Positions 1 to 64,000 of a stretch of 64,000 nt of DNA are shown piece by piece. The stretch is taken from positions 284,623 through 348,622 of the forward strand of contig CAWJIA010000012.1 in NCBI GenBank assembly GCA_963842805.1, read 5' to 3'. The position numbers and the translations under genes were made by a program. Within the stretch, counting starts at the first letter, position 1. Each line of letters starts with the position of its first letter. The notes below the pieces were generated by a model. The model had not been told where the DNA came from. It searched no databases and saw nothing but the letters and a program-made list of their open reading frames with translations. Source of the stretch: an uncultured Chloroflexia bacterium (lineage in GTDB: Bacteria > Chloroflexota > Dehalococcoidia > GIF9 > UBA5629).

Positions 1-162
1 TTTCCATTTTTTATATAACGCTTACGGACATCGGTCAGCCAATAATAACAAAAATAGTCGCAACTTGCCCTTACCGTATATCGGAGTAAAAAATAGAGGG
101 CGGGACTGCAGCTTGTTAAACTGGCCCCACCCCCTTCAATTCTTACCGGTAACCAACTCTAT

Positions 163-2682
163 TTAAGGATTACTGTCGCTGAGCAAATGATTACTTTCGC
201 CGGGCAATAGCTTGCTCTCACCACTCAGCAAGACAGCTTTTTCAAGCTTATGAATAACTATCTGCGAGCCGTCATAGTCCACCAGCACTTTCGATCCACT
301 CTCATATTCGCCACGCAGCACGTTCTCGGAAAGCTTGTCCTCTACTTCCTGCTGGATCACTCGGCGCAGCGGACGTGCACCGTACTCCGGATCGTATCCC
401 TTTTCGCCCAGGTAATCCCTGGCGGCTTCGGAGACCTCCAGCGTGATCTTCTTCTCTCCCATGGAGGCAACAGCCTCACGCAACATGAGATCGACGATCT
501 GGCGGATATGCTCCTTGGTGAGAGCGTGGAAGACCACAGAAGCATCGATGCGGTTCAGGAATTCAGGCCTGAATTTGTTCTTCATCTCGCGCATCACGAT
601 GTCTTTCATCTTCTCGTAGGCGCCCTGGCGGGTCTTTACCTCATCAGCGTTAACGTTGAAGCCCAGCCCTTTATTCTTCTTGATCTCATCAGCGCCCACG
701 TTGGATGTCATAACCATGATGGTATTGCGGAAGTCGACCCTGCGGCCTTTGGCATCCGTAAGGTGACCGTCATCCATGATCTGGAGCAGGATGTCGAACA
801 CGTTCTTATGCGCCTTCTCAATCTCGTCCAGGAGGATTACACTATAGGGGGTGCGCCTGACGGCTTCGGTAAGCTGGCCTCCCTCTTCATAGCCGATATA
901 TCCCGGAGGAGCTCCCACCAGCCTGGCGACGTTGTGCTGTTCCATAAACTCGGACATATCCAGCCTGACCATAGCGTCTTCGCTCTTGAACATGAACTTG
1001 GCCAGTGCTTTCACCAGTGCGGTCTTGCCCACGCCGGTCGGACCCAGGAAAATGAAGCTGCCGATGGGACGCCGGGCGTCCTTCAGGCCGGCCCTGGCGC
1101 GGCGTACGGCCCTGGCAATGGTTATGATCGCTTCATCCTGGCCCACGATATCTTCATGCAGCGCCTTCTCCATCTTGAGCAGGCGTTCTTTTTCATCCGT
1201 GGTAAGGCTGTCCTTAGGTATACCGGTCCACATGCTGACAACCTCGGCGATATCCTCTTCGGTCACCACCGGGGTTTCCTTCTTCTTAGTGTCCTGCCAT
1301 TCCTGCTCCATGCTCTTGACCTTGTTCTGGAGCTGGACTTCCCTGTCGCGAAGCTCGGCGGCCATCTCATATTGCTGTGATGCGATGGCATTATCCTTGT
1401 CACGCCGCAGATTTTCCAGTGCTTTCTGGGCCTCGGCGATGCTGATTGGGACAACCCCCTTCTTGATCCTGACGCGCGAGGACGCCTCATCCATAATATC
1501 GATGGCCTTGTCCGGCAGGAACCTGTCGGATATGTAGCGCGACGCCATGGAGGCCGCCGTCTGAAGGGCGTCATCGGTAATAATCAGCTTGTGATAGTCC
1601 TCGTAATGGTGCCTGATGCCCTTCAAGATGGCCACGGTCTGTTCCACCGTCGGTTCGGTTACCATCACGGGCTGAAAGCGCCTTTCCAGTCCGGCGTCTT
1701 TTTCAATATATTTGCGGTATTCGTCGAGGGTGGTAGCGCCGATGAACTGGATTTCACCCCTGGACAGCGAAGGCTTCAGGATGTTGGAAGCATCAACCGC
1801 GCCCTCGGCTGCGCCTGCTCCGACTATGGTATGCAGCTCATCTATAAAGACTATGCAGTTGCCTGCGCTTTTTATCTCATCGATTACCTTCTTCAGCCGC
1901 TCTTCAAATTCACCGCGGTATTTGGTGCCGGCTACCAGCGATCCTATATCCAGGGTCACCAGCCGTTTATTCCTGAGAGGCTCCGGTATATCCCCCGTCA
2001 CGATCTGCTGGGCCAGCTTGGCCACGATGGCCGATTTGCCGACACCCGGCTCGCCTATCAAGGCGGGGTTATTTTTGGTGCGCCGGCTGAGGATCTGGAT
2101 GATGCGCTCGCACTCCTTTTCCCTGCCGACGATATTATCCAGTTTGCCGTTGCGTGCCAGACCGGTCAGGTCGACACCCAGTTGATCGAGAATAGGCGTC
2201 CTGGCGCCTTCCTTGGTGACGGCCCTGGCCTGGCCGCTGCCGGTATTGAGCAGCTTGTTAACCTCAGTCATTACACGATCGAGGGTCACTCCCAGGCTCT
2301 CCAGCACACCCGCCGCCGATCCCTCACGTTCCCTTAAAAGTCCCAGAAGCAGATGCTCTGTACCTATATAGCTGTGGTTCAGACGCCTGGCTTCATCCAC
2401 TGCCAGCTCGATAACTTTCTTGGCCCTGGGCGTGAGACCCACTTCACTGGTATTCGGCCGGCCGCCGCGACCTACTATGAACTCCACCGCCGACCTGACT
2501 TTGCTCACAGCTACCCCCAGATTGGCGAGGACCTGGCTGGCGACACTGTCTTCTTCCGCGATGAGGCCGAGCAATATATGCTCGGTATCTATATAATTGT
2601 GACCGAAGTGTTGCGCCTCTTCCTGCGCACGAGTGAGCGCCCGTCGTGCACGCTCAGAAAACTTCTCAAATCTACTAGCCAT
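163..2682 (-). CDS. clpC: ATP-dependent Clp protease ATP-binding subunit ClpC (class III HSP100, two AAA+ modules, N-terminal Clp_N repeats)
   Basis: 839 aa ORF. The N-terminus carries the duplicated Clp_N repeat (EHILLGL / EHLLLGLL). Two Walker A sites are present (GEPGVGKS, GPTGVGKT), and the short middle linker fits ClpC rather than ClpB. Confidence 0.9.
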   Translation of the reverse strand: MASRFEKFSERARRALTRAQEEAQHFGHNYIDTEHILLGLIAEEDSVASQVLANLGVAVSKVRSAVEFIVGRGGRPNTSEVGLTPRAKKVIELAVDEARRLNHSYIGTEHLLLGLLREREGSAAGVLESLGVTLDRVMTEVNKLLNTGSGQARAVTKEGARTPILDQLGVDLTGLARNGKLDNIVGREKECERIIQILSRRTKNNPALIGEPGVGKSAIVAKLAQQIVTGDIPEPLRNKRLVTLDIGSLVAGTKYRGEFEERLKKVIDEIKSAGNCIVFIDELHTIVGAGAAEGAVDASNILKPSLSRGEIQFIGATTLDEYRKYIEKDAGLERRFQPVMVTEPTVEQTVAILKGIRHHYEDYHKLIITDDALQTAASMASRYISDRFLPDKAIDIMDEASSRVRIKKGVVPISIAEAQKALENLRRDKDNAIASQQYEMAAELRDREVQLQNKVKSMEQEWQDTKKKETPVVTEEDIAEVVSMWTGIPKDSLTTDEKERLLKMEKALHEDIVGQDEAIITIARAVRRARAGLKDARRPIGSFIFLGPTGVGKTALVKALAKFMFKSEDAMVRLDMSEFMEQHNVARLVGAPPGYIGYEEGGQLTEAVRRTPYSVILLDEIEKAHKNVFDILLQIMDDGHLTDAKGRRVDFRNTIMVMTSNVGADEIKKNKGLGFNVNADEVKTRQGAYEKMKDIVMREMKNKFRPEFLNRIDASVVFHALTKEHIRQIVDLMLREAVASMGEKKITLEVSEAARDYLGEKGYDPEYGARPLRRVIQQEVEDKLSENVLRGEYESGSKVLVDYDGSQIVIHKLEKAVLLSGESKLLPGESNHLLSDSNP

Positions 2683-2827
2683 AGCTACCTCGAAAAAGTG
2701 TAATCAGATTGGTCTGTCAATCCACTCTTTCATATGAATTATATGTTTAACCATACTTGAAGTCAAAGAGTGGCAGCTTCAAACAAGATCAAGGACGGGG
2801 AGATGTCAGAAAAAGGGCATAAAAAAA

Positions 2828-2950
2828 GCCTCTGGCAGTGGCATATTTTCCCAAGGAATCCCTCCCTCAGTATCGTCTGCGCTGAAGCGTTTCACTTCCG
2901 TGTTCGGGATGGGAACGGGTGGTGCCGCCTCGCTCTAACCACCAGAGGAC
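2828..2950 (-). rRNA. rrf: 5S ribosomal RNA, orphan (no 23S rRNA adjacent)
   Basis: The reverse complement reads ...CACCCGTTCCCATCCCGAACACGGAAGTGAAACGCTTCAGCGCAGACGATACTGAGGGAGGGA..., which matches the bacterial 5S consensus (CCGAACACGGAAGTTAAGC core). Terminal helix I pairs as CCUCUGG/CCAGAGG. It is not in the ORF track; the spurious ORF 2770..2964 overlaps it. Confidence 0.8.
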
Positions 2951-3028
2951 TTAATGGAATATAGTTTATAACAAGATTTACGCTCTGTCAAATAGGAAAA
3001 CAAGCTTATCTACATTCGCTTGAGTGCA

Positions 3029-4099
3029 TTACCAGAGGCTGCCCTGCGGGGTCGCACCTTTCTTATAAGCTATGCCCAGGTGCTCATAGGCAAGGCGCGT
3101 GGCCACACGTCCCCTGGGCGTCCTTTCCAGGAACCCCAGTTGCAGCAGATAGGGCTCATAGACGCCTTCGATGGTATCGGACTCTTCGCTGATGGATGCG
3201 GCTATGGTGTCCAGGCCAACCGGGCCGCCGTCGAATTTCTCAATGATCGTCTTCAGCACCTTGCGGTCGATCTCATCCAGCCCCAGCTTGTCAACTTCCA
3301 GCTTGCCCATAGCTTCGAGCGTCACCTTGCTGTCTACCACCCCGTTGGCCTTGACCTGCGCATAGTCACGGATACGTTTCAACAGTCGGTTGGCCACACG
3401 AGGCGTGCCCCTGGCACGGCAGGCGATAAGCTCGATGCTGTCCTTATCGATCTTCAATTTAAGTATCTCGGCCGAGCGTTTGATAATGGCGGCGATAGAT
3501 TCCACATCGTAAAAATCCAGCCGGTGCACGGAGCCGAACCGGTCCCTCAAGGGAGAGCTCATGGCTGCATAGCGTGTAGTAGCGCCTATCAGGGTGAAGC
3601 GGGGCAGATTTAAACGCAGGCTTCTGGCGCCGGGACCTTTGCCGAGGATGATGTCCAGAGCATAATCTTCCATGGCCGGGTAGAGTATCTCCTCTACGAT
3701 CCTGCTCAAGCGGTGGACCTCATCGATGAAAAGTACGTCGCCTTTTTGCAGGTTGGTGAGAATGGCCGCCAGGTCGCCCGGCCGCTCGATGGCAGGACCG
3801 GAGCTTACCTTGATATTCACGCCCATCTCGCCGGCAATGATGAAAGCCAGGGTCGTTTTCCCCAGGCCGGGCGGTCCGTAAAGCAGAATGTGGTCGATGG
3901 CTTCGCCGCGCTTCTGAGCAGCCTTGATGCCTATCTCAAGGTTGTCCTTGACCTTCTGCTGACCGATAAAGTCGGAGAGCCGCCTGGGCCTCAGGTTGGC
4001 ATCCAGCGAATTGTCTTCCGGGCTCAGCTTGCCTGAGACTATCCTTGATGATTCCTCTTCCTGCATTTCAGCTATATCTAAATCGGGGTTTAGTAGCAT
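3029..4099 (-). CDS. ruvB: Holliday junction branch-migration ATPase RuvB
   Basis: Walker [14 protein letters not shown], Walker [10 protein letters not shown] and the sensor region all match RuvB. Length is 356 aa. Confidence 0.9.
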
Positions 4100-4224
4100 T
4101 ATATCACAGGGATTTTAACACAAATGAAGCAATCAGATTCCAAAATGAAGAGTCCCCGCCTAAGCGGGGACCCTATTGTTAGTGCGTTATTGTTGAAGAG
4201 AGCTACTCTTGCTCGCCGCTGGTA

Positions 4225-7200
4225 TCAGGTGACATCTTCAACGGCAACCGGGCTCTCGGAGACTTCAAGCAGGTTCTCCACCGGCTCCGAAAAGACGATG
4301 GGGCCATCATCCAGCAATAAATTGGACGGCTTGCCCAATCTCTGCGTAAGGGTACTGTTAGAAGGTATCAGCTTGCCGATAATTACGTTCTCTTTGAGAC
4401 CATGCAGCCTGTCGGTCTTGCCCCAAATGGCCGCTTCGGCCAGCACCCTGGTGGTTTCCTGGAAGGAAGCCGCCGCCAGCCAGCTATCGGTATTGAGCGA
4501 AGCGCGGGTGATACCCAGCAGCACGGGACGTGCCACCGCCTGGTCGCCTCCCTCAGCTTCCATCTTGGCATTGATATTTTCGAAGTCGAGCCTGTCGACC
4601 AGGTCGCCGATCAGCAGGTCGGTATCGCCCGAGAACTCCACCCTCACGCGGCGCAGCATCTGCCTGACGATGGTCTCAATATGTTTATCATTGATACTCA
4701 CGCCCTGCGAGCGGTATACCTTCTGTACCTCGCCGATCAGATAGTGCTGTACATCGTTGCGCCCGTTGATATGCAGGATATCCTGCGGGTCTTTTACGCC
4801 TTCAACCAGCTTGTCTCCGGCCCTTACGTAATCTCCCTGCCTGACCAGAACATGGCTGGTAACCGGCACTTCGTATTTGCGCTCGTCTTTATCTTCGTAG
4901 GTTATGATGACCTTACCTGCTTCCACCCTGGCCATACCGTCGACACGTGCGACCAGTGGATGGCTTTCTACGTCACCTTTAATAACGGCCTTGCCCGGCT
5001 GGGCAAGGACATCGCCACGCCTGACGAGTATATTATTCTCAGTGACTACTTTATATCCGGGCGGAATCTCGTGCTCTATGGGATAAGCTTCAACATGTGT
5101 GATGGTTATCTCACGGCGCTGCAAACTGCCGTCCTCGACCACTTCATTCATATTCACCGTTCCGTCGATCTCGGTCAGGACGGCCTTGCCCTTAGGCACC
5201 CTTGCTTCGAAAAGTTCTTCGACGCGGGGCAGACCCGTAGTGATATCTGCGCCCACCACACCACCGGTGTGGAATGTGCGCAATGTAAGCTGAGTACCGG
5301 GTTCACCGATGCTCTGCGCTGCTATAATACCGACGGCGGTCCCGATCTTGACCATCTCCGTCGATGAAAGGTCACGCCCGTAGCAATGCTGGCAGACACC
5401 CCGCTTGGAATTGCAGATCAGCGGCGACCTGACATTGACGGTCTTGAGCTGCGCCTGAAGGATCAGCTTAACTTTTTCCTCGTCGATCATCTCGTTGCGG
5501 GCGACGATGATTTCACCCGTCTGAGGATCCACTATATCTTTGGCTGCCAGGCGACCTTTCATACGTTCGTCAAAGGCCGGTAGCAAACCTTTTTCTTTCT
5601 CGTTCATTATGGCCGAGAATTCAAAGCCGTCACCGGAATATCCGCAATCCTCTTCCAGAATGATCAGCTCCTGGGCTACATCGATCAGGCGCCTGGTGAG
5701 GTAACCTGCATCGGATGTCCTCAAGGCTGTATCGGCCAGACCTTTGCGTGCCCCGTGGGTCGACATGAAATATTCCATGACCGAGAGGCCTTCACGGAAA
5801 CTTGCTTTGATGGGGAACGGGATGATGCGTCCCGAAGGATCAGTCATCAGGCCACGCATGCCGGCCATCTGCCTTATCTGGGAAATATTACCTTTGGCAC
5901 CCGAAAAAGCCATCATGTAAACGCCGCCGTACCTATCCAGCGATCTCTTTATCTCGTTTTCAATGTCGTTGGTCGCCTTAGTCCATACATCTATGGCCTG
6001 CGTTTCGTACTCTTCATCAGTGATCAGGCCCCTGTTGAACTGGTTTTGTAATATGGCGATATCCTCGTCACCCTTAGCAATGATCTTGGGCTTGGTCTTG
6101 GGCACTTCGATATCCCTGGCCGAGATGGTGGTGCCCGATTTGGTAGTATATTCGAAGCCGACGCGTTTTAGCTCGTCGAGCATGGTTACGGTCTTTTCGC
6201 GGCCGCACCAGCGGAAGCATTCGGATACCAGCCTGCGCAGGTCGCCCTTGCTGGTGGCGAAGTTGCAGAATCCATTATAAGGCTCGTGCTGGCGTAAATC
6301 GCAGGGTACAATCCTGTTGAAAATTATGCGGCCGACACTGGTCTTTATGATCCGGCTCTCCGGACCAGCCATGCGTAATTCCTCTTCCTGTTCGACGGTT
6401 TCCATGGTTTCCGCCGTTTCCGGGGTTGCTGGAATTTCGGCAGTTTCCGCGGCTTCGCTAACTTCTTCCATAACGGGCTGCTCTTCTTTTACCTCAGTAC
6501 CCTTGATGCGAACCATGATCTCTTCATGCAATGCAGGGTATGTGCTCTCGCCGGTGATATTAAACATTTCATAGGCAAGGATAGCTTCGGAGGGACTTCC
6601 AAACATCTTGGGTGCCCCGTCTGTAGCGGGCTTCATGTTGGTCAGGTAATAACAGCCCAGCACCATATCCAGGGTGGGAGTCATGACCGGCTCGCCGGAG
6701 CTCGGCAGCAGCATATTGTGCACGCTGAGCATCTGCTCACGCGCTTCACGTACAGCCGATCGGGAAAGCGGGACATGGACGGCCATCTGGTCACCGTCGA
6801 AGTCGGCATTGAACGCCGAGCAGACCAGCGGGTGAAGTTGTATGGCGCTACCCTCGATAAGTATCGGCTCAAAGGCCTGGATACTGAGCCTGTGAAGCGT
6901 TGGGGCGCGGTTCAGCATCACGGGGCGCTCCTTGATCACTTCAGCCAGTATATCCCACACCTCCAACCTGGCACGCTCGACCTGCCTGCGGGCGCTCTTT
7001 ATATTGTGCGCAAAGCCTTGCTCTATCAATCTACGCATTACGAAGGGCTTGAACAGCTCAAGCGCCATATGCTTGGGCAAACCGCACTGATGCAGCTTTA
7101 ATTCCGGCCCGACTACGATAACGGAACGTCCGCTATAGTCAACACGCTTACCCAGCAGGTTCTGACGGAAGCGGCCCTGCTTACCACGCAGCATATCCGA

Positions 7201-8337
7201 CAGCGATTTAAGCTTGTGAGTGCTAGCGGCGCTGGGCAGCCTGCCCCTCCTGCCGTTATCTATCAGGGCATCAACAGCTTCCTGGAGCATCCTTTTCTCA
7301 TTGCGAACAATAATCTCGGGCGCCCCCAGTTCCATCAATTTCTTCAGGCGGTTGTTGCGATTGATGACCCTGCGGTAAAGATCGTTAAGGTCGCTGGTGG
7401 CAAACCTTCCACCATCAAGCTGAACGATGGGGCGCAGCTCGGGCGGCAAGACCGGCAGAACTGTGAACACCATCCACTCCGGCTTATTGCCGCTGCGCCA
7501 GAACGCTTCTACGATCCGCAGCCGTTTGCTTAATTTCTTATGTTTCTGGCCTTCGCTGGACCTGATATCCTTTACCAGCTTCTGCCTTAATTCTTCCAGG
7601 TTCATGGACTTAAGGATATTCAATACAGCTTCCGCACCCATACCCACCTCAAAAGCATCGCCGTATTTTTCCTTATAATGCTGATACTCGCTCTCACTCA
7701 GGACTTGCAGCGGCAGCTTAGCGATTTCGGAGAGGTCGACTTTGTTATCGCTGTCAAGATCAGCCAGTTTCTCTTCCAAATCATGCTTTTTGTCGGCGTT
7801 TTTCTCTAAATCGGCTTTGCCGCTGGGGGCATCGGTCTCGACCTCGCCCAGCGCCTTCAAAAGCTCCTGTTTTTTGTTGGTCTGGTACTCCTCCAGCCTC
7901 TGCTTGCAGGCTTCGGCATTGACGGAGACTATCACGTACTGTGCAAAATAAAGCACACGTTCCAGGTTGCGCGGGGAAATATCCAGCAATAGAGCCAGCC
8001 TGCTCGGAACACCCTTGGCAAACCATATATGCGCTACCGGTGCCGCCAGAGTAATGTGCCCCATGCGTTCACGGCGGACCTTGGAATGTTCCACCGTAAC
8101 GCCGCATCTTTCGCAGGTCACGCCACGATAGCGGATCTTCTTGTACTTGCCGCAATAACACTCATAGTTTTTAACCGGACCAAATATTCTTTCGCAGAAC
8201 AGTCCGTCTTTCTCCGGCTTAAGGGTCCTGTAGTTTATGGTCTCAGGCTCGGTTACTTCACCGTAAGACCATTCTTCAATCTGTGTGGGCGATGCAAGGG
8301 ATATGCGGATTGCATTAAAATCGTTTATTTCAAACAC
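4225..8337 (-). CDS. rpoC: DNA-directed RNA polymerase subunit beta'
   Basis: 1370 aa. The N-terminal zinc-binding Cys cluster is present, as is the NADFDGD catalytic motif (seen as [15 protein letters not shown]). It lies immediately downstream of rpoB. Confidence 0.95.
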
Positions 8338-8346
8338 TTTTTACCC

Positions 8347-12069
<3,723 letters not shown>

Positions 12070-12369
12070 ATCTTCTCCTGTCGTGCAAATTCCCGATCGG
12101 TTGCGAACTGATTGCCAAATTAATTAACAATTGAAACGCGTGGATTTTTTATGCGGGAACTAATATTACTGTCAATAGGTTGGAATGGCATGATCGCAAA
12201 TTTTTAGTATATCAATAATTCTCTTTTTTGTCAAATGAAGAATCATTACTATTTAATACATTCGATTGGATTGGATTTTATCGGGGCAGACCGGTTTAAT
12301 ATGACAGCCACAGTATCCTATGTTGTATAATACCGTCAGCATATATATAAATGATAGCAGAATAATCAT

Positions 12370-13698
12370 ATGACAGTAAATAGGCTTGAACTATTTCCAC
12401 TGACGGTTCAGATAGGCAAGAAGAGTGATCATCTAACGATAGGCGGCTGCGACTGCACGGACCTGCTGAAAAAATACGGCTCGCCCCTTTACGTCTTCGA
12501 TGAGGCTACGATAAGAAGTATCTGCAGGGAATTTGTGGGTGAGTTCGGCTCACGCCACAAGAATTGCGTGGTAGCCTACGCGTCGAAAGCTTTTACCAGC
12601 AGGCCGCTGGCTAAAATATTAAAAGAAGAGGGATTGGGCATGGACACGGTATCCGGCGGAGAGATAAGCGTGGCCCAATCAGTTGATTTTCCGGCCGATA
12701 AGGTGTTTTTTCACGGCAATAATAAGAGCGAAAGCGAGCTCAAAATGGCCCTGGACTGGGGCTTAGGCCGCATCGTAGTAGACAATTTTTACGAGCTCGA
12801 GCTGCTTAACCGGCTGGCCATGGATAAATATGTAAGGGCGAACATTTTACTGCGGCTGAATCCCAGCGTGGACCCGCATACGCACCGTCATACGACTACA
12901 GGCATACTGGACAGTAAATTCGGCTTCCCCATCGGTACCGGCCAGGCCGAGGCAGCGGTCAAGTCTGCCATGTCCATGAAAAATATCTCGTTGAAGGGTC
13001 TGCACTTCCATCTGGGTTCCCCCATTGACGATACCGACCCTTACAGGCAGGGGATAGAAATTTTGCTCAAGTTCGCCGCTGAAATGAAATCACGCTATTC
13101 ATTTATTATGCATGACTTCAGCCCGGGCGGCGGGTTCGCTGTCAAGTACACTTGTGCATCTGAGATCCCACCGATCTCCACCTATGCCGAAACCATCACA
13201 GGACAACTGGATTTATGGACTTCTCGGCTGGGGCTGGCCAGGCCCAGGCTGATCATCGAACCGGGACGCAGCATCATAGCCAGAGCCGGGGTAGCCCTAT
13301 ATACGGTGGGCTCAATCAAGGAAATACCCAAAGTGCGGACCTATGTCTGCGTTGACGGGGGCATGGGGGATAATATCAGGCCGGCTTTATACGAGTCTAA
13401 ATATGAGGCTGTCCTAGCTAATAAGGTCACAGCTCGCCTGTCTAATAAAGTTACGATTGCCGGCAGGTATTGCGAATCAGGAGACCTGTTGATAAAAGAT
13501 ATAGATATGCCACAAACAGCTTCCGGCGATATAATAGCCATCCCTGTATGCGGCGCATACTGCATCCCTATGTCAAGCAACTACAATATGGTCCCGCACC
13601 CTGCTATCGCCATGCTCAAAGATGGAAAAGCCAGGATCATACGCAAAAGGCAGAAGTATGCGGACCTTATGAAATACGACGTCATGAGTAAAGCATAA
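12370..13698 (+). CDS. lysA: Diaminopimelate decarboxylase (PLP-dependent, Orn/DAP/Arg decarboxylase family 2)
   Basis: 442 aa. It has the fold-type III PLP enzyme layout: an N-terminal TIM-barrel region with conserved K (YASKAF) and a C-terminal beta domain (CESGD, EPGRSI motifs). Confidence 0.85.
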   Translation: MTVNRLELFPLTVQIGKKSDHLTIGGCDCTDLLKKYGSPLYVFDEATIRSICREFVGEFGSRHKNCVVAYASKAFTSRPLAKILKEEGLGMDTVSGGEISVAQSVDFPADKVFFHGNNKSESELKMALDWGLGRIVVDNFYELELLNRLAMDKYVRANILLRLNPSVDPHTHRHTTTGILDSKFGFPIGTGQAEAAVKSAMSMKNISLKGLHFHLGSPIDDTDPYRQGIEILLKFAAEMKSRYSFIMHDFSPGGGFAVKYTCASEIPPISTYAETITGQLDLWTSRLGLARPRLIIEPGRSIIARAGVALYTVGSIKEIPKVRTYVCVDGGMGDNIRPALYESKYEAVLANKVTARLSNKVTIAGRYCESGDLLIKDIDMPQTASGDIIAIPVCGAYCIPMSSNYNMVPHPAIAMLKDGKARIIRKRQKYADLMKYDVMSKA

Positions 13699-14736
13699 AT
13701 GTGGCAAACCGCCGGCCAGGACCTGATTATTAAAATAATCAGGGATTCCATCAAGCTCCGCTCACTGGCACACGCTTATCTCTTTGTCGGCCCGGCTCAC
13801 GTGGGCAAGATGACCTTGGCTCTCGACCTAGCCAGGGCCTTGAATTGCCATAGCGGCATACCCCCCTGCAGCTCTTGCCACACCTGCCAGCGCATCGGGG
13901 AGGGTAAATATCCCGACGTAATCGTTATCGATAAAAATGTCGGCCGCGAACCGAAGGACCGTAAAAAGGCCACTGAAATCAGCATAGATACCATCAGGGA
14001 AATGATGCAGCGCGGCTCCAATTTGCCTCCTTATGAAGGTAAATACAAAGTATTCATCATAGAAGATGCCGACTTAATGTCGGAAGAAGCCGCCAACTGC
14101 CTGCTTAAAACACTGGAGGAGCCACCCCACTATATACTGATTATCCTGCTTACAACCGAAGAGCATAAGCTGCTGCCAACCGTGCTATCAAGGTGTCAGA
14201 GGTTCGAACTTAAACCCGTATCCATACCGGAAATAGAGGAAAGGCTATCTAGCAGGGAAGGTATCCCTGCAGAAAAGATAAAGCTGCTGGCCAAGCTTTC
14301 CGGGGGTTGTTTGGGCTGGGCTTTGAACGCCCTGGACGATGACGGATATCTTATGAACCGCAAAGACAGGTTATCTGAATTCATTTCACTTATAGGACAG
14401 AACTGGGGCGAGAGACTATCATACGTGCAGCAGTTGCCTTCCGATAGGAATAGTGCCGAAGAAATTCTGAAGCTGTGGATATTATGGTGTCGCGATGTTC
14501 TGCTGATAAAATATAATTGTGATGGAGCGGTCGTTAATATAGACTGTGTAGAGGACCTTAAAGCCTGGGCCAATATGTTGACCGTTCCTGAAATAAAGGA
14601 ATTTATCGATTGTTTGAACATGTCCACTATCAATCTAAATCGCAATATGAACCTGCACCTGTTATTTGAAGTAATCATGCTCGACATGCCGAGAAAGGAG
14701 AAGCGGGGCGAATACGCAATCAATTCCTCCCGCTAA
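13699..14736 (+). CDS. holB: DNA polymerase III delta-prime subunit (clamp-loader AAA+ subunit)
   Basis: Walker A-like LFVGPAHVGKMTLA, a Cys4 zinc module (CHSGIPPCSSCHTCQRI) and an SRC motif are all present. Its start codon abuts the lysA stop. Confidence 0.8.
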   Translation: MWQTAGQDLIIKIIRDSIKLRSLAHAYLFVGPAHVGKMTLALDLARALNCHSGIPPCSSCHTCQRIGEGKYPDVIVIDKNVGREPKDRKKATEISIDTIREMMQRGSNLPPYEGKYKVFIIEDADLMSEEAANCLLKTLEEPPHYILIILLTTEEHKLLPTVLSRCQRFELKPVSIPEIEERLSSREGIPAEKIKLLAKLSGGCLGWALNALDDDGYLMNRKDRLSEFISLIGQNWGERLSYVQQLPSDRNSAEEILKLWILWCRDVLLIKYNCDGAVVNIDCVEDLKAWANMLTVPEIKEFIDCLNMSTINLNRNMNLHLLFEVIMLDMPRKEKRGEYAINSSR

Positions 14737-14744
14737 GATAAATA

Positions 14745-15557
14745 ATGTCAGTTATAGTTGGAGTACGCTTCACCCAAGCGGGGAAGATATACCATTTCGA
14801 TACGGCCGGCCTGAGTCTCAATCTGAATGAGATGGTAGTTGTCGAAACCAATCGCGGCCAGGAGTTGGGAAAGGTAGTAGTAGCCGCCAAAGAGGTGACA
14901 CTTGAGGAAAACGCCGAGCCGTACAAGCCTATAATCCGCATGGCCACACCGGAAGATATCTCACAGGCGGAACACCAGCGAGGGCGGGCCAAAAAAGCGC
15001 TGTCTAAAAGCAAGGAGCTGATAGAAAGCCTAAATCTACCGATGAAGGCCATCTACGCCCAATACAATCTGGACGGCGGCCATCTCATTGTATTTTTCTA
15101 TTCCGAGAAAAGGGTGGATTTCCGCGAACTGGTGCGCAAGCTGAGCCACGAGCTGAGGACACACGTAGAGCTCAGACAGGTCGGTGCAAGAGATGAGGCC
15201 AAGCTGATCGGCGGGGTGGGCAAGTGCGGATGCCAGCTATGCTGCGTGTCATTCTTGAACGAATTTGTGCCGGTTTCTATCAAGATGGCAAAGGAACAGG
15301 ATATTGCCCTCAACCCCATGAAGACGTCCGGCCTGTGCGGCCGCCTGCTTTGCTGTCTGGGCTATGAATACGATCAATACCGCGATATGAAATGTAAATT
15401 GCCCGACATCGGCCAGGAAATTCAGACTAAGATGGGAAGGGCCAAGATAGTCGGAAGAAACGTAATTAAGGCAACTTTTATGGCCGAACTTGAAACCGGC
15501 GTAACGATTGAAGTCCCTATCAATGAAGCAGTCTTGATAAACCCTTCACGGACTTAA
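14745..15557 (+). CDS. PSP1 C-terminal domain protein (RicT/YaaT-like)
   Basis: 270 aa with a Cys cluster (CGCQLCC...CGRLLCC). It follows holB, as yaaT does in Bacillus. Confidence 0.65.
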   Translation: MSVIVGVRFTQAGKIYHFDTAGLSLNLNEMVVVETNRGQELGKVVVAAKEVTLEENAEPYKPIIRMATPEDISQAEHQRGRAKKALSKSKELIESLNLPMKAIYAQYNLDGGHLIVFFYSEKRVDFRELVRKLSHELRTHVELRQVGARDEAKLIGGVGKCGCQLCCVSFLNEFVPVSIKMAKEQDIALNPMKTSGLCGRLLCCLGYEYDQYRDMKCKLPDIGQEIQTKMGRAKIVGRNVIKATFMAELETGVTIEVPINEAVLINPSRT

Positions 15558-15571
15558 GAGTCTGCTTCAGC

Positions 15572-16138
15572 CTACCTGGCATGCGGCAGATATTTCTGCC
15601 ATTCTTCCCGGGCCCTTAAATATTGATACGGTATATAGAAACCTACGTTGCCAGGCGCCCTAGGCTGCCTCAGCAACGGCATACTTGCCTCGGTGGGTGT
15701 CCTGCCGGCTTTGCGCCTGTTACAGGGTATGCAAGCGGCCACAATATTCTCCCACGTGTGCTCGCCCTTGCGCCGCCTGGGAATAACATGGTCCAGCGTC
15801 AGCTCTTTACCTTCCCTGCCGCAATACTGGCAGGTATATTTATCCCTGTTGAATATCTCCATTTTAGTCATTTTGCGGGGATGGGAATGTTTGCGTACCA
15901 AATATATCAGCCGGATTACGGAGGGTATTTCATAACTAGCTGAGCTGGCGGCAAAGTACCCGCGCCCATTCTCCACCACCTCCGCCTTGCCTACCAGCAC
16001 AAGCACCACCGCCCTGCGAACTCTGCAAATGTTCAAAGGCAGGTAGTTCTCATTTAAAACTAAAACAGGTTGGTTAATAATAGTATCGTTCACTTTCGTG
16101 TCAGAAAATATTTTAACAGGAAATAATAGCAGCCTCAA
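15572..16138 (-). CDS. HNH endonuclease (COG1403-type)
   Basis: HNH motif CQYCGREGKELTLDHVIPRRRKGEHTWENIVAACIPCNRRK. The N-terminal region LVLNENYLPL...GKAEVV is typical of the widespread small HNH family. The true start may lie downstream of the first ATG. Confidence 0.75.
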   Translation of the reverse strand: MRLLLFPVKIFSDTKVNDTIINQPVLVLNENYLPLNICRVRRAVVLVLVGKAEVVENGRGYFAASSASYEIPSVIRLIYLVRKHSHPRKMTKMEIFNRDKYTCQYCGREGKELTLDHVIPRRRKGEHTWENIVAACIPCNRRKAGRTPTEASMPLLRQPRAPGNVGFYIPYQYLRAREEWQKYLPHAR

Positions 16139-16156
16139 AAAAGGCGAGTTGATTTG

Positions 16157-17569
16157 CTAGTTCCTGGTCTTAGAGCGGTTGCGAGTGGGCCCGCTGGTCT
16201 TCAAGTCGCCACGGTAGTCCGTCGCAATCATTTCAAAGACCAGGCTGATGCTGGGATCAACCATGCGGGAGCTAATACGCCGATCTATCTCATCGAGGTT
16301 AAAATAGGTTGTGATGACAGTGGCCAGCCGTGCATTGTAGCGGTAGTTGATCAACTGATAGAGCTTTTCTTGAGCCCACGGCGTAGCCGAATGTTCGCCG
16401 AAATCATCCAGTATCAAAACAGGTATCTTCTTAATTTTTTCAAAAAGGGCATCATAGGAAACGCGGCTTTCAGGACCGAAGGAAGACCTTAGATGGTCGA
16501 GCAGGTCCGGAACCACGATAAAAAGTACCTGCTTTCCCGATTCACGCAACTGGTTGGCAATGGCTGCCGCCAGATGCGTCTTGCCGCAGCCGTTCAGCCC
16601 CTGCAATACCAGCCAACCCTGAGGGGATTTGGCAAAATCGCTCGCATTGCTGAAGGCCTTCTCCAGGTTCTGCCGAACGTCCTCGGACACACTGAGCCCT
16701 TTGCAGTTAAAATTTTCGAACCTCATGTTTTTTAAGAGCTCAAGGTCCAGGCTATCAAGGCTTTGCAGGCTGGAAGACTCTTTCTTCAATATCAGCACCT
16801 TGCTGACCTCGGGATCATTGATATGCCCGGCATAATCATTATCAAACTCTTCGACGGCCATGCTGGTGGTAATCAGGGTAGGCAGCCTGCTGTTGAAGCG
16901 ATGCTCAAGCAAATGGTCAAGCTTGCTTTTGGACCAGTCCGTGGTACCGGAATAATTTAAATTATCCAGGATGAGCAGTTGACTATCCTTAATCTGCTCA
17001 AAAAGCTCATCGTACTCAATCTCGCTGTTGGGATTAAAAGCCGATCTCAGGTGGTCGAGTAACTCGGAGACGGTTATATAGAATGCCGGATAGCCCTGAT
17101 TTATGCGGAAGTTGGCTACTGCACAGGCCATATGGGTTTTACCGCTGCCGACCGGCCCGACCAAAACAATCCATCCCTGCGGGTTTTCGGCAAACTTATG
17201 TATCTCATCCAGTGCAAGCTGGAAAAGCTTCTGAGAGACCGGTGAATTACTGCGCCCGGTAGGCAGAAGATTATCGAAGGTCAGCTTGGAAAGATTCCCC
17301 AGGTTGCTTAGGGCTTGAAGCCGGGAGGCGCGCTTATTGGCGGATTCCTGCCTGGCGCAAACGCAGGGTATCAGACGCCCGTAGTCAGGTTCGCCTGAAG
17401 GCATCAAAGGATGGATGAACCTGGTCCCGTGGCATTGGGGGCACTCGCCCTGTTTTTCAGTGCCTGCGGCCGGTGTGTCAGGACTATCGCTGGACCATGT
17501 GTCCGTATTTTCCCCTGATGTACCTGTCGGGATCTCTTTCTTTCCGAGAATCTCCGAGATGTTTTCCAT
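16157..17569 (-). CDS. Helicase-loader-like protein with N-terminal Cys4 zinc ribbon and two tandem DnaC/DnaI-type AAA+ modules
   Basis: Module 1 has Walker A GPVGSGKTH and a Walker B-like LLILDNL. Module 2 has Walker A GLNGCGKTH and Walker B VLILDDFG. The N-terminal ribbon is CPQCHG...CVCAR. The annotated start overlaps the upstream DnaD-like gene by 86 nt, so the real start may be internal. Confidence 0.6.
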   Translation of the reverse strand: MENISEILGKKEIPTGTSGENTDTWSSDSPDTPAAGTEKQGECPQCHGTRFIHPLMPSGEPDYGRLIPCVCARQESANKRASRLQALSNLGNLSKLTFDNLLPTGRSNSPVSQKLFQLALDEIHKFAENPQGWIVLVGPVGSGKTHMACAVANFRINQGYPAFYITVSELLDHLRSAFNPNSEIEYDELFEQIKDSQLLILDNLNYSGTTDWSKSKLDHLLEHRFNSRLPTLITTSMAVEEFDNDYAGHINDPEVSKVLILKKESSSLQSLDSLDLELLKNMRFENFNCKGLSVSEDVRQNLEKAFSNASDFAKSPQGWLVLQGLNGCGKTHLAAAIANQLRESGKQVLFIVVPDLLDHLRSSFGPESRVSYDALFEKIKKIPVLILDDFGEHSATPWAQEKLYQLINYRYNARLATVITTYFNLDEIDRRISSRMVDPSISLVFEMIATDYRGDLKTSGPTRNRSKTRN

Positions 17570-18203
17570 CTTTTTTCCCTTCTCTTTCCCAGCTCTTCAA
17601 AATGCTGTGGACGTATTTCCAATTTCGTACGTTAGCCCTGATGGCTTCCTTGAAAGCCTCCTGTATCCAGTCCGCCGGGTATTTAAGCTCGGCTTCCTGC
17701 AATTCCTCCCAAAGAATGGGCGTGACCATCCCGATATTTTGCTCGTAGAGATTATATATATCGGAAAGTTGTTCACGTACGGATTCATCTATCTTCCTTA
17801 TATTTATGTTGGGGATCTTCAATGTGCCGCTTTCTATTTTCGCTATGGTCTCCCTGTCGGCCTGATTATTAATGAAGTAGGCATCGTCATGCTGGCCGCC
17901 TTCTTCTATCGGGACATGAATCAGGATGCCCTGCTTAACCGCCAGGTCAAGCGCTTCCCTCAGCAGGTCGCCCGATTTGCCCGGCAAAGAGAACAGTCCC
18001 TTCATCAATACTGGGTCGTTGATTAACTCCTTATAGGCGACAAACCGGGGATAACCCTTCCTTCTGCTCAACAGGAATATCTGCATAACCGCCTTGGCTT
18101 CGGCCAGGTTTTCAATGCCCGGCAACACTTCGGTGAAAAAAATATTGGGCAGCGGTGTAACCTCCGCCCTGGCCGGAAAACCCTTGAAACTGCTTTCGCT
18201 CAT
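17484..18203 (-). CDS. DnaD-like replication initiation / primosome protein (winged-helix N-domain plus DnaD C-terminal domain)
   Basis: The C-terminal segment YEQNIGMVTPILWEELQEAELKYPADWIQEAFKEAIRANVRNWKYVHSILKSW aligns with the B. subtilis DnaD DDBH2 domain, including the YxxxIxxxW motif. It sits between the dnaB helicase and the DnaI-like loader. Confidence 0.7.
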   Translation of the reverse strand: MSESSFKGFPARAEVTPLPNIFFTEVLPGIENLAEAKAVMQIFLLSRRKGYPRFVAYKELINDPVLMKGLFSLPGKSGDLLREALDLAVKQGILIHVPIEEGGQHDDAYFINNQADRETIAKIESGTLKIPNINIRKIDESVREQLSDIYNLYEQNIGMVTPILWEELQEAELKYPADWIQEAFKEAIRANVRNWKYVHSILKSWEREGKKDGKHLGDSRKERDPDRYIRGKYGHMVQR

Positions 18204-18225
18204 AGTCTGATCCCCCGGGAAATAA

Positions 18226-19617
18226 CTATGTGACGGCGCCGACTTCCACGATCATGTTATCGAATTTTGTCATTTCCTGTATGAACCTCAACGGTACCTC
18301 ACCCGTGGGTCCGTTGCGGTTCTTGGCGATTAAAATGTGTGCAATCCCTTTGGGATATGGCTCCTGGTCACCATATTCCCGCTGCCAGTCCGCCTCGGTG
18401 GGATAAATCTTGTCCCAGCGGTGTATGAACATGACGACGTCGGCATCCTGCTCGATGCTGCCGCTGTCCCTCAGGTCGGATAGCTGGGGCTTCACCTGCT
18501 GCTTTAGCCTCTTGCCCTCCTGGCGGTGCTCGATGTTGCGGCTTAACTGAGACAAAGCCAGAACTGGGGCATCGATCTCCCTGGCAAGGGCTTTGAGCGA
18601 TTGAGTGATCTCGGTAATCTCCTGCACGCGGTTGTCATTCCTGGAATCGCCGCGCACCAGCTGTATATAGTCGAGGATCACCATGTCCACATTACGCCTG
18701 AGATGCAGCCTTTTGGCCTTGCTGCGGATTTCGCTGATACGCATATTGGGCGTGTCGTCGATATATATTGAAGTATCGGCTAGCCGGGGGATAATATCAC
18801 GGTGCAGCAGCTTCTCTTCCAGGTCGGAAAACCTTCCCTTGCGGAAATGCTGCGATTCGATATTGGCCTCGCTGGAGAGCATCCTCTGTATAATTTCACG
18901 GCGTGACATTTCCAGGCTGAAGATAGCGATACAAGCTTTCTGATTGATAGCCGCATTGCGGGCTATATTCAAAGCTAAACTGGTCTTGCCGATGCTGGTC
19001 CTGGCCGCCAGTATAACCAACTCGGACCGCTGAAGCCCGCCCAGGGCATTGTCTATGGCGTTAAACCCGGTCCTCAAGCTCTGCATATCTTTTTCGTAGG
19101 GGGTCTTGCCCGCCTCTTCGAAATAGGTGTTTAAGGCATCCTGAATGGGCACGAATTCGCCTCGGCCCTGCTTGTTCCTGAGCTTAAAAATGATGTCCTC
19201 GCACCTCGTCAAAGCGAGGTCGACATCCGGATCGGCTTTATATCCTATCGATTCAATCTGACCGGCCGCGCTTATCAGGCGCCGCATAGTCGAGAGCCTG
19301 AATACGATCTGAGCGTAGTGCTTCACATGCAGGGAGGTCGGCACTATGGAAACGAGGTGGCTCAGATAAGAAGCTCCTCCGATCTCATCGAGCTTGCCAT
19401 GGCGCACCAGTTCCTGTGCTACCGTTATCTGGTTGATGGCCTCGTCGCGCAGGGAGAGGTTGTGGCAGGCGCTATAAACGAGCTGGTTTTGTTCGCTGAA
19501 AAAGTCCTCGGTGCCAATGATGGTATCGATCTCCGGGATCGCTTCGCTGTCTATGAGAAGCGATCCCAGGACTGCTTCTTCAGCATCCAGATCATAAGGA
19601 GGAAGGGTCTCTTTCAT
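18226..19617 (-). CDS. dnaB: Replicative DNA helicase (DnaB family)
   Basis: 463 aa with an N-terminal DnaB domain, Walker A ARTSIGKTSLALN and RecA-like H1-H4 motifs. It lies downstream of rplI, as in many bacteria. Confidence 0.9.
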   Translation of the reverse strand: MKETLPPYDLDAEEAVLGSLLIDSEAIPEIDTIIGTEDFFSEQNQLVYSACHNLSLRDEAINQITVAQELVRHGKLDEIGGASYLSHLVSIVPTSLHVKHYAQIVFRLSTMRRLISAAGQIESIGYKADPDVDLALTRCEDIIFKLRNKQGRGEFVPIQDALNTYFEEAGKTPYEKDMQSLRTGFNAIDNALGGLQRSELVILAARTSIGKTSLALNIARNAAINQKACIAIFSLEMSRREIIQRMLSSEANIESQHFRKGRFSDLEEKLLHRDIIPRLADTSIYIDDTPNMRISEIRSKAKRLHLRRNVDMVILDYIQLVRGDSRNDNRVQEITEITQSLKALAREIDAPVLALSQLSRNIEHRQEGKRLKQQVKPQLSDLRDSGSIEQDADVVMFIHRWDKIYPTEADWQREYGDQEPYPKGIAHILIAKNRNGPTGEVPLRFIQEMTKFDNMIVEVGAVT

Positions 19618-19627
19618 TTAACTCCAG

Positions 19628-20074
19628 TTATTCCTCTTCAATTATAACTGTTATTTTAGCAATGGCATCTTTGGAGAAAATAACTTCGACTTCGTGATTT
19701 CCAACTTTATGTAATGTATTTTTAAGTGCGATCTTTTTCCGGTCGATTTCGACGTTTACGAGCTTGGACAACTTTTCGGCAATATCGGCGCTGGTAATGG
19801 AGCCATGCAGCGTGCCCTTGGCGCTGGCCTTTCCTTTGAAATGCAATTCCTGGCCGTTAATTTGTCCGGCAAGTTCTACATATTCATCGTGCTGGCGCAC
19901 GCGCTTTCTCTCGCGCCCTTCGGCTATCTTCTGTGCCGCTTTTACAGAACCCGGCGTTGCCGGCATGGCAAGCCCCCTCGGTAAAAGGAAATTCCTGGCG
20001 TAGCCATCGGATACCTCTTTAATATCGCCCTTTTTCTCCTTGGCCGACACATCCTCAATAAATACGACTTTCAT
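19628..20074 (-). CDS. rplI: 50S ribosomal protein L9
   Basis: MKVVFIEDV...[13 protein letters not shown] is the canonical L9 N-domain. Length 148 aa. Confidence 0.9.
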
Positions 20075-20429
20075 GACTTGAAATCAAACTCCTTTATTTA
20101 TCTTGTTGCTTTCTGTGGTGGTTAATATTATACCTAAATCGCCCCTTTGATTACGTTGTTTTCGATAAAATTAAGCCCAGCTACTGCGCAAGTTTATTAC
20201 CGTTTGCGGCTATTGTGGAGAGTTACCCGTGGTGGAAATCGTTTGGCGCCAGGTGAACCATCATGGTGTTTTAACTTCCAGACCTTGCCTGCTTCCCCTC
20301 GGCCAACAGTTTAAATCGTTTTTAGGCTTATAGTCAAGGTCAGGCACAAGGTTATATACGCTAACATTCACACTCGTTTATAATATATCTATCACCTTTA
20401 ATTGACAGCGCAAAAATACGTTCATTTGC

Positions 20430-20458
20430 TTGACATTAAACGTATCTCAACATATAAT
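20430..20458 (+). promoter_or_regulatory. Sigma-70-type promoter (TTGACA - 17 nt - TATAAT) for the yceD-rpmF-fabD operon
   Basis: TTGACA lies at 20430-20435 and TATAAT at 20453-20458, separated by a 17-nt spacer (ttaaacgtatctcaaca). It is about 30 nt upstream of the yceD start. Confidence 0.55.
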
Positions 20459-20487
20459 GAGCCAAATTTATATTCGTACCTACTATT

Positions 20488-20997
20488 ATGCAAATTAATG
20501 TTGCACAGCTTCTTAAGGAGCCGGTAGGAGCAAAGCGCAACTATAAAGTTTATGAACTGGCCGGCGAGAATAGTGATACTCATGTAGCTGGTGATATCGA
20601 TCTCACACGCACCAGTCGCGGCATCTTGGTTACCGGCAAGCTGACCGCTCAAATTAAAGGGCTCTGCTCCAGGTGCCTTTGCCCGACGGTTACAACTATT
20701 AAATTTAATATGGAGGATGAGTTTTTCCCCGTTATCGATATCAATTCAGGCTCGCATTTGGAGGTAACTGGCGACGAATTGACCATCGACCAGAACCACA
20801 TCCTTGATCTGGATGAAGCTATCAGACAGTACATCATAATGGCAACCCCGACTAAATTGCTCTGCAAGCCCGATTGTCCTGGCATTTGCCCGGTTTGCGG
20901 CCAGGAATTCGCAAAAGGTGATTGCGAGCATAGAAATAAACCTTACGACCATCGTTGGGATAAGTTAGTACAGCTAGAAAAGGAGAGCAAAGTCTAA
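20488..20997 (+). CDS. yceD: YceD/DUF177 family protein (23S rRNA accumulation protein)
   Basis: Two Cys pairs are present (CSRCLC and CPGICPVCGQ). It sits immediately upstream of rpmF, which is the conserved yceD-rpmF arrangement. Confidence 0.8.
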   Translation: MQINVAQLLKEPVGAKRNYKVYELAGENSDTHVAGDIDLTRTSRGILVTGKLTAQIKGLCSRCLCPTVTTIKFNMEDEFFPVIDINSGSHLEVTGDELTIDQNHILDLDEAIRQYIIMATPTKLLCKPDCPGICPVCGQEFAKGDCEHRNKPYDHRWDKLVQLEKESKV

Positions 20998-21218
20998 TGG
21001 CACCACTTCCAAAGAAAAAATACCCCAAAGCGCGCCAGGGTAAGAGGCGCAGTCATCTGGCAAAGAGCCCCGCGGCGACGATCGAATGCTCGCGCTGCTA
21101 CAGCTTGAAATTATCTCACCAGGTATGTCCAACCTGCGGAACATACGACGGCAGGGAAGTCATCGAAATCAAAAGCGCCAAAAGAAGAAGAAATAACCCC
21201 GCTCAATTAGTATACTGA
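20997..21218 (+). CDS. rpmF: 50S ribosomal protein L32
   Basis: MAPLPKKKYPKARQGKRRSHL...CSRC...CPTCG is the L32 zinc-ribbon form. Confidence 0.85.
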   Translation: MAPLPKKKYPKARQGKRRSHLAKSPAATIECSRCYSLKLSHQVCPTCGTYDGREVIEIKSAKRRRNNPAQLVY

Positions 21219-21243
21219 TCAGGCATTTCAAGGAGGGAAGTAA

Positions 21244-22194
21244 ATGGTCGAGGAAGTAAAAGTTGCCTATGTATTTCCGGGCCAGGAATCCAGACAGGTC
21301 GGCATGGGACTAGACCTTTTCGTCCACTATAACGCGGCCAAGGAAGTTTTCGACGAGGTAGATAAAGCGCTTGGTTTTCCTCTGTCACGCCTTTGCTTTG
21401 AAGGGCCGGAGGAAGATCTCGCTCAAACAATCAACGCACAATCGGCCGTGTTGGCCGTTGACGTCGCTTGTCTGAGGGCAGTTGAGAATATCAGCGATTT
21501 TACGTTGCCCGCTGCGACTGTGGTCGCAGGCCATGGCGCCGGCGAATATGCTGCTCTGGTGGCAGCCGGAGTCATGAAGCTGGGCGATGCAGTCCGCTTA
21601 ATTCGTGAACGTGGCAGGTTGATGAACGAAGCCGGCCGACGCAGGCCGGGTGGCATGCTGACCATAATGGATATCGATAGAGATACGGTAGAGGGGATCT
21701 GCCTTACCACCGGCGTCGAGATCGCGAACATCAACTCCCCGAACAACATCGTAGTCGCCGGTGAAGAACAGAAGCTGGCCAAAGCCAGGAGGCTGGCGCA
21801 GGTCAAAGGTGCAAGGCGGATGGTACCGGTTAAAGTCAGCGGTGCTTTCCACTCATCCCTGATGGAACCGGCATTGGAAGGCATGATTAACGCAGTTTCC
21901 CAGTTTAAATACGAAGCGCCCACCATCCCGGTGGTAGCCAATGTGACAGCCCAACCCATGAATGTAGTTGAACCTATCAAAGAAGAGTTGATAAGTCAGA
22001 TCTCTCATTGCATCAAGTGGCAGCAAAGTATAGAAAGCATGCTGGCCAGGGGCATTACGACATTTTTTGAAGTGGGGCCTGGCGACGTATTAACCAAGTA
22101 CATTAAGAACATAAGCCCGGGTGCTCTTACCTTTAATATAAGCAATGCCCAGACTACCAGCGAAATAATTACGTGGCGAAAGGGTGGTAGATAG
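21244..22194 (+). CDS. fabD: Malonyl-CoA:ACP transacylase
   Basis: N-terminal FPGQGSQ-like FPGQESRQVGMG, active-site GHSLGEY-like GHGAGEYAAL. Length 316 aa. Confidence 0.9.
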   Translation: MVEEVKVAYVFPGQESRQVGMGLDLFVHYNAAKEVFDEVDKALGFPLSRLCFEGPEEDLAQTINAQSAVLAVDVACLRAVENISDFTLPAATVVAGHGAGEYAALVAAGVMKLGDAVRLIRERGRLMNEAGRRRPGGMLTIMDIDRDTVEGICLTTGVEIANINSPNNIVVAGEEQKLAKARRLAQVKGARRMVPVKVSGAFHSSLMEPALEGMINAVSQFKYEAPTIPVVANVTAQPMNVVEPIKEELISQISHCIKWQQSIESMLARGITTFFEVGPGDVLTKYIKNISPGALTFNISNAQTTSEIITWRKGGR

Positions 22195-22241
22195 CCAAAG
22201 GCTCAATTCCTGAGCTATCTTCAATTCGTTCCGGTAATCTT

Positions 22242-22655
22242 ATGTCCAGGGGTCTACGGCATCGTGCACGGATCATCGCTCTGCAAGCACTATTCGAATT
22301 GGAATTCGCGGCCAATAGCCCCGATAGCATCCTGGAACGCACAGTCAAAGAGCAGGAATTTAAAGGGGAGGCGGCTGACTTTTCCGCCCTGCTTTTACAT
22401 GGTGTAATCGATAACAAGCAGTTGCTGGATAGCACTATAGCCCGCTATGCTCCCACCTTCCCTGTGGATCAACTGGCTCCCATGGACCGCAATATCCTGC
22501 GGCTGGCCCTCTTTGAGATCATGGTAAATAAAAAGACGCCTCCCAAGGTGGCAATTAACGAGGCGGTGGAGCTGGCCAAGGAATTCGGTGCCGATACTTC
22601 CTCCAAATTCGTTAACGGCGTGTTGGGTTCAGCCATTTCAGAATTGCCAAAATAG
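22242..22655 (+). CDS. nusB: Transcription antitermination factor NusB
   Basis: 137 aa. The N-terminus RHRARIIALQALFELEF is the typical NusB start. Confidence 0.85.
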   Translation: MSRGLRHRARIIALQALFELEFAANSPDSILERTVKEQEFKGEAADFSALLLHGVIDNKQLLDSTIARYAPTFPVDQLAPMDRNILRLALFEIMVNKKTPPKVAINEAVELAKEFGADTSSKFVNGVLGSAISELPK

Positions 22656-22713
22656 CGCAAAAATGAATTGATAGATACGCATTGCACATCGTATAATTTA
22701 TCCGAGGGATCAT

Positions 22714-22971
22714 TTGGCCAAAATATTAGATACTATCAAGAAAATACTTGTAGATGAGTTGGGTGTGGATGAAACAGCTATCATCTCTTCGGCTTCCTTT
22801 ATTGATGACCTTAATATGGATCCGGATGACCTGGCCGAGTTTTTTACTACAATTGAAGATAATTTCAGCAAGCAGGGCAACAGGCTGGAGATACCCGAGG
22901 AAGACTCCGATAATATTATCACCGTACAGAACCTGGTGGATTACCTGCTGGAAGCCGGGATCGACGATTGA
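22714..22971 (+). CDS. Acyl carrier protein homologue lacking the canonical phosphopantetheine-attachment Ser
   Basis: The protein aligns along its length with E. coli AcpP (IKKILVDELGVD...ASFIDDL...ITVQNLVDYL). At the conserved DSL site it reads DPDDL, so the Ser is replaced by Pro. There is also a 7-aa insertion before the EIPEE helix. Confidence 0.65.
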   Translation: MAKILDTIKKILVDELGVDETAIISSASFIDDLNMDPDDLAEFFTTIEDNFSKQGNRLEIPEEDSDNIITVQNLVDYLLEAGIDD

Positions 22972-22980
22972 AACCGGGTA

Positions 22981-25900
22981 TTAATTCAACTGTTGTGCTA
23001 CAGCAACATCGATTTCGTCAAGCAGAGCTTTCAGAATAGTCCGCCAATTTTCTCCCGCTATATCCATGTCGATCTTAATTTGCCTATTTCCGATTTTAAA
23101 CGCCCTGCTTTTGGTCACATGTGAGAGCCGGCCGTCGGCCACAGCCTGATTATTGAATGAAATGGTAATATTATCCTCGTTCATACTGACGGATTCTACA
23201 CCAGCACACATGGCTGCTTGCTTGAGTTGGGCAATATATAATAGGTTCACGACCTCTTCCGGCTGTTCGCCGAACCTGTCGACCATCTCCTCACCAATGT
23301 CACGAATAGTGTCTGGAGAAATTGTTTTAGCCAGCCGCTGATAGATATTAAACCTGGTGCGTGTCTCACCGATGTAGTCTTGGGGGATGTAAGCCGGCAG
23401 CGCCAGCTCGATCGATACGGTCGGTTCCTCGGTTTTCTTCACTACCTCACGCCCCTCCCTCTTAGCTTTGATTTCTTCGACCGCTTCAGCTAAAAGCTGG
23501 CTGTAGTAGTTAAATCCAACAGCCGCAATGTTACCGCTTTGCTCTACACCCAGCAGGTTGCCCGCCCCCCTTATTTCAAGGTCCTTCATGGCTATGGCAA
23601 AGCCCACCCCGAGTTCAGTGGCACGGGCAATCGTCTTCAAGCGCTCCCTGGCTTGCTCCGTCATCATTCTGCCCGGATCGAATAAAAAGTAGGCGCTGGC
23701 TGCATTGGCGCCCCTTCCGACCCTGCCGCGCAACTGGTAAAGCTGTGTCAATCCCATCTTATCGGCGCCATCCACAATCAGAGTATTGACATTGGGCATA
23801 TCCAAACCGGATTCGATTATAGTCGTGGTAACCAGTACATCGCTTTTGCTGTCCACAAAATCACTCATAACACGCTGGAGTTTCTCTTCATCCATCTGCC
23901 CGTGTGCCACTGAAATTCTGGCTTCAGGCACCAGCCTGGCTATCTTGACGGCCAGCTCATTTATACTGTGCACCCGGTTGTGTACGAGAAATACTTGACC
24001 TTCACGTTCCAGTTCACGCAGCACGACTTCACGAACCAACCTGTCATTGAACTCGCCCGCATAAATATTAACCGGCATTCGGTTTTCGGGCGGTGTCTCA
24101 ATCGTGCTCATATCCCGGATGCCTGACAACGCCATGTGCATCGTGCGGGGGATAGGAGTGGCGCTGAGGGTCAGCACGTCTACTGACCGCCTCATCTTCT
24201 TGAAATGCTCTTTATGAGCGACCCCGAAGCGCTGCTCTTCATCGATAATGACCAGGCCTAAATCTTTGAAAACAACATCCTTTTGCAGCAGCCTGTGCGT
24301 TCCTATACATATATCTATTGTCCCTTCTTTGATTCCTGCAATAACGTCCATTTGTTCCCTGTGAGTACAAAAACGGCTCAGTGCAGCAGCTTTGACGGGA
24401 AAAGCCTTCAACCTTTCGGTGAAGGTATTTAAATGCTGCTGCGCCAGGATAGTGGTCGGCACAAGGACGGCAACCTGCTTGCCATCCATTACCGCCTTGA
24501 AGGCAGCCCGCACAGCGACCTCGGTCTTGCCATAGCCCACATCACCGCATACCAGACGATCCATAGGTTTCAAAGACTCCATATCAGCTTTAACCGACTT
24601 CAGGGCATCGATCTGGTCGGTCGTTTCAACATAGGGAAAAGATGCTTCGAGTTCTTGCTGCCAGAGCGTGTCGGGTGAAAATTTCAATCCGCCTCCCGCT
24701 TCTCTGGTGGCATAAAGTTCGATCAGCTCACCAGCTACATCGGCAACTGATTCCTTGACCTTCTGTCGAGCCCTGTTCCATTCCTGGGACCCAAGACGGC
24801 TGAGAGATGGGGTCCGTTCTCCTCCCCCTATATAGAGGCTCACACGAGCCACTTGATCTACCGGAACGTAAAGAGTGTCACCACCAGCATATTCAAACAT
24901 CAGGTATTCCTTCTCAACGCCAGTGCTGACTCGCATGGTTACCCCTGCAAATCTTCCGATCCCATGTTCGATATGAACGACCAGGTCTCCTATATTAATA
25001 TCACTCAATAACAGGTGGTGCGGTACGGGCCGAGATTTAACCGCCCTGCGCTGCTTTACGATCCCGAACAGTTCCCTGTCGGTCATCAAGAGAAACTCTT
25101 CGTCAAGCTGCCACCCTCCTCCGAGGGACCCATGTATAAGTGTTAGCGAACCTTCCAGCGGCGTCTCTGCAAGATAGATTGCGGGAGCAACCTCGATATT
25201 ATGCTCGACAAGAAGCTCTTTTAGCCGGTCAGACTGCTGGCTTACAATGATAACCCTCTTACTTTCACGTCTTAAATCGTTTAAGCGCTCTGCAAAAGCA
25301 GCGAACCTGGCTACAAAATCGGGCGCCGGTTTAATCGGTAGAGCGTAATCTTTACCGCTCAGTTCGACGTCATCCCAGACGCGGAGCCGGATAACCCGGT
25401 TAAGGGCTTCTATCCTGGCCGCTATCTCTTCCCAGACAAAATAGGCTGTCGCCCCACCAGCTTCGCTGCTTTCATGATCGTCGGAGGACTTCAAATCGCG
25501 GGCTTCTTCTTCAATTCTCCTTATCTCTTTTTCAATCTGCTGGGGATCGTCAAGAATCAAAATGGCCTTCTCTGGCAGATAATCCAGAATATTGGCATTA
25601 CCTGATGCAGAAACATCCTGTGAAGGCAATATGGTTACCGATGCAAGTTGCGCCTGCGAGCGCTGCGTCCTGGGATCGTATTCTCTGATGCTGTCCACTT
25701 CATTGCCGAAGAGCTCAATGCGCACTGGCATTTCACGGCCTGCAGGGTAGACATCCACGATGCCACCCCGTTTTAAAAAAGTGCCGGGTATCTCAACCAC
25801 TTCTTCATATTTGTAGCCAATGGACTGCAGACGCTCAAGCAACTCTGCCTGACGTACACGGCTGCCCTTTTCCAACGCAAGGTGACCTGATTGAATCTCA

Positions 25901-26337
25901 TCTTTTCCGGCAGACTTGACGGCCAGCGCCAGCGCGCTGGTAACTACAAATGGGCTCTTGCTGTTATCACCTTCGCTGCCATAACCAGAAAGAAGGGCCA
26001 ACACTTTCATGCGATCCGAAGTTATTACAGGATCTAATGCAGATGTTCCACCCAGTAAACCGATTTCAGGGAAAAAGCTTGCGGCGCTCTCAGTCGGTAA
26101 CCAGAGCTTCGTCTGTTCGCAGATCCTGGCCGCCGAATCGGGATGGGCGGTAACCAGCAACACGGGCATGCCAAGCGTGTTGTAAATTGAAGCGGCAAAA
26201 TAGCTGTATGCCTGCTCAGGCAGGCGCAGGGTGAGCCTGCTCCGCGCATCTTTTTGCAGCTGGTCTGAGATACGCTTGAAGTCCGGCAGCTTTTGAATTA
26301 TATTGCTTAAGTAATATAAGTTCACAGTCAAACACAT
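22981..26337 (-). CDS. mfd: Transcription-repair coupling factor Mfd
   Basis: 1118 aa. Domain order is UvrB-homology N-terminus, RNAP-interaction domain, then an SF2 translocase (DEAD-box-like [18 protein letters not shown]) and a TRCF C-terminal domain. Confidence 0.9.
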
Positions 26338-26505
26338 ACGGGGCTGTCCCCAACCGGGACAGCCCTCGATACGATTTTAGCATAGCTTTTACAGGGTAAC
26401 AAAGGGAGAAAAGTCGGTTTTTTGCGTGCCGGTTTGAGTTAAAACACGGATTCGTATATTATTTGCTGGACTCCGCATGCATTATCAGGAATAAAAGAAA
26501 GTTCG

Positions 26506-27015
26506 ATGAACTGTCTGGATAAAGGTATAACGGATAAGAGACTCAGCGACGGGTTAAAACTTCTCATAAGCCTAACCGTCTGTATAGGGGCTGGGCTGAT
26601 AGGATCTCTTTTCACGCGCGGATCGATCCCCACCTGGTATTCGCTGCTGCAAAAGCCATCCTTTACTCCTCCCTCGTGGTTGTTCGCGCCTGTCTGGTTC
26701 TTGCTATATATACTTATGGGAATTTCTGCGTTCCTTATCTGGCGCAAAGGTTTCCGGCAGTTCCAGGTCAGGGAAAGCATAATAATCTTCACAGTCCAAT
26801 TATTTCTAAATGCTCTGTGGTCTTACGCCTTCTTCGGTTTAAAATCACCGCTGATAGGACTTCTGGTAATTGTGCCCTTGTGGACGGCCATCCTTCTGAC
26901 CATGCTTAATTTCTACAAGGTCTCAAAAACTGCATCATTGCTGCTGATCCCCTATATTCTATGGGTAAGTTACGCTACCGTGCTCAACTTCTGGTTCTAT
27001 CTGTTGAATCCCTGA
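26506..27015 (+). CDS. tspO: TspO/MBR family tryptophan-rich sensory protein
   Basis: 169 aa with five TM helices and the characteristic Trp-rich motifs (PSWLFAPVWFLLYILMG, WSYAFF). Confidence 0.8.
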   Translation: MNCLDKGITDKRLSDGLKLLISLTVCIGAGLIGSLFTRGSIPTWYSLLQKPSFTPPSWLFAPVWFLLYILMGISAFLIWRKGFRQFQVRESIIIFTVQLFLNALWSYAFFGLKSPLIGLLVIVPLWTAILLTMLNFYKVSKTASLLLIPYILWVSYATVLNFWFYLLNP

Positions 27016-27034
27016 TATTAGGGAGCGGACGCTT

Positions 27035-27274
27035 ATGAAAATCGGCGTTTGTGGAATAGCTTGTGAAAAATGTCCCAGGGTGACCAAAGGCAGTTGTCCC
27101 AACGGAGAAACAGGTTGCATACCAAGGGAAAATCCTTTCTGCAAAATAGCTTCCTGCGCCTTCGTTAAGAATTTCAGGCTCTGCTTCGAATGCTCTGATT
27201 TTCCCTGTGAAGTGACCAAAACGGGACCTGTTAGCTACGGGTACTGCACTTATCTCGCTGGTAAAGATGCTTAG
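27035..27274 (+). CDS. Small cysteine-rich protein (DUF3795-like)
   Basis: 79 aa with 11 Cys. The N-terminal CGIACEKC (CxxxCxxC) is followed by further Cys pairs. A paralogue lies at 47449..47883. Confidence 0.5.
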   Translation: MKIGVCGIACEKCPRVTKGSCPNGETGCIPRENPFCKIASCAFVKNFRLCFECSDFPCEVTKTGPVSYGYCTYLAGKDA

Positions 27275-28138
27275 ATGGTCAAGTTAAAGGACTACCTGCC
27301 CCAAATTGAGGACCTGATCGATAGGGCCCTCGAAGAAGACCTGGCCGCAGGCGACATCACCACAGATTCGTTAATTCCGCCGCACGCCAAGGGCAAAGCA
27401 AGCTTAATATCCAAGTCTACAGGGATACTGACAGGCATCGAAATGGCCGGCATGGTATTTCTCAAAGTAGACCCCTTTTTAAAATTCTCAGTACTTATTG
27501 CTGACGGAGCTGCCGTAAAACCGAACGATGTCCTGGCTACCGTTTCAGGGAATATCGCCTATATATTGAAGGCCGAAAGGACCGCTTTGAACTTCCTTCA
27601 GCATCTCAGCGGTGTTGCCACGCTGACAGCCCGGTATGTTGAACTGGTAAAAGGGTTGCCGGTGAAAATCCTGGACACCCGAAAAACCGTTCCGGGCCTG
27701 AGGACCCTCGAAAAGTACGCTGTCTCGGTGGGCGGCGGTACTAATCATCGCCTGGGCCTGGGCGATCTGGTATTGATCAAGGATAACCACATAGCCATTC
27801 TTCATAAACGCGGCCTGGATATCAAAGAGATCATCCGGCAATCGCACAGAAAAGTAACCCCAGATATCAAGGTTGAAATAGAGACCACCAATCCCGAGGA
27901 TGCCGTGGCAGCAGCCAACGCTGGTGCAGACATCGTAATGCTGGATAATATGAGTTTGGATGATATGCATAGAGCCGTAGAACTGGTAAATCATAAAGCA
28001 ATCCTGGAAGCCTCGGGAGGCGTAAACCTCGATACGGTACGTGCAATTGCGGAAACGGGAGTGGACTGGATTTCGGTGGGGGCACTGACACATTCCGCCC
28101 GGGCACTGGACATCAGCCTCGAATTAGTTGAGTTTTAA
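27275..28138 (+). CDS. nadC: Nicotinate-nucleotide pyrophosphorylase (quinolinate phosphoribosyltransferase)
   Basis: 287 aa. Conserved QPRTase blocks are present (LDTRKT, LIKDNH, MLDNMS). Confidence 0.9.
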   Translation: MVKLKDYLPQIEDLIDRALEEDLAAGDITTDSLIPPHAKGKASLISKSTGILTGIEMAGMVFLKVDPFLKFSVLIADGAAVKPNDVLATVSGNIAYILKAERTALNFLQHLSGVATLTARYVELVKGLPVKILDTRKTVPGLRTLEKYAVSVGGGTNHRLGLGDLVLIKDNHIAILHKRGLDIKEIIRQSHRKVTPDIKVEIETTNPEDAVAAANAGADIVMLDNMSLDDMHRAVELVNHKAILEASGGVNLDTVRAIAETGVDWISVGALTHSARALDISLELVEF

Positions 28139-28184
28139 GCTACAAAGTATAAGAGCAGCGACTATTTTACTATTTTGTTTATCT

Positions 28185-29024
28185 TCAGTGTTCATGCTTG
28201 TGCTCATGTAAGTGCAGATGGCGGTGCACAAGGTCTTTATGCCTGTGCGAATGTTCATGGACAAGGTTGTTGCGCAGAAGAAAATCAGAATCAGAGAGGA
28301 ACTCTTCCGGCTTTCCGTCAACTACAATATGATGGCCGGCTCCCATAACTATTATGCGGGTAGCAACCTCTTCTACCACGTCTAAATCCTGCGTGCTGAA
28401 GACCAGTGTCTTATCTTTGTCCGCCCACTGCAACAGGAAATCAATAAGATTTCCCTGGCTCCAGGGGTCAAGGCCTGTAGTTGGCTCATCGAGCAGCAAC
28501 ACTTGAGGACGCAACGATAATACGGAGGCCAGTGACACCTTCTTTTTCTCGCCACCAGATAACAGATAGGGAGGGCGCTCTTTAAGGCTGCTTATATCCA
28601 GCAGTTCCAGTGCTTCATTGGCCCTGGATATCACTTTATCCTTAGGAATGCCCAGCTGCAGAGGGCCAAAGGTTACTTCGTCCCAGACTGTCGGGGAGAA
28701 GAGTTGAACATCGGGGTCCTGGAATACCAGCCCGACGCGGCGGCGAAATCCGGCAGCCATATCTCCGGTTTCCAATACCTTCTCAGATAGATTCACCCCG
28801 AACGCCAGCAACTCGCCGGAAGTGGGAAATAGCAGCCCGTCAAGAAGTTTGAGCAGAGTGCTCTTACCGGAACCATTGGCCCCCACCATGGCCACAAGCT
28901 CGCCCGCCCCAATATCAAAGCATATTTCCCTTAAAGCTGCAATACCCCCGGGATAATCATAGTCCAGGTTCTTCGCCCTATAGATAAAGGTACTATCCAC
29001 TGAACTCACAGGTAAATACCCCAT
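28185..29024 (-). CDS. cbiO: ECF transporter ATPase (CbiO/NikO-like) with histidine-rich C-terminal tail
   Basis: Walker A GANGSGKST, the ABC signature LSGGEKKKVSLA and Walker B LLLLDEP are all present. The C-terminus is His-rich: HEHSHRHKDLVHRHLHLHEHKHEH. Confidence 0.85.
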   Translation of the reverse strand: MGYLPVSSVDSTFIYRAKNLDYDYPGGIAALREICFDIGAGELVAMVGANGSGKSTLLKLLDGLLFPTSGELLAFGVNLSEKVLETGDMAAGFRRRVGLVFQDPDVQLFSPTVWDEVTFGPLQLGIPKDKVISRANEALELLDISSLKERPPYLLSGGEKKKVSLASVLSLRPQVLLLDEPTTGLDPWSQGNLIDFLLQWADKDKTLVFSTQDLDVVEEVATRIIVMGAGHHIVVDGKPEEFLSDSDFLLRNNLVHEHSHRHKDLVHRHLHLHEHKHEH

Positions 29025-29824
29025 AACGCAAATGATATGGCAGCGAGGCTAAAAGCCATCCAGATAAAGTCCCGACCCCTTAAACTAAGTTCGGTTAAGA
29101 CACGTATTTCGCCCTGGTAACCCCGTGACAGCATGGCCAGGTAGACCTCCTCGCTCAAATATTGTGATTTGACCAAGGTTGTAGCCAGGGCCCGCCCCAG
29201 CCACCACCTGTTTTCCGCTCCAGAGAAGCCGCCTATAGTACGGCTCTGCCTTGCCAGGAACATGGAGTTGGCGGTATGCAGCAACAGGAATATATAGCGA
29301 TAAGTCATTCCCAGGACATCCACTATTAGCGACGGCAAACGAAGGCAGCGCAAGGCCACCAGGAATTTTGTCCAGGGCGTGGTAAAAATTAGAAGCAAGC
29401 CCAGGGAGAGGGAATCAACAACCCTCATAATGAGGAGCCCTGCGGTACGCGCCCCCTGTACAGTGATCACGGCCTTGCCGGCTATGGATACGAGCGGAGC
29501 ACCCGGTGTAATAAAAAGTGCCGGGATGGCAATCACAGCAGTAAATATCGGCATGAATATTAATAGCCGTTTGAGAAAAAATGCCATCGGTATTTTTGAT
29601 AACAGGACCAAAACCAGGGACAGGATAAAAAAGACTATTAAGATGGGGAAATCCTGTGCCATCCCGACAAGGATAATAAAGAGCATTAAAGTTACCACTT
29701 TTATCCTTGGATCAAGGCCCTGCATTAATCCAGGGGCGTGGCAGAGATCTTCAGTTACAACTATCGATTCCAAAGCTTGCGTAAAGCCGGCGATATTCCT
29801 GGCGAGAAAACCTCCACCGGTCAC
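29006..29824 (-). CDS. cbiQ: ECF transporter transmembrane T component (CbiQ)
   Basis: 272 aa, polytopic. Its coding sequence overlaps cbiO and cbiM(N), as coupled genes in one operon do. Confidence 0.8.
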   Translation of the reverse strand: MTGGGFLARNIAGFTQALESIVVTEDLCHAPGLMQGLDPRIKVVTLMLFIILVGMAQDFPILIVFFILSLVLVLLSKIPMAFFLKRLLIFMPIFTAVIAIPALFITPGAPLVSIAGKAVITVQGARTAGLLIMRVVDSLSLGLLLIFTTPWTKFLVALRCLRLPSLIVDVLGMTYRYIFLLLHTANSMFLARQSRTIGGFSGAENRWWLGRALATTLVKSQYLSEEVYLAMLSRGYQGEIRVLTELSLRGRDFIWMAFSLAAISFALWGIYL

Positions 29825-30852
29825 GCCTCAGATACCCCCTTGGAAGCCGGGTTTTGTTTGGCTATATTCTTGCGGCTGATCCAGCGGCCCAGTAACCAGA
29901 GCAGCAAGCCCACAATGACAATGCCGACCAGAGCTGAGATAATATATCCCACGATATCCCCTGTCCCCGGAACAGTATAGTCCGGCAGCGGAGCATGCCA
30001 GAGTTCCGACATACTAGCCAGGCCCTGCGGTATATATCCTAAGATCTCCTTTAGCTCATCTGCTCCCCATTCGGCCCAGGCTGTTCCAGCGGCCAGCAAC
30101 CCCAGAGGGGTGGCAAATGCCAGAACTACCAATGCCCCTGCCCAAACGAACCACAGCTTGCCCTCGCTCTTTTGCGAAGCTTCCCTGCTGAGCAGAGCGA
30201 CGTGAGACTTTTGCAAATAGAAGAAGACCAGTCCGGTCACAATGGCTTCAACGGGGCCGGCTATAGCCAGATGGCCGATTGCCATGGCAGGTATAGCCAC
30301 GTTCAGACCGTAAGGAGCATACAGGGGAGTGCCGTCCGCCGTGTGAAATAGGAGCGGCTGAATACCGAGCTCAAGTCCTGCCACTAAAGAAGCGGCGATT
30401 ATACTTAAATAGCTGCCGACGATGGCGCCCACCAGCCGGCGTGTGGAGTTAACATCCGAATTGCCGCTTATCACCTTATATATAAAATAGCCGACCATGG
30501 GTAAAACCACGGCCATATTGAAACAGTTAGCGCCGAAACTTGTCAGGCCGCCGTCCCCGAATAATAAAGCCTGGATGGCCAGCACAACCGACACGCTCAA
30601 TACCGCCGCCCACGGGCCAAGCACTATCGCTACCAGTGTTCCGCCTACAGCATGACCGGTGGTGCCTCCGGGCAAAGGAACATTAAACATCATTAATATA
30701 AAGGAAAAGGCAGAGAACATGGCCAGCGCCGGAACAGTCCGGTGAGTCAGGACCTTACGCACACGTTGAACGGCTACATACCCAAAAGGTGCCGAGATAA
30801 CGTACATGGTCCCGCACGTGGCAGGGCTGAGGTAACCATCGGGTATATGCAT
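29821..30852 (-). CDS. cbiM: ECF transporter substrate-capture component, fused CbiM-CbiN (NikMN-like)
   Basis: The N-terminus MHIPDGYL is the CbiM/NikM signature. At 343 aa it is longer than CbiM alone, and the extra C-terminal TM domain is consistent with an M-N fusion. Confidence 0.8.
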   Translation of the reverse strand: MHIPDGYLSPATCGTMYVISAPFGYVAVQRVRKVLTHRTVPALAMFSAFSFILMMFNVPLPGGTTGHAVGGTLVAIVLGPWAAVLSVSVVLAIQALLFGDGGLTSFGANCFNMAVVLPMVGYFIYKVISGNSDVNSTRRLVGAIVGSYLSIIAASLVAGLELGIQPLLFHTADGTPLYAPYGLNVAIPAMAIGHLAIAGPVEAIVTGLVFFYLQKSHVALLSREASQKSEGKLWFVWAGALVVLAFATPLGLLAAGTAWAEWGADELKEILGYIPQGLASMSELWHAPLPDYTVPGTGDIVGYIISALVGIVIVGLLLWLLGRWISRKNIAKQNPASKGVSEA

Positions 30853-30876
30853 GGGGATCCTCCTGGTGGTTTTAAA

Positions 30877-31341
30877 TTAGATTTTTTTCTGGCACTTCGA
30901 ACACAGCCCGAAAATAGCGAGGTGATTGATATCGGCTTTAAACCCGTGATTCTTAATCAGAGACCGCTTCAGCGGCTCAAGGTCGGATTCCGGCAGATCG
31001 AACATGCTGCCGCATTTGGTACAGACCAGATGGTGATGCCTGCTGTTTTCCCTGGCATGGTAACGCACTACGCCGTCACCCATGCTTATTTCGGCAGCCA
31101 ATCCGAGCTCTTTCAGCAACTCAAGCGTGCGGTAGACTGTGGAAATATTGGCATAGGGGTATTTCTCTCGAACACGCTCGAAAATCTCTTCGGCGCTGAT
31201 ATGGCGTTTGGCCCCATGGAGCGCATCCACTACCATGATGCGCTGCGGTGTAAGCCGGTACCCTTTCTCTAATAAAGCTTTTGTGCAACTCATAATGCAA
31301 CTATTATGGCAGAGAAAAGATGTAATTGCAATTAGTCGCAA
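30877..31341 (-). CDS. Fur-family metalloregulator (candidate Ni/Co/Zn-responsive regulator of the adjacent ECF transporter)
   Basis: 154 aa with a winged-helix N-terminus and a HHH...C..C metal-site pattern (HHHLVCTKCG ... CSKCQ). It lies directly upstream of cbiMNQO on the same strand. Confidence 0.75.
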   Translation of the reverse strand: MRLIAITSFLCHNSCIMSCTKALLEKGYRLTPQRIMVVDALHGAKRHISAEEIFERVREKYPYANISTVYRTLELLKELGLAAEISMGDGVVRYHARENSRHHHLVCTKCGSMFDLPESDLEPLKRSLIKNHGFKADINHLAIFGLCSKCQKKI

Positions 31342-31355
31342 TTGATAGTGGTTGC

Positions 31356-31811
31356 TTATGCAGCCAGTTTGTCTTTACTGTCCAGCAGTATGGTAACCGG
31401 GCCGTCATTGAGAATTTTTACCAGCATATGGGCGCCGAAGCTACCTGTTTCAACCTTGAGCCCGGATTCGCTAACCTTATTAATAAAATAGTTGTAAAGA
31501 GATTCGGCCCTATCGAGCAGCGCTGCCGAAGCAAAGCTGGGGCGGCGGCCTTTTTTGGTATCCGCCAGCAGCGTAAACTGGCTTATGACCAGCAGCCCGG
31601 CCTTGACCTGGAGCGCAGACAGGTTAAATTTACTTTTGGCATCGCTGAAAACTCTCAGGTTCACAATCTTATCCGCAAGGTAATCGGCATCTTTTTCCGA
31701 ATCGTCCGCAGCTACACCCAGGAGGACCACAAACCCAGGCCCTATCCCGCCCAATTCCTTGCCATCCACCGTGACGGTTGCCTCTGTTACCCTTTGCAAT
31801 AGCGCTTTCAC
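31356..31811 (-). CDS. dtd: D-aminoacyl-tRNA deacylase
   Basis: VKALLQRVTEATVTVDG...GPGFVVLLGV and the SQFTL motif identify Dtd. The likely start is a GTG at 31811, preceded by GGAGG. The ORF-track N-terminal extension is probably not translated. Confidence 0.85.
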   Translation of the reverse strand: MKALLQRVTEATVTVDGKELGGIGPGFVVLLGVAADDSEKDADYLADKIVNLRVFSDAKSKFNLSALQVKAGLLVISQFTLLADTKKGRRPSFASAALLDRAESLYNYFINKVSESGLKVETGSFGAHMLVKILNDGPVTILLDSKDKLAA

Positions 31812-32012
31812 AATATTCCTCCAGCAATTCTGCCGGCAATATTGTAGTAAATCGGATGATTGTAAACAAAAGTTGATGGTGCTAATATTATCGGGCTCAA
31901 AGCACCGGCTTATAAATCCCATCAGGGGTTAGCTATTCGTATTTCATCTGATTGACACCCCAGGAGGCTTGGGCTACAATCACATTTAAGCCGTCTGCTC
32001 TGGAGATCTCTT

Positions 32013-32798
32013 ATGAAAGAAATGCAAATCGACAGCATACGGGTCAGCCTGATGAATTACCAACACGTGGTAATCCTCAAGGAAAGGCAAACCGACCGCT
32101 ATCTTCCCATCTGGATAGGTCCCGCCGAGGCGGATGCCATTTCCATGAAGCTTCAGAACGTAGATGTATCTAGGCCGATGACGCATGACCTGCTGAAAAA
32201 TACTATTTTTGCTCTCGAGTCTCTATCCGGCACGACCATCAACAGGATCGTGGTCAACGACCTGCGCTCCGACACCTTTTATGCCCAGATTGTATTCGAG
32301 TTCAACGAAGGCCCCCCGGTGATTGAAATTGAAGCCCAGGGAGGCGGCAATAAGGTACGTGACTTCGAGAACGATTCCAGGCTTTCGCTCACATGGCAGG
32401 GTCGGGAGTTTAAATCCACAATTGTGCGCAAATGGGTGGACGCCAAGAAGCACTTCATGGAAGTTGACGGTGGTGAAGGGTGGATGTTTGAAGTCTTCTA
32501 CGACGAGCATAACAAACGCTGGCTGCTAACTAAAATGAAGCTGGATTCACGCCCGAGCGATGCCATAGCTCTGGCAGTCAGGGTAACGGCGCCCATTTAT
32601 GCCGAAGAATCAGTCCTGGATAAGGCCGGCATCATCCTCGATGCAGAAACCGGTAAAATTTCGCCGCAGACCAAGCCTGACGTGGCTAACGCCGCGCAGC
32701 AGGAGCAGGTTGACGAGCAGGAATTGAAGAAGCTTTCCGCTTTCTATGATTTCATCAACGGACTCGATCTCGATGATTTCGGCAAGAAAAAGGGTTAG
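32013..32798 (+). CDS. Bifunctional nuclease (BFN/DUF151) domain protein with C-terminal extension
   Basis: The N-terminal block MQIDSIRVSLMNYQHVVILKE...LPIWIGPAEADAI is the BFN-domain signature. Confidence 0.6.
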   Translation: MKEMQIDSIRVSLMNYQHVVILKERQTDRYLPIWIGPAEADAISMKLQNVDVSRPMTHDLLKNTIFALESLSGTTINRIVVNDLRSDTFYAQIVFEFNEGPPVIEIEAQGGGNKVRDFENDSRLSLTWQGREFKSTIVRKWVDAKKHFMEVDGGEGWMFEVFYDEHNKRWLLTKMKLDSRPSDAIALAVRVTAPIYAEESVLDKAGIILDAETGKISPQTKPDVANAAQQEQVDEQELKKLSAFYDFINGLDLDDFGKKKG

Positions 32799-32948
32799 AC
32801 CTTGAATTCCTGAAATAAGTTGACCTCTGCATGACTTTACAATTGTAAGCACCGGCATTGCTTAAAATGCGTAATTGCTAAGGCGTATTGGAACACCCTA
32901 AAAAATCAATGAAAATTCCGTTGACGGATAAAAGTTGGACTTGTTATA

Positions 32949-33251
32949 ATGCCTGTGCTTAGACAAGATAAGGAACAGAAATCAGAAAAAAGACAGCTGC
33001 TAAGAGGAATCTGGTTTCTTTTTAATGTAGGTTGGTACGTCGCACTTAGCCTGATTGTGCCAACGCTAATTGGTCTGTGGTTGGATGCTCCCGAGAGATT
33101 GAACAGCCGACCACTATGCACGTTAATAGGGTTTGTAACGGGAACCATGGTAGCGGGATATGGACTGTACCGTATGCTGCGCCAGTTAATAAAAGAGCAA
33201 AAAGACATGGACGCTAAAAAGAACTTGATAAAGGAGCAGGACAGTGAGTAA
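32949..33251 (+). CDS. ATP synthase accessory protein (AtpZ/AtpI-like small membrane protein)
   Basis: 100 aa with two TM helices. It sits immediately upstream of atpB and overlaps its start. Confidence 0.5.
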   Translation: MPVLRQDKEQKSEKRQLLRGIWFLFNVGWYVALSLIVPTLIGLWLDAPERLNSRPLCTLIGFVTGTMVAGYGLYRMLRQLIKEQKDMDAKKNLIKEQDSE

Positions 33252-34212
33252 ACTAGGTTGCTCCAGCCGTTTAATGGTCATCTTGGGCATTATAGTTCTT
33301 GCGCTCTTCCTGACATCGTTTGTCATGGGACCGCTCGGCAGCAAGTTTTTCAATATCCAGGTCCCCAAGGACCTGCAGGTATCCAAACCCTTCGTACAGC
33401 TTCCTTCCGAACCGATTTTCTACATAGGCGGATTCAAGATCACCAACACCGTTATAGCATCGTGGATTACCATACTGGTGCTATTCCTGCTGTTCTTCTC
33501 TGCCACTAGGAAGATGAAACTCATACCGGGAAGGATGCAGAGTTTTGCCGAAGTGGTGGTCGAAGGCATTTATAATACCATTGAGGGCGTAGCCGGAGAA
33601 AAACACGTGCGTACGTTTTTCCCGTTGATTACTACCATATTTTTATATGTCGTTACCAACGCTCTGCTAGCCCTTATTCCTCTGTGGGGTACCTGGGGAC
33701 CGATAGAACACAGCGCAGAGGGCACGGTTATCGTCCCGTTCCTGCGGGCAGCCAATACCGATATTAACCTTACGCTTTCTATTGCGCTTATATCTTTCTG
33801 CTTTATTGAATACCTTGGCTTCAGCAAGATCGGCCCGCTCAAGTATATCGATTCATTTTTCAAGTTCAGCGAGCTGGGCAAAGCCTTCGGAAAGCTTTTC
33901 AAAGGCGACGGCAAATCGTTTATCAGCGGCTTTGCTTTCGGTTTCATCAATATATATGTAGGGCTGCTGGAAATTTTAAGCCACTTTATCAGAATAGTAA
34001 GCTTTACCTTCCGTCTATTTGGCAACATGACTGCCGGTGAAATATTGCTCGGCGTAATGACCTTCCTGGTAGCTTTTATAGCTCCCGTCCCGTTCTACGG
34101 ACTTGAAACCCTGGTCGGTTTCCTGCAGGCTATGATCTTTGCCGGGTTAACACTGGTATTCGGAGTAATGGCAGTAACCTCGCACCAAGAAGAGGGTGCT
34201 GAACAACATTAA
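33244..34212 (+). CDS. atpB: F0F1 ATP synthase subunit a
   Basis: Polytopic protein. The conserved Arg is in the penultimate helix (RLFGNMTAGE). Confidence 0.9.
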   Translation: MSKLGCSSRLMVILGIIVLALFLTSFVMGPLGSKFFNIQVPKDLQVSKPFVQLPSEPIFYIGGFKITNTVIASWITILVLFLLFFSATRKMKLIPGRMQSFAEVVVEGIYNTIEGVAGEKHVRTFFPLITTIFLYVVTNALLALIPLWGTWGPIEHSAEGTVIVPFLRAANTDINLTLSIALISFCFIEYLGFSKIGPLKYIDSFFKFSELGKAFGKLFKGDGKSFISGFAFGFINIYVGLLEILSHFIRIVSFTFRLFGNMTAGEILLGVMTFLVAFIAPVPFYGLETLVGFLQAMIFAGLTLVFGVMAVTSHQEEGAEQH

Positions 34213-34243
34213 TAATTACGGACAAGTAAAAAGGAGGAATTAG

Positions 34244-34474
<231 letters not shown>

Positions 34475-34581
34475 TAACTTTGAAAGGCAGGGCACGTACT
34501 TGGTTGCGCGCCCGCCCGGTGACTGAAATTATAGCTGGCACCGCATGAGAAAATACAGGAAAATGGAAGTTTGAGGTAAAT

Positions 34582-35082
34582 ATGGAAAGTATCGGCATTA
34601 ATTGGCAACTGCTGGTTGCTTTTCTGGTCAACTTCCTTGTTTTGTTCGGCCTTCTCACCGCAATCCTGTACAAGCCGGTCCTCAAGATGCTGGACGAAAG
34701 ACAGGCTAAGATAAAGGAAAGCCTTGAACAGGCAGAGAAAATAAAGGAGCAGACAAGCCGCAGCGAAGAGCAGATCAAAGCAGCGGTTGAAGCTGCACGC
34801 AAAGAAGGGCAAGTGATAATTGCCCAGGCCTCCCAGATTGCTGAGAAAATAAAGGAAGAGGCCAAAGACGGAGCACGCAAGGAAGCAGACGCTATCATCG
34901 ACAAGGCCAGAGCTGAGATCAAACTGGAGCGTGACAAGTCCATTGCAGAGCTGCGATCAGAGTTCTCCAACCTTGCTGTCCTCGCAGCAGAGAAGGTAAT
35001 TAAGGAATCACTAGACGCACAGAAACACCGCAAACTTATCAATGAGGTACTGGACCAGAGCAATACTTTTAAACGAAATTAG
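34582..35082 (+). CDS. atpF: F0F1 ATP synthase subunit b
   Basis: A single N-terminal TM helix is followed by a long charged, Ala/Glu/Lys-rich helix. Its position in the operon also fits. Confidence 0.85.
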   Translation: MESIGINWQLLVAFLVNFLVLFGLLTAILYKPVLKMLDERQAKIKESLEQAEKIKEQTSRSEEQIKAAVEAARKEGQVIIAQASQIAEKIKEEAKDGARKEADAIIDKARAEIKLERDKSIAELRSEFSNLAVLAAEKVIKESLDAQKHRKLINEVLDQSNTFKRN

Positions 35083-35095
35083 ACAGGATAGATAA

Positions 35096-35635
35096 ATGAT
35101 ATCGACGATTTCTGCCAGGCGTTATGCTCAAGCGATTTTCCAGATCGCAGAGACGAATAAGAACCCGGATGAATGGCAAAAAGAGCTCCACAAGCTTGCC
35201 AAGCTCATGAAAGATCGTGAGATCGTTAACCTGATCGATCATCCTAAAGTGCCGTTCAATCTAAAATCAGAGCTGATCAAACAGAAGCTTAATACGTCAA
35301 ACGAGCTTGTCCTTAACCTGTGCTCCCTGCTGATTTTAAAGGACAAGTTAAAGAACGTGGACCAGATAGCAGAGGAATACGAGGGACTGCTTGATGAGCG
35401 GCGCGGCATCAAGCATGCCGTGGTAACTACTGCCGTCGCTATCGACGAAACTGAAAAGCAGAAGATTGCAAGCCAGCTAGAAAAAATAACCGGAAAGGAA
35501 GTATCAGTGAAGCTCCAGGTCAACCCATCTATAGTCGGCGGCATGGTCGCCAGAATCGAAGACACCTTAATCGATGGCAGTGTCCGCAACAAGCTGGACC
35601 TGCTTAGGAGAGACCTGGTAGAGGCTAGTAAATAA
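35096..35635 (+). CDS. atpH: F0F1 ATP synthase subunit delta
   Basis: The N-terminus ARRYAQAIF is the OSCP/delta signature. Length 179 aa. Confidence 0.8.
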   Translation: MISTISARRYAQAIFQIAETNKNPDEWQKELHKLAKLMKDREIVNLIDHPKVPFNLKSELIKQKLNTSNELVLNLCSLLILKDKLKNVDQIAEEYEGLLDERRGIKHAVVTTAVAIDETEKQKIASQLEKITGKEVSVKLQVNPSIVGGMVARIEDTLIDGSVRNKLDLLRRDLVEASK

Positions 35636-35650
35636 ACAACCTTTAAGGGG

Positions 35651-37171
35651 GTGAGCAGATTGAAATCCCAGGAAAAAGACATAGTATCGGTAATAAAAGA
35701 ACAAATTGAGCACTTCGGTGCCACTGCCACCATGGTAGACGTTGGAACCGTAGTAGAAGTCGGCGACGGTGTCGCTCGCATCCAGGGCTTACGCAAAGCT
35801 AAGAATAATGAATTGCTTGCCTTCCCCAACGGCATAATGGGGCTGGCACTCAACCTGGAAGAAGATAATGTGGCCGCAGTTATTCTGGGTGAATACAGCC
35901 ATCTTAAAGAAGGCGATGAAGTGCATTGCACCGGTCGCGTCGTCGAAGTTCCGGTTGGAAAAGAGCTCATCGGCCGTGTAGTAAATACGCTGGGCCAGCC
36001 GCTGGACGGTCTGGGACCCATCAAGACATCCAAGACCCGCCCTGTCGAACGTATCGCCCCCAACGTCGTAGACAGGCAGTCGGTAAGCATTTCCGTTCAT
36101 ACCGGTATAAAATGCGTGGATGCGCTCGTACCTATCGGCCGCGGACAGCGCGAGCTTATCATCGGCGACCGCTCCATCGGCAAATCGGCGGTTGCGATCG
36201 ATACTATCATTGCGCAGAAAGGCAAAGACCTGATCTGTATTTACGTGGCCATCGGCCAGAAAACGGCCAAGGTCGCCAATGTCGTAGAAACATTGAGGAA
36301 ATACGGCGCCATGGAACACACCGTGGTCGTGGTTGCCACCTCCTCCGATCCCGCCTCGATGCAATACCTGTCGGCCTATGCAGGCTGCGCTATCGGCGAA
36401 GAGTTCATGGAGCAGGGCAAGGATGCCTTAATCATATATGATGACCTTTCCAAGCATGCCTGGGCCTACCGGCAGGTATCTCTGATCCTGCGCCGACCGC
36501 CCGGCCGTGAAGCCTATCCTGGCGATGTGTTCTATCTGCACTCCAGGCTTCTGGAGCGCGCTGCCAAGCTCTCCGCAGAGCTCGGCGGTGGTTCCCTTAC
36601 CGCCCTGCCTATCATCGAAATCCAGGCCGGCGACATGTCGGCTTATATCCCCACCAATGTTATTTCGATCACCGACGGCCAGATACTGTTGGAAACAGAC
36701 ATGTTCAATGCCGGTATCCGTCCTTCGCTGAACGTAGGTCTTTCGGTATCCCGCGTAGGCGGCAATGCACAAACCAAAGCCATGCGCCAGGTTGCCGGCA
36801 AACTCAGGCTGGATATGGCCCAGTATGCCGAGCTGGCAACGTTCGCACAATTCGGCGCTTCGGACCTGGACAAAGCTACTCTGGCACAGCTCGAACGCGG
36901 CAAGCGCATGACCGAGATTCTCAAACAGCCGCAATATGCACCGCTTTCGCTGGAAAATGAGGTCATGATACTCTTTGCTGTTACCAACGGATTCATCGAT
37001 GACGTCCCCGTCGAAAAAGTATCCGCCTTCGAGAATGCATTCTACAAATTCATGGCCAACAGCCATCCTGCGGTCTGCCAAAAGATAGCATCCGACAAAC
37101 AGTTGAAACCGGAAACTGAAGCAGAACTCAAGAAGGCAATCGCAGAATTTAAACAGAGCTCTGCTTATTGA
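35651..37171 (+). CDS. atpA: F0F1 ATP synthase subunit alpha
   Basis: Walker A GDRSIGKS and the alpha signature blocks are present. GTG start. Confidence 0.95.
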
Positions 37172-37180
37172 GGCGATTAG

Positions 37181-39440
<2,260 letters not shown>

Positions 39441-39442
39441 TT

Positions 39443-39883
39443 ATGCCGACTGTAAAGTTAGAGATTGTCACTGCTGAACGCCAGGTCTTTTCCGAGGACG
39501 TGACCACCATCATTGCCGAGGGCATAGAGGGGCAGATGACTATTCTTCCCAAGCATGCCCCCCTGATCACCATGCTGGCGCCGGGTGAACTCGTTATCCG
39601 CAAAGACGGCGAAGAGATGTATATGTCTATAAGCGGCGGATTCCTTGAGGTCAGGCCGGAGAAGGTAATCGTACTGGCGGATGCCTGCGAGCGCAGCGAT
39701 GAGATCGATATTGAGCGCGCGAGGGAAGCCAAGCGCAGAGCAGAGGAAAGGTTGAAGAACCTGACAACCGAGATCGATCAGAGCAGGGCAGAGGCAGCTT
39801 TAAGACGGTCTATGGCCCGCTTGCGTGTTGTCGAAAAACGCCGCAGGACTCCCGGATACAGGCCAAGCGGCACATCAGTATAA
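39443..39883 (+). CDS. atpC: F0F1 ATP synthase subunit epsilon
   Basis: Last gene of the operon. It has a beta-sandwich N-terminal region and a C-terminal helical Arg/Glu-rich tail. Confidence 0.85.
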   Translation: MPTVKLEIVTAERQVFSEDVTTIIAEGIEGQMTILPKHAPLITMLAPGELVIRKDGEEMYMSISGGFLEVRPEKVIVLADACERSDEIDIERAREAKRRAEERLKNLTTEIDQSRAEAALRRSMARLRVVEKRRRTPGYRPSGTSV

Positions 39884-39901
39884 GCTAAATATAAAAAATA
39901 C

Positions 39902-39939
39902 AAGCCAATATCGACCATGCGATCGATATTGGCTTTTTT
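39902..39939. terminator. Rho-independent terminator after atp operon (possibly bidirectional)
   Basis: The arms AAGCCAATATCGA and TCGATATTGGCTT form a 13-bp stem, followed by TTTTTT. Confidence 0.6.
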
Positions 39940-39960
39940 ATTAAATTAACCGGATTTTGT

Positions 39961-40191
39961 TTAGACGATTTCTAGCCTAACCCTGGTACCTTCTTTGGTG
40001 GCAACCACACGCAAAAGGGTGCGCATAGCTTCGGCAACCCTTCCCTGCTTGCCTATCACCCTGCCCTTATCCTCCACATTGACTTCCAGTTTGATAACTA
40101 CTCCACCCGAGTCAGTCTCTTCAGTAACTTTGACATCATTGGGTGCGCTGACGATGGACTTGGAAATGTATTCGACTAACTCCTTCATCAT
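39961..40191 (-). CDS. KH-domain RNA-binding protein (UPF0109/YlqC family)
   Basis: 76 aa with the GKQGR KH motif ([15 protein letters not shown]). It lies downstream of rpsP, as ylqC does. Confidence 0.75.
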
Positions 40192-40532
40192 GACTTCACC
40201 TCAGTACTAGATTTAGATTTTTTCTTCTGTTTCTGAGTAGTCTTCTGTACCGCCTGCCTGAACTTCCTGGATGGATGAGCCGATTTGAATTTGTCCATAA
40301 CCCCGGCTTTGGACAACAATCTATACGTTGTCTCACTCGGCTGAGCACCTTTCTCCAACCATGCCAGAGCTTTTTCATCGTCAACATTTATAGTTTCGGG
40401 ATCGTTAAGGGGATTATAATTCCCGATAACTTCTATAAAGGCGCCTCCCCGAGGTGATCTGCTGTCAGCTACTACTATTCTGTACGCTGGTTTGTGTCGG
40501 GCGCCTATTCTTCTTAACCTGATTTTTACCAT
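40188..40532 (-). CDS. rpsP: 30S ribosomal protein S16 (with basic C-terminal extension)
   Basis: [30 protein letters not shown] is the canonical S16 N-terminus. Confidence 0.9.
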
Positions 40533-40671
40533 GATTTCAGTCTAACTTAATTAGTCCTCCGTTTTTATCCGCTATTATGCATGAAGCATATGTACCTGTC
40601 AACAATATCACCGATTGCTCCTCTCTCATTTTGACTGGAAATAATATAAGTTTCCGAAATGAAAACCCGTT

Positions 40672-41136
40672 TTATTCCACATTAAAGGGGATAGACAGTT
40701 TTTCTGCGCTGTTAACCGATATGACCACCTTATAGTCGCCCTTGTCCCAACTGCCGTTATTAGGCGCGTCCAGATAAAATGCCAGGTAATAGTTATCAGT
40801 TGTGCTCTGTGCAATAGTGACGGTCTCATTCAGCAAAGTGTTCTCTTTTCCAACTGCTTCACCCTTCAGATAATACCAGCTGGCTTTAATCATATCTTCA
40901 GGAACAACTCCGGACACTTTGAAAGAGCAGTAAATCGCTTTGGTGTCGGTAGCAAAGGAGGCCTTAACAGGGCCGGTCGGCATGGAGTCGTCATCTACTG
41001 AGGTTGTCATAACTCCGGCGGTGACAGTTGAATTACTGGGCTTAGCGGCTGGAGGGGCACTTCCTGCGCTCGAACATGCCGAAAGGATACATAAAGCTGC
41101 AAGGATAATGATCATTAAAGCCGATATCGATTTCAT
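40672..41136 (-). CDS. Putative lipoprotein of unknown function
   Basis: It carries a signal peptide with a lipobox (LCILSAC). It is Ser/Thr/Ala-rich after the Cys, and local GC is somewhat lower than in the neighbours. Confidence 0.45.
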   Translation of the reverse strand: MKSISALMIIILAALCILSACSSAGSAPPAAKPSNSTVTAGVMTTSVDDDSMPTGPVKASFATDTKAIYCSFKVSGVVPEDMIKASWYYLKGEAVGKENTLLNETVTIAQSTTDNYYLAFYLDAPNNGSWDKGDYKVVISVNSAEKLSIPFNVE

Positions 41137-41261
41137 TTATTTGCTCCAAACTACATTTTCAATGCGTTGCTATCTAATTGTCCCGATGTAATTTTAGAAC
41201 CAACAATATTAATTTTCAATTTTCGTACGTGTGCGGATGCTGCCCGACATTGCGGGGAGAT

Positions 41262-41987
41262 CTATCTTTTAGCTTTAGATTTATGACCGAAGGGACATAT
41301 TTGAACGCAGATGCCGCAGGCCTCGATCCCCACCTTTTGTTTTCGTTCCTGCCATATGTACCGTAAACACTTGTGGGCATCCATCCTGACTTCCCTGGGC
41401 TCGTGCTGGTCGAAACTTCGCCCGGTGAAGGCCCCGGCAGGACAACTTGAAACGCAAAGATCACAGCCTCCGCACCCTTTTCCGGTGTAAGGCATTCCTG
41501 CCTGGCCGACAAAATCCGTTAATACAGTACCCCATCTGACGCGCGGCCCACGGTCAGGAGTTATCAACAGGCAACTCTTGCCTATCCATCCCAACCCGGC
41601 AAGGTTGGCTGCCATCTTATGTGAAAACAGTCCAGTAAGGTTTGGGGCGTCCACCGTGTGGCTGGCCGGAACAGCCAGCGCCTGATATCCTGCCTCTGAT
41701 ACCGTACCAGCGACCGACAACGTGATATCGTTGATCCGCGGATTTACAACCTCGTATACATGATACCTGTAATTGCTAAGCGCAAATAGATCGCCGACAT
41801 CATTAATAGCATCGACTATTCCATCCAATAGCGGAAAACCAATCGATATCGCCGCTTTATATCTGGAAATCAACTTCTCCTCGTAGGGGGTCGTCCGTCC
41901 GTTTTTGGCCGGTTCAAGATCGGCCATGCCGAAATAGGCAGCCCCCATTTCCAGGGCTATCTTCTTGATCTTTTGTTTCAGTTCCAT
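41262..41987 (-). CDS. 4Fe-4S dicluster protein, QueG-like (short epoxyqueuosine-reductase-related)
   Basis: Two ferredoxin-type clusters (CGGCDLCVSSCP and CGICVQICP) lie in the C-terminal third. They are preceded by a roughly 170-aa domain reminiscent of the QueG N-terminal domain. Confidence 0.4.
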   Translation of the reverse strand: MELKQKIKKIALEMGAAYFGMADLEPAKNGRTTPYEEKLISRYKAAISIGFPLLDGIVDAINDVGDLFALSNYRYHVYEVVNPRINDITLSVAGTVSEAGYQALAVPASHTVDAPNLTGLFSHKMAANLAGLGWIGKSCLLITPDRGPRVRWGTVLTDFVGQAGMPYTGKGCGGCDLCVSSCPAGAFTGRSFDQHEPREVRMDAHKCLRYIWQERKQKVGIEACGICVQICPFGHKSKAKR

Positions 41988-42096
41988 AATTAACCGCCGG
42001 CAATGTTTTTAGGGAAATATTACCTGTAAAATGCAACCCTGTAAATTAACAGGCGTTATTTGTATTATGAAGTATCCAGCCTTTATAATCAGCTTT

Positions 42097-42783
42097 ATGA
42101 AAATCCCCGTGTTGCACGGCTGGGACCTTACAACCGCAGAAGCACGCGAGTTGCAGGCCAGACTAGCCCTCAGGGTAATCCGCTCAAAGACCGGCATCAG
42201 ACCCCAGACCATCGGCGGAATCGACGTATCGGTATCCCGTTTTTCCAGGCTGGGACGGGCGGCTGTGGTCGTCTTAAGTTATCCTTCCATGGAACTGGTC
42301 GACATGGCCACGGCTGAAGCTGAAATCGATTTCCCCTACATCCCCGGGCTTCTTTCATTCAGGGAAACGCCGCTAATCATTAAAGCCTTCAAAAAGTTAA
42401 GTTGCAGACCTGATATGATCATGGTTGACGGTCAGGGCATAGCCCACCCGCGCCGCTTGGGCATCGCCTCTCACCTGGGACTATTGCTGGATATTACCAG
42501 CATAGGCTGCGCCAAATCCCGTTTGACCGGCACTCATGACCCACTACCGCCGGAGAGGGGAGCTTACAAGCCTCTAATAGACGGTGACGAGACAATAGGG
42601 GCGGCAGTCAGGACGAAGCTGGCTGTCAATCCGCTTTATATCTCGATCGGCCATAAAATCGGTCTTGATGACTCGATATCGTATGTACTTAACTGCTGCC
42701 GCGGCTTTCGTCTGCCGGAGCCTACCAGGCTGGCACATATGGCAGCCGGTGGGGCATTGGTAGCTAAAAAACTCATGCGTTAG
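42097..42783 (+). CDS. nfi: Endonuclease V (deoxyinosine 3' endonuclease)
   Basis: Conserved endo V blocks are present ([43 protein letters not shown]). The start is ambiguous among in-frame ATGs at 42031, 42067 and 42097. Confidence 0.8.
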
Positions 42784-42799
42784 CACAACAGGAAAAACT

Positions 42800-43904
42800 A
42801 TGCTGGAAGAAAAGAACCGCATCGAAGAGTTGCATCGCAGAATATCTGCGATCATGGAGCATCTTTGACATCGCAGGCAAAGAGAAGGAGCTGATATCTT
42901 TAGAATCACGTACGTCCGACCCCCAATTCTGGTCGTACCAGCAAAAAGCCCAGATCACCATGAGGCAGATCGGAGCACTTAAGGACAGCATATCGACCTG
43001 GAACGGAATCAGTAAGAAATCCTCCGAACTCTCCGAAGTTATTTCCATCGCACTGGACGAAAACGATGATTCGCTTAAAGATGATGTACAAAAGGAAATC
43101 GACAAGCTCACAGCGCGCTTCGACGAAATGGAGACCCAGCTCATGCTGGATGGGCCGTATGATAACAGGGACGCCATCCTTGCCTTTCATGCCGGCGCCG
43201 GAGGGACCGAGTCACAGGACTGGGCACAGATGCTAATGCGCATGTTCCTGCGCTGGGCCGAACGACGTAAATTCAAGTCCGACGTTCTCGACGTATCACC
43301 CGGCGACGAGGCCGGCATTAAGAGCGCAACTATCGAAATCAAGGGGAATTTCGCTTACGGCAACCTCAAATCCGAGCATGGTGTCCACAGGCTGGTACGG
43401 TTATCTCCCTTCGACGCCGACCATGCGCGTCATACGTCGTTCGCACTGGTGGAAGTCATGCCGGTGGCCGAGGAAAAGACAGACCTTCAGATAAGCCCCG
43501 ACGACATAAGGATCGACACGTTCCGCTCCAGCGGCCCGGGAGGCCAGCATATGCAAAAGACCAGCAGCGCGGTTAGAATTACACATATACCGACCGGGCT
43601 GGTTGTAAGCTGCCAGAGCGAGCGGTCACAGCACCAGAATAAGGAAAGCGCCCTCAGGGTACTGTTCGCCCGCCTGCTGGAAGTGGAGATCGAAAAAAGG
43701 GAGGCTGAGCAGGCCAAGATCAAAGGTAAACGTATAGACGCCGGCTGGGGCAACCAGATACGAAGCTACGTTCTGCAGCCTTATAAAATGGTCAAGGACC
43801 ATAGAACGGAATATGAGACCAGCAACACCACGGCGGTGCTGGACGGATATATAGATGATTTCATGAGCGCCTACCTGCGCTCGAAAGTTGGAGAAGATAA
43901 ATGA
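42800..43904 (+). CDS. prfB: Peptide chain release factor 2, translated via programmed +1 ribosomal frameshift
   Basis: Frame A, ATG 42800 to CTT TGA at 42863-42868, encodes MLEEKNRIEELHRRISAIMEHL. The body is in the +1 frame (GAC at 42867 onward), which runs into ORF 42960..43904. It contains SPF and GGQ (GPGGQHMQKTSSA). Confidence 0.85.
42856..42869 (+). other. RF2 autoregulatory +1 frameshift site (SD-like GGAG, then CUU UGA C)
   Basis: The sequence is GGAGCAUCUUUGAC. It matches the E. coli prfB shifty site: CUU then UGA with a following C, and an internal SD-like element 3 nt upstream. Confidence 0.75.
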
Positions 43905-45106
43905 CCTGGAAAATTTCAATTATATTAATCGTCATACTGGCAATTTTGATACCGGTAGCAGTCTCGGCTGATAGCAGCATCAAACTGATCAGCTCTGATA
44001 CAAAGCTGGATTTCCCCTCTTCGCTGACATTTAACATCAAGGCCGAAAGCCAGGCGCCGATAACCCATATCAGACTGCGCTATGCGGTACAGCAGATGAC
44101 ATACGCGCCCACCTTCGCAGAGGTGTGGCCCGATTTTAAACCGGATACAAGCGTCTCCACGAGTTGGACCTGGGACATGCGTACCGGCGACCTGCCGCCG
44201 GGCGCCGGGGTTAATTACTGGTGGGTCATCGAAGACAGCTCTGGAAACACGTTGACCACCCCACAACAGGCTGTTTCCTTCGATGATACGAACCACAAGT
44301 GGATGGAAGTCAGCGAAGATAATATATCCGTCCACTGGTACCAGGGCAACACTGACTTTGGCAACAGGTTGCTCAAAGCCGCTATCACCGCTAAAAATAT
44401 GCAGGAGCACGATACCGGCGCATTGGTCGGCAAGCCGGTAAACATATATATATACGGCAGCCAACAGGACCTTCTAAGCTCCATGATATCGGCTCAGGAA
44501 TGGACAGGAGGAAGGGCCCGGCCGGAGTTTAACATTATTTTGCTGTCCATCTCCCCCTCCGATCTGGATTGGGGGGAGAAAGCAGTAGCTCACGAGATGG
44601 GCCACCTGGTGACGCATCAGATAACATCGAGTCCCTACGGTTCCACCTTGCCACCTTGGTTGGACGAGGGACTTGCCATGCACGCAGAGGGGGCACAAAG
44701 TGATTCAGATGTGACTTTACTGAAAGACGCCATCTCCGCCGGCAATATAGCTACCCTGCAGACGCTCTCAAGCCCTTTTTCGGCCGATCCACAGGAGGCT
44801 TATCTTGACTATGCACAAAGCCAGAGCATTGTTGAGTTCCTGTTAAATAAATACGGCAATGACAATATGAACCTGCTTTTGGTCAACCTGAACAACGGCT
44901 TTTCAATGGACGATGCATTGACGAATGTATACGGGTTTAACCTGGATGACCTTGACTCCGCCTGGCTTAAATACATGCTGCCCTCACCGAACGGTAATGA
45001 AGTTCATCACAACCTCATGCGGCTTGAACTGCCGTCCACTCCTATAGCCATCGGCATATTCTTCGTAAACCAGCAGCAAGTCCAAGTTGCCATGGGAGCA
45101 ATTTAA
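43901..45106 (+). CDS. Secreted zinc metallopeptidase-like protein (MA clan, HEXXH)
   Basis: It has an N-terminal signal peptide (ILIVILAILIPVAVSA) and an HEMGHLVTH zincin motif in the C-terminal half. Its start overlaps the prfB stop (ATGA). Confidence 0.55.
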   Translation: MTWKISIILIVILAILIPVAVSADSSIKLISSDTKLDFPSSLTFNIKAESQAPITHIRLRYAVQQMTYAPTFAEVWPDFKPDTSVSTSWTWDMRTGDLPPGAGVNYWWVIEDSSGNTLTTPQQAVSFDDTNHKWMEVSEDNISVHWYQGNTDFGNRLLKAAITAKNMQEHDTGALVGKPVNIYIYGSQQDLLSSMISAQEWTGGRARPEFNIILLSISPSDLDWGEKAVAHEMGHLVTHQITSSPYGSTLPPWLDEGLAMHAEGAQSDSDVTLLKDAISAGNIATLQTLSSPFSADPQEAYLDYAQSQSIVEFLLNKYGNDNMNLLLVNLNNGFSMDDALTNVYGFNLDDLDSAWLKYMLPSPNGNEVHHNLMRLELPSTPIAIGIFFVNQQQVQVAMGAI

Positions 45107-45111
45107 AACAC

Positions 45112-45798
45112 ATGGAAAAATCATATACCATGCACGATTTGCCCAGGTCCGAGAGGCCGCGTGAGAGGCTGCAGAAACACGGCACTGAAGCCCTTTCCAC
45201 AACGGAGTTGCTGGCGCTAATCATGGGCAGAGGGACCAAGGGACAACCGGTCATGATGGCCGCTCAAACGTTACTCGCCAGGTTCGGCAGCCTGCAAAAT
45301 ATCGCTTCGGCATCGATAGAAGAGCTATCAAAAATAAAGGGCATCGGCCCGGCCAAGGCCTGCCAGATCAAGGCCGCCCTCGAGCTTGCCAAAAGGGTGG
45401 ATGACCCGGATTATAAGAAAAGCGCACCTGTAAAATCACCCGAGGAAGCAGTAGCATCTATCAGGAGCACGCTCAAGGGTAAGAAAAAAGAGCATTTTTA
45501 TCTCCTCTGCCTGGATACCAGAAACCATGTGACCAATGTCGACCAGATCTCAGTGGGAAATCTGGACAGCAGCATCGTCCATCCCCGGGAGGTGTTTAAA
45601 ACAGCCATTTCATGCCTGGCTTCCTCCGTTATTTTCGTGCACAACCATCCCTCCGGTGACCTGGAGCCGTCATCAGAGGATATAAATCTTACCAAACGTC
45701 TGACTGAGGCGGGTGAACTGCTGGGCATTCCCGTCCTTGACCATATCATAGTCTGCGATAAAGACTTCACAAGCTTGAAATCAAGGAATTTAATTTGA
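45112..45798 (+). CDS. radC: RadC-family JAMM-motif protein
   Basis: N-terminal helix-hairpin-helix region, then the JAMM motif HNHPSGDLEPSSED. Confidence 0.85.
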   Translation: MEKSYTMHDLPRSERPRERLQKHGTEALSTTELLALIMGRGTKGQPVMMAAQTLLARFGSLQNIASASIEELSKIKGIGPAKACQIKAALELAKRVDDPDYKKSAPVKSPEEAVASIRSTLKGKKKEHFYLLCLDTRNHVTNVDQISVGNLDSSIVHPREVFKTAISCLASSVIFVHNHPSGDLEPSSEDINLTKRLTEAGELLGIPVLDHIIVCDKDFTSLKSRNLI

Positions 45799-45807
45799 GG
45801 TCAATGT

Positions 45808-47421
45808 ATGTTCAGAAAACAACTTTTTAACTTTCTCGGTATAATTACCATCGTAGTTTGCCTGCTGGCTGCGGCACCCGGCTGTAGTGTACTAACGAAA
45901 GCCACCGAAAATATACCTCTAGAGCAACTTTCGGGCCCGACCCTGAACCTGTGGGACCAGGGGCCTCTGACGCTCGACCCGGCTATCTCAAGCGAGATGT
46001 CGTCCCAAATTTACATCATGCATATTTTCAGCGGCCTGGTAAGATTCGACTCCGACCTGAAGCCAGTCCCCGATATAGCCGATCATTGGGATATCAGCGA
46101 TGCTGGCAAAACCTATATCTTCTACCTGCGTAAAGATGTGAAATTCCACGATGGAAGGCCATTGACGGCGCAGGATTTTAAGTTTTCTCTGGAGAGGGCC
46201 TGTAACCCTGCCACGGGCTCTCAGACAGCTTCCACTTACCTGAATGACATAGTGGGCGCCCCTGAAATGATCAGCGGGAAAGCTGACAATTTAAGCGGGG
46301 TAACAATAGTGGACGATTACACGCTGAAAATCGCCATCGACGCCCCCAAGGCCTACTTCCTCTCCAAGCTTGCTTACCCGACTGCCTTTGCCGTTGATAA
46401 GAAAAACGTGGAATCCGGCGCCAACTGGTGGAAGAAGCCCAACGGGACAGGCCCGTATAAGCTCACAAAATGGGATGAGGGATCACTAATACTCTTACAG
46501 CCAAATGAGTACTATTACGGCCAGAAAGGTACGGTCAACGTGGCCTTTCAGCTGTTGTCAGGACTGCCAATGTCACTTTATGAGACGGGCAAAATAGACG
46601 TGGTGGACGTTTATAAGAACAATATCGACCGCGCACTGGATAAAGAGGGCCCTTTCTATGACCAGCTTCATGTCTACCCCGAGTTCAGCCTGCAATATAT
46701 CGGGTTCAACGCCAGCAAACCGCCTTTTGATGACCTGTACGTCAGACAGGCCTTTTGTTATGCCGTGAACAAGGACCGCATCATCAGCGTGCTGCAAAAG
46801 AACATGGTGTCCGCGGCCGGCGGCATCATACCACCCGGCATGCCTGGCTATAACAAGGACGTTAAGGGAATCAACTATGACCCGGTCAAGGCCAGAGAAC
46901 TGCTGGCTAAATCAAAATATGGCTCGGCGGACAAGCTGCCCCCCATCACCATGACCATACCGGGAGCCGGAGCCAATATAGATGATTACCTGGGCGCAAT
47001 TTTGCAGGACTGGAAGCAGAACCTGGGCGTGACCGTTAACGTCAGGCTGCTTGACCCTCTGGTATTCAATTACCACCTGCTTGACGAAGGAGACGAGATA
47101 TTCGCCCTGGGTTGGATCGCCGACTATCCCGATCCCGAGGACTTCCTCAATACGCTGTTCTACACGGGCGGTCAATGGAATAACAGCCATTATTCCAATA
47201 AGGACCTGGATGCCCTGCTGGATCGTGCAGCGGTGGAAATGGACCAGGGCAAACGCATGGCGCTTTATCAGCAGGCAGAGCAGCTAGTGGTCGACCAGGC
47301 GCCGGTGCTGCCACTCTGGTTCGGCAAAAATTATGTCCTGGTTAACCCGCGGGTACATGGTTATGACATCGATCCGCTGGGGGTGCCCCACCTCAAACTG
47401 GTGACACTGGGACAACCTTAG
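45808..47421 (+). CDS. ABC transporter substrate-binding lipoprotein, family 5 (peptide/nickel type), orphan
   Basis: 537 aa with a lipobox (LLAAAPGCS) and family-5 SBP length and motifs. No permease or ATPase genes are adjacent. Confidence 0.8.
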   Translation: MFRKQLFNFLGIITIVVCLLAAAPGCSVLTKATENIPLEQLSGPTLNLWDQGPLTLDPAISSEMSSQIYIMHIFSGLVRFDSDLKPVPDIADHWDISDAGKTYIFYLRKDVKFHDGRPLTAQDFKFSLERACNPATGSQTASTYLNDIVGAPEMISGKADNLSGVTIVDDYTLKIAIDAPKAYFLSKLAYPTAFAVDKKNVESGANWWKKPNGTGPYKLTKWDEGSLILLQPNEYYYGQKGTVNVAFQLLSGLPMSLYETGKIDVVDVYKNNIDRALDKEGPFYDQLHVYPEFSLQYIGFNASKPPFDDLYVRQAFCYAVNKDRIISVLQKNMVSAAGGIIPPGMPGYNKDVKGINYDPVKARELLAKSKYGSADKLPPITMTIPGAGANIDDYLGAILQDWKQNLGVTVNVRLLDPLVFNYHLLDEGDEIFALGWIADYPDPEDFLNTLFYTGGQWNNSHYSNKDLDALLDRAAVEMDQGKRMALYQQAEQLVVDQAPVLPLWFGKNYVLVNPRVHGYDIDPLGVPHLKLVTLGQP

Positions 47422-47448
47422 CCTGTATCATAAAAAGGAGACAATAAG

Positions 47449-47883
47449 ATGGTAAACAAAAATGCGCTGGAAGCTCCCTGCGGCATTCACTGCGGCCTGT
47501 GCCCGCTGCATCTAGCAATTACGGACGAGGCCTTAAGGAAACGCCTTGCCGAGCGGTTGAATATGCCGCCCGACAAGGTGGTCTGCCCGGGCTGCCGGGA
47601 GATCGACGGTTTCTGCCCCGTAATCTCGGAGCAATGCGCCACCTGGCTGTGCGTAAAGAAAAAGGGAGTCGAGTTCTGCTGCGAGTGTGCCGAATTCCCC
47701 TGCGTTAAGCTTGCACCCTGCGCCGATAAAGCATCGCTGCGCCCGCACAATATCAAGGTCTATAGCCTGACACTCAGAAAGAATAAAGGGGCTTACGAGT
47801 GGAGCAAGGCCATCGAGGAAATCTATAATCTTTACTATAAGGGCGAGATGGTTATCGGCCATGGCCCCGTACTAAAAAAATAA
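47449..47883 (+). CDS. Cysteine-rich protein (DUF3795-like), paralogue of 27035..27274
   Basis: 144 aa with 15 Cys. Its N-terminal CGIHCGLC matches the CGIACEKC of the other copy, and downstream it has a CPGC plus CCEC pattern. Confidence 0.5.
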   Translation: MVNKNALEAPCGIHCGLCPLHLAITDEALRKRLAERLNMPPDKVVCPGCREIDGFCPVISEQCATWLCVKKKGVEFCCECAEFPCVKLAPCADKASLRPHNIKVYSLTLRKNKGAYEWSKAIEEIYNLYYKGEMVIGHGPVLKK

Positions 47884-47891
47884 TTTCTTTT

Positions 47892-49514
47892 TTATCCCCA
47901 GAGATCATCAAGATTGTCCGTCTTGCGCGGGCTATCGCCCGATGACGACGGGCCGAGTTCCTTATAGGAATCAGCCGAGCCGTATTCCCTGACCCTAACC
48001 ACCACCGGCATGGGTAGAGCGTGGCCGAAGATGAGGGCTTGCTGCTTCGACTCAAGCTTGGACAGAACCGCTTTAAGCTCGCTTTTACCCGATACGCCGG
48101 TCAGCACCGTATCCACGTCCTTTTCATTATCCAGCAGGCAGGTAATCTTGGTGCCAAGCTGCGACATCACCTCTTCATCGATGCCGCTGGGCCGCTGATC
48201 GATGACCAGCATGGTCACGTTGTACTTGCGCATCTCACGGGCGATCTTGCCGAAGATGGTCTGCGAAGAGATCTCGGGATTGAGGAACCTGTGTGCCTCT
48301 TCGATGGTTATCACAAGCTGATCCGGCTTTCTGCTGTCGGCCGAGGTTGCGATATCCACCATCTCCCTGTAGAGGTTGTAGATTCGACGGGTAAGCAGGT
48401 TGGCCACCAGCACATAGGCAGCTATATCGTCATAGCCGCCGAACTGAAGAACCACGCTCTTGCCGTGGCTGATGTAGTCCAGCATGCTCTTGACGGTATC
48501 CTCCGGCGCGTGCGGCACCAGAAATTTGAAGCGCTGCAGCATCGTGAGCCCGCGCTGCAGGTTCTTCCAGGTGCTTTCAGCAATATTGTGCTTGCCGGCA
48601 AATTCCTTGTCGCCGCCTTCAAATAAATCCAGGGTTGACTGCAGCCATTTATCGTCCCCGAAATACCTGGCCAACTCGTAGACCGCCTGCACAGCAAGGT
48701 CGGTGAGGTTGAGCACGCTACGGAGCATTTGCATGTCTTCGGGTTCGATCTCATCGTAGCCTATCTTGACGACGAAATCGGATTTTACCTTCCTGCGCTG
48801 GTCGTATTTCTCGTCCAGGGAAAAAACCGCCACCTTGCCCGGGAAAAGCTGCTTCAAACCCTTGACTTTGTGGTCCTTCTCGCTGGTGCCCTCCCAGCCG
48901 TATTCATTGTGCATATCAAAGATCAGGCTGGTGGTCCGGCTTTTCTGCAGCATGCCGATCAATAAAAGCCGTGTAAGGAAGGTCTTGCCGGTGCCGCTCT
49001 TGCCGAAAACGCCGTTGGACCTCTTGACCAGCTCCTCCATATCCAGGCAAATGCGGGTCTCCATATCCAGCGGAGTGCCGACATAGAACCGCTGTTTATC
49101 CTCCTTACCGAAAACCATTTCAACGTCGGACTGCGAGGCCAGCTCCACCCCGGCGAAGTGAGGCGGCACCGTTTTGGCGGGTTGCGGGCCTTCAGTAGCC
49201 CCGGCTATGCCGCTGATGGTAAGCATGGGTAAAACGCTCAGTTTGCCGTAGGTGGTCGTCCCGGATACTACTTTGGCTATGAAAGGGTCGGATATATCGG
49301 GGGGCATGACCATAGCGCGGGGGTCCACCGCCTCCAGGCTGATATCCGTAATCATGCCGAAGAAGCGCTTCTTTTCGCCCTGTATCGCCACATAGCGCCC
49401 TACCACTACGTCCTCTACCGATCTCGCTGGGTCCAGCTTCACATGCACGCCCTGCGTCAGGGACCCGTAGATTACCGTGCCCAGCCTTAAATTCCCTTTC
49501 TCGTTTTCTGTCAT
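47892..49514 (-). CDS. HerA-family FtsK/HerA-superfamily ATPase (DUF87)
   Basis: The N-terminus is HAS-barrel-like (RLGTVIYG...GRYVAIQG). Walker A is GKSGTGKT and Walker B is HerA-type (VITIEEAHRF). Length 540 aa. Confidence 0.75.
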   Translation of the reverse strand: MTENEKGNLRLGTVIYGSLTQGVHVKLDPARSVEDVVVGRYVAIQGEKKRFFGMITDISLEAVDPRAMVMPPDISDPFIAKVVSGTTTYGKLSVLPMLTISGIAGATEGPQPAKTVPPHFAGVELASQSDVEMVFGKEDKQRFYVGTPLDMETRICLDMEELVKRSNGVFGKSGTGKTFLTRLLLIGMLQKSRTTSLIFDMHNEYGWEGTSEKDHKVKGLKQLFPGKVAVFSLDEKYDQRRKVKSDFVVKIGYDEIEPEDMQMLRSVLNLTDLAVQAVYELARYFGDDKWLQSTLDLFEGGDKEFAGKHNIAESTWKNLQRGLTMLQRFKFLVPHAPEDTVKSMLDYISHGKSVVLQFGGYDDIAAYVLVANLLTRRIYNLYREMVDIATSADSRKPDQLVITIEEAHRFLNPEISSQTIFGKIAREMRKYNVTMLVIDQRPSGIDEEVMSQLGTKITCLLDNEKDVDTVLTGVSGKSELKAVLSKLESKQQALIFGHALPMPVVVRVREYGSADSYKELGPSSSGDSPRKTDNLDDLWG

Positions 49515-50104
49515 GGCTGTAGCCTCTTCAAAATGGAGTCCAGCCTCCTTATATCGTTGCTCAGGGTCCAGGCCAGCTCCTTGCCAGCCTTAATTAAGAA
49601 TTCCTGCGGCTCGGTTTGCATAAGGCTGGCATAGCGCAGAAAGGCGGCGATGACCTCATCCGGTGCAACGGTCGACCGGCTTTCTATTATCAAATTCAGA
49701 AAATTCAAAGACTGCGTGAATTGCTTCACTTCGGCTGGACTGCAGGCATAGACGAAGGAATAAATCGATGCCGGGGATGGCGGCAGGTACTGGCGAATGG
49801 CCTTACTCTGGATATGGCCGACAACCAGGGCCTTGAAATCGGAGCACAGCAATTTAGCCAGCTGCGGGTTGGCCTTAAAAACATCGGCCTCCGAAGTGGC
49901 TGCTTTTCCGCGGGCCGCAATCCGCCTGCCCGGCTCTATGCTGTGCGTAGCTGAGACGTACACGATGCCGTATATCTGACAGTCTTTGCCTTTCGTCTTG
50001 ACCATACTGCCCAGCGCCGGAACGTTATTCAGGTCGTAACATTCGGCCAGGAATTCCGAATTGCTGGTTTCGATTACCTCGGCGATCTTCTGTTCTACAC
50101 CCAT
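49511..50104 (-). CDS. Hypothetical protein, translationally coupled between NurA-like and HerA genes
   Basis: 197 aa with no recognisable motif. It overlaps the upstream gene by 10 nt and the downstream gene by 4 nt. Confidence 0.4.
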   Translation of the reverse strand: MGVEQKIAEVIETSNSEFLAECYDLNNVPALGSMVKTKGKDCQIYGIVYVSATHSIEPGRRIAARGKAATSEADVFKANPQLAKLLCSDFKALVVGHIQSKAIRQYLPPSPASIYSFVYACSPAEVKQFTQSLNFLNLIIESRSTVAPDEVIAAFLRYASLMQTEPQEFLIKAGKELAWTLSNDIRRLDSILKRLQP

Positions 50105-51339
50105 TTTATCTTCTTGCTCCTTTGCTTCAAGGACTGTTGGACTGTCAAACTGCCCTCCTGCATGACCCGGTCTACCAGGTCCCAGAACTGCTCACGGTCG
50201 GCGCCCGTGACCACCGCCTGTTCGTGAGCTTCGCTCAGCGAAACCGGGTAACCGAAGCCCTTATGGCACTGGTCTACTATCACTGCATGTGCAAGATCGA
50301 GCAGCTCATTGTTATCAGCTACCCAGAGCGGGACCTCCACCCTGGCCACCTCTTCATCCAGTTTAATATAGAAAAAACAGACTTGATGGACACCGTATCT
50401 CTCAATTATCGACGACCGGCTGCTGAATACCGCCGACCTCTCGCCTTCGGACAGCATCCCGGCGAAGACAGCCCTATCTAGCGGCCCGCCCACCACATCG
50501 CATTCCCGGCCCTCGAATTTACCCTTGCAGTGTTTGTCGCAGTCCACAGGATCGTAAGGGCATACTTGCAGCCGCAGCACATTTACTACGTCGGTGCTGC
50601 GGGGGAAACTGATATAGCTGGCGATAGCCGCCTTCTTTTTCCTGTTCAACTCGTAAAAACGATCGAACTGTTTGAGCCAACCCTCATCCAACAACTGCTG
50701 CACGATAAAATCGTCGTAGCGCTGTCCGACCAGGCCCCACATGATTAATGAGCCGTCGACCAGCCCGACTACGGGCAAATTAGTCTCACTGCCGCATACC
50801 CGGTCGGCCAGGCTGCGGCATTCTTCTACCCCGCGTTTTATGCCCAGCAGCGGCCCCTCGATAAGGGCCTGTTTACCGTCATTTGACCTGATGGTCTGCA
50901 TCTCATCGCCGAAGTAAAGGGTTGGCAGGCTCAACAGCTCAGCATCCGGCTTACTGCCGTATTGCAGTTCCACCAGCCCGATATTCAGCAGGAAGAGCCG
51001 TGTGGAATGATGTCGGTCCACGTCGATGTGCGACCCATCGCTGGCAACGACCATGAAATTTACGGGGCATGGCACCGCAGCCTTGTGCAGACTCATATCC
51101 TCTTTCAGGCCGGCCACCAGCCAGGTAACCCTGGCATCCTCTATCTTCTTCTTTAGCCTGTCCTGGTGAGGCGGTATCGATTTTAAGGTAGTCAGTGCCA
51201 ACTCTAATTTTTGGGCGTAGTCAGACTGGTGCGACTTTAAATCCCCCGCCATAGCCTCGATCTGACTGTAGACCTGTGTGATATCAAGCGTCATGGTTGT
51301 TGGAAGCCTTAGTATAGCACGGCATCCATAGGCTAACAA
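50095..51339 (-). CDS. NurA-domain 5'-3' nuclease-like protein
   Basis: NurA-type motifs are present: VVASDGSHIDVD (DGS motif I), GLVDGSLIMWG (DGSL motif) and a C-terminal GYPVSLSEAH. It is paired with a HerA ATPase, as in archaeal and Deinococcus herA-nurA loci. Confidence 0.6.
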   Translation of the reverse strand: MLAYGCRAILRLPTTMTLDITQVYSQIEAMAGDLKSHQSDYAQKLELALTTLKSIPPHQDRLKKKIEDARVTWLVAGLKEDMSLHKAAVPCPVNFMVVASDGSHIDVDRHHSTRLFLLNIGLVELQYGSKPDAELLSLPTLYFGDEMQTIRSNDGKQALIEGPLLGIKRGVEECRSLADRVCGSETNLPVVGLVDGSLIMWGLVGQRYDDFIVQQLLDEGWLKQFDRFYELNRKKKAAIASYISFPRSTDVVNVLRLQVCPYDPVDCDKHCKGKFEGRECDVVGGPLDRAVFAGMLSEGERSAVFSSRSSIIERYGVHQVCFFYIKLDEEVARVEVPLWVADNNELLDLAHAVIVDQCHKGFGYPVSLSEAHEQAVVTGADREQFWDLVDRVMQEGSLTVQQSLKQRSKKIKWV

Positions 51340-51436
51340 TCAGATCGAAATTCCCAGCTTTTGCCCTGCTGCGATTACGGTGTTATCATTTAGTTGAATT
51401 AACTCCCCAATCCCCCGGAAAGAAGGCCCGATCAGC

Positions 51437-52474
51437 ATGTCTATCGGCTATGTAAATGATGAAATCTACCTTCAGCATGATACCAATGACCATGTTGAAG
51501 GCAAAGACCGCCTGACCGCCATCAATACCATTCTAGAAAAGACCAAAATCAAAGACCAGCTTGCACCGATTGCTGCTCGCGCTGCCACCATAGAGGAAAT
51601 AGCCACCACGCACGACCGTGATTATATCCGGACGCTTAAAGCCGAGATAGACGGCGGGGGAGGCTGGCTTGACCCCGATACCTACGTTTCGCCTAACTCG
51701 TGGGAGCCGGCTCTCTTCGCAGCCGGAGGCTTAATGAACGCGGTTGACGGGGTAATGAATAAAAAATACAACAACGCCTTTGCGCTGGTGAGGCCGCCAG
51801 GTCACCATGCAACCCGGCAGCATCAGATGGGGTTTTGCCTTTTCAATAATGTTGCGGTTGCGGCCAGGTTTGCACTGGCCAACTATAATATCAAACGGGT
51901 GCTGATCGTCGATTTCGACGTTCATCACGGAAACGGCACACAGGACTCGTTCTACACCGATTCACAGGTACTATATTTTTCCACTCACGAATACCCCTGG
52001 TACCCATTCACCGGCCGTGCTGATGAGATCGGCGCCAGAGGAGGAGAAGGCTATAATGTCAACGTGCCGATGGAAGCCGATTCGGGAGACCGTGAGTATC
52101 TACGCGCCTTCAACGAAGTGCTGGTGCCTGTAGCCGAGCGCTACAACCCTGACCTGGTTCTGGTATCGGCGGGCTACGACGCCCACTGGAAGGACGATAT
52201 CTCCAACATCAACCTGACAACCACCGGCTTTGCACGGCTGGCTAAGATAGTCAAGGGCATATCGGATAAATGCTGTCCCAACAGGCTGGTATTTACGCTG
52301 GAAGGCGGCTATAACCGCGCCGCCCTGGCCTACTCAGTGGCGGCCACGTTCGAGGTCCTGATGGGCCACAGTGAAGTTATAGATCCCCTCGGCGAGCCTC
52401 CCATGGTCTTTTCATCTGGCGAGCTGGACAATTTCATCAAGATGGTGCGCCGCATCCACCAACTGCAGGACTAA
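51437..52474 (+). CDS. Histone deacetylase-family amidohydrolase (AcuC/HDAC class)
   Basis: PPGHHA and DFDVHHGNGTQ motifs with the metal ligands conserved. Length 345 aa. Confidence 0.85.
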   Translation: MSIGYVNDEIYLQHDTNDHVEGKDRLTAINTILEKTKIKDQLAPIAARAATIEEIATTHDRDYIRTLKAEIDGGGGWLDPDTYVSPNSWEPALFAAGGLMNAVDGVMNKKYNNAFALVRPPGHHATRQHQMGFCLFNNVAVAARFALANYNIKRVLIVDFDVHHGNGTQDSFYTDSQVLYFSTHEYPWYPFTGRADEIGARGGEGYNVNVPMEADSGDREYLRAFNEVLVPVAERYNPDLVLVSAGYDAHWKDDISNINLTTTGFARLAKIVKGISDKCCPNRLVFTLEGGYNRAALAYSVAATFEVLMGHSEVIDPLGEPPMVFSSGELDNFIKMVRRIHQLQD

Positions 52475-52492
52475 GCTACTCATACTAAAAGC

Positions 52493-52530
52493 CATAAAAA
52501 AAGCGGGGCTTTTGCCCCGCTTTTTATTTT
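52493..52530. terminator. Bidirectional rho-independent terminator between HDAC gene and secF
   Basis: AAAAAAGCGGGGC-TTTT-GCCCCGCTTTTTATTTT forms a GC-rich 8-bp stem flanked by an A-run and a T-run. Confidence 0.65.
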
Positions 52531-52545
52531 CAGTAAGGTTTAAGC

Positions 52546-53469
52546 TCAAGCTGCGGTCGGCGCCGCCTGCGGCTTGGATTTAGGCTCGGATTTGGCCAAA
52601 CCCCTGTCCCAGAGAACCAGCAACGGACCTGCGATGCAGATGGAGTTGTAAGTACCTGCAATCACGCCCAATAGCATGGCCAGCATGAACTCCTTTGTTG
52701 TAGCGCCGCCGAACAGAAAGATTGCCAGCACAACCAGGGTAACAGTGAGACTGGTGTTGATGCAGCGGGCTATGGTCTCGAGGATGCTGGCATTGACCGT
52801 AACTGCAAAGTCCTTGCTGATGCCTCTGCCGAAATTCTCACGGATGCGGTCGAAGACCACGATGGTGTTGTGCATGCTGTAGCCGACCACAGTCAGCATG
52901 GCCGTGATGAACATGGAATCAACCTGCATCCCAACTGCCCATCCCAGAATCGAGAAAATGCCCAGTACGATCAGCACATCGTGCAACAGCGATATAACTG
53001 CGCATGTGCCCCACCTGAAGGGGTTGGGGACCCTCCTGAAGGCCCAGGCAATGTAGAGAACCATAAAAACCGAGGTAACTATGATAGCTATGCCGGCATT
53101 CCGGGCCACCTCTCCGGCAACCAGGGGTGTAACCGCATAAAAGTCGCGGATGGTCACGTTGTCGGTCAGGTCTTTGTTCAGGCCGTTTATCAGTCCATTT
53201 TTTTCATCCGTTGAAATCTCCCTTACACGGATGAGGTAATCGCCGGTACCCGTCTTCTGGATTGATGCTTCTGAGAACCCCAGGTTGGACATTTCCTGCC
53301 TTAGTTTGCCCTGGTCGACAGGTGTGGTGAATTGCAACGTCATGGTGGTACCACTGCTGAAGTCAATGCCCAGCTTAAGGCCAGAAACAACCAGGGATAT
53401 GATTCCGGGGATGATGATTATCAGGGATATCAGGAAAAACCAGTTACGTTTTCCTACTATGTCTATCAT
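52546..53469 (-). CDS. secF: Protein translocase subunit SecF
   Basis: 307 aa with six TM helices. Adjacent to and co-oriented with secD. Confidence 0.9.
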   Translation of the reverse strand: MIDIVGKRNWFFLISLIIIIPGIISLVVSGLKLGIDFSSGTTMTLQFTTPVDQGKLRQEMSNLGFSEASIQKTGTGDYLIRVREISTDEKNGLINGLNKDLTDNVTIRDFYAVTPLVAGEVARNAGIAIIVTSVFMVLYIAWAFRRVPNPFRWGTCAVISLLHDVLIVLGIFSILGWAVGMQVDSMFITAMLTVVGYSMHNTIVVFDRIRENFGRGISKDFAVTVNASILETIARCINTSLTVTLVVLAIFLFGGATTKEFMLAMLLGVIAGTYNSICIAGPLLVLWDRGLAKSEPKSKPQAAPTAA

Positions 53470-54785
53470 ATTTTGACTCCGTAAAACCAGGGATTTTTGA
53501 CGATCCTGATGACCAGCATCAGGAATATCCTGCTGATGGTGATGGCCGAGAACATGCTCAGCGCCACACCTACGAACAGCGTCAAGGCAAAGCCTTTCAC
53601 CAGGAAAGCACCGAAGGTATCGCCAAACCAGTAGAGCACGATACAGGCTATGAACGAGTTGACGTTGCTGTCACGTATTGCGAGCCATGCACGGCTGAAC
53701 CCTGCATCCACGGCCGCACCCAGCGTGCGTCCCGCCCGCAACTCCTCTTTCATGCGCTCGAAAATCAGTATGTTGGCGTCCACCGCCATACCCACGGATA
53801 CCACGGCGGCCGCTACACCTGCCAATGTAAGAGTAATCGGTACCAGTTTGAAAATCGTGAGTAGTAAAACGCTGTAAATACCCAGTGCACATACGGCCAC
53901 CAGGCCGGGGCCGCGGTAGTAAAGCAGCATAAAAAGGACTATCAGCGATATGCCGATGGCGCCGGCGATGATGCTCTTGCGGATCGAATCCGCACCCAGC
54001 GTGGCGTCCACGGTCTGCTCCTGGATGACCGTCAGCGGCACATCAAGTGAGCCGGAGTTGAGCTGGATCGCCAGGTCCTGCGCCTCTTTAAGAGTCAATC
54101 CTTCAATGACGCCGCTGCCCTTGATCACGCCGTTGACAGTGGGATCTGAAATAAGCTGGTTATCCAGGAAAATGCCCAGCGGCTTATGCAGGTTCTTCTG
54201 GGTGATCTGCTCGAACAGCACAGCGCCCTCGTCGTTCCACTCGAAGGCAACCTCGGGCTGGTTGGTGGTGGGCGTCAGCACAACCTTGCAGTTGGGCTTG
54301 AGGTACTTGCCTGTTAACTCCTCCTGCTGCCCGTTGCTGCCGTTGGCCTTGGCGATAGTCCATATAGTCTGGCCATTGGCATCCCTCGTAGGTTGTCCAC
54401 TGGAATCACTGGTAGTTTCCTTGAATTCCAGCAGGGCCACCTGGCCGATCAGCTTCTTGGCCTCATCGATGTTCTTCTCGCCGGGAAGCTGGACCAGAAT
54501 GCGGTCTTCACCCTGCTGCTGAATGATAGGCTCCTTAACGCCGAAGGTATTGGCGCGCCGTTCGATCTTATTGATAACGCTGGTCATGACCTGGTCGGTA
54601 GTCTGAGACGGGTCCTTCTTGGACATGTCAGCTTGATAGACCAGGTACGCTCCGCCCTTGAGGTCCAGGCCCAGCGTAAGCCCCTGCCGCCCAAACTTGT
54701 CACTATCCAGCGGTATTACGGTCCACAGGCCGAATATAAATATGGCCAGGATAAATACCAGCAGCCAGATGTTAGTCGTTTTCAA
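53466..54785 (-). CDS. secD: Protein translocase subunit SecD
   Basis: 439 aa with a periplasmic loop and C-terminal six-TM bundle. Its stop overlaps the secF start. Confidence 0.9.
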   Translation of the reverse strand: MKTTNIWLLVFILAIFIFGLWTVIPLDSDKFGRQGLTLGLDLKGGAYLVYQADMSKKDPSQTTDQVMTSVINKIERRANTFGVKEPIIQQQGEDRILVQLPGEKNIDEAKKLIGQVALLEFKETTSDSSGQPTRDANGQTIWTIAKANGSNGQQEELTGKYLKPNCKVVLTPTTNQPEVAFEWNDEGAVLFEQITQKNLHKPLGIFLDNQLISDPTVNGVIKGSGVIEGLTLKEAQDLAIQLNSGSLDVPLTVIQEQTVDATLGADSIRKSIIAGAIGISLIVLFMLLYYRGPGLVAVCALGIYSVLLLTIFKLVPITLTLAGVAAAVVSVGMAVDANILIFERMKEELRAGRTLGAAVDAGFSRAWLAIRDSNVNSFIACIVLYWFGDTFGAFLVKGFALTLFVGVALSMFSAITISRIFLMLVIRIVKNPWFYGVKI

Positions 54786-54845
54786 TTATCTATTCTCCCT
54801 CCTAAGTTTCATTCAACAAATTACGGCCCGGCGTGGCTTTCCTAT

Positions 54846-56324
54846 TCAGGCAGCACAACAGGAGCCTCTATCTAGTTCTTTTCTTACGTATTTCAGCGCT
54901 TCCTCCTTCGTTCGTATCTCGCCGGCCGACTGGGCCTCCCTGACCATAATCAGCAGCCTGCCTATGGTTTTCCCAGGGCTCAATTTGAACTCCTGCATCA
55001 GGTCCGTTCCGCTTATTAGCCTCACGGGCATCATCTCGCTCTCCTGCTGATTATGGACATCAATTATATACTTGACCTGTTCAATATGCATATGCCACTC
55101 GTCAACATTCACCCGCGGCCCGGCCACGGCCAGGTAATCCGCCAGCGCCAGGAAGATAACATCGATGCCGGCGCCTTCGGTGTCCCTGAAGTAGCGGTAG
55201 ATCGCTTTGTGCGAGGGCAGCCCCTCATTGGACATCTGTGCGGGGTGCAGGTGGTGATAGACAAGCTTTTCGATGTAGCGTATCTCGCGGTTGCTGAACC
55301 TCAAACGTTCCAGTATCGAAGCAGCCATAGCTGCCCCTTCCTTAGTATGCCCCAGGAACCTGATCCGGTTGTCCTCGATGGTTTTTGTCTTGGGTTTGGC
55401 GATATCGTGCAGCAGCAGTCCCAATTTGATAAGCGTCCTGCGTTTGCTGCCGCCGGCTATTTCCTCATTAAAATGCTCCTCGATCTCATCCGACCAGGGT
55501 ACCAAGGCGCGTAGCTCGCGGCTGCCATATACCCAATCGCTCTCCCTTAATATAAACTCCAGTGCGGCAATGGCCTCGATGGAATGATCGAAAACATCCC
55601 AGTAGTGCTCTTTGGGCTGCCCCACGCCCTTAAGGCTTTCCATCTCGGGTATTATTTTACCCAGTAATCCGAAATCGTCCAGGTATCGTAGGGAGTTCCC
55701 GGCATAAGGCAGCGACAGTATCTTGAGCAACTCCTCCCTGATCTTTTCACTGGCCACTTTGCGCACCAGTCTGCAGTTGCGGCGTATGGTATCTTCGGTG
55801 ATAGGCTCGATCTCAAGGTTCAGTTCCCTGGCCAGTCTGACCGCACGCATAAGCCGTGAGGGGTCCCTATGGAAGACCATATCGCTGACCTGCCTGAGCA
55901 GGCCTTTCTTCAGGTCCTCTTCTCCGCCGGCGGGGTCCAGCAGCCTAACATCACCCGACACGAAGGTCTCCAGGTCGAGCGCCATAGCGTTCACAGTGAA
56001 ATCCCGCCTCAGCAGGTCACGGTCAATATTGCCAGCAAAGGATGTTATGTCAATCTGCCAGGACTGATCATCGCCGGCCACCACAATGCGGCCGACCTTG
56101 TTCTCTTCGTCCAGCATGACATAGGTGCCGTCCACCAGCTCGGCAGCTTCCTGAGCAATTGCCAGTGAATCGCCGCTGACAGCTATATCCAGGTCTGTGG
56201 TATCTCTCCCGACCAGCCAGTCGCGTACAAAACCGCCGACCAGGTAGGCTTTGCATTCGGGAAAGGTGCATACCGGTGAAAGCTTGGTAAGTATCCCCAT
56301 CAAATCCGCATCGATTTCGAACAC
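54846..56324 (-). CDS. cca: CCA-adding tRNA nucleotidyltransferase (class II, poly(A) polymerase head + HD domain)
   Basis: N-terminal YLVGGFVRDWLVGR...DLDIAV is the polymerase-beta head. It is followed by an HD domain (HD...HDIAK). Length 492 aa. Confidence 0.8.
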   Translation of the reverse strand: MFEIDADLMGILTKLSPVCTFPECKAYLVGGFVRDWLVGRDTTDLDIAVSGDSLAIAQEAAELVDGTYVMLDEENKVGRIVVAGDDQSWQIDITSFAGNIDRDLLRRDFTVNAMALDLETFVSGDVRLLDPAGGEEDLKKGLLRQVSDMVFHRDPSRLMRAVRLARELNLEIEPITEDTIRRNCRLVRKVASEKIREELLKILSLPYAGNSLRYLDDFGLLGKIIPEMESLKGVGQPKEHYWDVFDHSIEAIAALEFILRESDWVYGSRELRALVPWSDEIEEHFNEEIAGGSKRRTLIKLGLLLHDIAKPKTKTIEDNRIRFLGHTKEGAAMAASILERLRFSNREIRYIEKLVYHHLHPAQMSNEGLPSHKAIYRYFRDTEGAGIDVIFLALADYLAVAGPRVNVDEWHMHIEQVKYIIDVHNQQESEMMPVRLISGTDLMQEFKLSPGKTIGRLLIMVREAQSAGEIRTKEEALKYVRKELDRGSCCAA

Positions 56325-56507
56325 AAGCTAAGATTATAGCCTTGCTGCTCGTGGTTGTAAAGTATTTTACGGCCTTTCCGAGGCCGCTAAAGCCGCAGGC
56401 CGCGAACGTAAAAACAGAGTTTATGATAGTCGCTATAGTGATTTTACCGGTGCAGCTCTCTAAGAAGGCCGGGTAGGAGGACGAAGCTATGATATAATCT
56501 AACCGTT

Positions 56508-57620
56508 ATGCAGTATAAACGCATAGTTATTAAGCTGGGCACCAACCTGCTGACAGGCGGCAGCCCCCGGCTCGACAGCAAAATAATGAAGGATCTGGTA
56601 CGGCAAGTTGCAGAGCTTCATCACAAAGACCATGAGATAATCCTGGTTTCATCGGGAGCAGTAGCGGCCGGTCGCGAAAAACTGGGGATGGCCAATAAAA
56701 TTAAGGATATCCCTTTTAAGCAGGTCATGGCTTCAGTAGGACAGAACCGCCTGATGCATATTTATGACGAGCTTTTTTCCATTTACGATATCAATGTGGC
56801 GCAGGCTTTGCTCACCCGGGCCGACCTGAGCGACCGCTCACAATATTTGAACGCCCGCAATACCCTGCTCGCCCTGATAGACCTTAAGGTGATCTGCATC
56901 ATCAACGAAAACGACGTGGTCTGCACCGACGAACTGGGTGAGCTTAAATTCGGCGACAACGATAACCTGTCGGCCATGGTTTCCAACCTGGTCGACGCTG
57001 ACCTGCTAGTACTTCTCTCGGATGTAAAGGGGTTGTATTCAGCCAACCCCCAGCAGGACTCCAAAGCCAGCCTTATACCGGTGGTTGAGAAAATAGATGA
57101 GAAGATCGAGGAGATGGCCGGCGGAGCCGGCAGCTCGCATGGCACGGGCGGGATGGTGACCAAATTGGAGGCAGCTAAACTGGCTACCTCCTCCGGTGTC
57201 CCCGTCATTATCGCAGATGGCTCGCACCCCGATATAATAACCGAGGTCGCCTCGGGCAAGAGCCTGGGTACTTTCTTCAAGGCCCGCAGCAGCAAGATCG
57301 AGAGCAGGAAACGCTGGCTTCTATCCGGCCTTTGCTGCATGGGCAGGGTGACCATCGATAAGGGAGCGATAACCGCCCTGCGCAAACAGAACCGCAGCCT
57401 GCTCCCCGCTGGCATCGTGCAGGTGGAGGGCGGATTCAACCGCGGCGATGTAATCGATATCTATGACGGCGGCGGTAACCAGGTGGGCAGCGGTATTACC
57501 AATTACAGCTCGGACGAGCTGGGACGTATAAAGGGGGTTCAGTCGAGCGAGATAACCAGCATCCTGGGCTACGAGTACGGCGATGAGGCAGTTCACCGCA
57601 ACAACCTGGTACTGATTTAA
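56508..57620 (+). CDS. proB: Glutamate 5-kinase (with C-terminal PUA domain)
   Basis: Amino-acid kinase fold (IVIKLGTNLL, VSSGAVAAG) plus a PUA domain. Length 370 aa. Confidence 0.9.
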   Translation: MQYKRIVIKLGTNLLTGGSPRLDSKIMKDLVRQVAELHHKDHEIILVSSGAVAAGREKLGMANKIKDIPFKQVMASVGQNRLMHIYDELFSIYDINVAQALLTRADLSDRSQYLNARNTLLALIDLKVICIINENDVVCTDELGELKFGDNDNLSAMVSNLVDADLLVLLSDVKGLYSANPQQDSKASLIPVVEKIDEKIEEMAGGAGSSHGTGGMVTKLEAAKLATSSGVPVIIADGSHPDIITEVASGKSLGTFFKARSSKIESRKRWLLSGLCCMGRVTIDKGAITALRKQNRSLLPAGIVQVEGGFNRGDVIDIYDGGGNQVGSGITNYSSDELGRIKGVQSSEITSILGYEYGDEAVHRNNLVLI

Positions 57621-57653
57621 ATATGAAGGATGGGAAACCAAGGGGTAAATTCA

Positions 57654-58928
57654 ATGCAGGCAGATATCAATGAACTGGTGGGAAAAGCCCGACAAGCCAA
57701 AGTTGCATCTAAAAAGCTGGCGTTCACTCCCACCGGAGTAAAGAACGATGCGCTGGCGGCCATATCTCAAGCCCTGTTGGACAGGGAAGATATGATCCTT
57801 CATAACAACCAGAAGGACTATAAAGAGGCCGAAGCTTCCGGCATGAGCGAAGCCATGCTCGACCGTCTGATGCTCAACTCCGCCCGGCTCAAGGGCATAT
57901 CCGACGACGTGCAGACCGTTGCCGCTTTGCCCGATCCCATCGGTGAGGTCATAGAAGAGCGCACCCTGCCCAACGGCCTTCTGCTGAGCAAGCGTCGCGT
58001 GCCCCTGGGCGTGATCGGCGCCATCTACGAGAGCAGGCCCAACGTTACCGTTGATATATCAGTGCTGTGCCTCAAAGCAGGCAATGCGGTTATGCTGCGC
58101 GGCGGCAAGGAGGCTTACCGCTCCAACCTGGCGCTGGCGAACACCGTCCAGGAAGCTTCTTACAAAGCCGGTATACCCGCCGGGGCCGTACAGTTTATCG
58201 AGTCCACCGACCGCGGCCTGGTCGATAATATGCTCAAGCTGAAGGAGAGCATCGACCTGATGATACCCCGAGGAGGAGCGGCACTGATCAAATTCGTGAA
58301 GGATAACGCCGCCATGGCCGTGGTGGCGGGCGGCATAGGCGTCTGCCATACCTACGTGGATAAAACTGCCGACATCGCTAAAGCCGTGGCTATCACTTAC
58401 AATGCCAAAGTGCAGCGCCCCACGGTCTGCAACGCGCTGGACTGCGTGCTGGTGCACAAGGACATCGCCGCCGCGTTCCTGCCCGCCATGGCCAGAGAAT
58501 GGGACAAAGCAGGCGTGGAGATGCACTGCGACCAGCGCTCACTGGAAATACTGAAATCCATACATGGTTTAAATGTCCATCCTGCCGTAGAGGAGGACTG
58601 GGGCAATGAGTTCCTGGCCCTGGTGGGATCTATAAAAGTAGTCGGCTCTCTGGACGAGGCGCTGGAGCACATCGATCGCTACGGCTCCGGCCACTCAGAG
58701 GCCATCATCAGCGAGGATAAAGATTCGATCGACCGCTTCCTGAACGAGGTGGACGCCTCCTGCGTCTATGCCAATGCCAGCACCCGTTTCACCGACGGAG
58801 GCCAGTTCGGCATGGGCGCCGAGATAGGGATAAGCACACAGAAATTCCACGCGCGCGGACCGATGGCTTTACGTGAGATCACAAGTTACAAATGGTGCAT
58901 CCGGGGTAACGGACAGGTTAGACCGTAG
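57654..58928 (+). CDS. proA: Gamma-glutamyl phosphate reductase
   Basis: ALDH-fold with the catalytic Cys in the CNA context (VCNALD). The start was chosen at ATG 57654 (MQADINEL), which has an AAGGGG RBS. This is in frame with the ORF-track start at 57630. Confidence 0.9.
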   Translation: MQADINELVGKARQAKVASKKLAFTPTGVKNDALAAISQALLDREDMILHNNQKDYKEAEASGMSEAMLDRLMLNSARLKGISDDVQTVAALPDPIGEVIEERTLPNGLLLSKRRVPLGVIGAIYESRPNVTVDISVLCLKAGNAVMLRGGKEAYRSNLALANTVQEASYKAGIPAGAVQFIESTDRGLVDNMLKLKESIDLMIPRGGAALIKFVKDNAAMAVVAGGIGVCHTYVDKTADIAKAVAITYNAKVQRPTVCNALDCVLVHKDIAAAFLPAMAREWDKAGVEMHCDQRSLEILKSIHGLNVHPAVEEDWGNEFLALVGSIKVVGSLDEALEHIDRYGSGHSEAIISEDKDSIDRFLNEVDASCVYANASTRFTDGGQFGMGAEIGISTQKFHARGPMALREITSYKWCIRGNGQVRP

Positions 58929-58967
58929 TAGTCGTTGCTTTGCCCATATTGGGGGCAGCATCCTGAT

Positions 58968-59765
58968 ATGAACAGAAAGAAAAGCTGTCTGAAGATAATC
59001 GACGAGTTGGCGAATGCATTTGACTTAGACTTTTCTGACCAATTCACGGAGGACTCTGTCAGAAGTAAAACTTTTAAACACAGGGTCAATGACCTTACTT
59101 ATGTAAAAAAGGTGGTCGAGTGCACTTGCTACATTGACTATGCGCTATTTGTGGAACTTGGCATTAAGCATCCTACGCCTTACATCGCGTTTGAATCTGA
59201 GACTGACCTTCATGGCTCCATCTATCTTGCCCTAGGTGGTTACTATCGCCAAGCCCTGATTTGCCTTAGAGCATGGCTCGAGTTGACCATTGTCGGTATC
59301 TACTATGGCCGCAACTACGAGGTAAATGACTCAGAATTTGAAAAATGGAAACGAGGCGATAAGCAATCGCCTTCATGGAGTAAGCTTCTGAACCTACTAT
59401 CCGCAGAACTTTCCTTCAAAAAAGCAAACGAAGTTATATCGCTAGAGCAAAAATTGAAGGATTTCTATTGGAAAATTTCATCATTTGCTCATGGTCGTGG
59501 CATGGAATTATATGATCTGCAGCGAGGGCGGGATAATGTACCAAGATTCCTTGACCATTCCTTCGACATTTGGATTCTGTTTTTGAAGCAAGCTTATGCA
59601 TTATGGCGTCTATCGTTATATTCAGCGTATCATCAATCGATACACAACTACCTAAATAAGTATCCTAACGATGCACGCGGGATAGCAGATATACTGCCCG
59701 AGGAATCGCTTGCCCAATTGGAAGTATTAAGCCGATCATCTGTTTTCATGGGCAAGCGGACTTAG
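58968..59765 (+). CDS. Hypothetical protein encoded on a low-GC single-gene insertion
   Basis: The ORF is about 265 aa with no recognised motif. Local GC is about 42%, versus about 55% for the flanks, and codon usage is AT-skewed. It is inserted between proA and rph. Confidence 0.45.
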   Translation: MNRKKSCLKIIDELANAFDLDFSDQFTEDSVRSKTFKHRVNDLTYVKKVVECTCYIDYALFVELGIKHPTPYIAFESETDLHGSIYLALGGYYRQALICLRAWLELTIVGIYYGRNYEVNDSEFEKWKRGDKQSPSWSKLLNLLSAELSFKKANEVISLEQKLKDFYWKISSFAHGRGMELYDLQRGRDNVPRFLDHSFDIWILFLKQAYALWRLSLYSAYHQSIHNYLNKYPNDARGIADILPEESLAQLEVLSRSSVFMGKRT

Positions 59766-59783
59766 AATCCTTTTGTTTAGACT

Positions 59784-60506
59784 CTAGAGTTTTAAACCAT
59801 CCAGAGCCTTTTTCTGCTCTTCAAATAGCTGTTTAATGCCTTTGTCAGCTAGTACAAGTAGCCCGTCCACGGTTTCCTTGGAGAAGGGCTTGCCCTCTGC
59901 CGTTCCCTGCAATTCAACGAAGTCGCCTTTGTCGGTCATAACCACATTGAAGTCCACGCCGGCGCGGAAGTCTTCGTCGTAGCACAGGTCCAGCATCTTT
60001 ACTCTGTCGACCACGCCCACGCTGACCGCCGCTATCGCGCACTTAACCGGCATGACCTTGTAAACCCCCTGCTTCCTCAGCTTGGCCACTGCCTGGAAAA
60101 GCGCCACGTAGGCGCCCGTTATGCTGGCCGTACGTGTCCCCCCGTCTGCCTGTAATACATCGCAGTCGATTGTGAAAGTCCTTTCACCGAGAGCGTCCAT
60201 ATCCACAGCGGCACGCAGGCTCCTGCCGATCAATCTCTGAATCTCCTGTGCACGTCCCCCCTGCCGGTCCGGGTTGCGTGCGCTGCGGGTATGTGTAGCC
60301 CGCGGCAGCATGCCATACTCGGCGGTTACCCACCCTGTCCCCTTACCCTTGAGAAAGGGCGGTACCCGGTCCTCCACGCTCACGGCGCATACCACACGCG
60401 TATTGCCCATCTGGATCAGCGCAGAGCCCTCGGGATAGTCCTGGTATCCCAGTGTTATGTTCACCGGCCTTAGCTCGTCATTGCCTCGCCCGTCTATTCT
60501 AGCCAT
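59784..60506 (-). CDS. rph: Ribonuclease PH
   Basis: [14 protein letters not shown]-terminus plus conserved RNase PH blocks. Length 240 aa. Confidence 0.9.
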
Positions 60507-60643
60507 TTAAATACCTTCCTTATCGATTCAGGCGCAAGTATAGCATCTAAACCTGACCCGCTGCGAGCACGCAAGTTTTGAAGCAAATAATTTGTTATTA
60601 TTTTATTTAGCGTGGTAACTATTTTTCTCAGGGAGGCCGTGAA

Positions 60644-61096
60644 ATGTTCAGTAAAATATTAGTGCCGCTCGATGGATCGGATACTGCCGAATGCGTTTTT
60701 CCATATGCAGCGGAAATTGCCCGCATTAATAATTCGAAAATCGAGCTGGCCATGGTGGTGGAGCCCTACGAAATACCTTTGCACGGAGGAGTTGTATTCG
60801 ATCAAGACAGCCTCAGGGAGCTGGAGCAATATTCGAAGAGGAGGGCCAAAGACTACGTGCAGAGAAAACAGAAATATTTTCAATCAAAGGGAATCGATGT
60901 CAATACGACCGTGCGTGCCGGTAAAATAGCCGACAGCCTGATTGACTATGCAGACTCTAAGGGTTTCGACCTCATCGTCATGGCCACGCACGGCAGGTCC
61001 GGCGTTTCACGCTGGCTTGTAGGCAGCATAGCCGATAAGATAATAAACTCTTCAAATATACCGGTCCTTCTAATCCGTCCGGGTCAGCAGCGTTGA
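60644..61096 (+). CDS. Universal stress protein (UspA family)
   Basis: 150 aa. ILVPLDGS N-terminus, C-terminal ATP-binding-type motif (GRSGVSRWLVGSIA). Confidence 0.8.
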   Translation: MFSKILVPLDGSDTAECVFPYAAEIARINNSKIELAMVVEPYEIPLHGGVVFDQDSLRELEQYSKRRAKDYVQRKQKYFQSKGIDVNTTVRAGKIADSLIDYADSKGFDLIVMATHGRSGVSRWLVGSIADKIINSSNIPVLLIRPGQQR

Positions 61097-61100
61097 TTTA

Positions 61101-62198
61101 ATGGAAGCAGCATACCTCCAGCAGCAAGCCTCTCCTTTCACGGTTATCGGTTTGACTCTCATAACTGTGCTTACGCTTATCCTGCCCTTTATGCTCAAGA
61201 AGGTTAACGACCACATAGAGATCTTCTTCATGGCTATGGGCCTTGCTGCAATGACCGTGTCCTGGAGATGGTCAGGAGATCTGATAATCGAGGCGCTCAA
61301 GTCGCCGCTTACCGTGGGCGGTTTACCCATCGGAATCTTTCAGGTCGTGCTCGTCTTTGGCCTGCTGATTCATTATTTCAACAGGCAGATTTACAGCTTC
61401 ATTGAAAGGGCATACGCCAGGCTGAACGCCAAAGTTTTTTTCTTTCTGCTGATACTGCTGCTCGGCCTGTTTTCCAGCATCCTTTCAGTGATAGTCACGG
61501 CTGTTATACTTTCTGAAGTCTTTATGGTGATTCCCATCGGCAAAGAAGATAAAACCAGGATGGCTATCATAGCCTGTTTCGCCATTGGACTGGGTGCCGG
61601 CCTGACCCCCATAGGGGAGCCGCTATCCACCATCATGGTATATAAATTGGCGGGAGAGCCCTACCATGCCGGCTTCTTTTTCCTGGCGCAGCACCTGGTC
61701 ATATATATCATCCCCGGCATCATCCTCCTGGCTGTAACAGGATGGATCTTCGCCAGGCGCACCACCGTCAAATATCAAGAGGTAGAAGGATATTCTGAGA
61801 GCATTAAGGGCATACTAATCAGGTCTGTGAAGGTCTACGTATTCATCGCCGCTCTCATCCTGCTGGGCGAAGGCCTAAGGCCGCTATTCGAACTATTTCT
61901 CTACCGTTTGCCTTCGTGGGCGCTTTACTGGATAAACATTATCTCCGCCATACTGGATAATGCCACGCTTACCGCCATAGAGATTAATCCGAGCCTGCAG
62001 CTCTCCCAGATAGTAAGCGCAGTTATGGCTTTGTTGATTGCTGGCGGCATACTTCTACCGGGCAATATCCCCAATATAGTTGTGGCCGGCCGCCTCAGGA
62101 TCAGCATGCGGGAGTGGGCGTTGATAGGAGTCCCTCTGGGACTGGCCCTGATGCTTGTTTATTTCATCGTGTTGATACCTGTTTTTATAGGTTCATGA
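61101..62198 (+). CDS. Polytopic membrane protein of unknown function (possibly DUF1646-type putative cation transporter)
   Basis: 365 aa with about 10 predicted TM helices. It is co-directional with, and 5 nt downstream of, uspA. Confidence 0.4.
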   Translation: MEAAYLQQQASPFTVIGLTLITVLTLILPFMLKKVNDHIEIFFMAMGLAAMTVSWRWSGDLIIEALKSPLTVGGLPIGIFQVVLVFGLLIHYFNRQIYSFIERAYARLNAKVFFFLLILLLGLFSSILSVIVTAVILSEVFMVIPIGKEDKTRMAIIACFAIGLGAGLTPIGEPLSTIMVYKLAGEPYHAGFFFLAQHLVIYIIPGIILLAVTGWIFARRTTVKYQEVEGYSESIKGILIRSVKVYVFIAALILLGEGLRPLFELFLYRLPSWALYWINIISAILDNATLTAIEINPSLQLSQIVSAVMALLIAGGILLPGNIPNIVVAGRLRISMREWALIGVPLGLALMLVYFIVLIPVFIGS

Positions 62199-62332
62199 TT
62201 CATCCTCTATCCAAAAGGAACAAACGCCGTTCAATGCCCAGTTAAAGGAAATCTCCAAGCTCCAAACAATTATTTAATTTTAAAATTTTACTAATTTGCT
62301 TGGAATTTGATTGAGAGATTGCTTCGCTGTCG

Positions 62333-62368
62333 CTCGCAATGACCGGTTTCCTGAATTGTCATTGCGAG
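62333..62368 (+). promoter_or_regulatory. Perfect 11-bp inverted repeat (CTCGCAATGAC N14 GTCATTGCGAG) in leader of TSUP permease gene
   Basis: Direct reading of the sequence. Three GGAATTTG direct repeats lie nearby at about 62302, 62418 and 62426. Confidence 0.3.
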
Positions 62369-62468
62369 GCACATCGTGTCGTGGCAATCCTGCAATCGAA
62401 GGCTGAAGCCCCGTTTTGGAATTTGGAATTTTTCACGGTCTCAAATATGCTATCCTTTTAAATTAATC

Positions 62469-63329
62469 ATGCCTGATGTAAATATCTGGGCGCTGGCCGG
62501 GACCGGACTGGTAGCAGGGACGCTCGGCTCCATGCTGGGCGTGGGCGGCGGCATCATGATGGTGCCTATACTTACGCTGTGGATGGGAGTACCCATCCAG
62601 TACGCCATCGGCAGCAGCCTGGTCTCGATCGTCATCAACGCCTGCACAGCCACCAGCGTATACATCGATAACCACGTGACCAATCTCAAGCTAGGATTGC
62701 TGATGTCCACCACCATGATCCCCGGGGCGGTGGCCGGGGCCTTCCTGGCCTCCAAACTTTCCTCACCGGTGCTGAGCTTGATATTCGGGGCGCTCATGAT
62801 TTACGTTTGCTACACGCTCATTCCCAGGAAACCGCGCAGGCTGAGTGCAGCCGAATTCGAAGCCTCAAGAGATCCGCACGAGAAAAAGCACGCGCCGCAT
62901 GCCTGGCTGGACGGCAGCTACTATGACCCGGCCGTTAAAGAGGAGATCAGCTATCAGACGCACCGTCCCGTGACAGGGATGGCCACCGGCTTTTTCGGCG
63001 GGGTCATATCCAGCCTGCTGGGCGTGGGTGGAGGCATCGTCAACGTGCCTGTGTTGAACCTGTTTATGAAGGTGCCCATCAAGGCCGCTATCGCCACCAG
63101 CAGCCTGCTGCTGTGCTTCACCACTATGACCGGTTCCATGATCTACGCCTACAACGGTTACGTCATGCCCTATATCATAGCGCCGCTCATCCCGGGTATC
63201 TTCCTGGGAGCAAGGCTGGGCACCAGCATCGCCCGGCATGTCCGCGGTGCCGCGCTGATGGTGATATTCATAATTTTCCTGCTGGCGACCTCGGTCTTAA
63301 TGATACTGCGGGCACTGAATATATTCTGA
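62469..63329 (+). CDS. TSUP family (TauE/SafE, DUF81) anion permease
   Basis: Two 4-TM repeats each begin with a Gly-rich helix (LGVGGGIMMVPIL and LGVGGGIVNVPVL). The start was taken at ATG 62469, which is in frame with the ORF-track ORF. Confidence 0.8.
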   Translation: MPDVNIWALAGTGLVAGTLGSMLGVGGGIMMVPILTLWMGVPIQYAIGSSLVSIVINACTATSVYIDNHVTNLKLGLLMSTTMIPGAVAGAFLASKLSSPVLSLIFGALMIYVCYTLIPRKPRRLSAAEFEASRDPHEKKHAPHAWLDGSYYDPAVKEEISYQTHRPVTGMATGFFGGVISSLLGVGGGIVNVPVLNLFMKVPIKAAIATSSLLLCFTTMTGSMIYAYNGYVMPYIIAPLIPGIFLGARLGTSIARHVRGAALMVIFIIFLLATSVLMILRALNIF

Positions 63330-63338
63330 GATAATATT

Positions 63339-63701
63339 ATGCAAACGATAAATAATCCACTGGCTAAGCTGCAATCCCTGAATAGGCACGTCAGCCTGGC
63401 GCTGCGTATCGGCATCGGCATCGGCCTAGCACTGGTTCTTACGGGTATCGTTATATCCGTCGTCATCAACACTCCTCATATGTCCGGCCTGACCCCGCTC
63501 TCTTTGCTGCTACCCGACCTCCTGAAGCTCAGCCCGGCCGCCTTCGTCACGGCCGGACTCGTCATCATCCTGCTGTTGCCGGCGGTTATCCTGATAACAT
63601 CGTTTGCGCATTTCATTGCGACCCGCGAAAAACAGCCGCTCATCGTGTGCGTGGTACTGGTTTTGATGCTGACGGCCAGCTACGTTTTGCTATTAAAATA
63701 A
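63339..63701 (+). CDS. DUF1634-like small membrane protein (frequent TSUP partner)
   Basis: 120 aa with three TM helices. It lies 9 nt downstream of the TSUP gene. Confidence 0.55.
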   Translation: MQTINNPLAKLQSLNRHVSLALRIGIGIGLALVLTGIVISVVINTPHMSGLTPLSLLLPDLLKLSPAAFVTAGLVIILLLPAVILITSFAHFIATREKQPLIVCVVLVLMLTASYVLLLK

Positions 63702-63740
63702 ATTGACCCTGCCTACCGCCTGTGTTATTATTCGGAATAG

Positions 63741-64000
63741 ATGTCACCTCTGACAGAAATAAACGCTGAAATAGAACGCTGTCCAAAATGTGAGTTATCC
63801 CGGCACCGCACCAAGTCGGTGCCCGGTGAAGGCCCGGAGAATGCGGGGTTGCTGTTCATAGGCGAAGCGCCTGGCTGGTACGAAGACCAGTCTGGAAGGC
63901 CATTCGTCGGCCCCGCCGGCCAGTACCTCGACCAGCTCATAGGCATGATCGGGTACAAGCGCAACCAGGTCTATATCACAAACGTGGTCAAATGCCGTCC
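63741..64000 (+). CDS. Uracil-DNA glycosylase, family 4 (partial, runs off window end)
   Basis: CPKCELSRHRTKSVPGEGPENAGLLFIGEAPGWYEDQSGRPFVGPAGQYLD is the family-4 UDG N-terminal motif block (GEAPG, F.G.AG). Confidence 0.75.
   Translation, partial: MSPLTEINAEIERCPKCELSRHRTKSVPGEGPENAGLLFIGEAPGWYEDQSGRPFVGPAGQYLDQLIGMIGYKRNQVYITNVVKCR

What the first reader, a model, noticed from the sequence alone, without database searches (positions are those of the whole stretch)
16157..17569. Tandem-duplicated DnaC/DnaI-type helicase-loader ATPase with Zn ribbon; first module has degenerate Walker B
One polypeptide contains two complete DnaC/IstB-type AAA+ modules. Each is followed by the same ...LLDHLRS[A/S]F... 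element, showing an internal duplication (ELLDHLRSAF versus DLLDHLRSSF).

Module 2 keeps a canonical Walker B (LILDDFG). Module 1 reads LILDNLN, with Asp-Asn instead of the acidic pair. Module 1 may therefore bind ATP but not hydrolyse it, making it a built-in pseudo-ATPase or regulatory subunit.

The N-terminal CPQC...CVC ribbon resembles the DnaB-binding Zn domain of DnaI. A covalently dimeric helicase loader is unusual; loaders normally oligomerise from single-module protomers.
Basis: seen in the sequence. Interest (0 to 1): 0.6.

Follow-up and report, generated by a model that had tools for sequence, protein, structure and literature searches.

The report
Two-module helicase loader of Chloroflexota
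This gene encodes the protein that most likely loads the replicative DNA helicase, but unlike the E. coli and Bacillus loaders it has two ATPase modules in one chain, one apparently non-catalytic; this design is standard across Chloroflexota and I found no paper describing it.

Summary
ORF 16157-17569 (-) encodes a 470-aa protein. It has an invariant four-Cys zinc ribbon and two DnaC/DnaI/IstB-class AAA+ modules that are 41% identical to each other (E=1e-44).

It is not a frameshift or assembly artefact. Full-length tandem homologues occur in at least 80 independent Chloroflexota genomes, of 510 with a relative. All 80 share the chromosomal order rplI-dnaB-dnaD-like-loader. Both modules are under strong purifying selection (dN/dS 0.058 and 0.044).

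The interpretation needs correcting in three places:
- The Walker B Asp-to-Asn change is present here but in only 63 of 121 close homologues.
- The consistent degeneracy of module 1 is loss of the arginine finger (His249 in 114/121) and of sensor II. It keeps an invariant P-loop and all four ssDNA-contact residues.
- The "LLDHLRSxF" repeat lies inside each module and corresponds to the DnaC ssDNA-binding element. The zinc ribbon shows no detectable sequence similarity to DnaI-N.

Module 2 keeps Walker A and B, the Arg coupler and finger, and sensor II. Related Chloroflexota show the mirror arrangement (module 2 degenerate), one-module derivatives and a four-module form.

Best reading: this is the resident helicase loader, with a catalytic module 2 and an ATP- and ssDNA-binding but non-hydrolysing module 1. 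Stoichiometry and geometry remain open. I found no published description. I rate it a new variant of a known kind.

The parts
16157..17569 (-). Complete CDS of the tandem helicase loader (470 aa)
   Evidence: Full-length homologues of 51-93% identity.
17484..17569 (-). 86-nt out-of-frame overlap between the loader start (codons 1-28) and the 3' end of the dnaD-like gene
   Evidence: The overlap is present in all 80 related loci. dS is 0.20 here against about 1.3 elsewhere. An SD-like GAGAAGGGA lies upstream of the ATG.
17357..17443 (-). N-terminal four-Cys zinc ribbon (residues 43-71, CPQC-22-CVC); presumed helicase-binding domain
   Evidence: C43, C46, C69 and C71 are invariant. pLDDT is about 80-85. 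No Pfam or PDB sequence match to DnaI-N. Helicase binding is inferred from its position only.
17282..17353 (-). Helical linker between the ribbon and module 1 (residues 73-96, ...LQALSNLGNLSKL); the 5' edge of the duplicated unit
   Evidence: Helices 73-87 and 91-95. It resembles the module 1-module 2 linker LQSLDSLDLELLKNM (seen directly in the sequence).
16784..17293 (-). AAA+ module 1 (residues 93-262). It binds nucleotide and ssDNA by motif but lacks the catalytic and trans-acting elements
   Evidence: Matches DnaI 4m4w and DnaC 6qel/3ec2 at E=1e-10 to 1e-11. dN/dS 0.058.
17132..17158 (-). Module 1 Walker A, GPVGSGKTH (138-146)
   Evidence: G138, G141, G143, K144, T145 and H146 are invariant.
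17036..17065 (-). Module 1 ssDNA-binding element, ELLDHLRSAF (169-178; R175/F178 = DnaC K143/F146)
   Evidence: The tetrad is defined in PMC8213410.
16955..16978 (-). Module 1 degenerate Walker B, LLILDNLN (198-205)
   Evidence: D202 in 120/121. Position 203 is N in 63 and D in 58 of 121. It aligns with DnaC E170.
16823..16837 (-). Module 1 box VII remnant, D245-Y-A-G-H249, in place of the Arg coupler and Arg finger
   Evidence: H249 in 114/121, R in 6/121. Aligned to R431-x3-R435.
16736..16783 (-). Conserved inter-module linker (263-278, KESSSLQSLDSLDLEL). It starts where sensor II would be
   Evidence: dN/dS 0.036. pLDDT is below 50 at residues 264-270.
16205..16735 (-). AAA+ module 2 (residues 279-455): the catalytically equipped module
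   Evidence: Matches DnaI 2w58 and DnaC 6qel at E=4e-14. dN/dS 0.044. 67% identical to the one-module relative P0148 in the BLASTP alignment of query residues 278-469.
16574..16600 (-). Module 2 Walker A, GLNGCGKTH (324-332)
   Evidence: Invariant G324, N326, G327, G329, K330, T331, H332. K330 = DnaC K112.
16478..16507 (-). Module 2 ssDNA-binding element, DLLDHLRSSF (355-364; R361/F364 = DnaC K143/F146)
16397..16420 (-). Module 2 canonical Walker B, VLILDDFG (384-391)
   Evidence: D388, D389 and G391 are invariant. D389 = DnaC E170.
16265..16279 (-). Module 2 box VII, R431-I-S-S-R435 (Arg coupler and Arg finger)
   Evidence: R435 in 121/121 and R431 in 97/121. The R-x3-R pattern matches DnaC R216/R220. 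HMMER's ungapped register puts R435 on R216, so the assignment rests on the pattern.
16211..16219 (-). Module 2 sensor II, D451-Y-R453
   Evidence: D in 119, Y in 117 and R in 119 of 121. It corresponds to the DnaC SYR motif with R237 (the function of R237 is; the motif match rests on my own knowledge).
17484..18203 (-). Upstream DnaD/DnaB_2-domain protein (239 aa), presumed co-loader
   Evidence: Pfam DnaB_2 at 1.9e-10, TIGR01446 DnaD_dom at 6.5e-13, PHROG 'DnaD-like helicase loader' at 1e-18. Present in 80/80 loci.
18226..19617 (-). Replicative helicase DnaB (463 aa), the presumed client
   Evidence: TIGR00665 at 469.7 bits against a cut-off of 385. Syntenic in 73 of 80 loci; all seven without a detected dnaB are loci where the contig ends upstream.

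Best explanation
This is the resident chromosomal loader of the DnaB replicative helicase in a Dehalococcoidia-class Chloroflexota bacterium. It is co-transcribed and probably translationally coupled with dnaB and a DnaD-domain co-loader.

An internal duplication of the unit 'linker + AAA+ core' (about 186 residues) produced the chain zinc ribbon - module 1 - module 2.

Module 2 carries a nearly full DnaC-type catalytic set: Walker A, Walker B DD, Arg coupler and finger R431/R435, and sensor II R453. The canonical sensor I Asn is replaced. Module 2 is the module that hydrolyses ATP and donates an arginine finger.

Module 1 keeps an invariant P-loop, the Mg-binding Asp and the four ssDNA-contact residues. 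It has lost the arginine finger (His249), sensor II and, in this genome, the second Walker B acid. It therefore most likely binds ATP and ssDNA but neither hydrolyses ATP nor stimulates hydrolysis in a neighbour. It would act as a built-in non-catalytic assembly or DNA-binding subunit.

Module 2's cis and trans catalytic residues stay invariant while module 1 has no finger to offer. I therefore infer that module 2 sites are completed by module 2 of another chain. That implies a DnaC-like spiral of module 2s, with module 1 forming a second, ATP-locked layer next to the helicase-binding ribbon.

What is shown: the architecture, the motif states, the conservation, the selection and the synteny. 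What is inferred: helicase binding by the ribbon, ATP and ssDNA binding by module 1, and the oligomer geometry and stoichiometry.
For: Architecture and homology:
- Two IstB/DnaC-type stretches.
- 41% self-identity between modules.
- Each module matches DnaI and DnaC by sequence; in the Foldseek search the best single-module targets were DnaI 2w58 and DnaC 3ec2/3ecc, TM 0.70-0.78 normalised to the target.

Real and conserved:
- More than 100 full-length homologues.
- 510 species genomes encode a relative, and all 80 fetched loci are tandem.
- dN/dS is 0.058 for module 1, 0.044 for module 2 and 0.036 for the linker.

Loader role:
- The order rplI-dnaB-dnaD-like-loader is invariant in 80 loci of 51-87% identity.
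- The flanks are core genes: rpoB, rpoC, ruvB, lysA, holB, mfd.
- Chloroflexi genomes were scored as having one dna[CI] gene and no dciA (PMC5109545).
- Phage relatives are DnaD-like plus DnaC-like pairs.

Motif asymmetry:
- The mapping to functionally tested E. coli DnaC residues is.
- In DnaC, loss of any one of K112, E170, N203, R220 or R237 abolishes ATPase activity, yet loading persists at a reduced to wild-type level.

Module 1 is accessory:
- The one-module P0148 lineage (44 members, contigs up to 531 kb) is a module 2 orthologue whose closest relatives are tandem proteins (67-81% identity to their module 2). This indicates secondary loss of module 1.
Against: - There is no biochemical or structural evidence for this family.
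- AlphaFold2 does not fix the relative orientation of the modules (pTM 0.48 for the full chain, 0.52 for the two-module fragment). The geometry rests only on the argument from motif conservation.
- The canonical sensor I Asn (DnaC N203) is absent from module 2 as well. It is Y422 here and Cys in most homologues. Module 2 may therefore be a weak or unconventional ATPase.
- In wider relatives the degenerate module usually keeps its arginine finger (36 type A and 28 type B representatives). That pattern fits an alternating module 1-module 2 filament better than homotypic contacts.
- The Arg-finger assignment depends on the R-x3-R pattern, because HMMER's ungapped register differs by four residues.
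- Absence of dciA or of a second loader was not checked in this genome, since only 64 kb is available.
Confidence: 0.7

Rival explanations
1. Pre-formed loader dimer. The two modules pack head to tail like neighbouring DnaC/DnaI protomers. Three chains, giving six AAA+ modules and three zinc ribbons, then cover one DnaB hexamer in an alternating module 1-module 2 spiral. Module 1 sites would be ATP-locked 'glue' completed by R435. Module 2 sites would face His249 and be slow or switch-like.
For: - The Bst DnaB-Bsu DnaI crystal structure shows the loader as a trimer of non-equivalent dimers on the hexamer (PMC3791466).
- The duplicated unit includes the linker, and the inter-module linker is short and highly conserved.
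- In most distant tandem relatives the degenerate module retains its Arg finger. This is expected if it completes the competent module's site.
- Whether module 1 or module 2 degenerates differs between lineages, yet most representatives appear to keep at least one competent module (sensor II and finger scored on 91 representatives).
Against: - In this clade module 1's finger is His in 114/121. An alternating spiral would then leave no fully competent site.
- Even so, module 2's Walker B D389, R435 and sensor II R453 remain invariant or nearly so (119-121 of 121).
- AlphaFold2 gives no confident intramolecular AAA+-AAA+ interface.
- Three ribbons per hexamer would leave half of the loader-binding sites on DnaB unused.
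Confidence: 0.25
2. Sequencing or assembly artefact: two adjacent ordinary DnaC-like genes joined by a frameshift or a lost stop codon.
For: None found for this gene. A few other database entries with near-identical repeats and garbled C-termini (P0122, P0127) do look like assembly problems.
Against: - The same uninterrupted 1410-nt ORF with no stop occurs in ten independent MAG loci of 69-87% identity.
- Full-length alignments occur in 80/80 loci and in more than 100 proteins from JGI, NCBI, ENA and Logan.
- The linker is under strong purifying selection (dN/dS 0.036).
- Module 1 has no sensor II or C-terminal tail of its own, and module 2 has no ribbon. Neither half looks like a stand-alone gene.
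Confidence: 0.01
3. Mobile-element protein rather than the chromosomal loader: either an IS21-type IstB transposition helper or the replication module of an integrated prophage.
For: The best Pfam family is IstB_IS21. PHROG 'DnaC-like helicase loader' and 'DnaD-like helicase loader' match the two genes. Bacillus phages carry the same DnaD-like/DnaC-like gene pair. An HNH endonuclease gene lies immediately downstream.
Against: - The NCBIfam IstB equivalog scores 144 against a cut-off of 200.
- There is no IstA transposase or integrase nearby.
- Synteny with rplI-dnaB, and in 46-51 of the 80 loci with HNH-PSP1-holB, is fixed across genomes down to 51% identity. That is not the behaviour of a mobile element.
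- Phage and viral relatives are one-module proteins.
- Published phylogenomics treats the Chloroflexi gene as a domesticated resident dna[CI].
Confidence: 0.03
4. Module 1 is an inert structural spacer that binds neither ATP nor DNA.
For: It has lost three of the five catalytic motifs. A natural one-module derivative exists.
Against: - GxxGxGKTH is invariant in module 1, and D202 is kept in 120/121.
- The ssDNA-tetrad equivalents R175, F178, T210 and W212 are 89-100% conserved.
- dN/dS is 0.058.
- None of this would be expected without ligand binding.
Confidence: 0.08

Closest known systems
Bacillus/Geobacillus DnaI (helicase loader working with DnaD and DnaB co-loaders)
   Same: - Domain order: N-terminal zinc-binding domain, then a linker, then an initiator-clade AAA+ module.
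- The AAA+ modules match 2w58 and 4m4w (E=4e-14 to 1e-12; Foldseek TM 0.71 to 2w58).
- A DnaD/DnaB_2-domain gene lies immediately upstream.
- DnaI sits on the helicase as a trimer of non-equivalent dimers.
   Different: - Two AAA+ modules per chain instead of one.
- The ribbon is CxxC-22-CxC with no detectable similarity to DnaI-N.
- The NCBIfam DnaI model scores 122 against a cut-off of 228.
- One module lacks the Arg finger and sensor II.
E. coli / Aquifex DnaC
   Same: - Same AAA+ clade.
- Module 2 has Walker A, Walker B, the ssDNA tetrad, the R-x3-R box VII and a sensor II counterpart of R237 (tetrad, R216/R220 and R237 functions; E. coli 'SYR' motif recalled from memory).
- Foldseek TM to the target is 0.77-0.78 for 3ec2 and 3ecc.
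   Different: - The DnaC model scores 122 against a cut-off of 357.
- The N-terminal helicase-binding domain is different.
- The architecture is tandem.
- The sensor I Asn is replaced by Tyr or Cys.
Clostridial/phage 'DnaC-like' loaders (NCBIfam PRK08116 / PRK06921; PHROG 50)
   Same: These are the best-scoring curated families: PRK08116 at 213.6 bits against a cut-off of 189, and PRK06921 aligning from residue 32 through the ribbon into module 1. PHROG 50 scores 1.5e-83. They share the DnaD-like/DnaC-like gene pairing.
   Different: Those proteins have one module of about 260-330 aa. Here the score above the cut-off comes from summing two modules.
AAA+ assemblies with built-in non-catalytic subunits or modules (clamp loader delta/delta', ORC, NSF D2, p97 D1)
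   Same: The logic is the same: a nucleotide-binding but hydrolysis-dead AAA+ module serves assembly while a sister module does the catalysis (general knowledge of these families). Whole-chain Foldseek hits are tandem AAA+ proteins of the p97/Cdc48 type.
   Different: Those hits superpose poorly (TM 0.35-0.40, rmsd above 10 A). The modules here belong to the initiator/loader clade, not the classic clade. I found no report of tandem modules in a bacterial helicase loader.

Membership tests
DnaC/DnaI/IstB AAA+ superfamily (Pfam PF01695) | Profile match above the curated threshold | tested here: met
   112 bits against a cut-off of 24.1, in two stretches.
DnaC/DnaI/IstB AAA+ superfamily (Pfam PF01695) | AAA+ fold of the initiator/loader clade | tested here: met
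   AF2 modules have pLDDT of about 80-95. Foldseek TM to the target is 0.71 for DnaI 2w58, 0.77 for DnaC 3ec2 and 0.60 for IstB 8q3w.
DnaC/DnaI/IstB AAA+ superfamily (Pfam PF01695) | Complete catalytic set: Walker A, Walker B acid, sensor I, Arg finger, sensor II | tested here: inconclusive
   Module 2 has all of these except the canonical sensor I Asn, which is Tyr or Cys. Module 1 has Walker A only; it carries D-N at Walker B, His at the finger position and no sensor II.
DnaC/DnaI/IstB AAA+ superfamily (Pfam PF01695) | ssDNA-binding residues (DnaC K143, F146, S177, Y179) | tested here: met
   R361/F364/T396/W398 in module 2 and R175/F178/T210/W212 in module 1, all at least 89% conserved.
DnaI (Firmicutes primosomal loader) | Equivalog model NF006505 above its cut-off | tested here: not met
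   121.7 bits against a cut-off of 228.
DnaI (Firmicutes primosomal loader) | DnaI-N zinc-binding helicase-interaction domain | tested here: not met
   No Pfam hit for residues 1-110 at E<=10. The ribbon profile A2 does not hit DnaI chains in the PDB. A structural comparison of the ribbon alone was not possible.
DnaI (Firmicutes primosomal loader) | Works with a DnaD/DnaB_2-domain co-loader | tested here: met
   A DnaD-domain gene lies immediately upstream, overlaps the loader gene, and is present in 80/80 loci. A physical interaction cannot be tested here.
E. coli-type DnaC | Equivalog model NF005931 above its cut-off | tested here: not met
   122.1 bits against a cut-off of 357.
IS21 IstB transposition helper | Equivalog model NF038214 above its cut-off, and an adjacent IstA transposase | tested here: not met
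   144.2 bits against a cut-off of 200. The neighbours are DnaD-like, DnaB and HNH genes, with no transposase.
Replicative helicase loader (functional class) | Conserved genomic linkage to the replicative helicase gene in a chromosomal context | tested here: met
   rplI-dnaB-dnaD-like-loader occurs in every locus whose contig extends upstream far enough. The flanking genes are core genes.
Replicative helicase loader (functional class) | Binds and loads DnaB, with ATP-dependent oligomerisation on ssDNA | not testable with these tools
   Requires biochemistry or cryo-EM.
Replicative helicase loader (functional class) | It is the only loader: no DciA or second dna[CI] in the genome | not tested
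   Only 64 kb is available. The literature table lists one dna[CI] and no dciA for the Chloroflexi genomes whose rows were retrieved from its table.
Type II (double-ring) classic-clade AAA+ (p97/NSF/ClpB) | Stacked D1/D2 arrangement and classic-clade modules | tested here: not met
   Foldseek TM is 0.35-0.40 with rmsd of 11-17 A. The modules match loader-clade families instead.

The most novel reading that the evidence does not exclude
Chloroflexota load their replicative helicase with a distinct machine. It would be a covalent hetero-pair of loader AAA+ modules in which one module is a permanently ATP-bound, ssDNA-binding non-catalytic subunit. This would impose either a loader-to-helicase stoichiometry other than the canonical 6:6 single-module spiral (three chains per hexamer) or a two-tier, twelve-module loader. 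Different lineages would have independently chosen which module to inactivate, and would occasionally have expanded to four modules or reverted to one.
Probability: 0.3. Interest if true: 0.7.

Novelty: new variant of a known kind. Interest (0 to 1): 0.55.

Why it matters
Bacterial helicase loading is understood from one-module loaders: DnaC, DnaI, and phage P and lambda-type proteins. It remains unsettled how many loader ATP sites must fire, and whether loaders act as a six-fold spiral or as a trimer of dimers.

A whole phylum appears to use a natural covalent dimer with one apparently inactive site. This offers a ready-made 'forced heterodimer' experiment. Natural controls exist alongside it: mirror-image variants, one-module revertants and a four-module form.

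It also matters for annotation. These genes are currently labelled only 'ATP-binding protein' or 'DnaC'. The feature is specific to a lineage that includes the organohalide-respiring Dehalococcoidia and the marine SAR202 group.

Tried and rejected
1. Frameshift or assembly artefact: rejected by comparative data.
2. Inter-module geometry from AlphaFold2: the full chain gave pTM 0.48 and the two-module fragment 0.52. The modules are confident but their relative orientation is not. No coordinates or PAE were available, so the side-by-side versus stacked question stays open.
3. Foldseek against the PDB: whole-chain hits to p97/Cdc48 are poor superpositions (TM 0.35-0.40) and say nothing about the arrangement. 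The afdb50 library was not available.
4. Zinc ribbon as DnaI-N: no Pfam hit. A 48-sequence profile hits only CxxCxGxG knuckles of UvrA and DnaJ.
5. One or several duplication events: a neighbour-joining tree of 192 modules puts type A module 1 in one clade next to part of type A module 2, and puts type B module 2 on long basal branches. This suggests separate histories. However, neighbour joining on sequences about 35-45% identical is not reliable, and no maximum-likelihood program was at hand. The question is left open.
6. Phage origin of the tandem form: phage and BFVD relatives are all one-module proteins.
7. Literature: five full-text searches and the DciA papers gave no description of a tandem DnaC/DnaI loader. 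The library does not cover all journals.
8. Cultured Dehalococcoides: I could not establish whether its listed dna[CI] protein (Q3Z917) is tandem.
Full report
OBSERVATION

The minus-strand ORF 16157-17569 runs from ATG to stop and encodes 470 aa. Pfam IstB_IS21 matches in two stretches, as does NCBIfam PRK08116. Residues 93-259 align with 279-445 without gaps at 41% identity, E=1e-44.

The start codon is credible for three reasons. A purine-rich GAGAAGGGA precedes it. The N-terminus ME.L.EILKKK is conserved in homologues. In codons 1-28, where the gene overlaps the 3' end of the upstream gene in another frame, synonymous divergence collapses to dS 0.20 against about 1.3-1.5 elsewhere. That is what dual coding predicts.

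NOT AN ARTEFACT

More than 100 proteins of about 470 aa and 55-93% identity cover the whole query. A scan of one genome per species found 510 genomes with a relative. The best 80 loci, all Dehalococcoidia or Chloroflexota MAGs and including closed chromosomes, carry the full tandem. Ten loci of 69-87% identity contain the same uninterrupted 1410-nt ORF.

Selection is strongly purifying on both modules: dN/dS is 0.058 for module 1, 0.044 for module 2 and 0.036 for the linker.

CONTEXT

All 80 loci have a DnaD-domain gene overlapping the loader start by about 80 nt. Wherever the contig reaches far enough, dnaB and rplI lie upstream. HNH-PSP1-holB follow downstream in roughly 50 loci.

In the window, the flanking genes are rpoB, rpoC, ruvB, lysA, holB, fabD and mfd. 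This is core chromosome, with no transposase or integrase. Brezellec et al. (PMC5109545) counted one domestication of dna[CI] in Chloroflexi. Their table lists one dna[CI] gene and no dciA for the Chloroflexi genomes retrieved (Anaerolinea, Chloroflexus, Roseiflexus, Dehalococcoides). The gene is therefore best read as the resident helicase loader.

ANATOMY

Residues 1-40 are disordered (pLDDT below 50). Residues 43-71 form a four-Cys ribbon with invariant cysteines. Residues 73-96 form a helical linker.

I mapped the modules onto the E. coli DnaC residues tested by Puri et al. 2021 (PMC8213410) and checked the numbering.

Module 2:
- K330 corresponds to K112.
- D388-D389 corresponds to D169-E170.
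- R361/F364/T396/W398 correspond to the ssDNA tetrad K143/F146/S177/Y179.
- R431-x3-R435 corresponds to the Arg coupler R216 and Arg finger R220. R435 is present in 121/121 sequences.
- D451-Y-R453 corresponds to sensor II R237 (R453 present in 119/121).
- The sensor I Asn (N203) is replaced by Tyr here and by Cys in most homologues. This is a caveat on how good an ATPase module 2 is.

Module 1:
- The P-loop G138-H146 is invariant, and D202 is kept in 120/121.
- The ssDNA residues R175/F178/T210/W212 are conserved.
- Position 203 (equivalent to E170) is Asn in 63 and Asp in 58 of 121 sequences.
- The coupler position is Asp/Ser/Asn, and the finger position is His249 in 114/121.
- The chain passes into the inter-module linker exactly where sensor II should be.

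So the repeated LLDHLRSxF is the ssDNA-binding element inside each module. The stable hallmark of module 1 is the loss of the finger and sensor II, not the Walker B change.

The Arg-finger assignment follows the R-x3-R pattern; the E. coli R216-x3-R220 spacing is, while its occurrence in DnaA and DnaI box VII is from my own knowledge. HMMER's ungapped register places R435 on R216, so I flag this as an ambiguity.

WIDER FAMILY

An exhaustive search of 1.84 billion cluster representatives gave 608 clusters at E<1e-30. Of the best 150, 91 are 400-510 aa long, and most of these have two P-loops.

Two mirror-image subtypes appear:
- Type A resembles the query. Module 2 is canonical with PDYR, and module 1 lacks sensor II. 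It carries Dehalococcoidia, SAR202 and Tepidiformaceae names.
- Type B has a canonical module 1 (TTN sensor I, RIRSRL, PDYR) and a degenerate module 2. It carries Anaerolineales and Chloroflexota names.

In most distant members the degenerate module still has an Arg at the finger position.

Other forms also exist:
- A four-module protein with four near-canonical modules, P0121, seen on two contigs.
- One-module relatives with the same N-terminus.
- P0148 (278 aa, 44 member sequences, contigs up to 531 kb) has an AAA+ module 67% identical to the query's module 2 but only 40% identical to module 1. Its nearest relative is the module 2 of a tandem protein, at 81%. This indicates secondary loss of module 1.

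Phage and viral relatives are one-module proteins, often next to a DnaD-like gene.

MECHANISM

In E. coli DnaC, ablating any one of the five catalytic residues abolishes ATPase activity. Helicase loading nevertheless persists at a reduced to wild-type level. Module 1 lacks three of those residues and should not hydrolyse ATP. Its invariant P-loop, its Mg-binding Asp, its DNA-contact residues and its low dN/dS argue that it still binds ATP and ssDNA.

Module 1 also cannot supply a finger. Module 2's cis-acting residues (D389, R453) and trans-acting residues (R431, R435) remain invariant or nearly so (97 to 121 of 121). The simplest reading is that module 2's site is completed by R435 of another chain's module 2. 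That gives a DnaC-like spiral of module 2s, with module 1 forming an ATP-locked, DNA-binding layer proximal to the ribbon.

The rival model is an alternating module 1-module 2 spiral with three chains per DnaB hexamer. It is attractive for two reasons. DnaI binds as a trimer of non-equivalent dimers (PMC3791466). Distant relatives retain the degenerate module's finger. In this clade, however, that model would leave no fully competent site.

AlphaFold2 does not resolve the matter (pTM 0.48 and 0.52). I give the general account 0.7 confidence. Between the two geometries I favour the homotypic one only modestly.

COMPARISON WITH KNOWN FAMILIES AND NOVELTY

The protein belongs to the DnaC/DnaI/IstB AAA+ superfamily. 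It fails the curated equivalog thresholds for DnaC, DnaI and IstB, and its ribbon is not detectably DnaI-N. Functionally it is closest to the DnaI plus DnaD system.

I found no description of a tandem-module bacterial helicase loader in five full-text searches or in the relevant DciA/dna[CI] papers. Databases call it 'ATP-binding protein' or 'DnaC'.

My verdict is that this is a real, conserved, phylum-wide new variant of a known kind. It is of moderate to good interest to replication specialists.

Noticed in passing
window 17484-17569 (-): The dnaD-like gene and the loader gene overlap by 86 nt in different frames. The overlap is present in all 80 related loci. Synonymous divergence in the loader's first 28 codons is about seven-fold lower than elsewhere (dS 0.20 against about 1.3). 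This fits dual coding and probable translational coupling.
   Followed up: partly
window 15572-16138 (-): A 188-aa HNH endonuclease gene lies 18 nt downstream of the loader stop codon. It is conserved at this position in 51 of 80 loci. Its HNH domain resembles that of IscB/Cas9d only at domain level (58 bits against a cut-off of 175). Its function here is unknown.
   Followed up: partly
window 13699-15557 (+): holB (DNA polymerase III delta') and a PSP1-domain gene converge on the loader operon and are syntenic in about 46 of 80 loci. Together with the operon they form a small replication gene neighbourhood.
   Followed up: no
P0121 (827 aa, metagenomic; not in the window): A relative with one zinc ribbon and four diverged AAA+ modules. 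All four have Walker A, a DD Walker B and the GRI(Y/F)SRL box VII; the first three keep the sensor II Arg (PDYR/PNFR/PDYR), while the fourth reads PDYQ. It was seen on two contigs of up to 64 kb. The three-module P0122 and P0127 have near-identical repeats or garbled ends and may be assembly artefacts.
   Followed up: partly
P0124, P0128, P0134, P0136 and others (type B; not in the window): This is the mirror-image architecture. Module 1 is fully canonical (TTN, RIRSRL, PDYR) and module 2 is degenerate, with the Walker B glycine or sensor II lost. Named members are Anaerolineales or Chloroflexota.
   Followed up: partly
P0148 (278 aa; not in the window): A one-module derivative: the same N-terminus and ribbon fused directly to a module 2 orthologue. 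It is 67% identical to the query's module 2 and 81% identical to that of tandem protein P0118. It has 44 member sequences on contigs of up to 531 kb. This suggests a clean secondary deletion of module 1.
   Followed up: yes
window 16304-16306 (-), residue 422: The canonical sensor I Asn of DnaC/DnaI (N203 in E. coli) is Tyr here and Cys in most close homologues of module 2. It is Ser or Asp in module 1. Type B module 1 keeps Asn. Whether T420/T421 substitute is unknown.
   Followed up: partly

Follow-up and report, generated by a model that had tools for sequence, protein, structure and literature searches.

In the window (the whole 64-kb stretch of DNA that was analysed), three minus-strand genes follow one another. 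The first is nurA (50095–51339), which codes for a NurA-family nuclease and whose maximal ORF gives 414 aa from a TTG start. It is followed by a middle gene (49511–50104; ATG start, 197 aa), here called X or Mid, and by herA (47892–49514; ATG start, 540 aa), which codes for a HerA-family hexameric ATPase/translocase. The flanking genes on the plus strand are a DUF3795 gene (47449–47883) and an HDAC-family gene (51437–52474). Reading the sequence, we found that nurA and X overlap by 10 nt at 50095–50104 (ATGGGTGTAG, with the nurA stop TAG and the X start ATG). X and herA overlap by 4 nt at 49511–49514 (ATGA, the X stop and the herA start). On the same strand, a GGAG lies 12 nt 5' of the X ATG (50120–50117), and a GAGG lies 8 nt 5' of the herA start (49526–49523). 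An earlier note on this DNA had described the same ORFs, overlaps and flanks, and the ORF list and the sequence agree with it. It had also called the trio translationally coupled, which the related loci support. The 4-nt X/herA overlap is common to 52 of 81 related loci, with a 1-nt overlap in 9 more, and the 10-nt nurA/X overlap recurs in 20 of 68. Compared with close relatives, dN/dS is about 0.03–0.15 across the three genes, which indicates purifying selection. The overlaps are therefore not a matter of chance.

The nurA start needs a correction. Most NurA relatives begin at the position of codon 16 of the 414-aa ORF, so the real start is probably the ATG at 51294, which would give a protein of 399 aa. 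Thus, the 414 aa of the earlier note stand as the length of the maximal ORF from the TTG; as the length of the protein, 399 aa is likelier. A consensus scan returned a weak promoter-like match on the minus strand (TTGTTA-17-TATACT, 51311–51339) in the divergent intergenic region between nurA and the HDAC gene. The match, read from 51339 to 51311, overlaps the TTG of the maximal ORF, which is consistent with the downstream ATG as the start.

The assignment of this gene to NurA was borne out. The protein matches the Pfam NurA family PF09376 with 77.7 bits (cutoff 21; E 1.3e-21) over profile positions 3–254 of 254. The motifs VVASDGSHID, GLVDGSL and the C-terminal GYPxxLxxAH (here GYPVSLSEAH) are all present in the translation. 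In the 399-aa numbering, D86, E158, D180 and Y349 are invariant in 24 relatives, and dN/dS against close relatives is 0.05–0.14. In Sulfolobus solfataricus NurA, the catalytic residues are D58, E116 and D133, and the conserved tyrosine Y298 lies in the C-terminal GYP motif (PMC3326311). The GYPxxLxxAH segment aligns to residues 297–306 of that protein, with Y349 in the place of Y298. Judging by motif order, D86, E158 and D180 may correspond to the three catalytic residues. The NCBIfam equivalog for Sulfolobus NurA gave 12 bits against a cutoff of 400, which is below match level; thus, the protein is related to the archaeal NurA only distantly, within the family, and is no orthologue of it. In searches of the PDB, no solved NurA came below E 0.9 even when a profile was used; the profile search gave just the C-terminal GYP motif of 2ygk (E 0.96).

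The distal gene is confirmed as a HerA ATPase by Pfam, NCBIfam and PDB searches. Its central domain matches DUF87/HerA (PF01935) with 111 bits (cutoff 23.2; E 9.6e-32), and the NCBIfam and PADLOC HerA models match at 1e-22 to 2e-33. In a phmmer search, HerA chains of the PDB were found at E values from 6.7e-18 (8wiv) to 3.5e-7, with 4d2i at 1.5e-15; the Deinococcus radiodurans HerA was absent from these matches at E ≤ 1e-3. Both HerA motifs that had been pointed out are in the translation. The Walker A motif GKSGTGKT (171–178) and the Walker B motif VITIEEAH (400–408, with IEEAH at 404–408) are invariant in 68 relatives. The N-terminus matches the Pfam HAS-barrel weakly, with 21.4 bits, under the cutoff of 25.2, and HerA orthologues at the related loci L087, L089 and L093 bear an unmarked Pfam HAS-barrel match. 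The barrel-like sequence pattern suggests that HerA has a putative HAS-barrel of its own at about residues 1–137.

The middle protein had been described as belonging to no recognisable family. A comparison of X with Pfam, NCBIfam and PADLOC indeed gave no match at E ≤ 1. Its sole PHROG match covers 22 residues of a family of unknown function (E 0.033), searches of the PDB by single sequence and by profile gave noise only, and a second profile search returned close relatives only. It turned out that the fold is recognisable. The AlphaFold2 model (pLDDT 92, pTM 0.87) predicts that X is a stand-alone HAS-barrel at about residues 6–120; a linker helix comes next and then, at about 123–193, a C-terminal domain of three helices. 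With this model, Foldseek listed 50 PDB matches, all 50 of them HerA chains (E 1.5e-6 to 1.8e-4); among the matches listed, the nearest fold is the HerA N-terminal domain and not a generic OB or SH3 barrel. X has neither a P-loop nor an ATPase domain. In its family, P0173, a distant relative, scores above the cutoff of the Pfam model PF09378 for the HAS-barrel (29.9 bits against 25.2; P0217 reaches 17.1), and several relatives at 54–59% identity have a precomputed match to the same model. Thus, X belongs to the HAS-barrels, by fold itself and by Pfam in its distant relatives. Iyer et al. reportedly defined the HAS-barrel in 2004.

Two trivial explanations of X were rejected. A recent duplicate of the 5' end of its own herA is ruled out by hhalign, which finds no more than marginal similarity between X and the N-terminus of HerA (E 0.03 over 29 columns, in the correct register); X is therefore an old, diverged HAS-barrel. 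A pseudogene or spurious ORF is ruled out by the model confidence, by the dN/dS of 0.06–0.11 against the closest relatives (0.06–0.15 overall) and by the size of the family, which comprises 1033 clusters at 50% identity (E ≤ 1e-3). Members are present in no fewer than 295 species genomes, and those that are named are nearly all from Chloroflexota.

Conservation and linkage also uphold the claim that X is a real protein, conserved and unannotated, and that it goes together with NurA and HerA. The co-occurrence in other genomes, proposed as a check in the earlier note, was found. In all 81 loci with downstream sequence, herA lies directly downstream of X, on the same strand and within 400 nt; 68 loci have nurA upstream of X in the same orientation. 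Many Dehalococcoidales have the operon split by insertions, with X kept beside herA and gaps of up to 3 kb on the nurA side. At two distant Chloroflexota loci X adjoins nurA, being separated from herA by a LysR gene (L089) or by two ABC genes (L090). Since X stays with herA in some broken operons and with nurA in others, it is linked to both. One protein, P0202 (372 aa), joins a NurA C-terminus to a HAS-barrel. A natural fusion would have spoken for a contact between NurA and X, but this one almost certainly arose as a frameshift artefact, because its long-read contig, at 2x coverage, has nurA split and herA truncated to 67 aa.

Orphan members of the family, 230–250 aa long, are found at L092, L094, L095 and L096, with no HerA or NurA within ±7–8 kb. 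They lie in larger genomes, and L094 is a MAG named Chthonomonadaceae (Armatimonadota-labelled). The HAS-barrel fold of the family can therefore work away from the nurA-herA operon. It is quite unlikely, however, that X of the trio acts independently of HerA–NurA, for example as a small beta-barrel nucleic-acid binder on DNA ends or single-stranded DNA, and is co-transcribed owing to a shared pathway or genomic inertia. The orphans agree with such a role, as do a conserved Arg-rich loop in the barrel (EPGRRxxARG, 57–66) and the grouping of HAS-barrels with small DNA-binding beta-barrels (bioRxiv 10.1101/2025.10.09.681413). Against it, gene order and overlaps are held across Chloroflexota down to 28–33% identity, and the resemblance of X is specifically to the HerA N-terminal domain. 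The near-neutral charge (family median pI 6.1), in which nothing is diagnostic, also speaks against a simple DNA binder.

We also compared evolutionary distances in 46 trios. The correlation of X with NurA (r 0.92, partial 0.70) is tighter than that with HerA (r 0.84, partial 0.22); it is possible that these values reflect just similar evolutionary rates. The tighter tracking of NurA would suit a negative regulator or decoy, in which X mimics the crown and holds the NurA dimer inactive (or caps HerA) until a DNA-end or damage signal arrives. Such a protein would prevent unscheduled resection of the chromosome. In favour of this role, X shares its fold with the domain on which NurA docks and adjoins nurA where herA has been displaced (L089 and L090), and nuclease–helicase machines are commonly restrained. 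Nevertheless, we consider this role unlikely. The ATGA coupling to herA suggests co-assembly with HerA and not titration of NurA. X shows no evident signal-sensing domain, its C-terminal 75 aa forming a plain helical bundle in the AlphaFold2 model, and the role has no known experimental precedent in HerA–NurA systems.

The earlier note had left the choice between repair and defence open, and the evidence now leans to a housekeeping repair function. The window is core chromosome, with rpoBC, Mfd, DnaB and the F1 ATPase. Genes that recur beside the trio in relatives code for SecDF, the CCA-adding enzyme, HDAC, RadC, an SBP and PriA. The locus is thus flanked by conserved housekeeping genes and not by a variable defence island, there is no recognised defence effector beside HerA, and the GC content is unremarkable. 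At L090, the genes run in one direction as nurA-X-...-herA-mre11-rad50. With the L090 proteins as phmmer queries (E ≤ 1e-8), Mre11 and Rad50 were found neither in the 64-kb window nor at 92 of 93 related loci. A search of plasmid and phage sequences for relatives of X found none, and a viral fold search with X gave no match at E ≤ 1e-3.

Could the trio be an anti-phage system like SIR2–HerA or DUF4297–HerA, with NurA as the effector and X as a sensor or adaptor? HerA matches the PADLOC HerA models (best 2e-33) and the NCBIfam model "anti-phage-associated HerA" (1.8e-21), the latter about as well as the repair HerA models, and defence effectors likewise dock on the HAS crown. We regard this as very improbable. 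The PADLOC check for defence genes, which the earlier note had proposed, gave matches to HerA models alone; neither NurA nor X matched any model. The conserved synteny, the presence in so many species genomes of one lineage, the Mre11–Rad50 link at L090, and the plasmid, phage and viral fold searches all speak against it. Because of the conserved synteny, the occurrence in hundreds of Chloroflexota species, the mre11-rad50 genes at L090, the absence of a plasmid, phage or PADLOC signal for X and the absence of a PADLOC match for NurA, we favour a vertically inherited housekeeping module for DNA-end processing.

For the resection of DNA ends, HerA–NurA is the model helicase–nuclease of archaea and some bacteria. 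Effectors as different as NurA, SIR2, DUF4297 and TdpB dock on one universal platform, the HAS-barrel crown of HerA. To our knowledge, all characterised HerA assemblies are two-component, and we know of no third subunit in the HerA–NurA complexes of Sulfolobus, Deinococcus and Thermococcus, which are 6:2 assemblies. The present locus probably codes for a HerA–NurA module of the ordinary repair type, to which a HAS-barrel protein not described before is added as a third subunit. With moderate confidence, we propose that the chromosomal, vertically inherited nurA-X-herA operon of this Dehalococcoidia (Chloroflexota) bacterium codes for a HerA–NurA end-processing machine in which X is an adaptor or gate at the crown. 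In the known machine, a HerA hexamer translocates duplex DNA and passes it through the crown to a NurA dimer seated on top, which digests the strands; the machine of this operon would most likely work in this way. Owing to the translational coupling of X and herA, X should be made in step with HerA. It would then join the complex as a stoichiometric subunit at the interface of the crown and NurA and would control the manner or the timing of NurA binding to HerA. From its fold and linkage, we infer that X is a physical part of the complex, lies at the crown and acts as an adaptor or gate.

The docking site of NurA on HerA is the HAS-barrel crown (PMC3326311, PMC9960219); in a bacterial complex, a NurA dimer sits on the crown of the HerA hexamer (PMC9960219). 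A tentative possibility for the geometry is that X, which lacks an ATPase, forms a ring, or binds as six peripheral copies, on this crown. In the resulting three-tier HerA–X–NurA assembly, X would take the place of HerA as the docking surface for NurA and would gate the entry of DNA into the nuclease. If true, HerA–NurA end resection would have a new type of architecture, and the X family (about 1,000 clusters, orphans included) would amount to a class of detachable "crown" modules of ring translocases that has gone unrecognised. A free-standing, conserved and translationally coupled copy of the docking domain spans a whole bacterial class, including the abundant SAR202 and Dehalococcoidales. 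This suggests that X adds an undescribed extra layer of assembly or control to HerA–NurA, and it bears on the regulation of partner docking on HerA rings. If X is dispensable, the locus is just one more bacterial HerA–NurA pair.

The nearest known counterpart is the NurA–HerA pair of D. radiodurans (DR_0836/DR_0837; PDB 7f6d, 7wrx). There, too, nurA and herA are adjacent and co-oriented in a bacterium, HerA combines a HAS-barrel with a RecA-like ATPase, and NurA has the D/E/D/Y active-site set. However, that complex is 6:2 without a third subunit, whereas the Chloroflexota operon adds a conserved HAS-barrel gene between the two, and the sequence similarity to the window proteins is distant. 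The archaeal herA-mre11-rad50-nurA operon (Sulfolobus, Pyrococcus, Thermococcus; 4d2i, 2ygk, 9x1l) shares the two enzyme families and, presumably, the mechanism, and the L090 relative alone resembles it in its mre11-rad50 genes. It differs from the window in gene order and in having Mre11 and Rad50 and, as described, lacks an extra HAS-barrel gene. In SIR2–HerA/Nezha (8j4u, 8sub), DUF4297–HerA (8ziq, 9c1m) and TdpAB (8wet), the HerA crown is likewise the platform for partner docking, and X finds some of its best structural matches in the HerA N-termini of these systems. In the anti-phage systems of this kind, the partner is SIR2 or DUF4297 in place of NurA, and none of them, as described, has a free HAS-barrel protein. 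Finally, the F1, V1, A1 and flagellar/T3SS ATPases have an N-terminal beta-barrel crown in which barrel and ATPase always share one chain, whereas X is a polypeptide in its own right, made of a barrel and a helical domain.

The nurA, X and herA genes all lie on the minus strand, and the ORF list places them exactly where the earlier note had them: the maximal nurA ORF at 50095-51339 (414 aa, TTG start), X, the middle gene, at 49511-50104 (197 aa), and herA at 47892-49514 (540 aa). Reading the sequence directly, we confirmed the overlaps of 10 nt and 4 nt. The nurA/X junction is ...AAAATGGGTGTAG, where the nurA stop codon TAG falls within the X gene, and the X/herA junction is ...CCATGA, with a 4-nt ATGA overlap. 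A Shine-Dalgarno-like GGAG or GAGG is located 8-12 nt 5' of each downstream start (X and herA). All of the motifs quoted in the note were found in the translations, and the trio is flanked, as it said, by a DUF3795 gene and an HDAC-family gene. The length of NurA has to be revised. In most relatives, NurA begins where the window gene has its codon 16, and the TTG of the maximal ORF is overlapped by a promoter-like match. Because of this, the 414-aa ORF probably encodes a protein of 399 aa starting at ATG 51294.

The assignment of the nurA product as NurA-like is borne out by a match to the whole Pfam NurA model (77.7 bits, cutoff 21) and by invariant residues of catalytic type. In an alignment of 24 NurA relatives, D86, E158, D180 and Y349 (399-aa numbering) are invariant, and they are located in the two DGS motifs and the GYPxxLxxAH motif. 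In S. solfataricus NurA, the catalytic residues are D58/E116/D133, accompanied by Y298 (PMC3326311). Our residues appear to correspond to these, with D/E/D assigned by motif order; for the GYP segment, there is a direct alignment to 2ygk. The herA product likewise proved to be HerA-like. It matches DUF87/HerA of Pfam with 111 bits, HerA equivalog models in both NCBIfam and PADLOC, and solved HerA chains, and neither its Walker A (171-178) nor its Walker B (400-408) varies among 68 relatives. None of the solved NurA structures was significant by sequence with the window NurA, and D. radiodurans HerA was not in the phmmer list for the window HerA. Both proteins are distant from the characterised orthologues.

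X has no match in Pfam, NCBIfam or PADLOC, its sole PHROGs match has an E of 0.033, and PDB sequence searches returned nothing. A first search gave 110 homologues; where named, all are "hypothetical protein" of Dehalococcoidia/Chloroflexota, and several carry a precomputed HAS-barrel match. A 54-sequence alignment gave a confident AlphaFold2 model of X (pLDDT 92, pTM 0.87). Residues 6-120 form a beta-barrel, interrupted by a loop and helix at 56-85. Five helices follow at 123-193, two short ones and then a three-helix C-terminal bundle (148-193). Among the Foldseek PDB matches listed for this model, 50 of 50 are HerA chains, and a distant member of the X family passes the Pfam HAS-barrel cutoff with 29.9 bits. 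Taken together, the confident model, the Foldseek matches and this score identify X as a stand-alone HAS-barrel, the domain with which HerA begins, with a predicted helical domain where the ATPase would be. Thus, the absence of a recognisable family holds for the profile databases and does not hold for the fold. We rejected X as a recent copy of the neighbouring HerA: the profile-profile comparison gave an E of 0.03 over 29 columns only, although the register was correct. Conservation in X is strongest in an Arg-rich loop EPGRRxxARG (57-66), in NPQL (79-82) and in LPPxPA (107-112); FL[VI]xAGKE (169-176) of the helical domain is also among the strongest-conserved elements.

An exhaustive profile search gave 1033 X-family clusters (50% identity) at E<=1e-3 and 713 at the stricter E<=1e-10, SAR202 members among the family. 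A scan in which each GTDB species was represented by one genome found X in at least 295 of them; among the 80 listed, one is labelled "delta proteobacterium" and the others are Dehalococcoidia/Chloroflexota MAGs. Two records of this kind, L038 ("uncultured delta proteobacterium" MAG, full trio confirmed) and P0318 ("Deltaproteobacteria bacterium"), carry a Dehalococcoidales-type X (48-51% identity) and are probably mis-binned or mislabelled MAGs.

As the earlier note proposed, we looked for X together with HerA and NurA elsewhere, by ORF and phmmer analysis of 86 X loci, 81 of them with downstream sequence. It turned out that herA lies 3' of X on the same strand in 81/81, with the ATGA overlap in 52, a 1-nt overlap in nine and gaps of up to 399 nt in the remainder. 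A co-oriented nurA lies 5' of X in 68 loci, with the 10-nt overlap in 20 and 22-3049 nt of inserted DNA in the others. In many Dehalococcoidales (among others at L001/L002 4600-6000), nurA and X are separated by an additional 0.2-3 kb of DNA that carries small ORFs without a Pfam match, and the X-herA overlap is retained. Among distant Chloroflexota relatives of X (28-33% identity), L087 and L093 have X-herA with no nurA nearby, and L089 has nurA-X-LysR-herA. L090 (Chloroflexota MAG GCA_016191465.1, 4799-12648) has, in one direction, nurA, X, an ABC ATPase, an ABC permease, herA, a Mre11-like phosphoesterase and a Rad50/SbcC-like gene. Where insertions have separated the genes, X has thus kept to the herA side in some lineages and to the nurA side in others, and is therefore the hinge of the operon. 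An apparent NurA-X fusion (P0202, L091 3450-5367) was rejected as an assembly frameshift artefact: the long-read contig has 2x coverage, a split nurA and a truncated herA. Across 46 trios, pairs that are distant in X tend also to be distant in NurA (r 0.92, partial 0.70) and in HerA (r 0.84, partial 0.22). Co-evolution is only hinted at by this, given that the evolutionary rates of X and NurA are themselves similar. Compared with close relatives, X has a dN/dS of 0.06-0.11, NurA one of 0.07-0.14 and HerA one of 0.03-0.06.

The function had been left open between repair and defence. The window is core chromosome (ClpB-like, rpoC, rpoB, Mfd, DnaB, F1 alpha/beta, SecDF, CCA-adding enzyme, proBA), the GC content across the trio is unremarkable, and HDAC, SecDF, SBP, RadC, CCA enzyme and PriA recur as neighbours in relatives. 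X gave no tblastn match in 72,556 plasmids or 50,697 phages, and no significant match in a viral fold search. In L090, alone among 93 loci in having Mre11/Rad50 nearby, mre11-rad50 lies 3' of herA, resembling the archaeal repair operon. PADLOC recognised one protein of the trio, a generic HerA. From all this, we conclude that the trio is a vertically inherited DNA-end-processing module and not a defence island, and we consider a defence system very improbable; the conserved housekeeping neighbours favour the repair side.

The trio belongs to the HerA-NurA kind. In such complexes, NurA docks as a dimer onto the crown that the HAS-barrels form on the HerA hexamer, and DNA goes through the HerA ring into the NurA nuclease (PMC3326311, PMC9960219). 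Its docking-domain fold, its translational coupling to HerA and its genetic ties to both partners suggest that X would join this complex at the crown/NurA interface, most likely as an adaptor or gate. SIR2 and DUF4297 effectors also dock on the HAS-barrel crown of HerA. With the same fold and linkage, X could instead be a decoy or regulator, which we consider rather unlikely. To our knowledge, the HerA-NurA systems described (Sulfolobus, Pyrococcus, Thermococcus, Deinococcus, Thermus) are two-component machines, whereas the window trio has X as a third gene. In the full-text literature searched, no stand-alone HAS-barrel partner is described; the 2004 domain-defining paper lies outside that search and may mention one. 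A role of X in HerA-NurA would be easily testable and of moderate relevance to specialists in DNA repair and HerA systems.

Seeding a search with the outlying member P0256 yielded a clade of X relatives of 230-250 aa that share 34-41% identity with the Dehalococcoidia type (L092 7001-7696, L094 3584-4300, L095 8001-8723, L096 8001-8753). No HerA or NurA was found within 7-8 kb on either side of these four, and one comes from a MAG named Chthonomonadaceae (Armatimonadota). Therefore, the X fold extends beyond the nurA-X-herA operon and, apparently, beyond Chloroflexota. For X itself, an independent function is less probable still than a decoy or regulator. One orphan relative, on a 4.86-Mb circular contig, adjoins trpD/trpC and a HEAT-repeat gene.

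Elsewhere in the window, a 5S rRNA gene (2830-2946, minus strand, Rfam 93 bits) stands alone. Because 23S and 16S rRNA genes, like tRNA genes, were not detected across the 64 kb, it appears unlinked from the other rRNA genes. A 470-aa protein with two tandem IstB/DnaC-like AAA+ modules is encoded at 16157-17569 (minus strand), 0.65 kb downstream of the replicative helicase gene dnaB (18226-19617, minus strand), and could be a duplicated helicase-loader-like protein.

Follow-up and report, generated by a model that had tools for sequence, protein, structure and literature searches.

The nurA–X–herA cluster

In the window, the 64,000-nt stretch of DNA that was analysed, a 197-aa ORF (labelled X in the following) lies between nurA and herA (Table 1). 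A preliminary description had placed this ORF between NurA-like and HerA-like genes, with its start inside the end of the upstream gene and its stop over the herA start, and the sequence bears this out: the neighbours match PF09376 and PF01935, the ATG of X (50104–50102) lies 10 nt within the 3′ end of nurA, and its stop codon TGA (49513–49511) shares the tetranucleotide ATGA with the herA ATG (49514–49512). The translation initiated at this ATG includes the peptide quoted in that description (IAEVIETSNSEFLAECYD...GSMVKTKGKDCQIYGIVYVSATHS). A GAGG is found 8 nt 5′ of the herA ATG, and scans for promoters and terminators in the operon yielded nothing better than shuffled controls. Since most homologues of NurA align from residue 16, the true start of nurA is probably M16 at 51294. 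HerA of the window also matches NCBIfam and PADLOC HerA models as well as PDB HerA chains, and no mre11 or rad50 gene is found beside the cluster in the window.

Table 1. Genes, overlaps and protein segments at the nurA–X–herA locus (positions in the window)
Feature	Position	Strand	Description	Basis
herA	47892..49514	minus	540 aa; own N-terminal barrel and DUF87 P-loop ATPase	PF01935 E 9.6e-32; weak HAS-barrel match
X stop/herA start overlap (ATGA)	49511..49514	minus	4 nt; translational coupling	sequence
X, predicted stand-alone HAS-barrel protein	49511..50104	minus	197 aa, 21.7 kDa, pI 8.3	ORF list, homologues, dN/dS, AlphaFold
C-terminal helical domain of X	49514..49714	minus	residues ~131–197; motifs DEL, GKELA..L..DY.RL.SILRR	family-specific
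Linker of X	49715..49792	minus	residues 105–130; motif LPP.PP.IH.FVYEC...EV..F	aligns with HerA barrel-to-ATPase stretch (weak hhalign; Foldseek)
Predicted HAS-barrel core of X	49793..50092	minus	residues ~5–104; strands 6–13, 17–22, 34–38, 43–55, 86–99, 102–104	PF09378, Foldseek, AlphaFold
Basic loop inside barrel	49892..49939	minus	residues 56–71, IEPGRRIAARGKAATS; pI 11.7	family motif EPGRRP.A.G
nurA end/X start overlap	50095..50104	minus	10 nt; kept only in closer relatives (15/60 loci)	sequence
nurA	50095..51339	minus	414-aa ORF; stop TAG 50097–50095	PF09376 E 1.3e-21
Shine-Dalgarno-like AGGAG	50117..50121	minus	12 nt 5′ of X ATG	consensus resemblance only

X is a real gene under strong purifying selection. 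Missing conservation or poor coding metrics had been named beforehand as grounds for discarding the ORF, and both were checked: X is conserved, its dN/dS lies at 0.06–0.09 (0.064 and 0.086 for two relatives, dS ∼0.6–0.7) and its GC3 of 0.66 is similar to that of nurA. The term ‘orphan’, also used in the preliminary description, is apt only in that no function has been described: we found 110 full-length homologues with 45–98% identity, and 1036 clusters (50% identity) match the X family profile at E ≤ 1e-3, of which about 320 fall between E = 1e-10 and 1e-3, outside the best 150 matches listed. The relatives are encoded in 291 species genomes, mostly of Dehalococcoidia with SAR202 included, and some family members carry the label Dadabacteria or Armatimonadota. 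The length is steady at ∼190–210 aa in more than 1000 clusters with several phylum labels. No relatives were found in plasmid and phage collections. Pfam and NCBIfam hold no dedicated entry for the family, and no description of X was found in the literature on NurA/HerA in Dehalococcoidia or Chloroflexi.

Fold and parts of X

Searches of the X sequence of the window against Pfam, NCBIfam, PADLOC and PDB sequences gave nothing meaningful; this copy has no Pfam match, PF09378 (HAS-barrel) included, even at E ≤ 1, and the X family profile found no match among PDB sequences either. At the family level PF09378 matches 24 of 32 members at E ≤ 1. The members P0047, P0049, P0057, P0062, P0074 and P0258 score 25.2–28.9 bits (Pfam gathering score, 25.2 bits) over profile positions 1–89 of 90, which correspond to residues ∼6–99 of X. 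The X protein of the window is 59% identical to P0047, and the family-level membership was transferred to it by this homology.

Structure prediction followed by a Foldseek search, a check already proposed in the preliminary description, was run on X and matched HerA N-terminal domains. The AlphaFold model (pLDDT 91, pTM 0.86) found 62 matches in the PDB with E ≤ 0.001; the best 50 of these 62 are all HerA-family chains with E-values from 2e-6 to 2e-4 and a probability of 1.00, aligned over 131–142 columns including gaps with query-normalised TM-scores of 0.35–0.50. Against viral structures (BFVD) the full model gave no match better than E = 0.04. An N-terminal barrel of HAS- or OB-like type had been guessed at the outset: the first half of this guess agrees with PF09378 and with Foldseek, and the second half falls away, as no OB fold is present among the best 50 of 62 PDB matches. 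According to these profiles and models, the N-terminal part of X is a HAS barrel.

Comparison of the X family with the full-length cognate HerA by hhalign returned only a spurious C-terminal match. An alignment of 436 X sequences with the HerA N-terminus was collinear, pairing X 5–140 with HerA 9–145, at a weak P of 0.019; this similarity is statistically insecure and was used in a supporting manner only. With only marginal sequence similarity to the barrel of its cognate HerA, X is an old, diverged paralogue rather than the product of a recent split. No match to DUF87 or any other ATPase was obtained for the window copy or any of the 32 members, and by inspection X has no G-x4-G-K-[ST] motif: the stretch G59...G66-K67-A68 is unfit, and G66-K67 is not retained in the Dadabacteria-labelled members. 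X is a free-standing copy of the HerA N-terminal module (HAS barrel plus short linker) without the motor. The β-barrel fold is the same as in the HAS-barrel (PF09378) of HerA from S. solfataricus (4D2I), D. radiodurans (7WRX) and the T. kodakarensis HerA–NurA complex (9X1L). In contrast to HerA, however, X is a separate polypeptide that lacks a RecA-like ATPase and a helix-bundle domain, and it adds a conserved basic loop and a structurally unmatched helical C-terminal domain.

In the basic loop R60 is nearly invariant (alignments A1 and A4; 28–73% identity), and the loop may contact DNA or a partner. X as a whole is basic (pI 8.3), whereas NurA (pI 5.7) and residues 1–140 of HerA (pI 5.35) are acidic. 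P108 and P111 are conserved in the linker in the family alignment. The AlphaFold model places C-terminal helices at residues 136–140, 148–160, 166–180 and 185–193. Residues 105–197 modelled alone reached a pLDDT of 83 and found no PDB match with E < 1, and the C-terminal domain belongs to no Pfam or NCBIfam family.

Gene order in relatives

Loci were collected by a pattern-limited genome scan with alignment A1, and all locus counts refer to the best 80 loci, so that distant lineages are under-sampled. Among these, herA starts at most 600 nt after X at all 78 species loci with room for it, and 52 of 65 complete X–herA pairs overlap by 4 or 1 nt. A nurA gene lies upstream of X at 62 of 80 species loci; at 35 of 60 loci the two are separated by more than 200 nt and up to 3 kb, with unrelated genes in between. 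The preliminary description stated obligatory co-expression of X with both neighbours: co-expression with HerA is well founded because the overlap is kept in 52/65 loci, but the wide gap in 35/60 loci shows that X need not be coupled to nurA. The gap often contains defence-type or mobile genes (methylase–Mrr fusion, HSDR_N, MNT/HEPN pairs). A conserved fourth gene between nurA and X was considered and rejected, since the inserted ORFs are heterogeneous. Two apparent fusions, a partial NurA joined to X (P0199, a singleton and possible frameshift artefact) and a chimera of X with a periplasmic binding protein (P0212), were judged unreliable.

The linkage of X with nurA and herA persists at 30–35% identity and under other phylum labels. 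The distant members L089, L092, L093 and L095 keep the X–herA pair; for L093 and L095 no nurA was found in the 2–3 kb of upstream sequence. Three Dadabacteria-labelled genomes show a nurA–X overlap of 1–4 nt and no adjacent herA, and in one Armatimonadota-labelled MAG both nurA and herA are missing within 5 kb of X. The flanking genes secDF, CCA-adding enzyme and priA are conserved or vary in keeping with vertical descent. Median identities to the window copies at the species loci (best 80) are 50% for X, 50% for NurA and 65% for HerA.

A metagenomic locus (L094) carries a tightly packed nurA–X–herA–mre11–rad50 cluster, in which the last two genes encode Metallophos (Mre11-like) and SMC_N/zinc-hook (Rad50-like) proteins. 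This packing points to the end-resection pathway known from the archaeal nurA–herA–mre11–rad50 operon. As described (PMC9960219; PMC5448004), that operon comprises four genes only, to which L094 adds X, a fifth gene placed between nurA and herA. D. radiodurans and T. thermophilus likewise have a nuclease and motor pair encoded by overlapping, coupled genes in a housekeeping chromosomal setting, as here. In these bacteria, however, the end of nurA runs straight into the herA start, stop codon over start codon and no gene between them (PMC5448004), whereas in Dehalococcoidia X stands between the two and is coupled to herA.

Proposed role of X and alternatives

Structural work on NurA–HerA from archaea, Deinococcus and Thermus has dealt with a machine of two proteins, a hexameric motor and a dimeric nuclease. 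X copies the HerA domain onto which NurA docks, which suggests that the interface between nuclease and motor is built or regulated differently in bacteria that carry X. These comprise the class Dehalococcoidia including the abundant marine SAR202 group, plus Dadabacteria-labelled genomes. X defines a protein family with a structurally unmatched helical domain, whose function is undescribed in the literature searched on NurA/HerA in Dehalococcoidia and Chloroflexi. With its 22 kDa X lends itself to co-expression with HerA and NurA and offers a testable handle on the recruitment and activation of NurA.

With moderate confidence we assign to X the role of a third, accessory subunit of the NurA–HerA end-resection machine, located at the interface of HAS barrel and NurA. 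In D. radiodurans and S. solfataricus the surface that HerA presents to NurA is formed by its HAS-barrel domains (PMC9960219; PMC5448004), and since the HAS-barrel collar is the docking site of the NurA dimer in solved complexes, the barrel of X most likely acts there. In the genome of the window X, NurA and HerA would be translated from one mRNA, and the X stop over the herA start would fit a fixed X:HerA production ratio. The barrel of X could then attach to NurA, to the collar of HerA or to the two together, and as an adaptor or regulator X would couple or gate nuclease and motor. Partner specificity would come from the helical tail, and the conserved loop rich in arginine might touch DNA or an acidic surface of a partner. 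NurA–HerA–X would take part in end resection at double-strand breaks, in one lineage possibly together with Mre11 and Rad50. Gene order suggests that X docks on HerA; the nurA–X arrangement of the Dadabacteria-labelled genomes suggests that direct binding to NurA may be no less likely. What the analysis shows for X is a genuine gene, a HAS-barrel fold, the lack of an ATPase and a conserved gene linkage, whereas its binding to the partners, its stoichiometry, a ring form and its influence on activity are inferred.

Several observations speak against a subunit role, among them the Armatimonadota-labelled MAG in which X stands apart from nurA and herA, the missing Pfam match of the window copy and the statistically insecure profile similarity to the cognate HerA N-terminus. 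The cognate HerA retains its own N-terminal barrel, and the need for a second barrel is not obvious. NurA–HerA of Thermus and Deinococcus functions without an X-like protein (PMC9960219; PMC5448004).

A bolder version, which we regard as possible but unlikely, is that X forms a HAS-barrel ring of its own, a detachable collar that would be the true platform for NurA docking and activation; this collar would be stacked onto HerA in Dehalococcoidia and, in Dadabacteria for example, would serve NurA with no motor involved. If true, the nuclease-docking role of HerA would fall to a portable subunit distinct from it, and a NurA–X nuclease independent of HerA would exist.

X might instead be directed at NurA as a decoy or chaperone that offers a surface resembling the HerA collar and either holds NurA inactive until HerA engages or permits its action free of HerA. 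The HAS domain of HerA is indeed a NurA-binding and NurA-stimulating surface (PMC9960219; PMC5448004), nurA and X are translationally coupled and herA is not adjacent in the three Dadabacteria-labelled genomes, and X evolves at the rate of NurA and faster than HerA. However, herA is the invariant tight partner in Dehalococcoidia, where the nurA–X gap is often interrupted by genes, and L093 and L095 pair X with herA lacking nurA in 2–3 kb upstream. We consider this reading doubtful.

It is improbable that X acts mainly as a DNA-binding or end-recognition factor which, through its arginine-rich loop and perhaps as a ring of its own, loads or positions NurA–HerA and is not a stable subunit. The conserved EPGRRP.A.G loop with its pI of 11.7, the basic character of X next to two acidic partners and the DNA-sized pore made by HAS-barrel rings of HerA (PMC9960219) would fit such a function. 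However, no known DNA-binding domain was detected in X by Pfam, NCBIfam or the structure search with the C-terminal part, and mutation of the conserved HAS-domain arginine in D. radiodurans HerA caused no defect (PMC9960219).

We also compared the cluster with anti-phage HerA systems. HerA chains of SIR2–HerA/Nezha, DUF4297–HerA and TdpAB are among the structural matches to the X barrel. In these complexes, too, a partner protein was solved together with the HerA ring. Their partners are SIR2, DUF4297 or TdpB effectors, whereas X is a barrel protein, and its distribution resembles that of a vertically inherited housekeeping gene. That NurA–X–HerA is an anti-phage defence module with X as sensor or adaptor would agree with the PADLOC matches of HerA and with the defence-type or mobile genes often found in the nurA–X gap of relatives. 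But only generic HerA models match HerA and PADLOC gives no match for NurA or X, and neither SIR2, DUF4297 nor another known HerA-partnered effector is present. The cluster occurs throughout a bacterial class, next to conserved housekeeping genes, mre11–rad50 is linked to it in L094, and X relatives are absent from plasmid and phage collections. These points make a defence role very improbable.

That X is the functionless residue of a decaying duplicate of the herA 5′ end, as its correspondence to the HerA N-terminal module minus the ATPase might suggest, is effectively refuted by the strong purifying selection, the constant length of ∼190–210 aa in more than 1000 clusters, the conserved translational coupling to herA and the conserved additional C-terminal domain.

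The gene between nurA and herA

The preliminary description placed an ORF, here named X, between nurA and herA, and it was found there together with the peptide quoted for it (see table). Its start was said to lie within the end of the upstream gene and its stop over the herA start, and both overlaps can be read from the window sequence: the 3′ end of nurA overlaps the X start by 10 nt, and the ATGA at 49514–49511 combines the herA ATG with the X stop codon TGA. The identity of HerA is also backed by NCBIfam models, PADLOC HerA models and PDB HerA sequences. The nurA ORF as listed begins with TTG at 51339 and most homologues align from residue 16 onward only; from this alignment the true start is probably the ATG of M16, which would give a NurA of ∼399 aa like most relatives.

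Checks of coding potential and conservation demonstrated that X is a genuine gene. Its dN/dS is 0.064 and 0.086 against two relatives (dS ∼0.6–0.7), which falls between nurA (∼0.1) and herA (∼0.04), and its GC3 of 0.66 equals that of nurA. The earlier label of an orphan was wrong, since homologues are numerous: a word-indexed search yielded 110 (45–98% identity, nearly all 190–210 aa), an exhaustive profile search matched 1036 clusters (50% identity level) at E ≤ 1e-3, with 714 reaching E ≤ 1e-10, and, with each GTDB species represented by a single genome, relatives turned up in 291 species, the best 80 of which are all Dehalococcoidia or Chloroflexota MAGs. SAR202 is represented among the members with 28–35% identity. 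Starting from a member with 35% identity, a further search extended the family to genomes that carry the labels Candidatus Dadabacteria, ‘Thermodesulfobacteriota’ and Armatimonadota, a few of these distant members bearing the NCBI name ‘HAS-barrel domain-containing protein’. Plasmid and phage collections yielded no relatives. X is thus a member of an uncharacterised family, which databases label ‘hypothetical protein’ and rarely by the HAS-barrel name.

Coordinates of X, its neighbours and related loci (L numbers: contig loci of relatives carrying X homologues, each in its own coordinates)
Feature	Sequence	Position	Strand	Remarks
nurA, upstream of X	window	50095–51339	minus	PF09376, E 1.3e-21
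nurA, listed TTG to probable ATG start	window	51294–51339	minus	
AGGAG	window		minus	12 nt ahead of X start; read from sequence
X	window	49511–50104	minus	ATG start, 197 aa
GAGG	window		minus	8 nt ahead of herA start; read from sequence
herA, downstream of X	window	47892–49514	minus	PF01935/DUF87, E 9.6e-32; weak match to own HAS barrel
Cysteine-rich 144-aa ORF	window	47449–47883	plus	convergent with herA end
228-aa ORF	window	45112–45798	plus	RadC/JAB-like by eye; ∼2 kb past herA end
nurA-X insertion	L061	3451–4713		
nurA-X insertion	L043	3181–3996		
nurA-X insertion	L069	3120–4226		
nurA-X insertion	L027	4164–4982		
nurA-X insertion	L039	618–1541		
nurA-X insertion	L072	1267–2202		
nurA-X insertion	L092	2788–5735		
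∼270-aa ORF between nurA and X	L001	4749–5562		no Pfam match
Same, near-identical contig	L002	4753–5562		no Pfam match
nurA-X, no adjacent herA	L086/L087	3868–5567		Candidatus Dadabacteria/Thermodesulfobacteriota labels
nurA-X, no adjacent herA	L090	4829–6567		same labels
nurA-X, no adjacent herA	L091	484–2183		same labels
X homologue	L088	5001–5591		Armatimonadota-labelled MAG
nurA-X-herA-mre11-rad50 type	L094	1424–8741		metagenomic contig

Fold of X

The window copy by itself matched nothing in Pfam, NCBIfam, PADLOC or PDB sequences. At the family level X counts among the HAS-barrel domain proteins, as had been guessed: 24 of 32 aligned homologues match Pfam HAS-barrel, several at or above the gathering score, covering profile positions 1–89 of 90 (X residues ∼6–99). 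An AlphaFold2 model from the family alignment (pLDDT 91, pTM 0.86) predicts a barrel of beta strands 6–55 and 86–104, broken by a loop and short helices (56–85), followed by a short strand (117–120) and five helices up to the C-terminus. Foldseek returned 62 PDB matches with E ≤ 1e-3; the best 50 are without exception HerA-family chains aligned over 131–142 columns, and they include S. solfataricus 4D2I, the T. kodakarensis HerA-NurA complex and D. radiodurans 7WRX as well as TdpA and HerA of SIR2 and DUF4297 defence complexes. When a profile of 436 X sequences was aligned with one of the cognate HerA family (165 N-terminal residues), X 5–140 paired with HerA 9–145, the entire module ahead of the ATPase core; this pairing is collinear and sensible but statistically weak (P = 0.019), and an earlier comparison with full-length HerA found nothing. 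X contains neither an ATPase domain nor a Walker A motif; lacking the ATPase that defines HerA, it does not count as one. Its C-terminal region (105–197), modelled separately (pLDDT 83), gave no structural match with E < 1 and is covered by no Pfam or NCBIfam family.

Conserved across the family are GEVVES.T in the first strand; EPGRRP.A.G, a loop rich in arginine whose pI is 11.7 in the window copy; and the motifs PQL..LL.T.F, LPP.PP.IH.FVYEC and GKELA..L..DY.RL.SILRR. X is basic (pI 8.3), in contrast to the acidic NurA (5.7) and HerA (5.8; 5.35 for its first 140 residues).

Gene linkage and proposed role

Context was counted in the 80 best-matching species. A herA start follows X within 600 nt in 78 of 80 loci, the other two contigs ending 5 and 123 nt past X, and 52 of 65 complete pairs overlap by 4 nt or 1 nt. 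Upstream, nurA is present in 62 loci; in 16 of the remaining 18 the sequence upstream of X amounts to <1.9 kb. The flanking genes are ordinary chromosomal ones, partly syntenic with the window (secDF, CCA-adding enzyme, priA). Locus L089 has the order nurA-X-herA, and L093 and L095 carry X-herA with no nurA adjoining. L094 adds Mre11-like (Metallophos) and Rad50-like (SMC_N/zinc-hook) genes directly after nurA-X-herA, an archaeal-style four-gene resection operon plus X in one tightly packed cluster. Three lineages differ in the setting of X: one couples it to herA, a second to nurA, and the third has it within a full nurA-herA-mre11-rad50 cluster.

In the solved D. radiodurans complex and the S. 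solfataricus work behind it, six HerA HAS barrels form the face that seats the NurA dimer, and two-hybrid data map the mutually stimulating contact to the HAS domain (PMC9960219; PMC5448004). X is a free copy of this NurA-docking module. In Thermus the nurA stop directly overlaps the herA start with no gene between (PMC5448004); X is missing from the systems described for Deinococcus, Thermus and archaea, whereas the present cluster has it as an extra gene, and nurA-X-herA is a variant of the known system. Literature searches found no description of the X gene or of a stand-alone HAS-barrel partner of NurA-HerA. We consider it probable that X serves the end-resection machine as an accessory subunit; placed at the barrel/NurA interface, it would be an adaptor or a regulator linking nuclease and motor. 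Its helical tail would supply specificity and its basic loop would touch DNA or an acidic surface of a partner. The gene itself, its fold, the lack of an ATPase and the linkage are established. Docking on HerA, as proposed earlier, is plausible; any binding, stoichiometry, ring formation or effect on activity ascribed to X is putative.

In three Dadabacteria-labelled genomes groEL precedes nurA-X (overlap 1–4 nt) and no herA lies alongside; at the loci labelled Candidatus Dadabacteria or Thermodesulfobacteriota groES/groEL lie upstream and a HAD hydrolase follows on the opposite strand. X could conceivably be a detachable barrel collar, a NurA platform able to work without HerA, which we regard as unlikely. 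We are equally doubtful of a NurA-directed decoy or chaperone, which the Dadabacteria gene arrangement and the NurA-like evolutionary rate favour. A DNA-end binding or loading factor seems improbable, and a defence component still more so: X and NurA have no PADLOC match, the distribution of X is class-wide and vertical, and the mre11-rad50 link also argues against it. A dead gene fragment is effectively excluded by selection and conservation. In the Armatimonadota-labelled MAG neither nurA nor herA occurs within 5 kb of X; the upstream genes encode a small membrane protein and proteins with weak similarity to ferredoxins, and tsaD lies downstream.

The nurA-X junction

The 10-nt overlap of the window is retained in 15 loci, and in 35 a gap of >200 nt, reaching 3 kb, separates the two genes. 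The gaps yielded no conserved fourth gene, and their contents are unrelated: a DNA methylase-Mrr fusion (an N6/N4-type methylase joined to an Mrr nuclease domain), HSDR_N, DUF2130, transglutaminase-like and beta-helix proteins, and MNT/HEPN pairs, one of them described as a toxin-antitoxin pair with an acetyl-CoA-synthetase-like gene. Insertions recur at this junction in Dehalococcoidia, with gaps of 0.2–3 kb. In L001 the ∼270-aa ORF is broken in two, perhaps by a frameshift. P0199, a predicted 372-aa protein from an ENA metagenome that forms a singleton cluster, has a C-terminal portion of NurA fused in frame to full X; this single sequence may represent either a genuine NurA-X fusion or an artefact of a frameshift within the 10-nt overlap.

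Follow-up and report, generated by a model that had tools for sequence, protein, structure and literature searches.

It was found that the gap between the convergent proA and rph genes of a Dehalococcoidia lineage is filled by a single gene, here called ORFX, that was acquired recently by horizontal transfer. ORFX encodes a 265-aa, predicted all-alpha protein of a rare, unnamed family resembling DUF5677. As a kind of thing it is familiar, namely an orphan accessory gene at a hot spot between core genes. The best explanation overall, to which I give a probability of about one half, is that ORFX is a recently captured accessory gene in a proA-rph hot spot and most likely a stand-alone component of defence or conflict. 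In this study, the window denotes the whole 64-kb stretch of DNA that was analysed, and positions are counted from its first letter.

ORFX, its edges and its base composition

The original prediction placed a single gene of about 265 codons between proA and rph, with very short spacers on both sides. This proved correct. ORFX extends from an ATG at position 58968 to position 59765 on the plus strand, and Pfam identifies its neighbours as proA (57630-58928, plus strand; gamma-glutamyl phosphate reductase, Aldedh) and rph (59784-60506, minus strand; RNase PH, RNase_PH and RNase_PH_C), which are the conserved left and right anchors of a variable spacer. The gap between the two anchors is 855 nt. 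The reading frame itself spans positions 58935-59765 and would give 276 aa counted from a TTG at 58935. This TTG is merely the first possible start past the proA stop codon, while the ATG agrees with the N-termini of the homologues and with an identical database entry (P0001). The distance from the proA stop codon is 6 nt to the TTG and 39 nt to the ATG, and the stop codons of ORFX and rph are 18 nt apart. The two peptides quoted in the original prediction, WKRGDKQSPSW and FYWKISSFAHGRG, are both present in the translation. It had also been claimed that the gene interrupts housekeeping genes. The location between proA and rph stands, but no gene is interrupted; it is the intergenic spacer of two convergent genes that has been filled.

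The left edge of the foreign segment is a 39-nt leader (58929-58967, plus strand) between the proA stop codon and the ATG, and a sequence comparison revealed no similarity between this leader and the spacers of the closest relatives. A G-rich run at positions 58952-58956 may be the ribosome-binding site of ORFX. The right edge is the 18-nt spacer at positions 59766-59783. When compared by eye with the spacers of four close relatives (loci L016, L018, L019, and L036), it retains a remnant of about 10 nt (TTTGTTTAGA) from the ancestral spacer, an AT-rich sequence that lies beside rph in the closest relatives. Since this remnant stays beside rph, the foreign segment runs roughly from 58929 to 59770 and most of the older spacer has been replaced. 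The four loci have in common an AT-rich stretch with short TTTAGAG-like repeats just downstream of rph.

ORFX lies in the same frame as proA, behind tandem TAG codons at positions 58926-58931, of which the second in-frame TAG (58929-58931) belongs to the leader. For this reason, the open reading frame begins 6 nt past proA. The shared frame is probably a coincidence, which has a one-in-three chance. A sequence scan found neither a promoter-like nor a terminator-like site between proA and ORFX. Because ORFX is on the same strand as proB (56508-57620, plus strand) and proA, and because the 39-nt gap contains no terminator, ORFX is probably expressed by read-through from the proBA transcript. Upstream of proB, the CCA-adding enzyme gene occupies positions 54846-56324 on the minus strand. 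Beyond rph, Pfam identifies genes for Usp, DUF1646, and then TauE.

A contig of 1064 nt from the Logan resource (run ERR10755942), produced by another assembly pipeline, is 100% identical to positions 58871-59934 of the window and spans both junctions. Thus, the proA-ORFX-rph arrangement is not a chimera, since both junctions recur in a separately assembled contig.

The predicted drop in GC content, to about 42%, was also confirmed. ORFX has a GC content of 42.8%, while the mean of the window is 51.4% (standard deviation 3.3% over windows of equal length), which places ORFX in the lowest 0.8%. Among the 48 ORFs of at least 150 aa in the window, ORFX has the lowest GC content and the lowest GC3 value (0.455 versus 0.61 ± 0.064), and its CAI-like index (0.609 versus 0.715 ± 0.052) is the third lowest. 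The genes flanking ORFX have GC3 values of 0.68-0.70. On the other hand, small native housekeeping genes of the window also have low GC3 values, such as the S16 gene (0.443), an atp gene (0.475), and the L9 gene (0.51). Since the native S16 and atp genes show similarly low values, the composition of ORFX is suggestive on its own and not decisive for a foreign origin. It is synteny, rather than composition, that establishes the foreign origin of ORFX.

Other low-GC patches of the window are located at about 11.5-12.1, 19.5-20.4, 22.4-22.7, 32.4-32.9, and 39.8-40.6 kb. Apart from the patch at 11.5-12.1 kb, those inspected are native small housekeeping genes with their spacers and not foreign DNA. 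The low-GC native genes include those for L9 (19628-20074), L32 (20997-21218), and S16 (40188-40532), as well as atp genes near 32949-34212. The idea that ORFX is the sole low-GC stretch of the window was thus ruled out by these native ribosomal-protein and atp patches.

The proA-rph junction in related genomes

Is ORFX common at this site in related bacteria? A scan with ProA yielded 80 related loci, one genome per species, all of them from Dehalococcoidia or Chloroflexota metagenome-assembled genomes, with ProA sequences 61-94% identical to that of the window. In 36 of the 80 loci, a tblastn search with the window proteins located a convergent rph gene downstream of proA. The conservation of the convergent order in these 36 loci indicates that the proA-rph junction is ancestral. 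The spacer between the two genes ranges from about 0 to 4.4 kb in these 36 Dehalococcoidia genomes, and its cargo differs among them. It is 15 nt or less in 15 loci, 16-200 nt in 4, 201-1000 nt in 8, and longer than 1 kb in 9.

The original prediction of a recently acquired cargo gene was borne out by this comparison, together with the deviating GC content and codon usage. At a tblastn threshold of 1e-5, none of the 80 related loci has a match to ORFX, either at the junction or elsewhere in the locus, and no pseudogene remnant of ORFX is detectable in any of them. This includes the five closest relatives, whose ProA and Rph proteins are 92-94% and 92-96% identical, respectively, to those of the window. 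The spacers of the five closest relatives are 112, 119, 172, 505, and 3200 nt in length, and their sequences are mutually unrelated.

The larger spacers carry diverse genes. The spacer of L017 (6282-9481) encodes a membrane protein, a GlpD-like oxidoreductase (PDB 3da1, 6e-70), and a kinase-like ORF. The spacers of L021 and L031 (about 6276-10680) encode an anaerobic sulfatase-maturating enzyme (anSME; 4k36, 7e-68), a membrane protein, and an arylsulfatase (4cxk, 1e-66). Other relatives have small ORFs or an inverted-repeat element in the spacer. Thus, the proA-rph spacer in this clade is a hypervariable landing site, or hot spot, for unrelated cargo, and ORFX is the private filling of this lineage. 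Since the cargo in the same spacer of the relatives is metabolic, the site itself says nothing about defence.

A short inverted-repeat element is common to the proA-rph spacers of L019 (about 6300-6440) and L028 (about 6330-6440), whose ProA sequences are 92% and 81% identical to that of the window, respectively. The element reads CATTGCGAGC...GAAGCAATCC...GATTGCCACGG...CCTCGCAATGAC and has the appearance of a MITE or a REP-type repeat.

No tRNA gene is present in the 64-kb window, and a search for direct or inverted repeats flanking ORFX found none of note. No integrase gene lies near ORFX; the 5 kb on either side contain proB, proA, rph, and the genes for Usp, DUF1646, TauE, and the CCA-adding enzyme. 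No Rfam element lies near ORFX either, the sole Rfam match in the window being a 5S rRNA gene (2830-2946, minus strand). The possibility that ORFX is an integrative mobile element or a genomic island was rejected because it has no integrase or recombinase, no tRNA or att site, and no flanking direct repeats. The locus resembles the integration hot spots and islets found between core genes in that conserved proA and rph genes bracket a variable spacer holding anything from nothing to 4.4 kb. It differs from them in that the proA-rph site has no integrase, tRNA, or direct repeat, and in that the ORFX insert is one bare gene.

A second variable spot is the rph-tauE junction (60507-62375 in the window), which contains the genes for Usp (60644-61096) and DUF1646 (61101-62198). 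Both of these genes are missing in the closest relatives (L016-L019 and L036), where rph directly adjoins tauE, except that L036 has a gene for a 417-aa membrane protein there instead of Usp and DUF1646.

The ORFX family and its predicted structure

Searches of Pfam, NCBIfam, PADLOC, and PHROGs with ORFX stayed below threshold throughout. Out of 5.8 billion clustered proteins, no more than 12-13 match ORFX at an E-value of 1e-3 or below, with 36-59% identity, and all of them are unnamed. An exhaustive profile search of 1.84 billion cluster representatives extended the family to 740 members at 1e-3, of which 188 remain at 1e-10 and 25 at 1e-30; these roughly 740 clusters are defined at 50% identity. 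The core common to the family corresponds to profile positions from about 75 to 225, and numerous distant members belong to a sister family, whose proteins are 340-360 aa long and carry an additional region at the C-terminus. A homology search with a profile of 150 sequences added one named relative, a hypothetical protein of Leptospira kmetyi, and a scan of metagenomes for relatives found only 7 loci. Profile searches of the PDB sequences with the family profiles returned chance matches only. In summary, this family is previously undescribed; Pfam, PADLOC, and NCBIfam contain no model for it, and the PDB contains no structural relative.

In an alignment of 59 sequences, the residues R101, E105, P135, H175, G178, and W202 are invariant, and R101 and H175 are kept by 90% or more of a set of 150 sequences. 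ORFX is intact, with every invariant residue present. A pair of homologues that are 96% identical has a dN/dS ratio of 0.19, a value indicating purifying selection on the family. That ORFX truly encodes a protein is shown by the conserved blocks in the homologues, the 740 clusters, the dN/dS ratio, the confident structure models, and the independently assembled junctions.

Relatives of ORFX were also sought in phages, plasmids, and viruses. There was no tblastn match in the INPHARED phages or the PLSDB plasmids and none in IMG/VR, the best E-value in PHROGs was 0.33, and BFVD gave no significant match. In the absence of a homologue across these five collections, the candidate assignment of ORFX as a phage or plasmid gene was rejected.

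The structure of the ORFX protein was predicted using AlphaFold2 (AF2). The model based on 13 sequences has a pLDDT of 80.9 and a pTM of 0.82, and the model based on 59 sequences has a pLDDT of 88.7 and a pTM of 0.88. The modelled protein is wholly helical with 12 helices, the long ones at residues 40-64, 69-89, 93-115, 159-174, and 196-231. Four long helices form the core, with an insert between core helices 2 and 3. According to these models, the ORFX product would be a soluble all-alpha protein. The placement of R101 and E105 on one helix and of the motif His175-x-[RK]-Gly178 at the end of another suggests a catalytic or ligand-binding site.

HEPN domains are helical RNase or ligand-binding domains that are common in abortive-infection, toxin-antitoxin, and CRISPR-accessory proteins. 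The predicted ORFX protein is similar to them in its all-alpha core of four long helices and in having a conserved His before the last core helix as well as a conserved Arg and Glu on a neighbouring helix; in addition, defence islands house both HEPN proteins and ORFX homologues. In Foldseek searches (two models against the PDB and one against BFVD), no match had an E-value below 0.35. The PDB match of the highest probability was a HEPN domain in both runs (2hsb, probability 0.80 and TMt 0.64; 3o10, probability 0.66), although the E-values of 1.3-2.5 are not significant. In contrast to HEPN proteins, the ORFX family lacks the canonical Rx4-6H motif. His175 is invariant within the motif [LI]SxF[AV]HxRG with no conserved Arg 4-6 residues upstream, and Arg101 is 74 residues away. 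No HEPN-type match was found in Pfam for ORFX at E-values up to 10 or across 150 relatives at E-values up to 1, and a comparison of the family profile with a HEPN (PF05168) protein by hhalign gave a probability of 0.1. The ORFX protein is also larger, with 12 helices and the insert mentioned above. With no canonical motif and no support from the profile comparisons, ORFX is not classified here as a HEPN protein; a HEPN-like core or mechanism is weakly suggested.

DUF5677 (PF18928) is the only recurrent sequence signal. It was detected weakly in 6 of the 13 close relatives and in 47 of the 150 wider relatives, with a best E-value of 6.7e-5. ORFX itself matches DUF5677 at residues 85-119 with 11.9 bits (E-value 0.24), and the highest score among the close relatives is 22.1 bits. 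The weak matches are co-linear and fall on the two most conserved helices of the ORFX family; the helix with GGYYRQA..LR.WLE corresponds to model positions 17-69 and the helix ending with the His to positions 115-149. A difference is that every score in the ORFX family is under the gathering cut-off of 27.1 bits. Judging from these alignments, the ORFX family is probably a distant, sub-threshold relative of DUF5677. The literature found gives no function for DUF5677/PF18928. According to a preprint, DUF5677 is enriched beside serine recombinases in defence contexts (PMC12632615), and one member that was tested conferred no protection against the phage panel used (PMC12632615).

Homologue neighbourhoods and the possible role of ORFX

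I examined ten loci of close homologues outside the window for defence or mobile genes within 10 kb, and such genes were recognised in seven of them. L002 has genes for an integrase, an AAA protein, and a type III restriction enzyme. L102 has genes for a DNA methylase and a SIR2_2 protein beside a two-gene cassette that is also present in L002. L006 has a type IIG restriction-modification gene, an Old/GajA-like gene, and PDC-S15. L011 has type I hsdRMS genes, DUF5615, and integrases. L008 has PDC-S01, NYN, and a RE_endonuc-like gene, and L013 has genes for HEPN and AAA proteins. L110, from another Dehalococcoidia metagenome-assembled genome, has two integrases, an HTH_17 protein, DUF2726, Mrr, HNH, and TIR. 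As for the other three, P0212 stands alone between an H+-PPase gene and a methyltransferase gene, like the window copy among housekeeping genes; the context of L107 is uninformative, and that of L109 is too short to judge. In these ten contexts, the ORFX family is biased towards defence and mobile neighbourhoods.

The neighbourhoods of the sister family (about 340 aa) are mixed accessory regions with GNAT, APH, MFS, ABC-F, toxin-antitoxin, and NotI restriction-modification genes. The sister-family gene directly adjoins an ABC-F type ATPase gene in two of the three long contexts (L098, 9105-11051; L099, 9100-11106), and GNAT acetyltransferase genes are located within a few kb of it in all three.

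The original prediction had named toxin, abortive-infection, and other defence singletons as candidates. The seven of ten homologue contexts with defence or mobile genes speak for this view. Against it, PADLOC-DB v2.0 gave no match for ORFX at E-values up to 10 and seven singleton weak matches, none recurrent, for 150 relatives, and the window has neither a defence gene nor a partner gene near ORFX, so that the case is circumstantial. ORFX resembles single-gene abortive-infection and defence candidates (e.g., the PDC-S entries of PADLOC) in being solitary, in its size of about 250 aa, in its patchy distribution and deviant composition, and in having homologues that adjoin restriction-modification, Old/GajA, SIR2, Mrr, TIR, and integrase genes. 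It differs from them by the lack of a match in PADLOC v2 and by its location outside a defence island in the window. Elsewhere, defence or mobile islands are where most of the family is found, and a role in defence or conflict is therefore the most likely one for ORFX.

The two-gene cassette mentioned above is 1.5 kb in length, and its copies in L102 (99-1609) and L002 (7313-8824) have 95.7% nucleotide identity in two different flanking contexts. It consists of two overlapping genes, one for a 190-aa protein with a HEPN-like RQIRNLIH motif and one homologous to ORFX; the 190-aa proteins of the two loci are 91% identical. Thus, the cassette appears to be a small mobile module. The 190-aa partner was found only with the P0003 clade, the closest one that is well sampled, and hhalign gave a probability of 0.1 for a match between the family profile and this partner. 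A conserved upstream partner for the whole family was rejected, as the 190-aa genes upstream in L002 and in L099 of the sister family are unrelated to each other and the other upstream genes differ. A type II toxin-antitoxin pair was likewise rejected, as the window has no partner, the 190-aa partner was observed with the P0003 clade only, and the upstream genes elsewhere are unrelated.

How did ORFX arrive, and what might it do? The gene landed in the spacer between the convergent proA and rph genes, a recurrent landing site in the clade. Since the insertion has no integrase, tRNA, or repeat signature, it was probably captured when the conserved flanks recombined. Roughly 800 nt of foreign DNA would thereby have replaced most of an ancestral spacer of about 120 nt, and ORFX, lying 39 nt behind proA, would be read through from proBA. 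In the protein, Arg101/Glu105 and His175-x-[RK]-Gly178 may form the active or binding site. The protein would act alone in anti-phage or inter-element conflict, possibly as a HEPN-like effector or sensor. A bolder version seems doubtful to me: the family would be an unrecognised stand-alone anti-phage or abortive-infection effector with a divergent HEPN-like core, in which Arg-Glu...His replaces Rx4-6H, captured without an integrase at convergent core-gene hot spots by streamlined Dehalococcoidia.

Among the other explanations, it is possible, if rather unlikely, that ORFX is an acquired accessory gene unrelated to phage defence, such as a stress-related, regulatory, or small-molecule-binding helical protein, that it moves along with the flexible gene pool, and that its homologues have defence neighbours because accessory genes generally cluster in variable regions. 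The window copy and P0212 being alone among housekeeping genes, the metabolic cargo in the same spacer of the relatives, the acetyltransferase, APH, MFS, and ABC-F genes beside the sister family, the lack of PADLOC matches, and the tested DUF5677 protein without defence activity (PMC12632615) are all in line with this. However, seven of ten contexts with defence genes or integrases are far above what a rough estimate, rather than a computation, would predict for a random accessory gene. An improbable scenario is that ORFX is the orphaned half of a two-gene module (toxin-antitoxin or effector-immunity), of which the window would have kept the second gene alone, as a leftover antitoxin or immunity protein, or a solitary toxin. 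The cassette shared by L102 and L002, with its overlapping genes and its closely similar partners in two contexts, would fit such an origin. Nevertheless, the 190-aa partner accompanies the P0003 clade only, other comparable contexts have no conserved upstream partner, the 39 nt between proA and the ATG leave no room for a partner in the window, and ORFX is intact with all invariant residues kept.

The view that ORFX is an ancestral, vertically inherited gene that was repeatedly lost in the relatives is close to refuted. The proA-rph spacer is prone to turnover, so deletions must occur too, but ORFX is absent from all 80 related loci, including the five with 92-94% ProA identity, with no pseudogene remnant; its composition is deviant; and even the nearest homologues share just 54-56% identity with it and come from unrelated contexts. 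Least credible of all is that the ORF is spurious or that a low-GC spacer was misassembled into a chimera. Chimeras can occur in assemblies from metagenomes, and the ORF is nowhere annotated with a name, but it belongs to a conserved family with invariant motifs, its structure model is confident, and the contig from the other assembly pipeline is identical over both junctions. Vertical inheritance and artefact are thus effectively excluded, and a recently captured gene with a stand-alone role in defence or conflict stays the preferred reading.

If the defence reading is true, ORFX would represent another single-gene immune family, and one from a class of Chloroflexota, the Dehalococcoidia, whose defence repertoire is barely explored; its predicted fold would be unlike any solved structure. 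If that reading is wrong, ORFX would be an ordinary orphan accessory gene. In both cases, invariant residues, a confident model, and a set of genomic contexts now delimit the ORFX family. The junctions proA-rph and rph-tauE provide a clean natural example of single-gene uptake in small streamlined genomes without mobile-element machinery.
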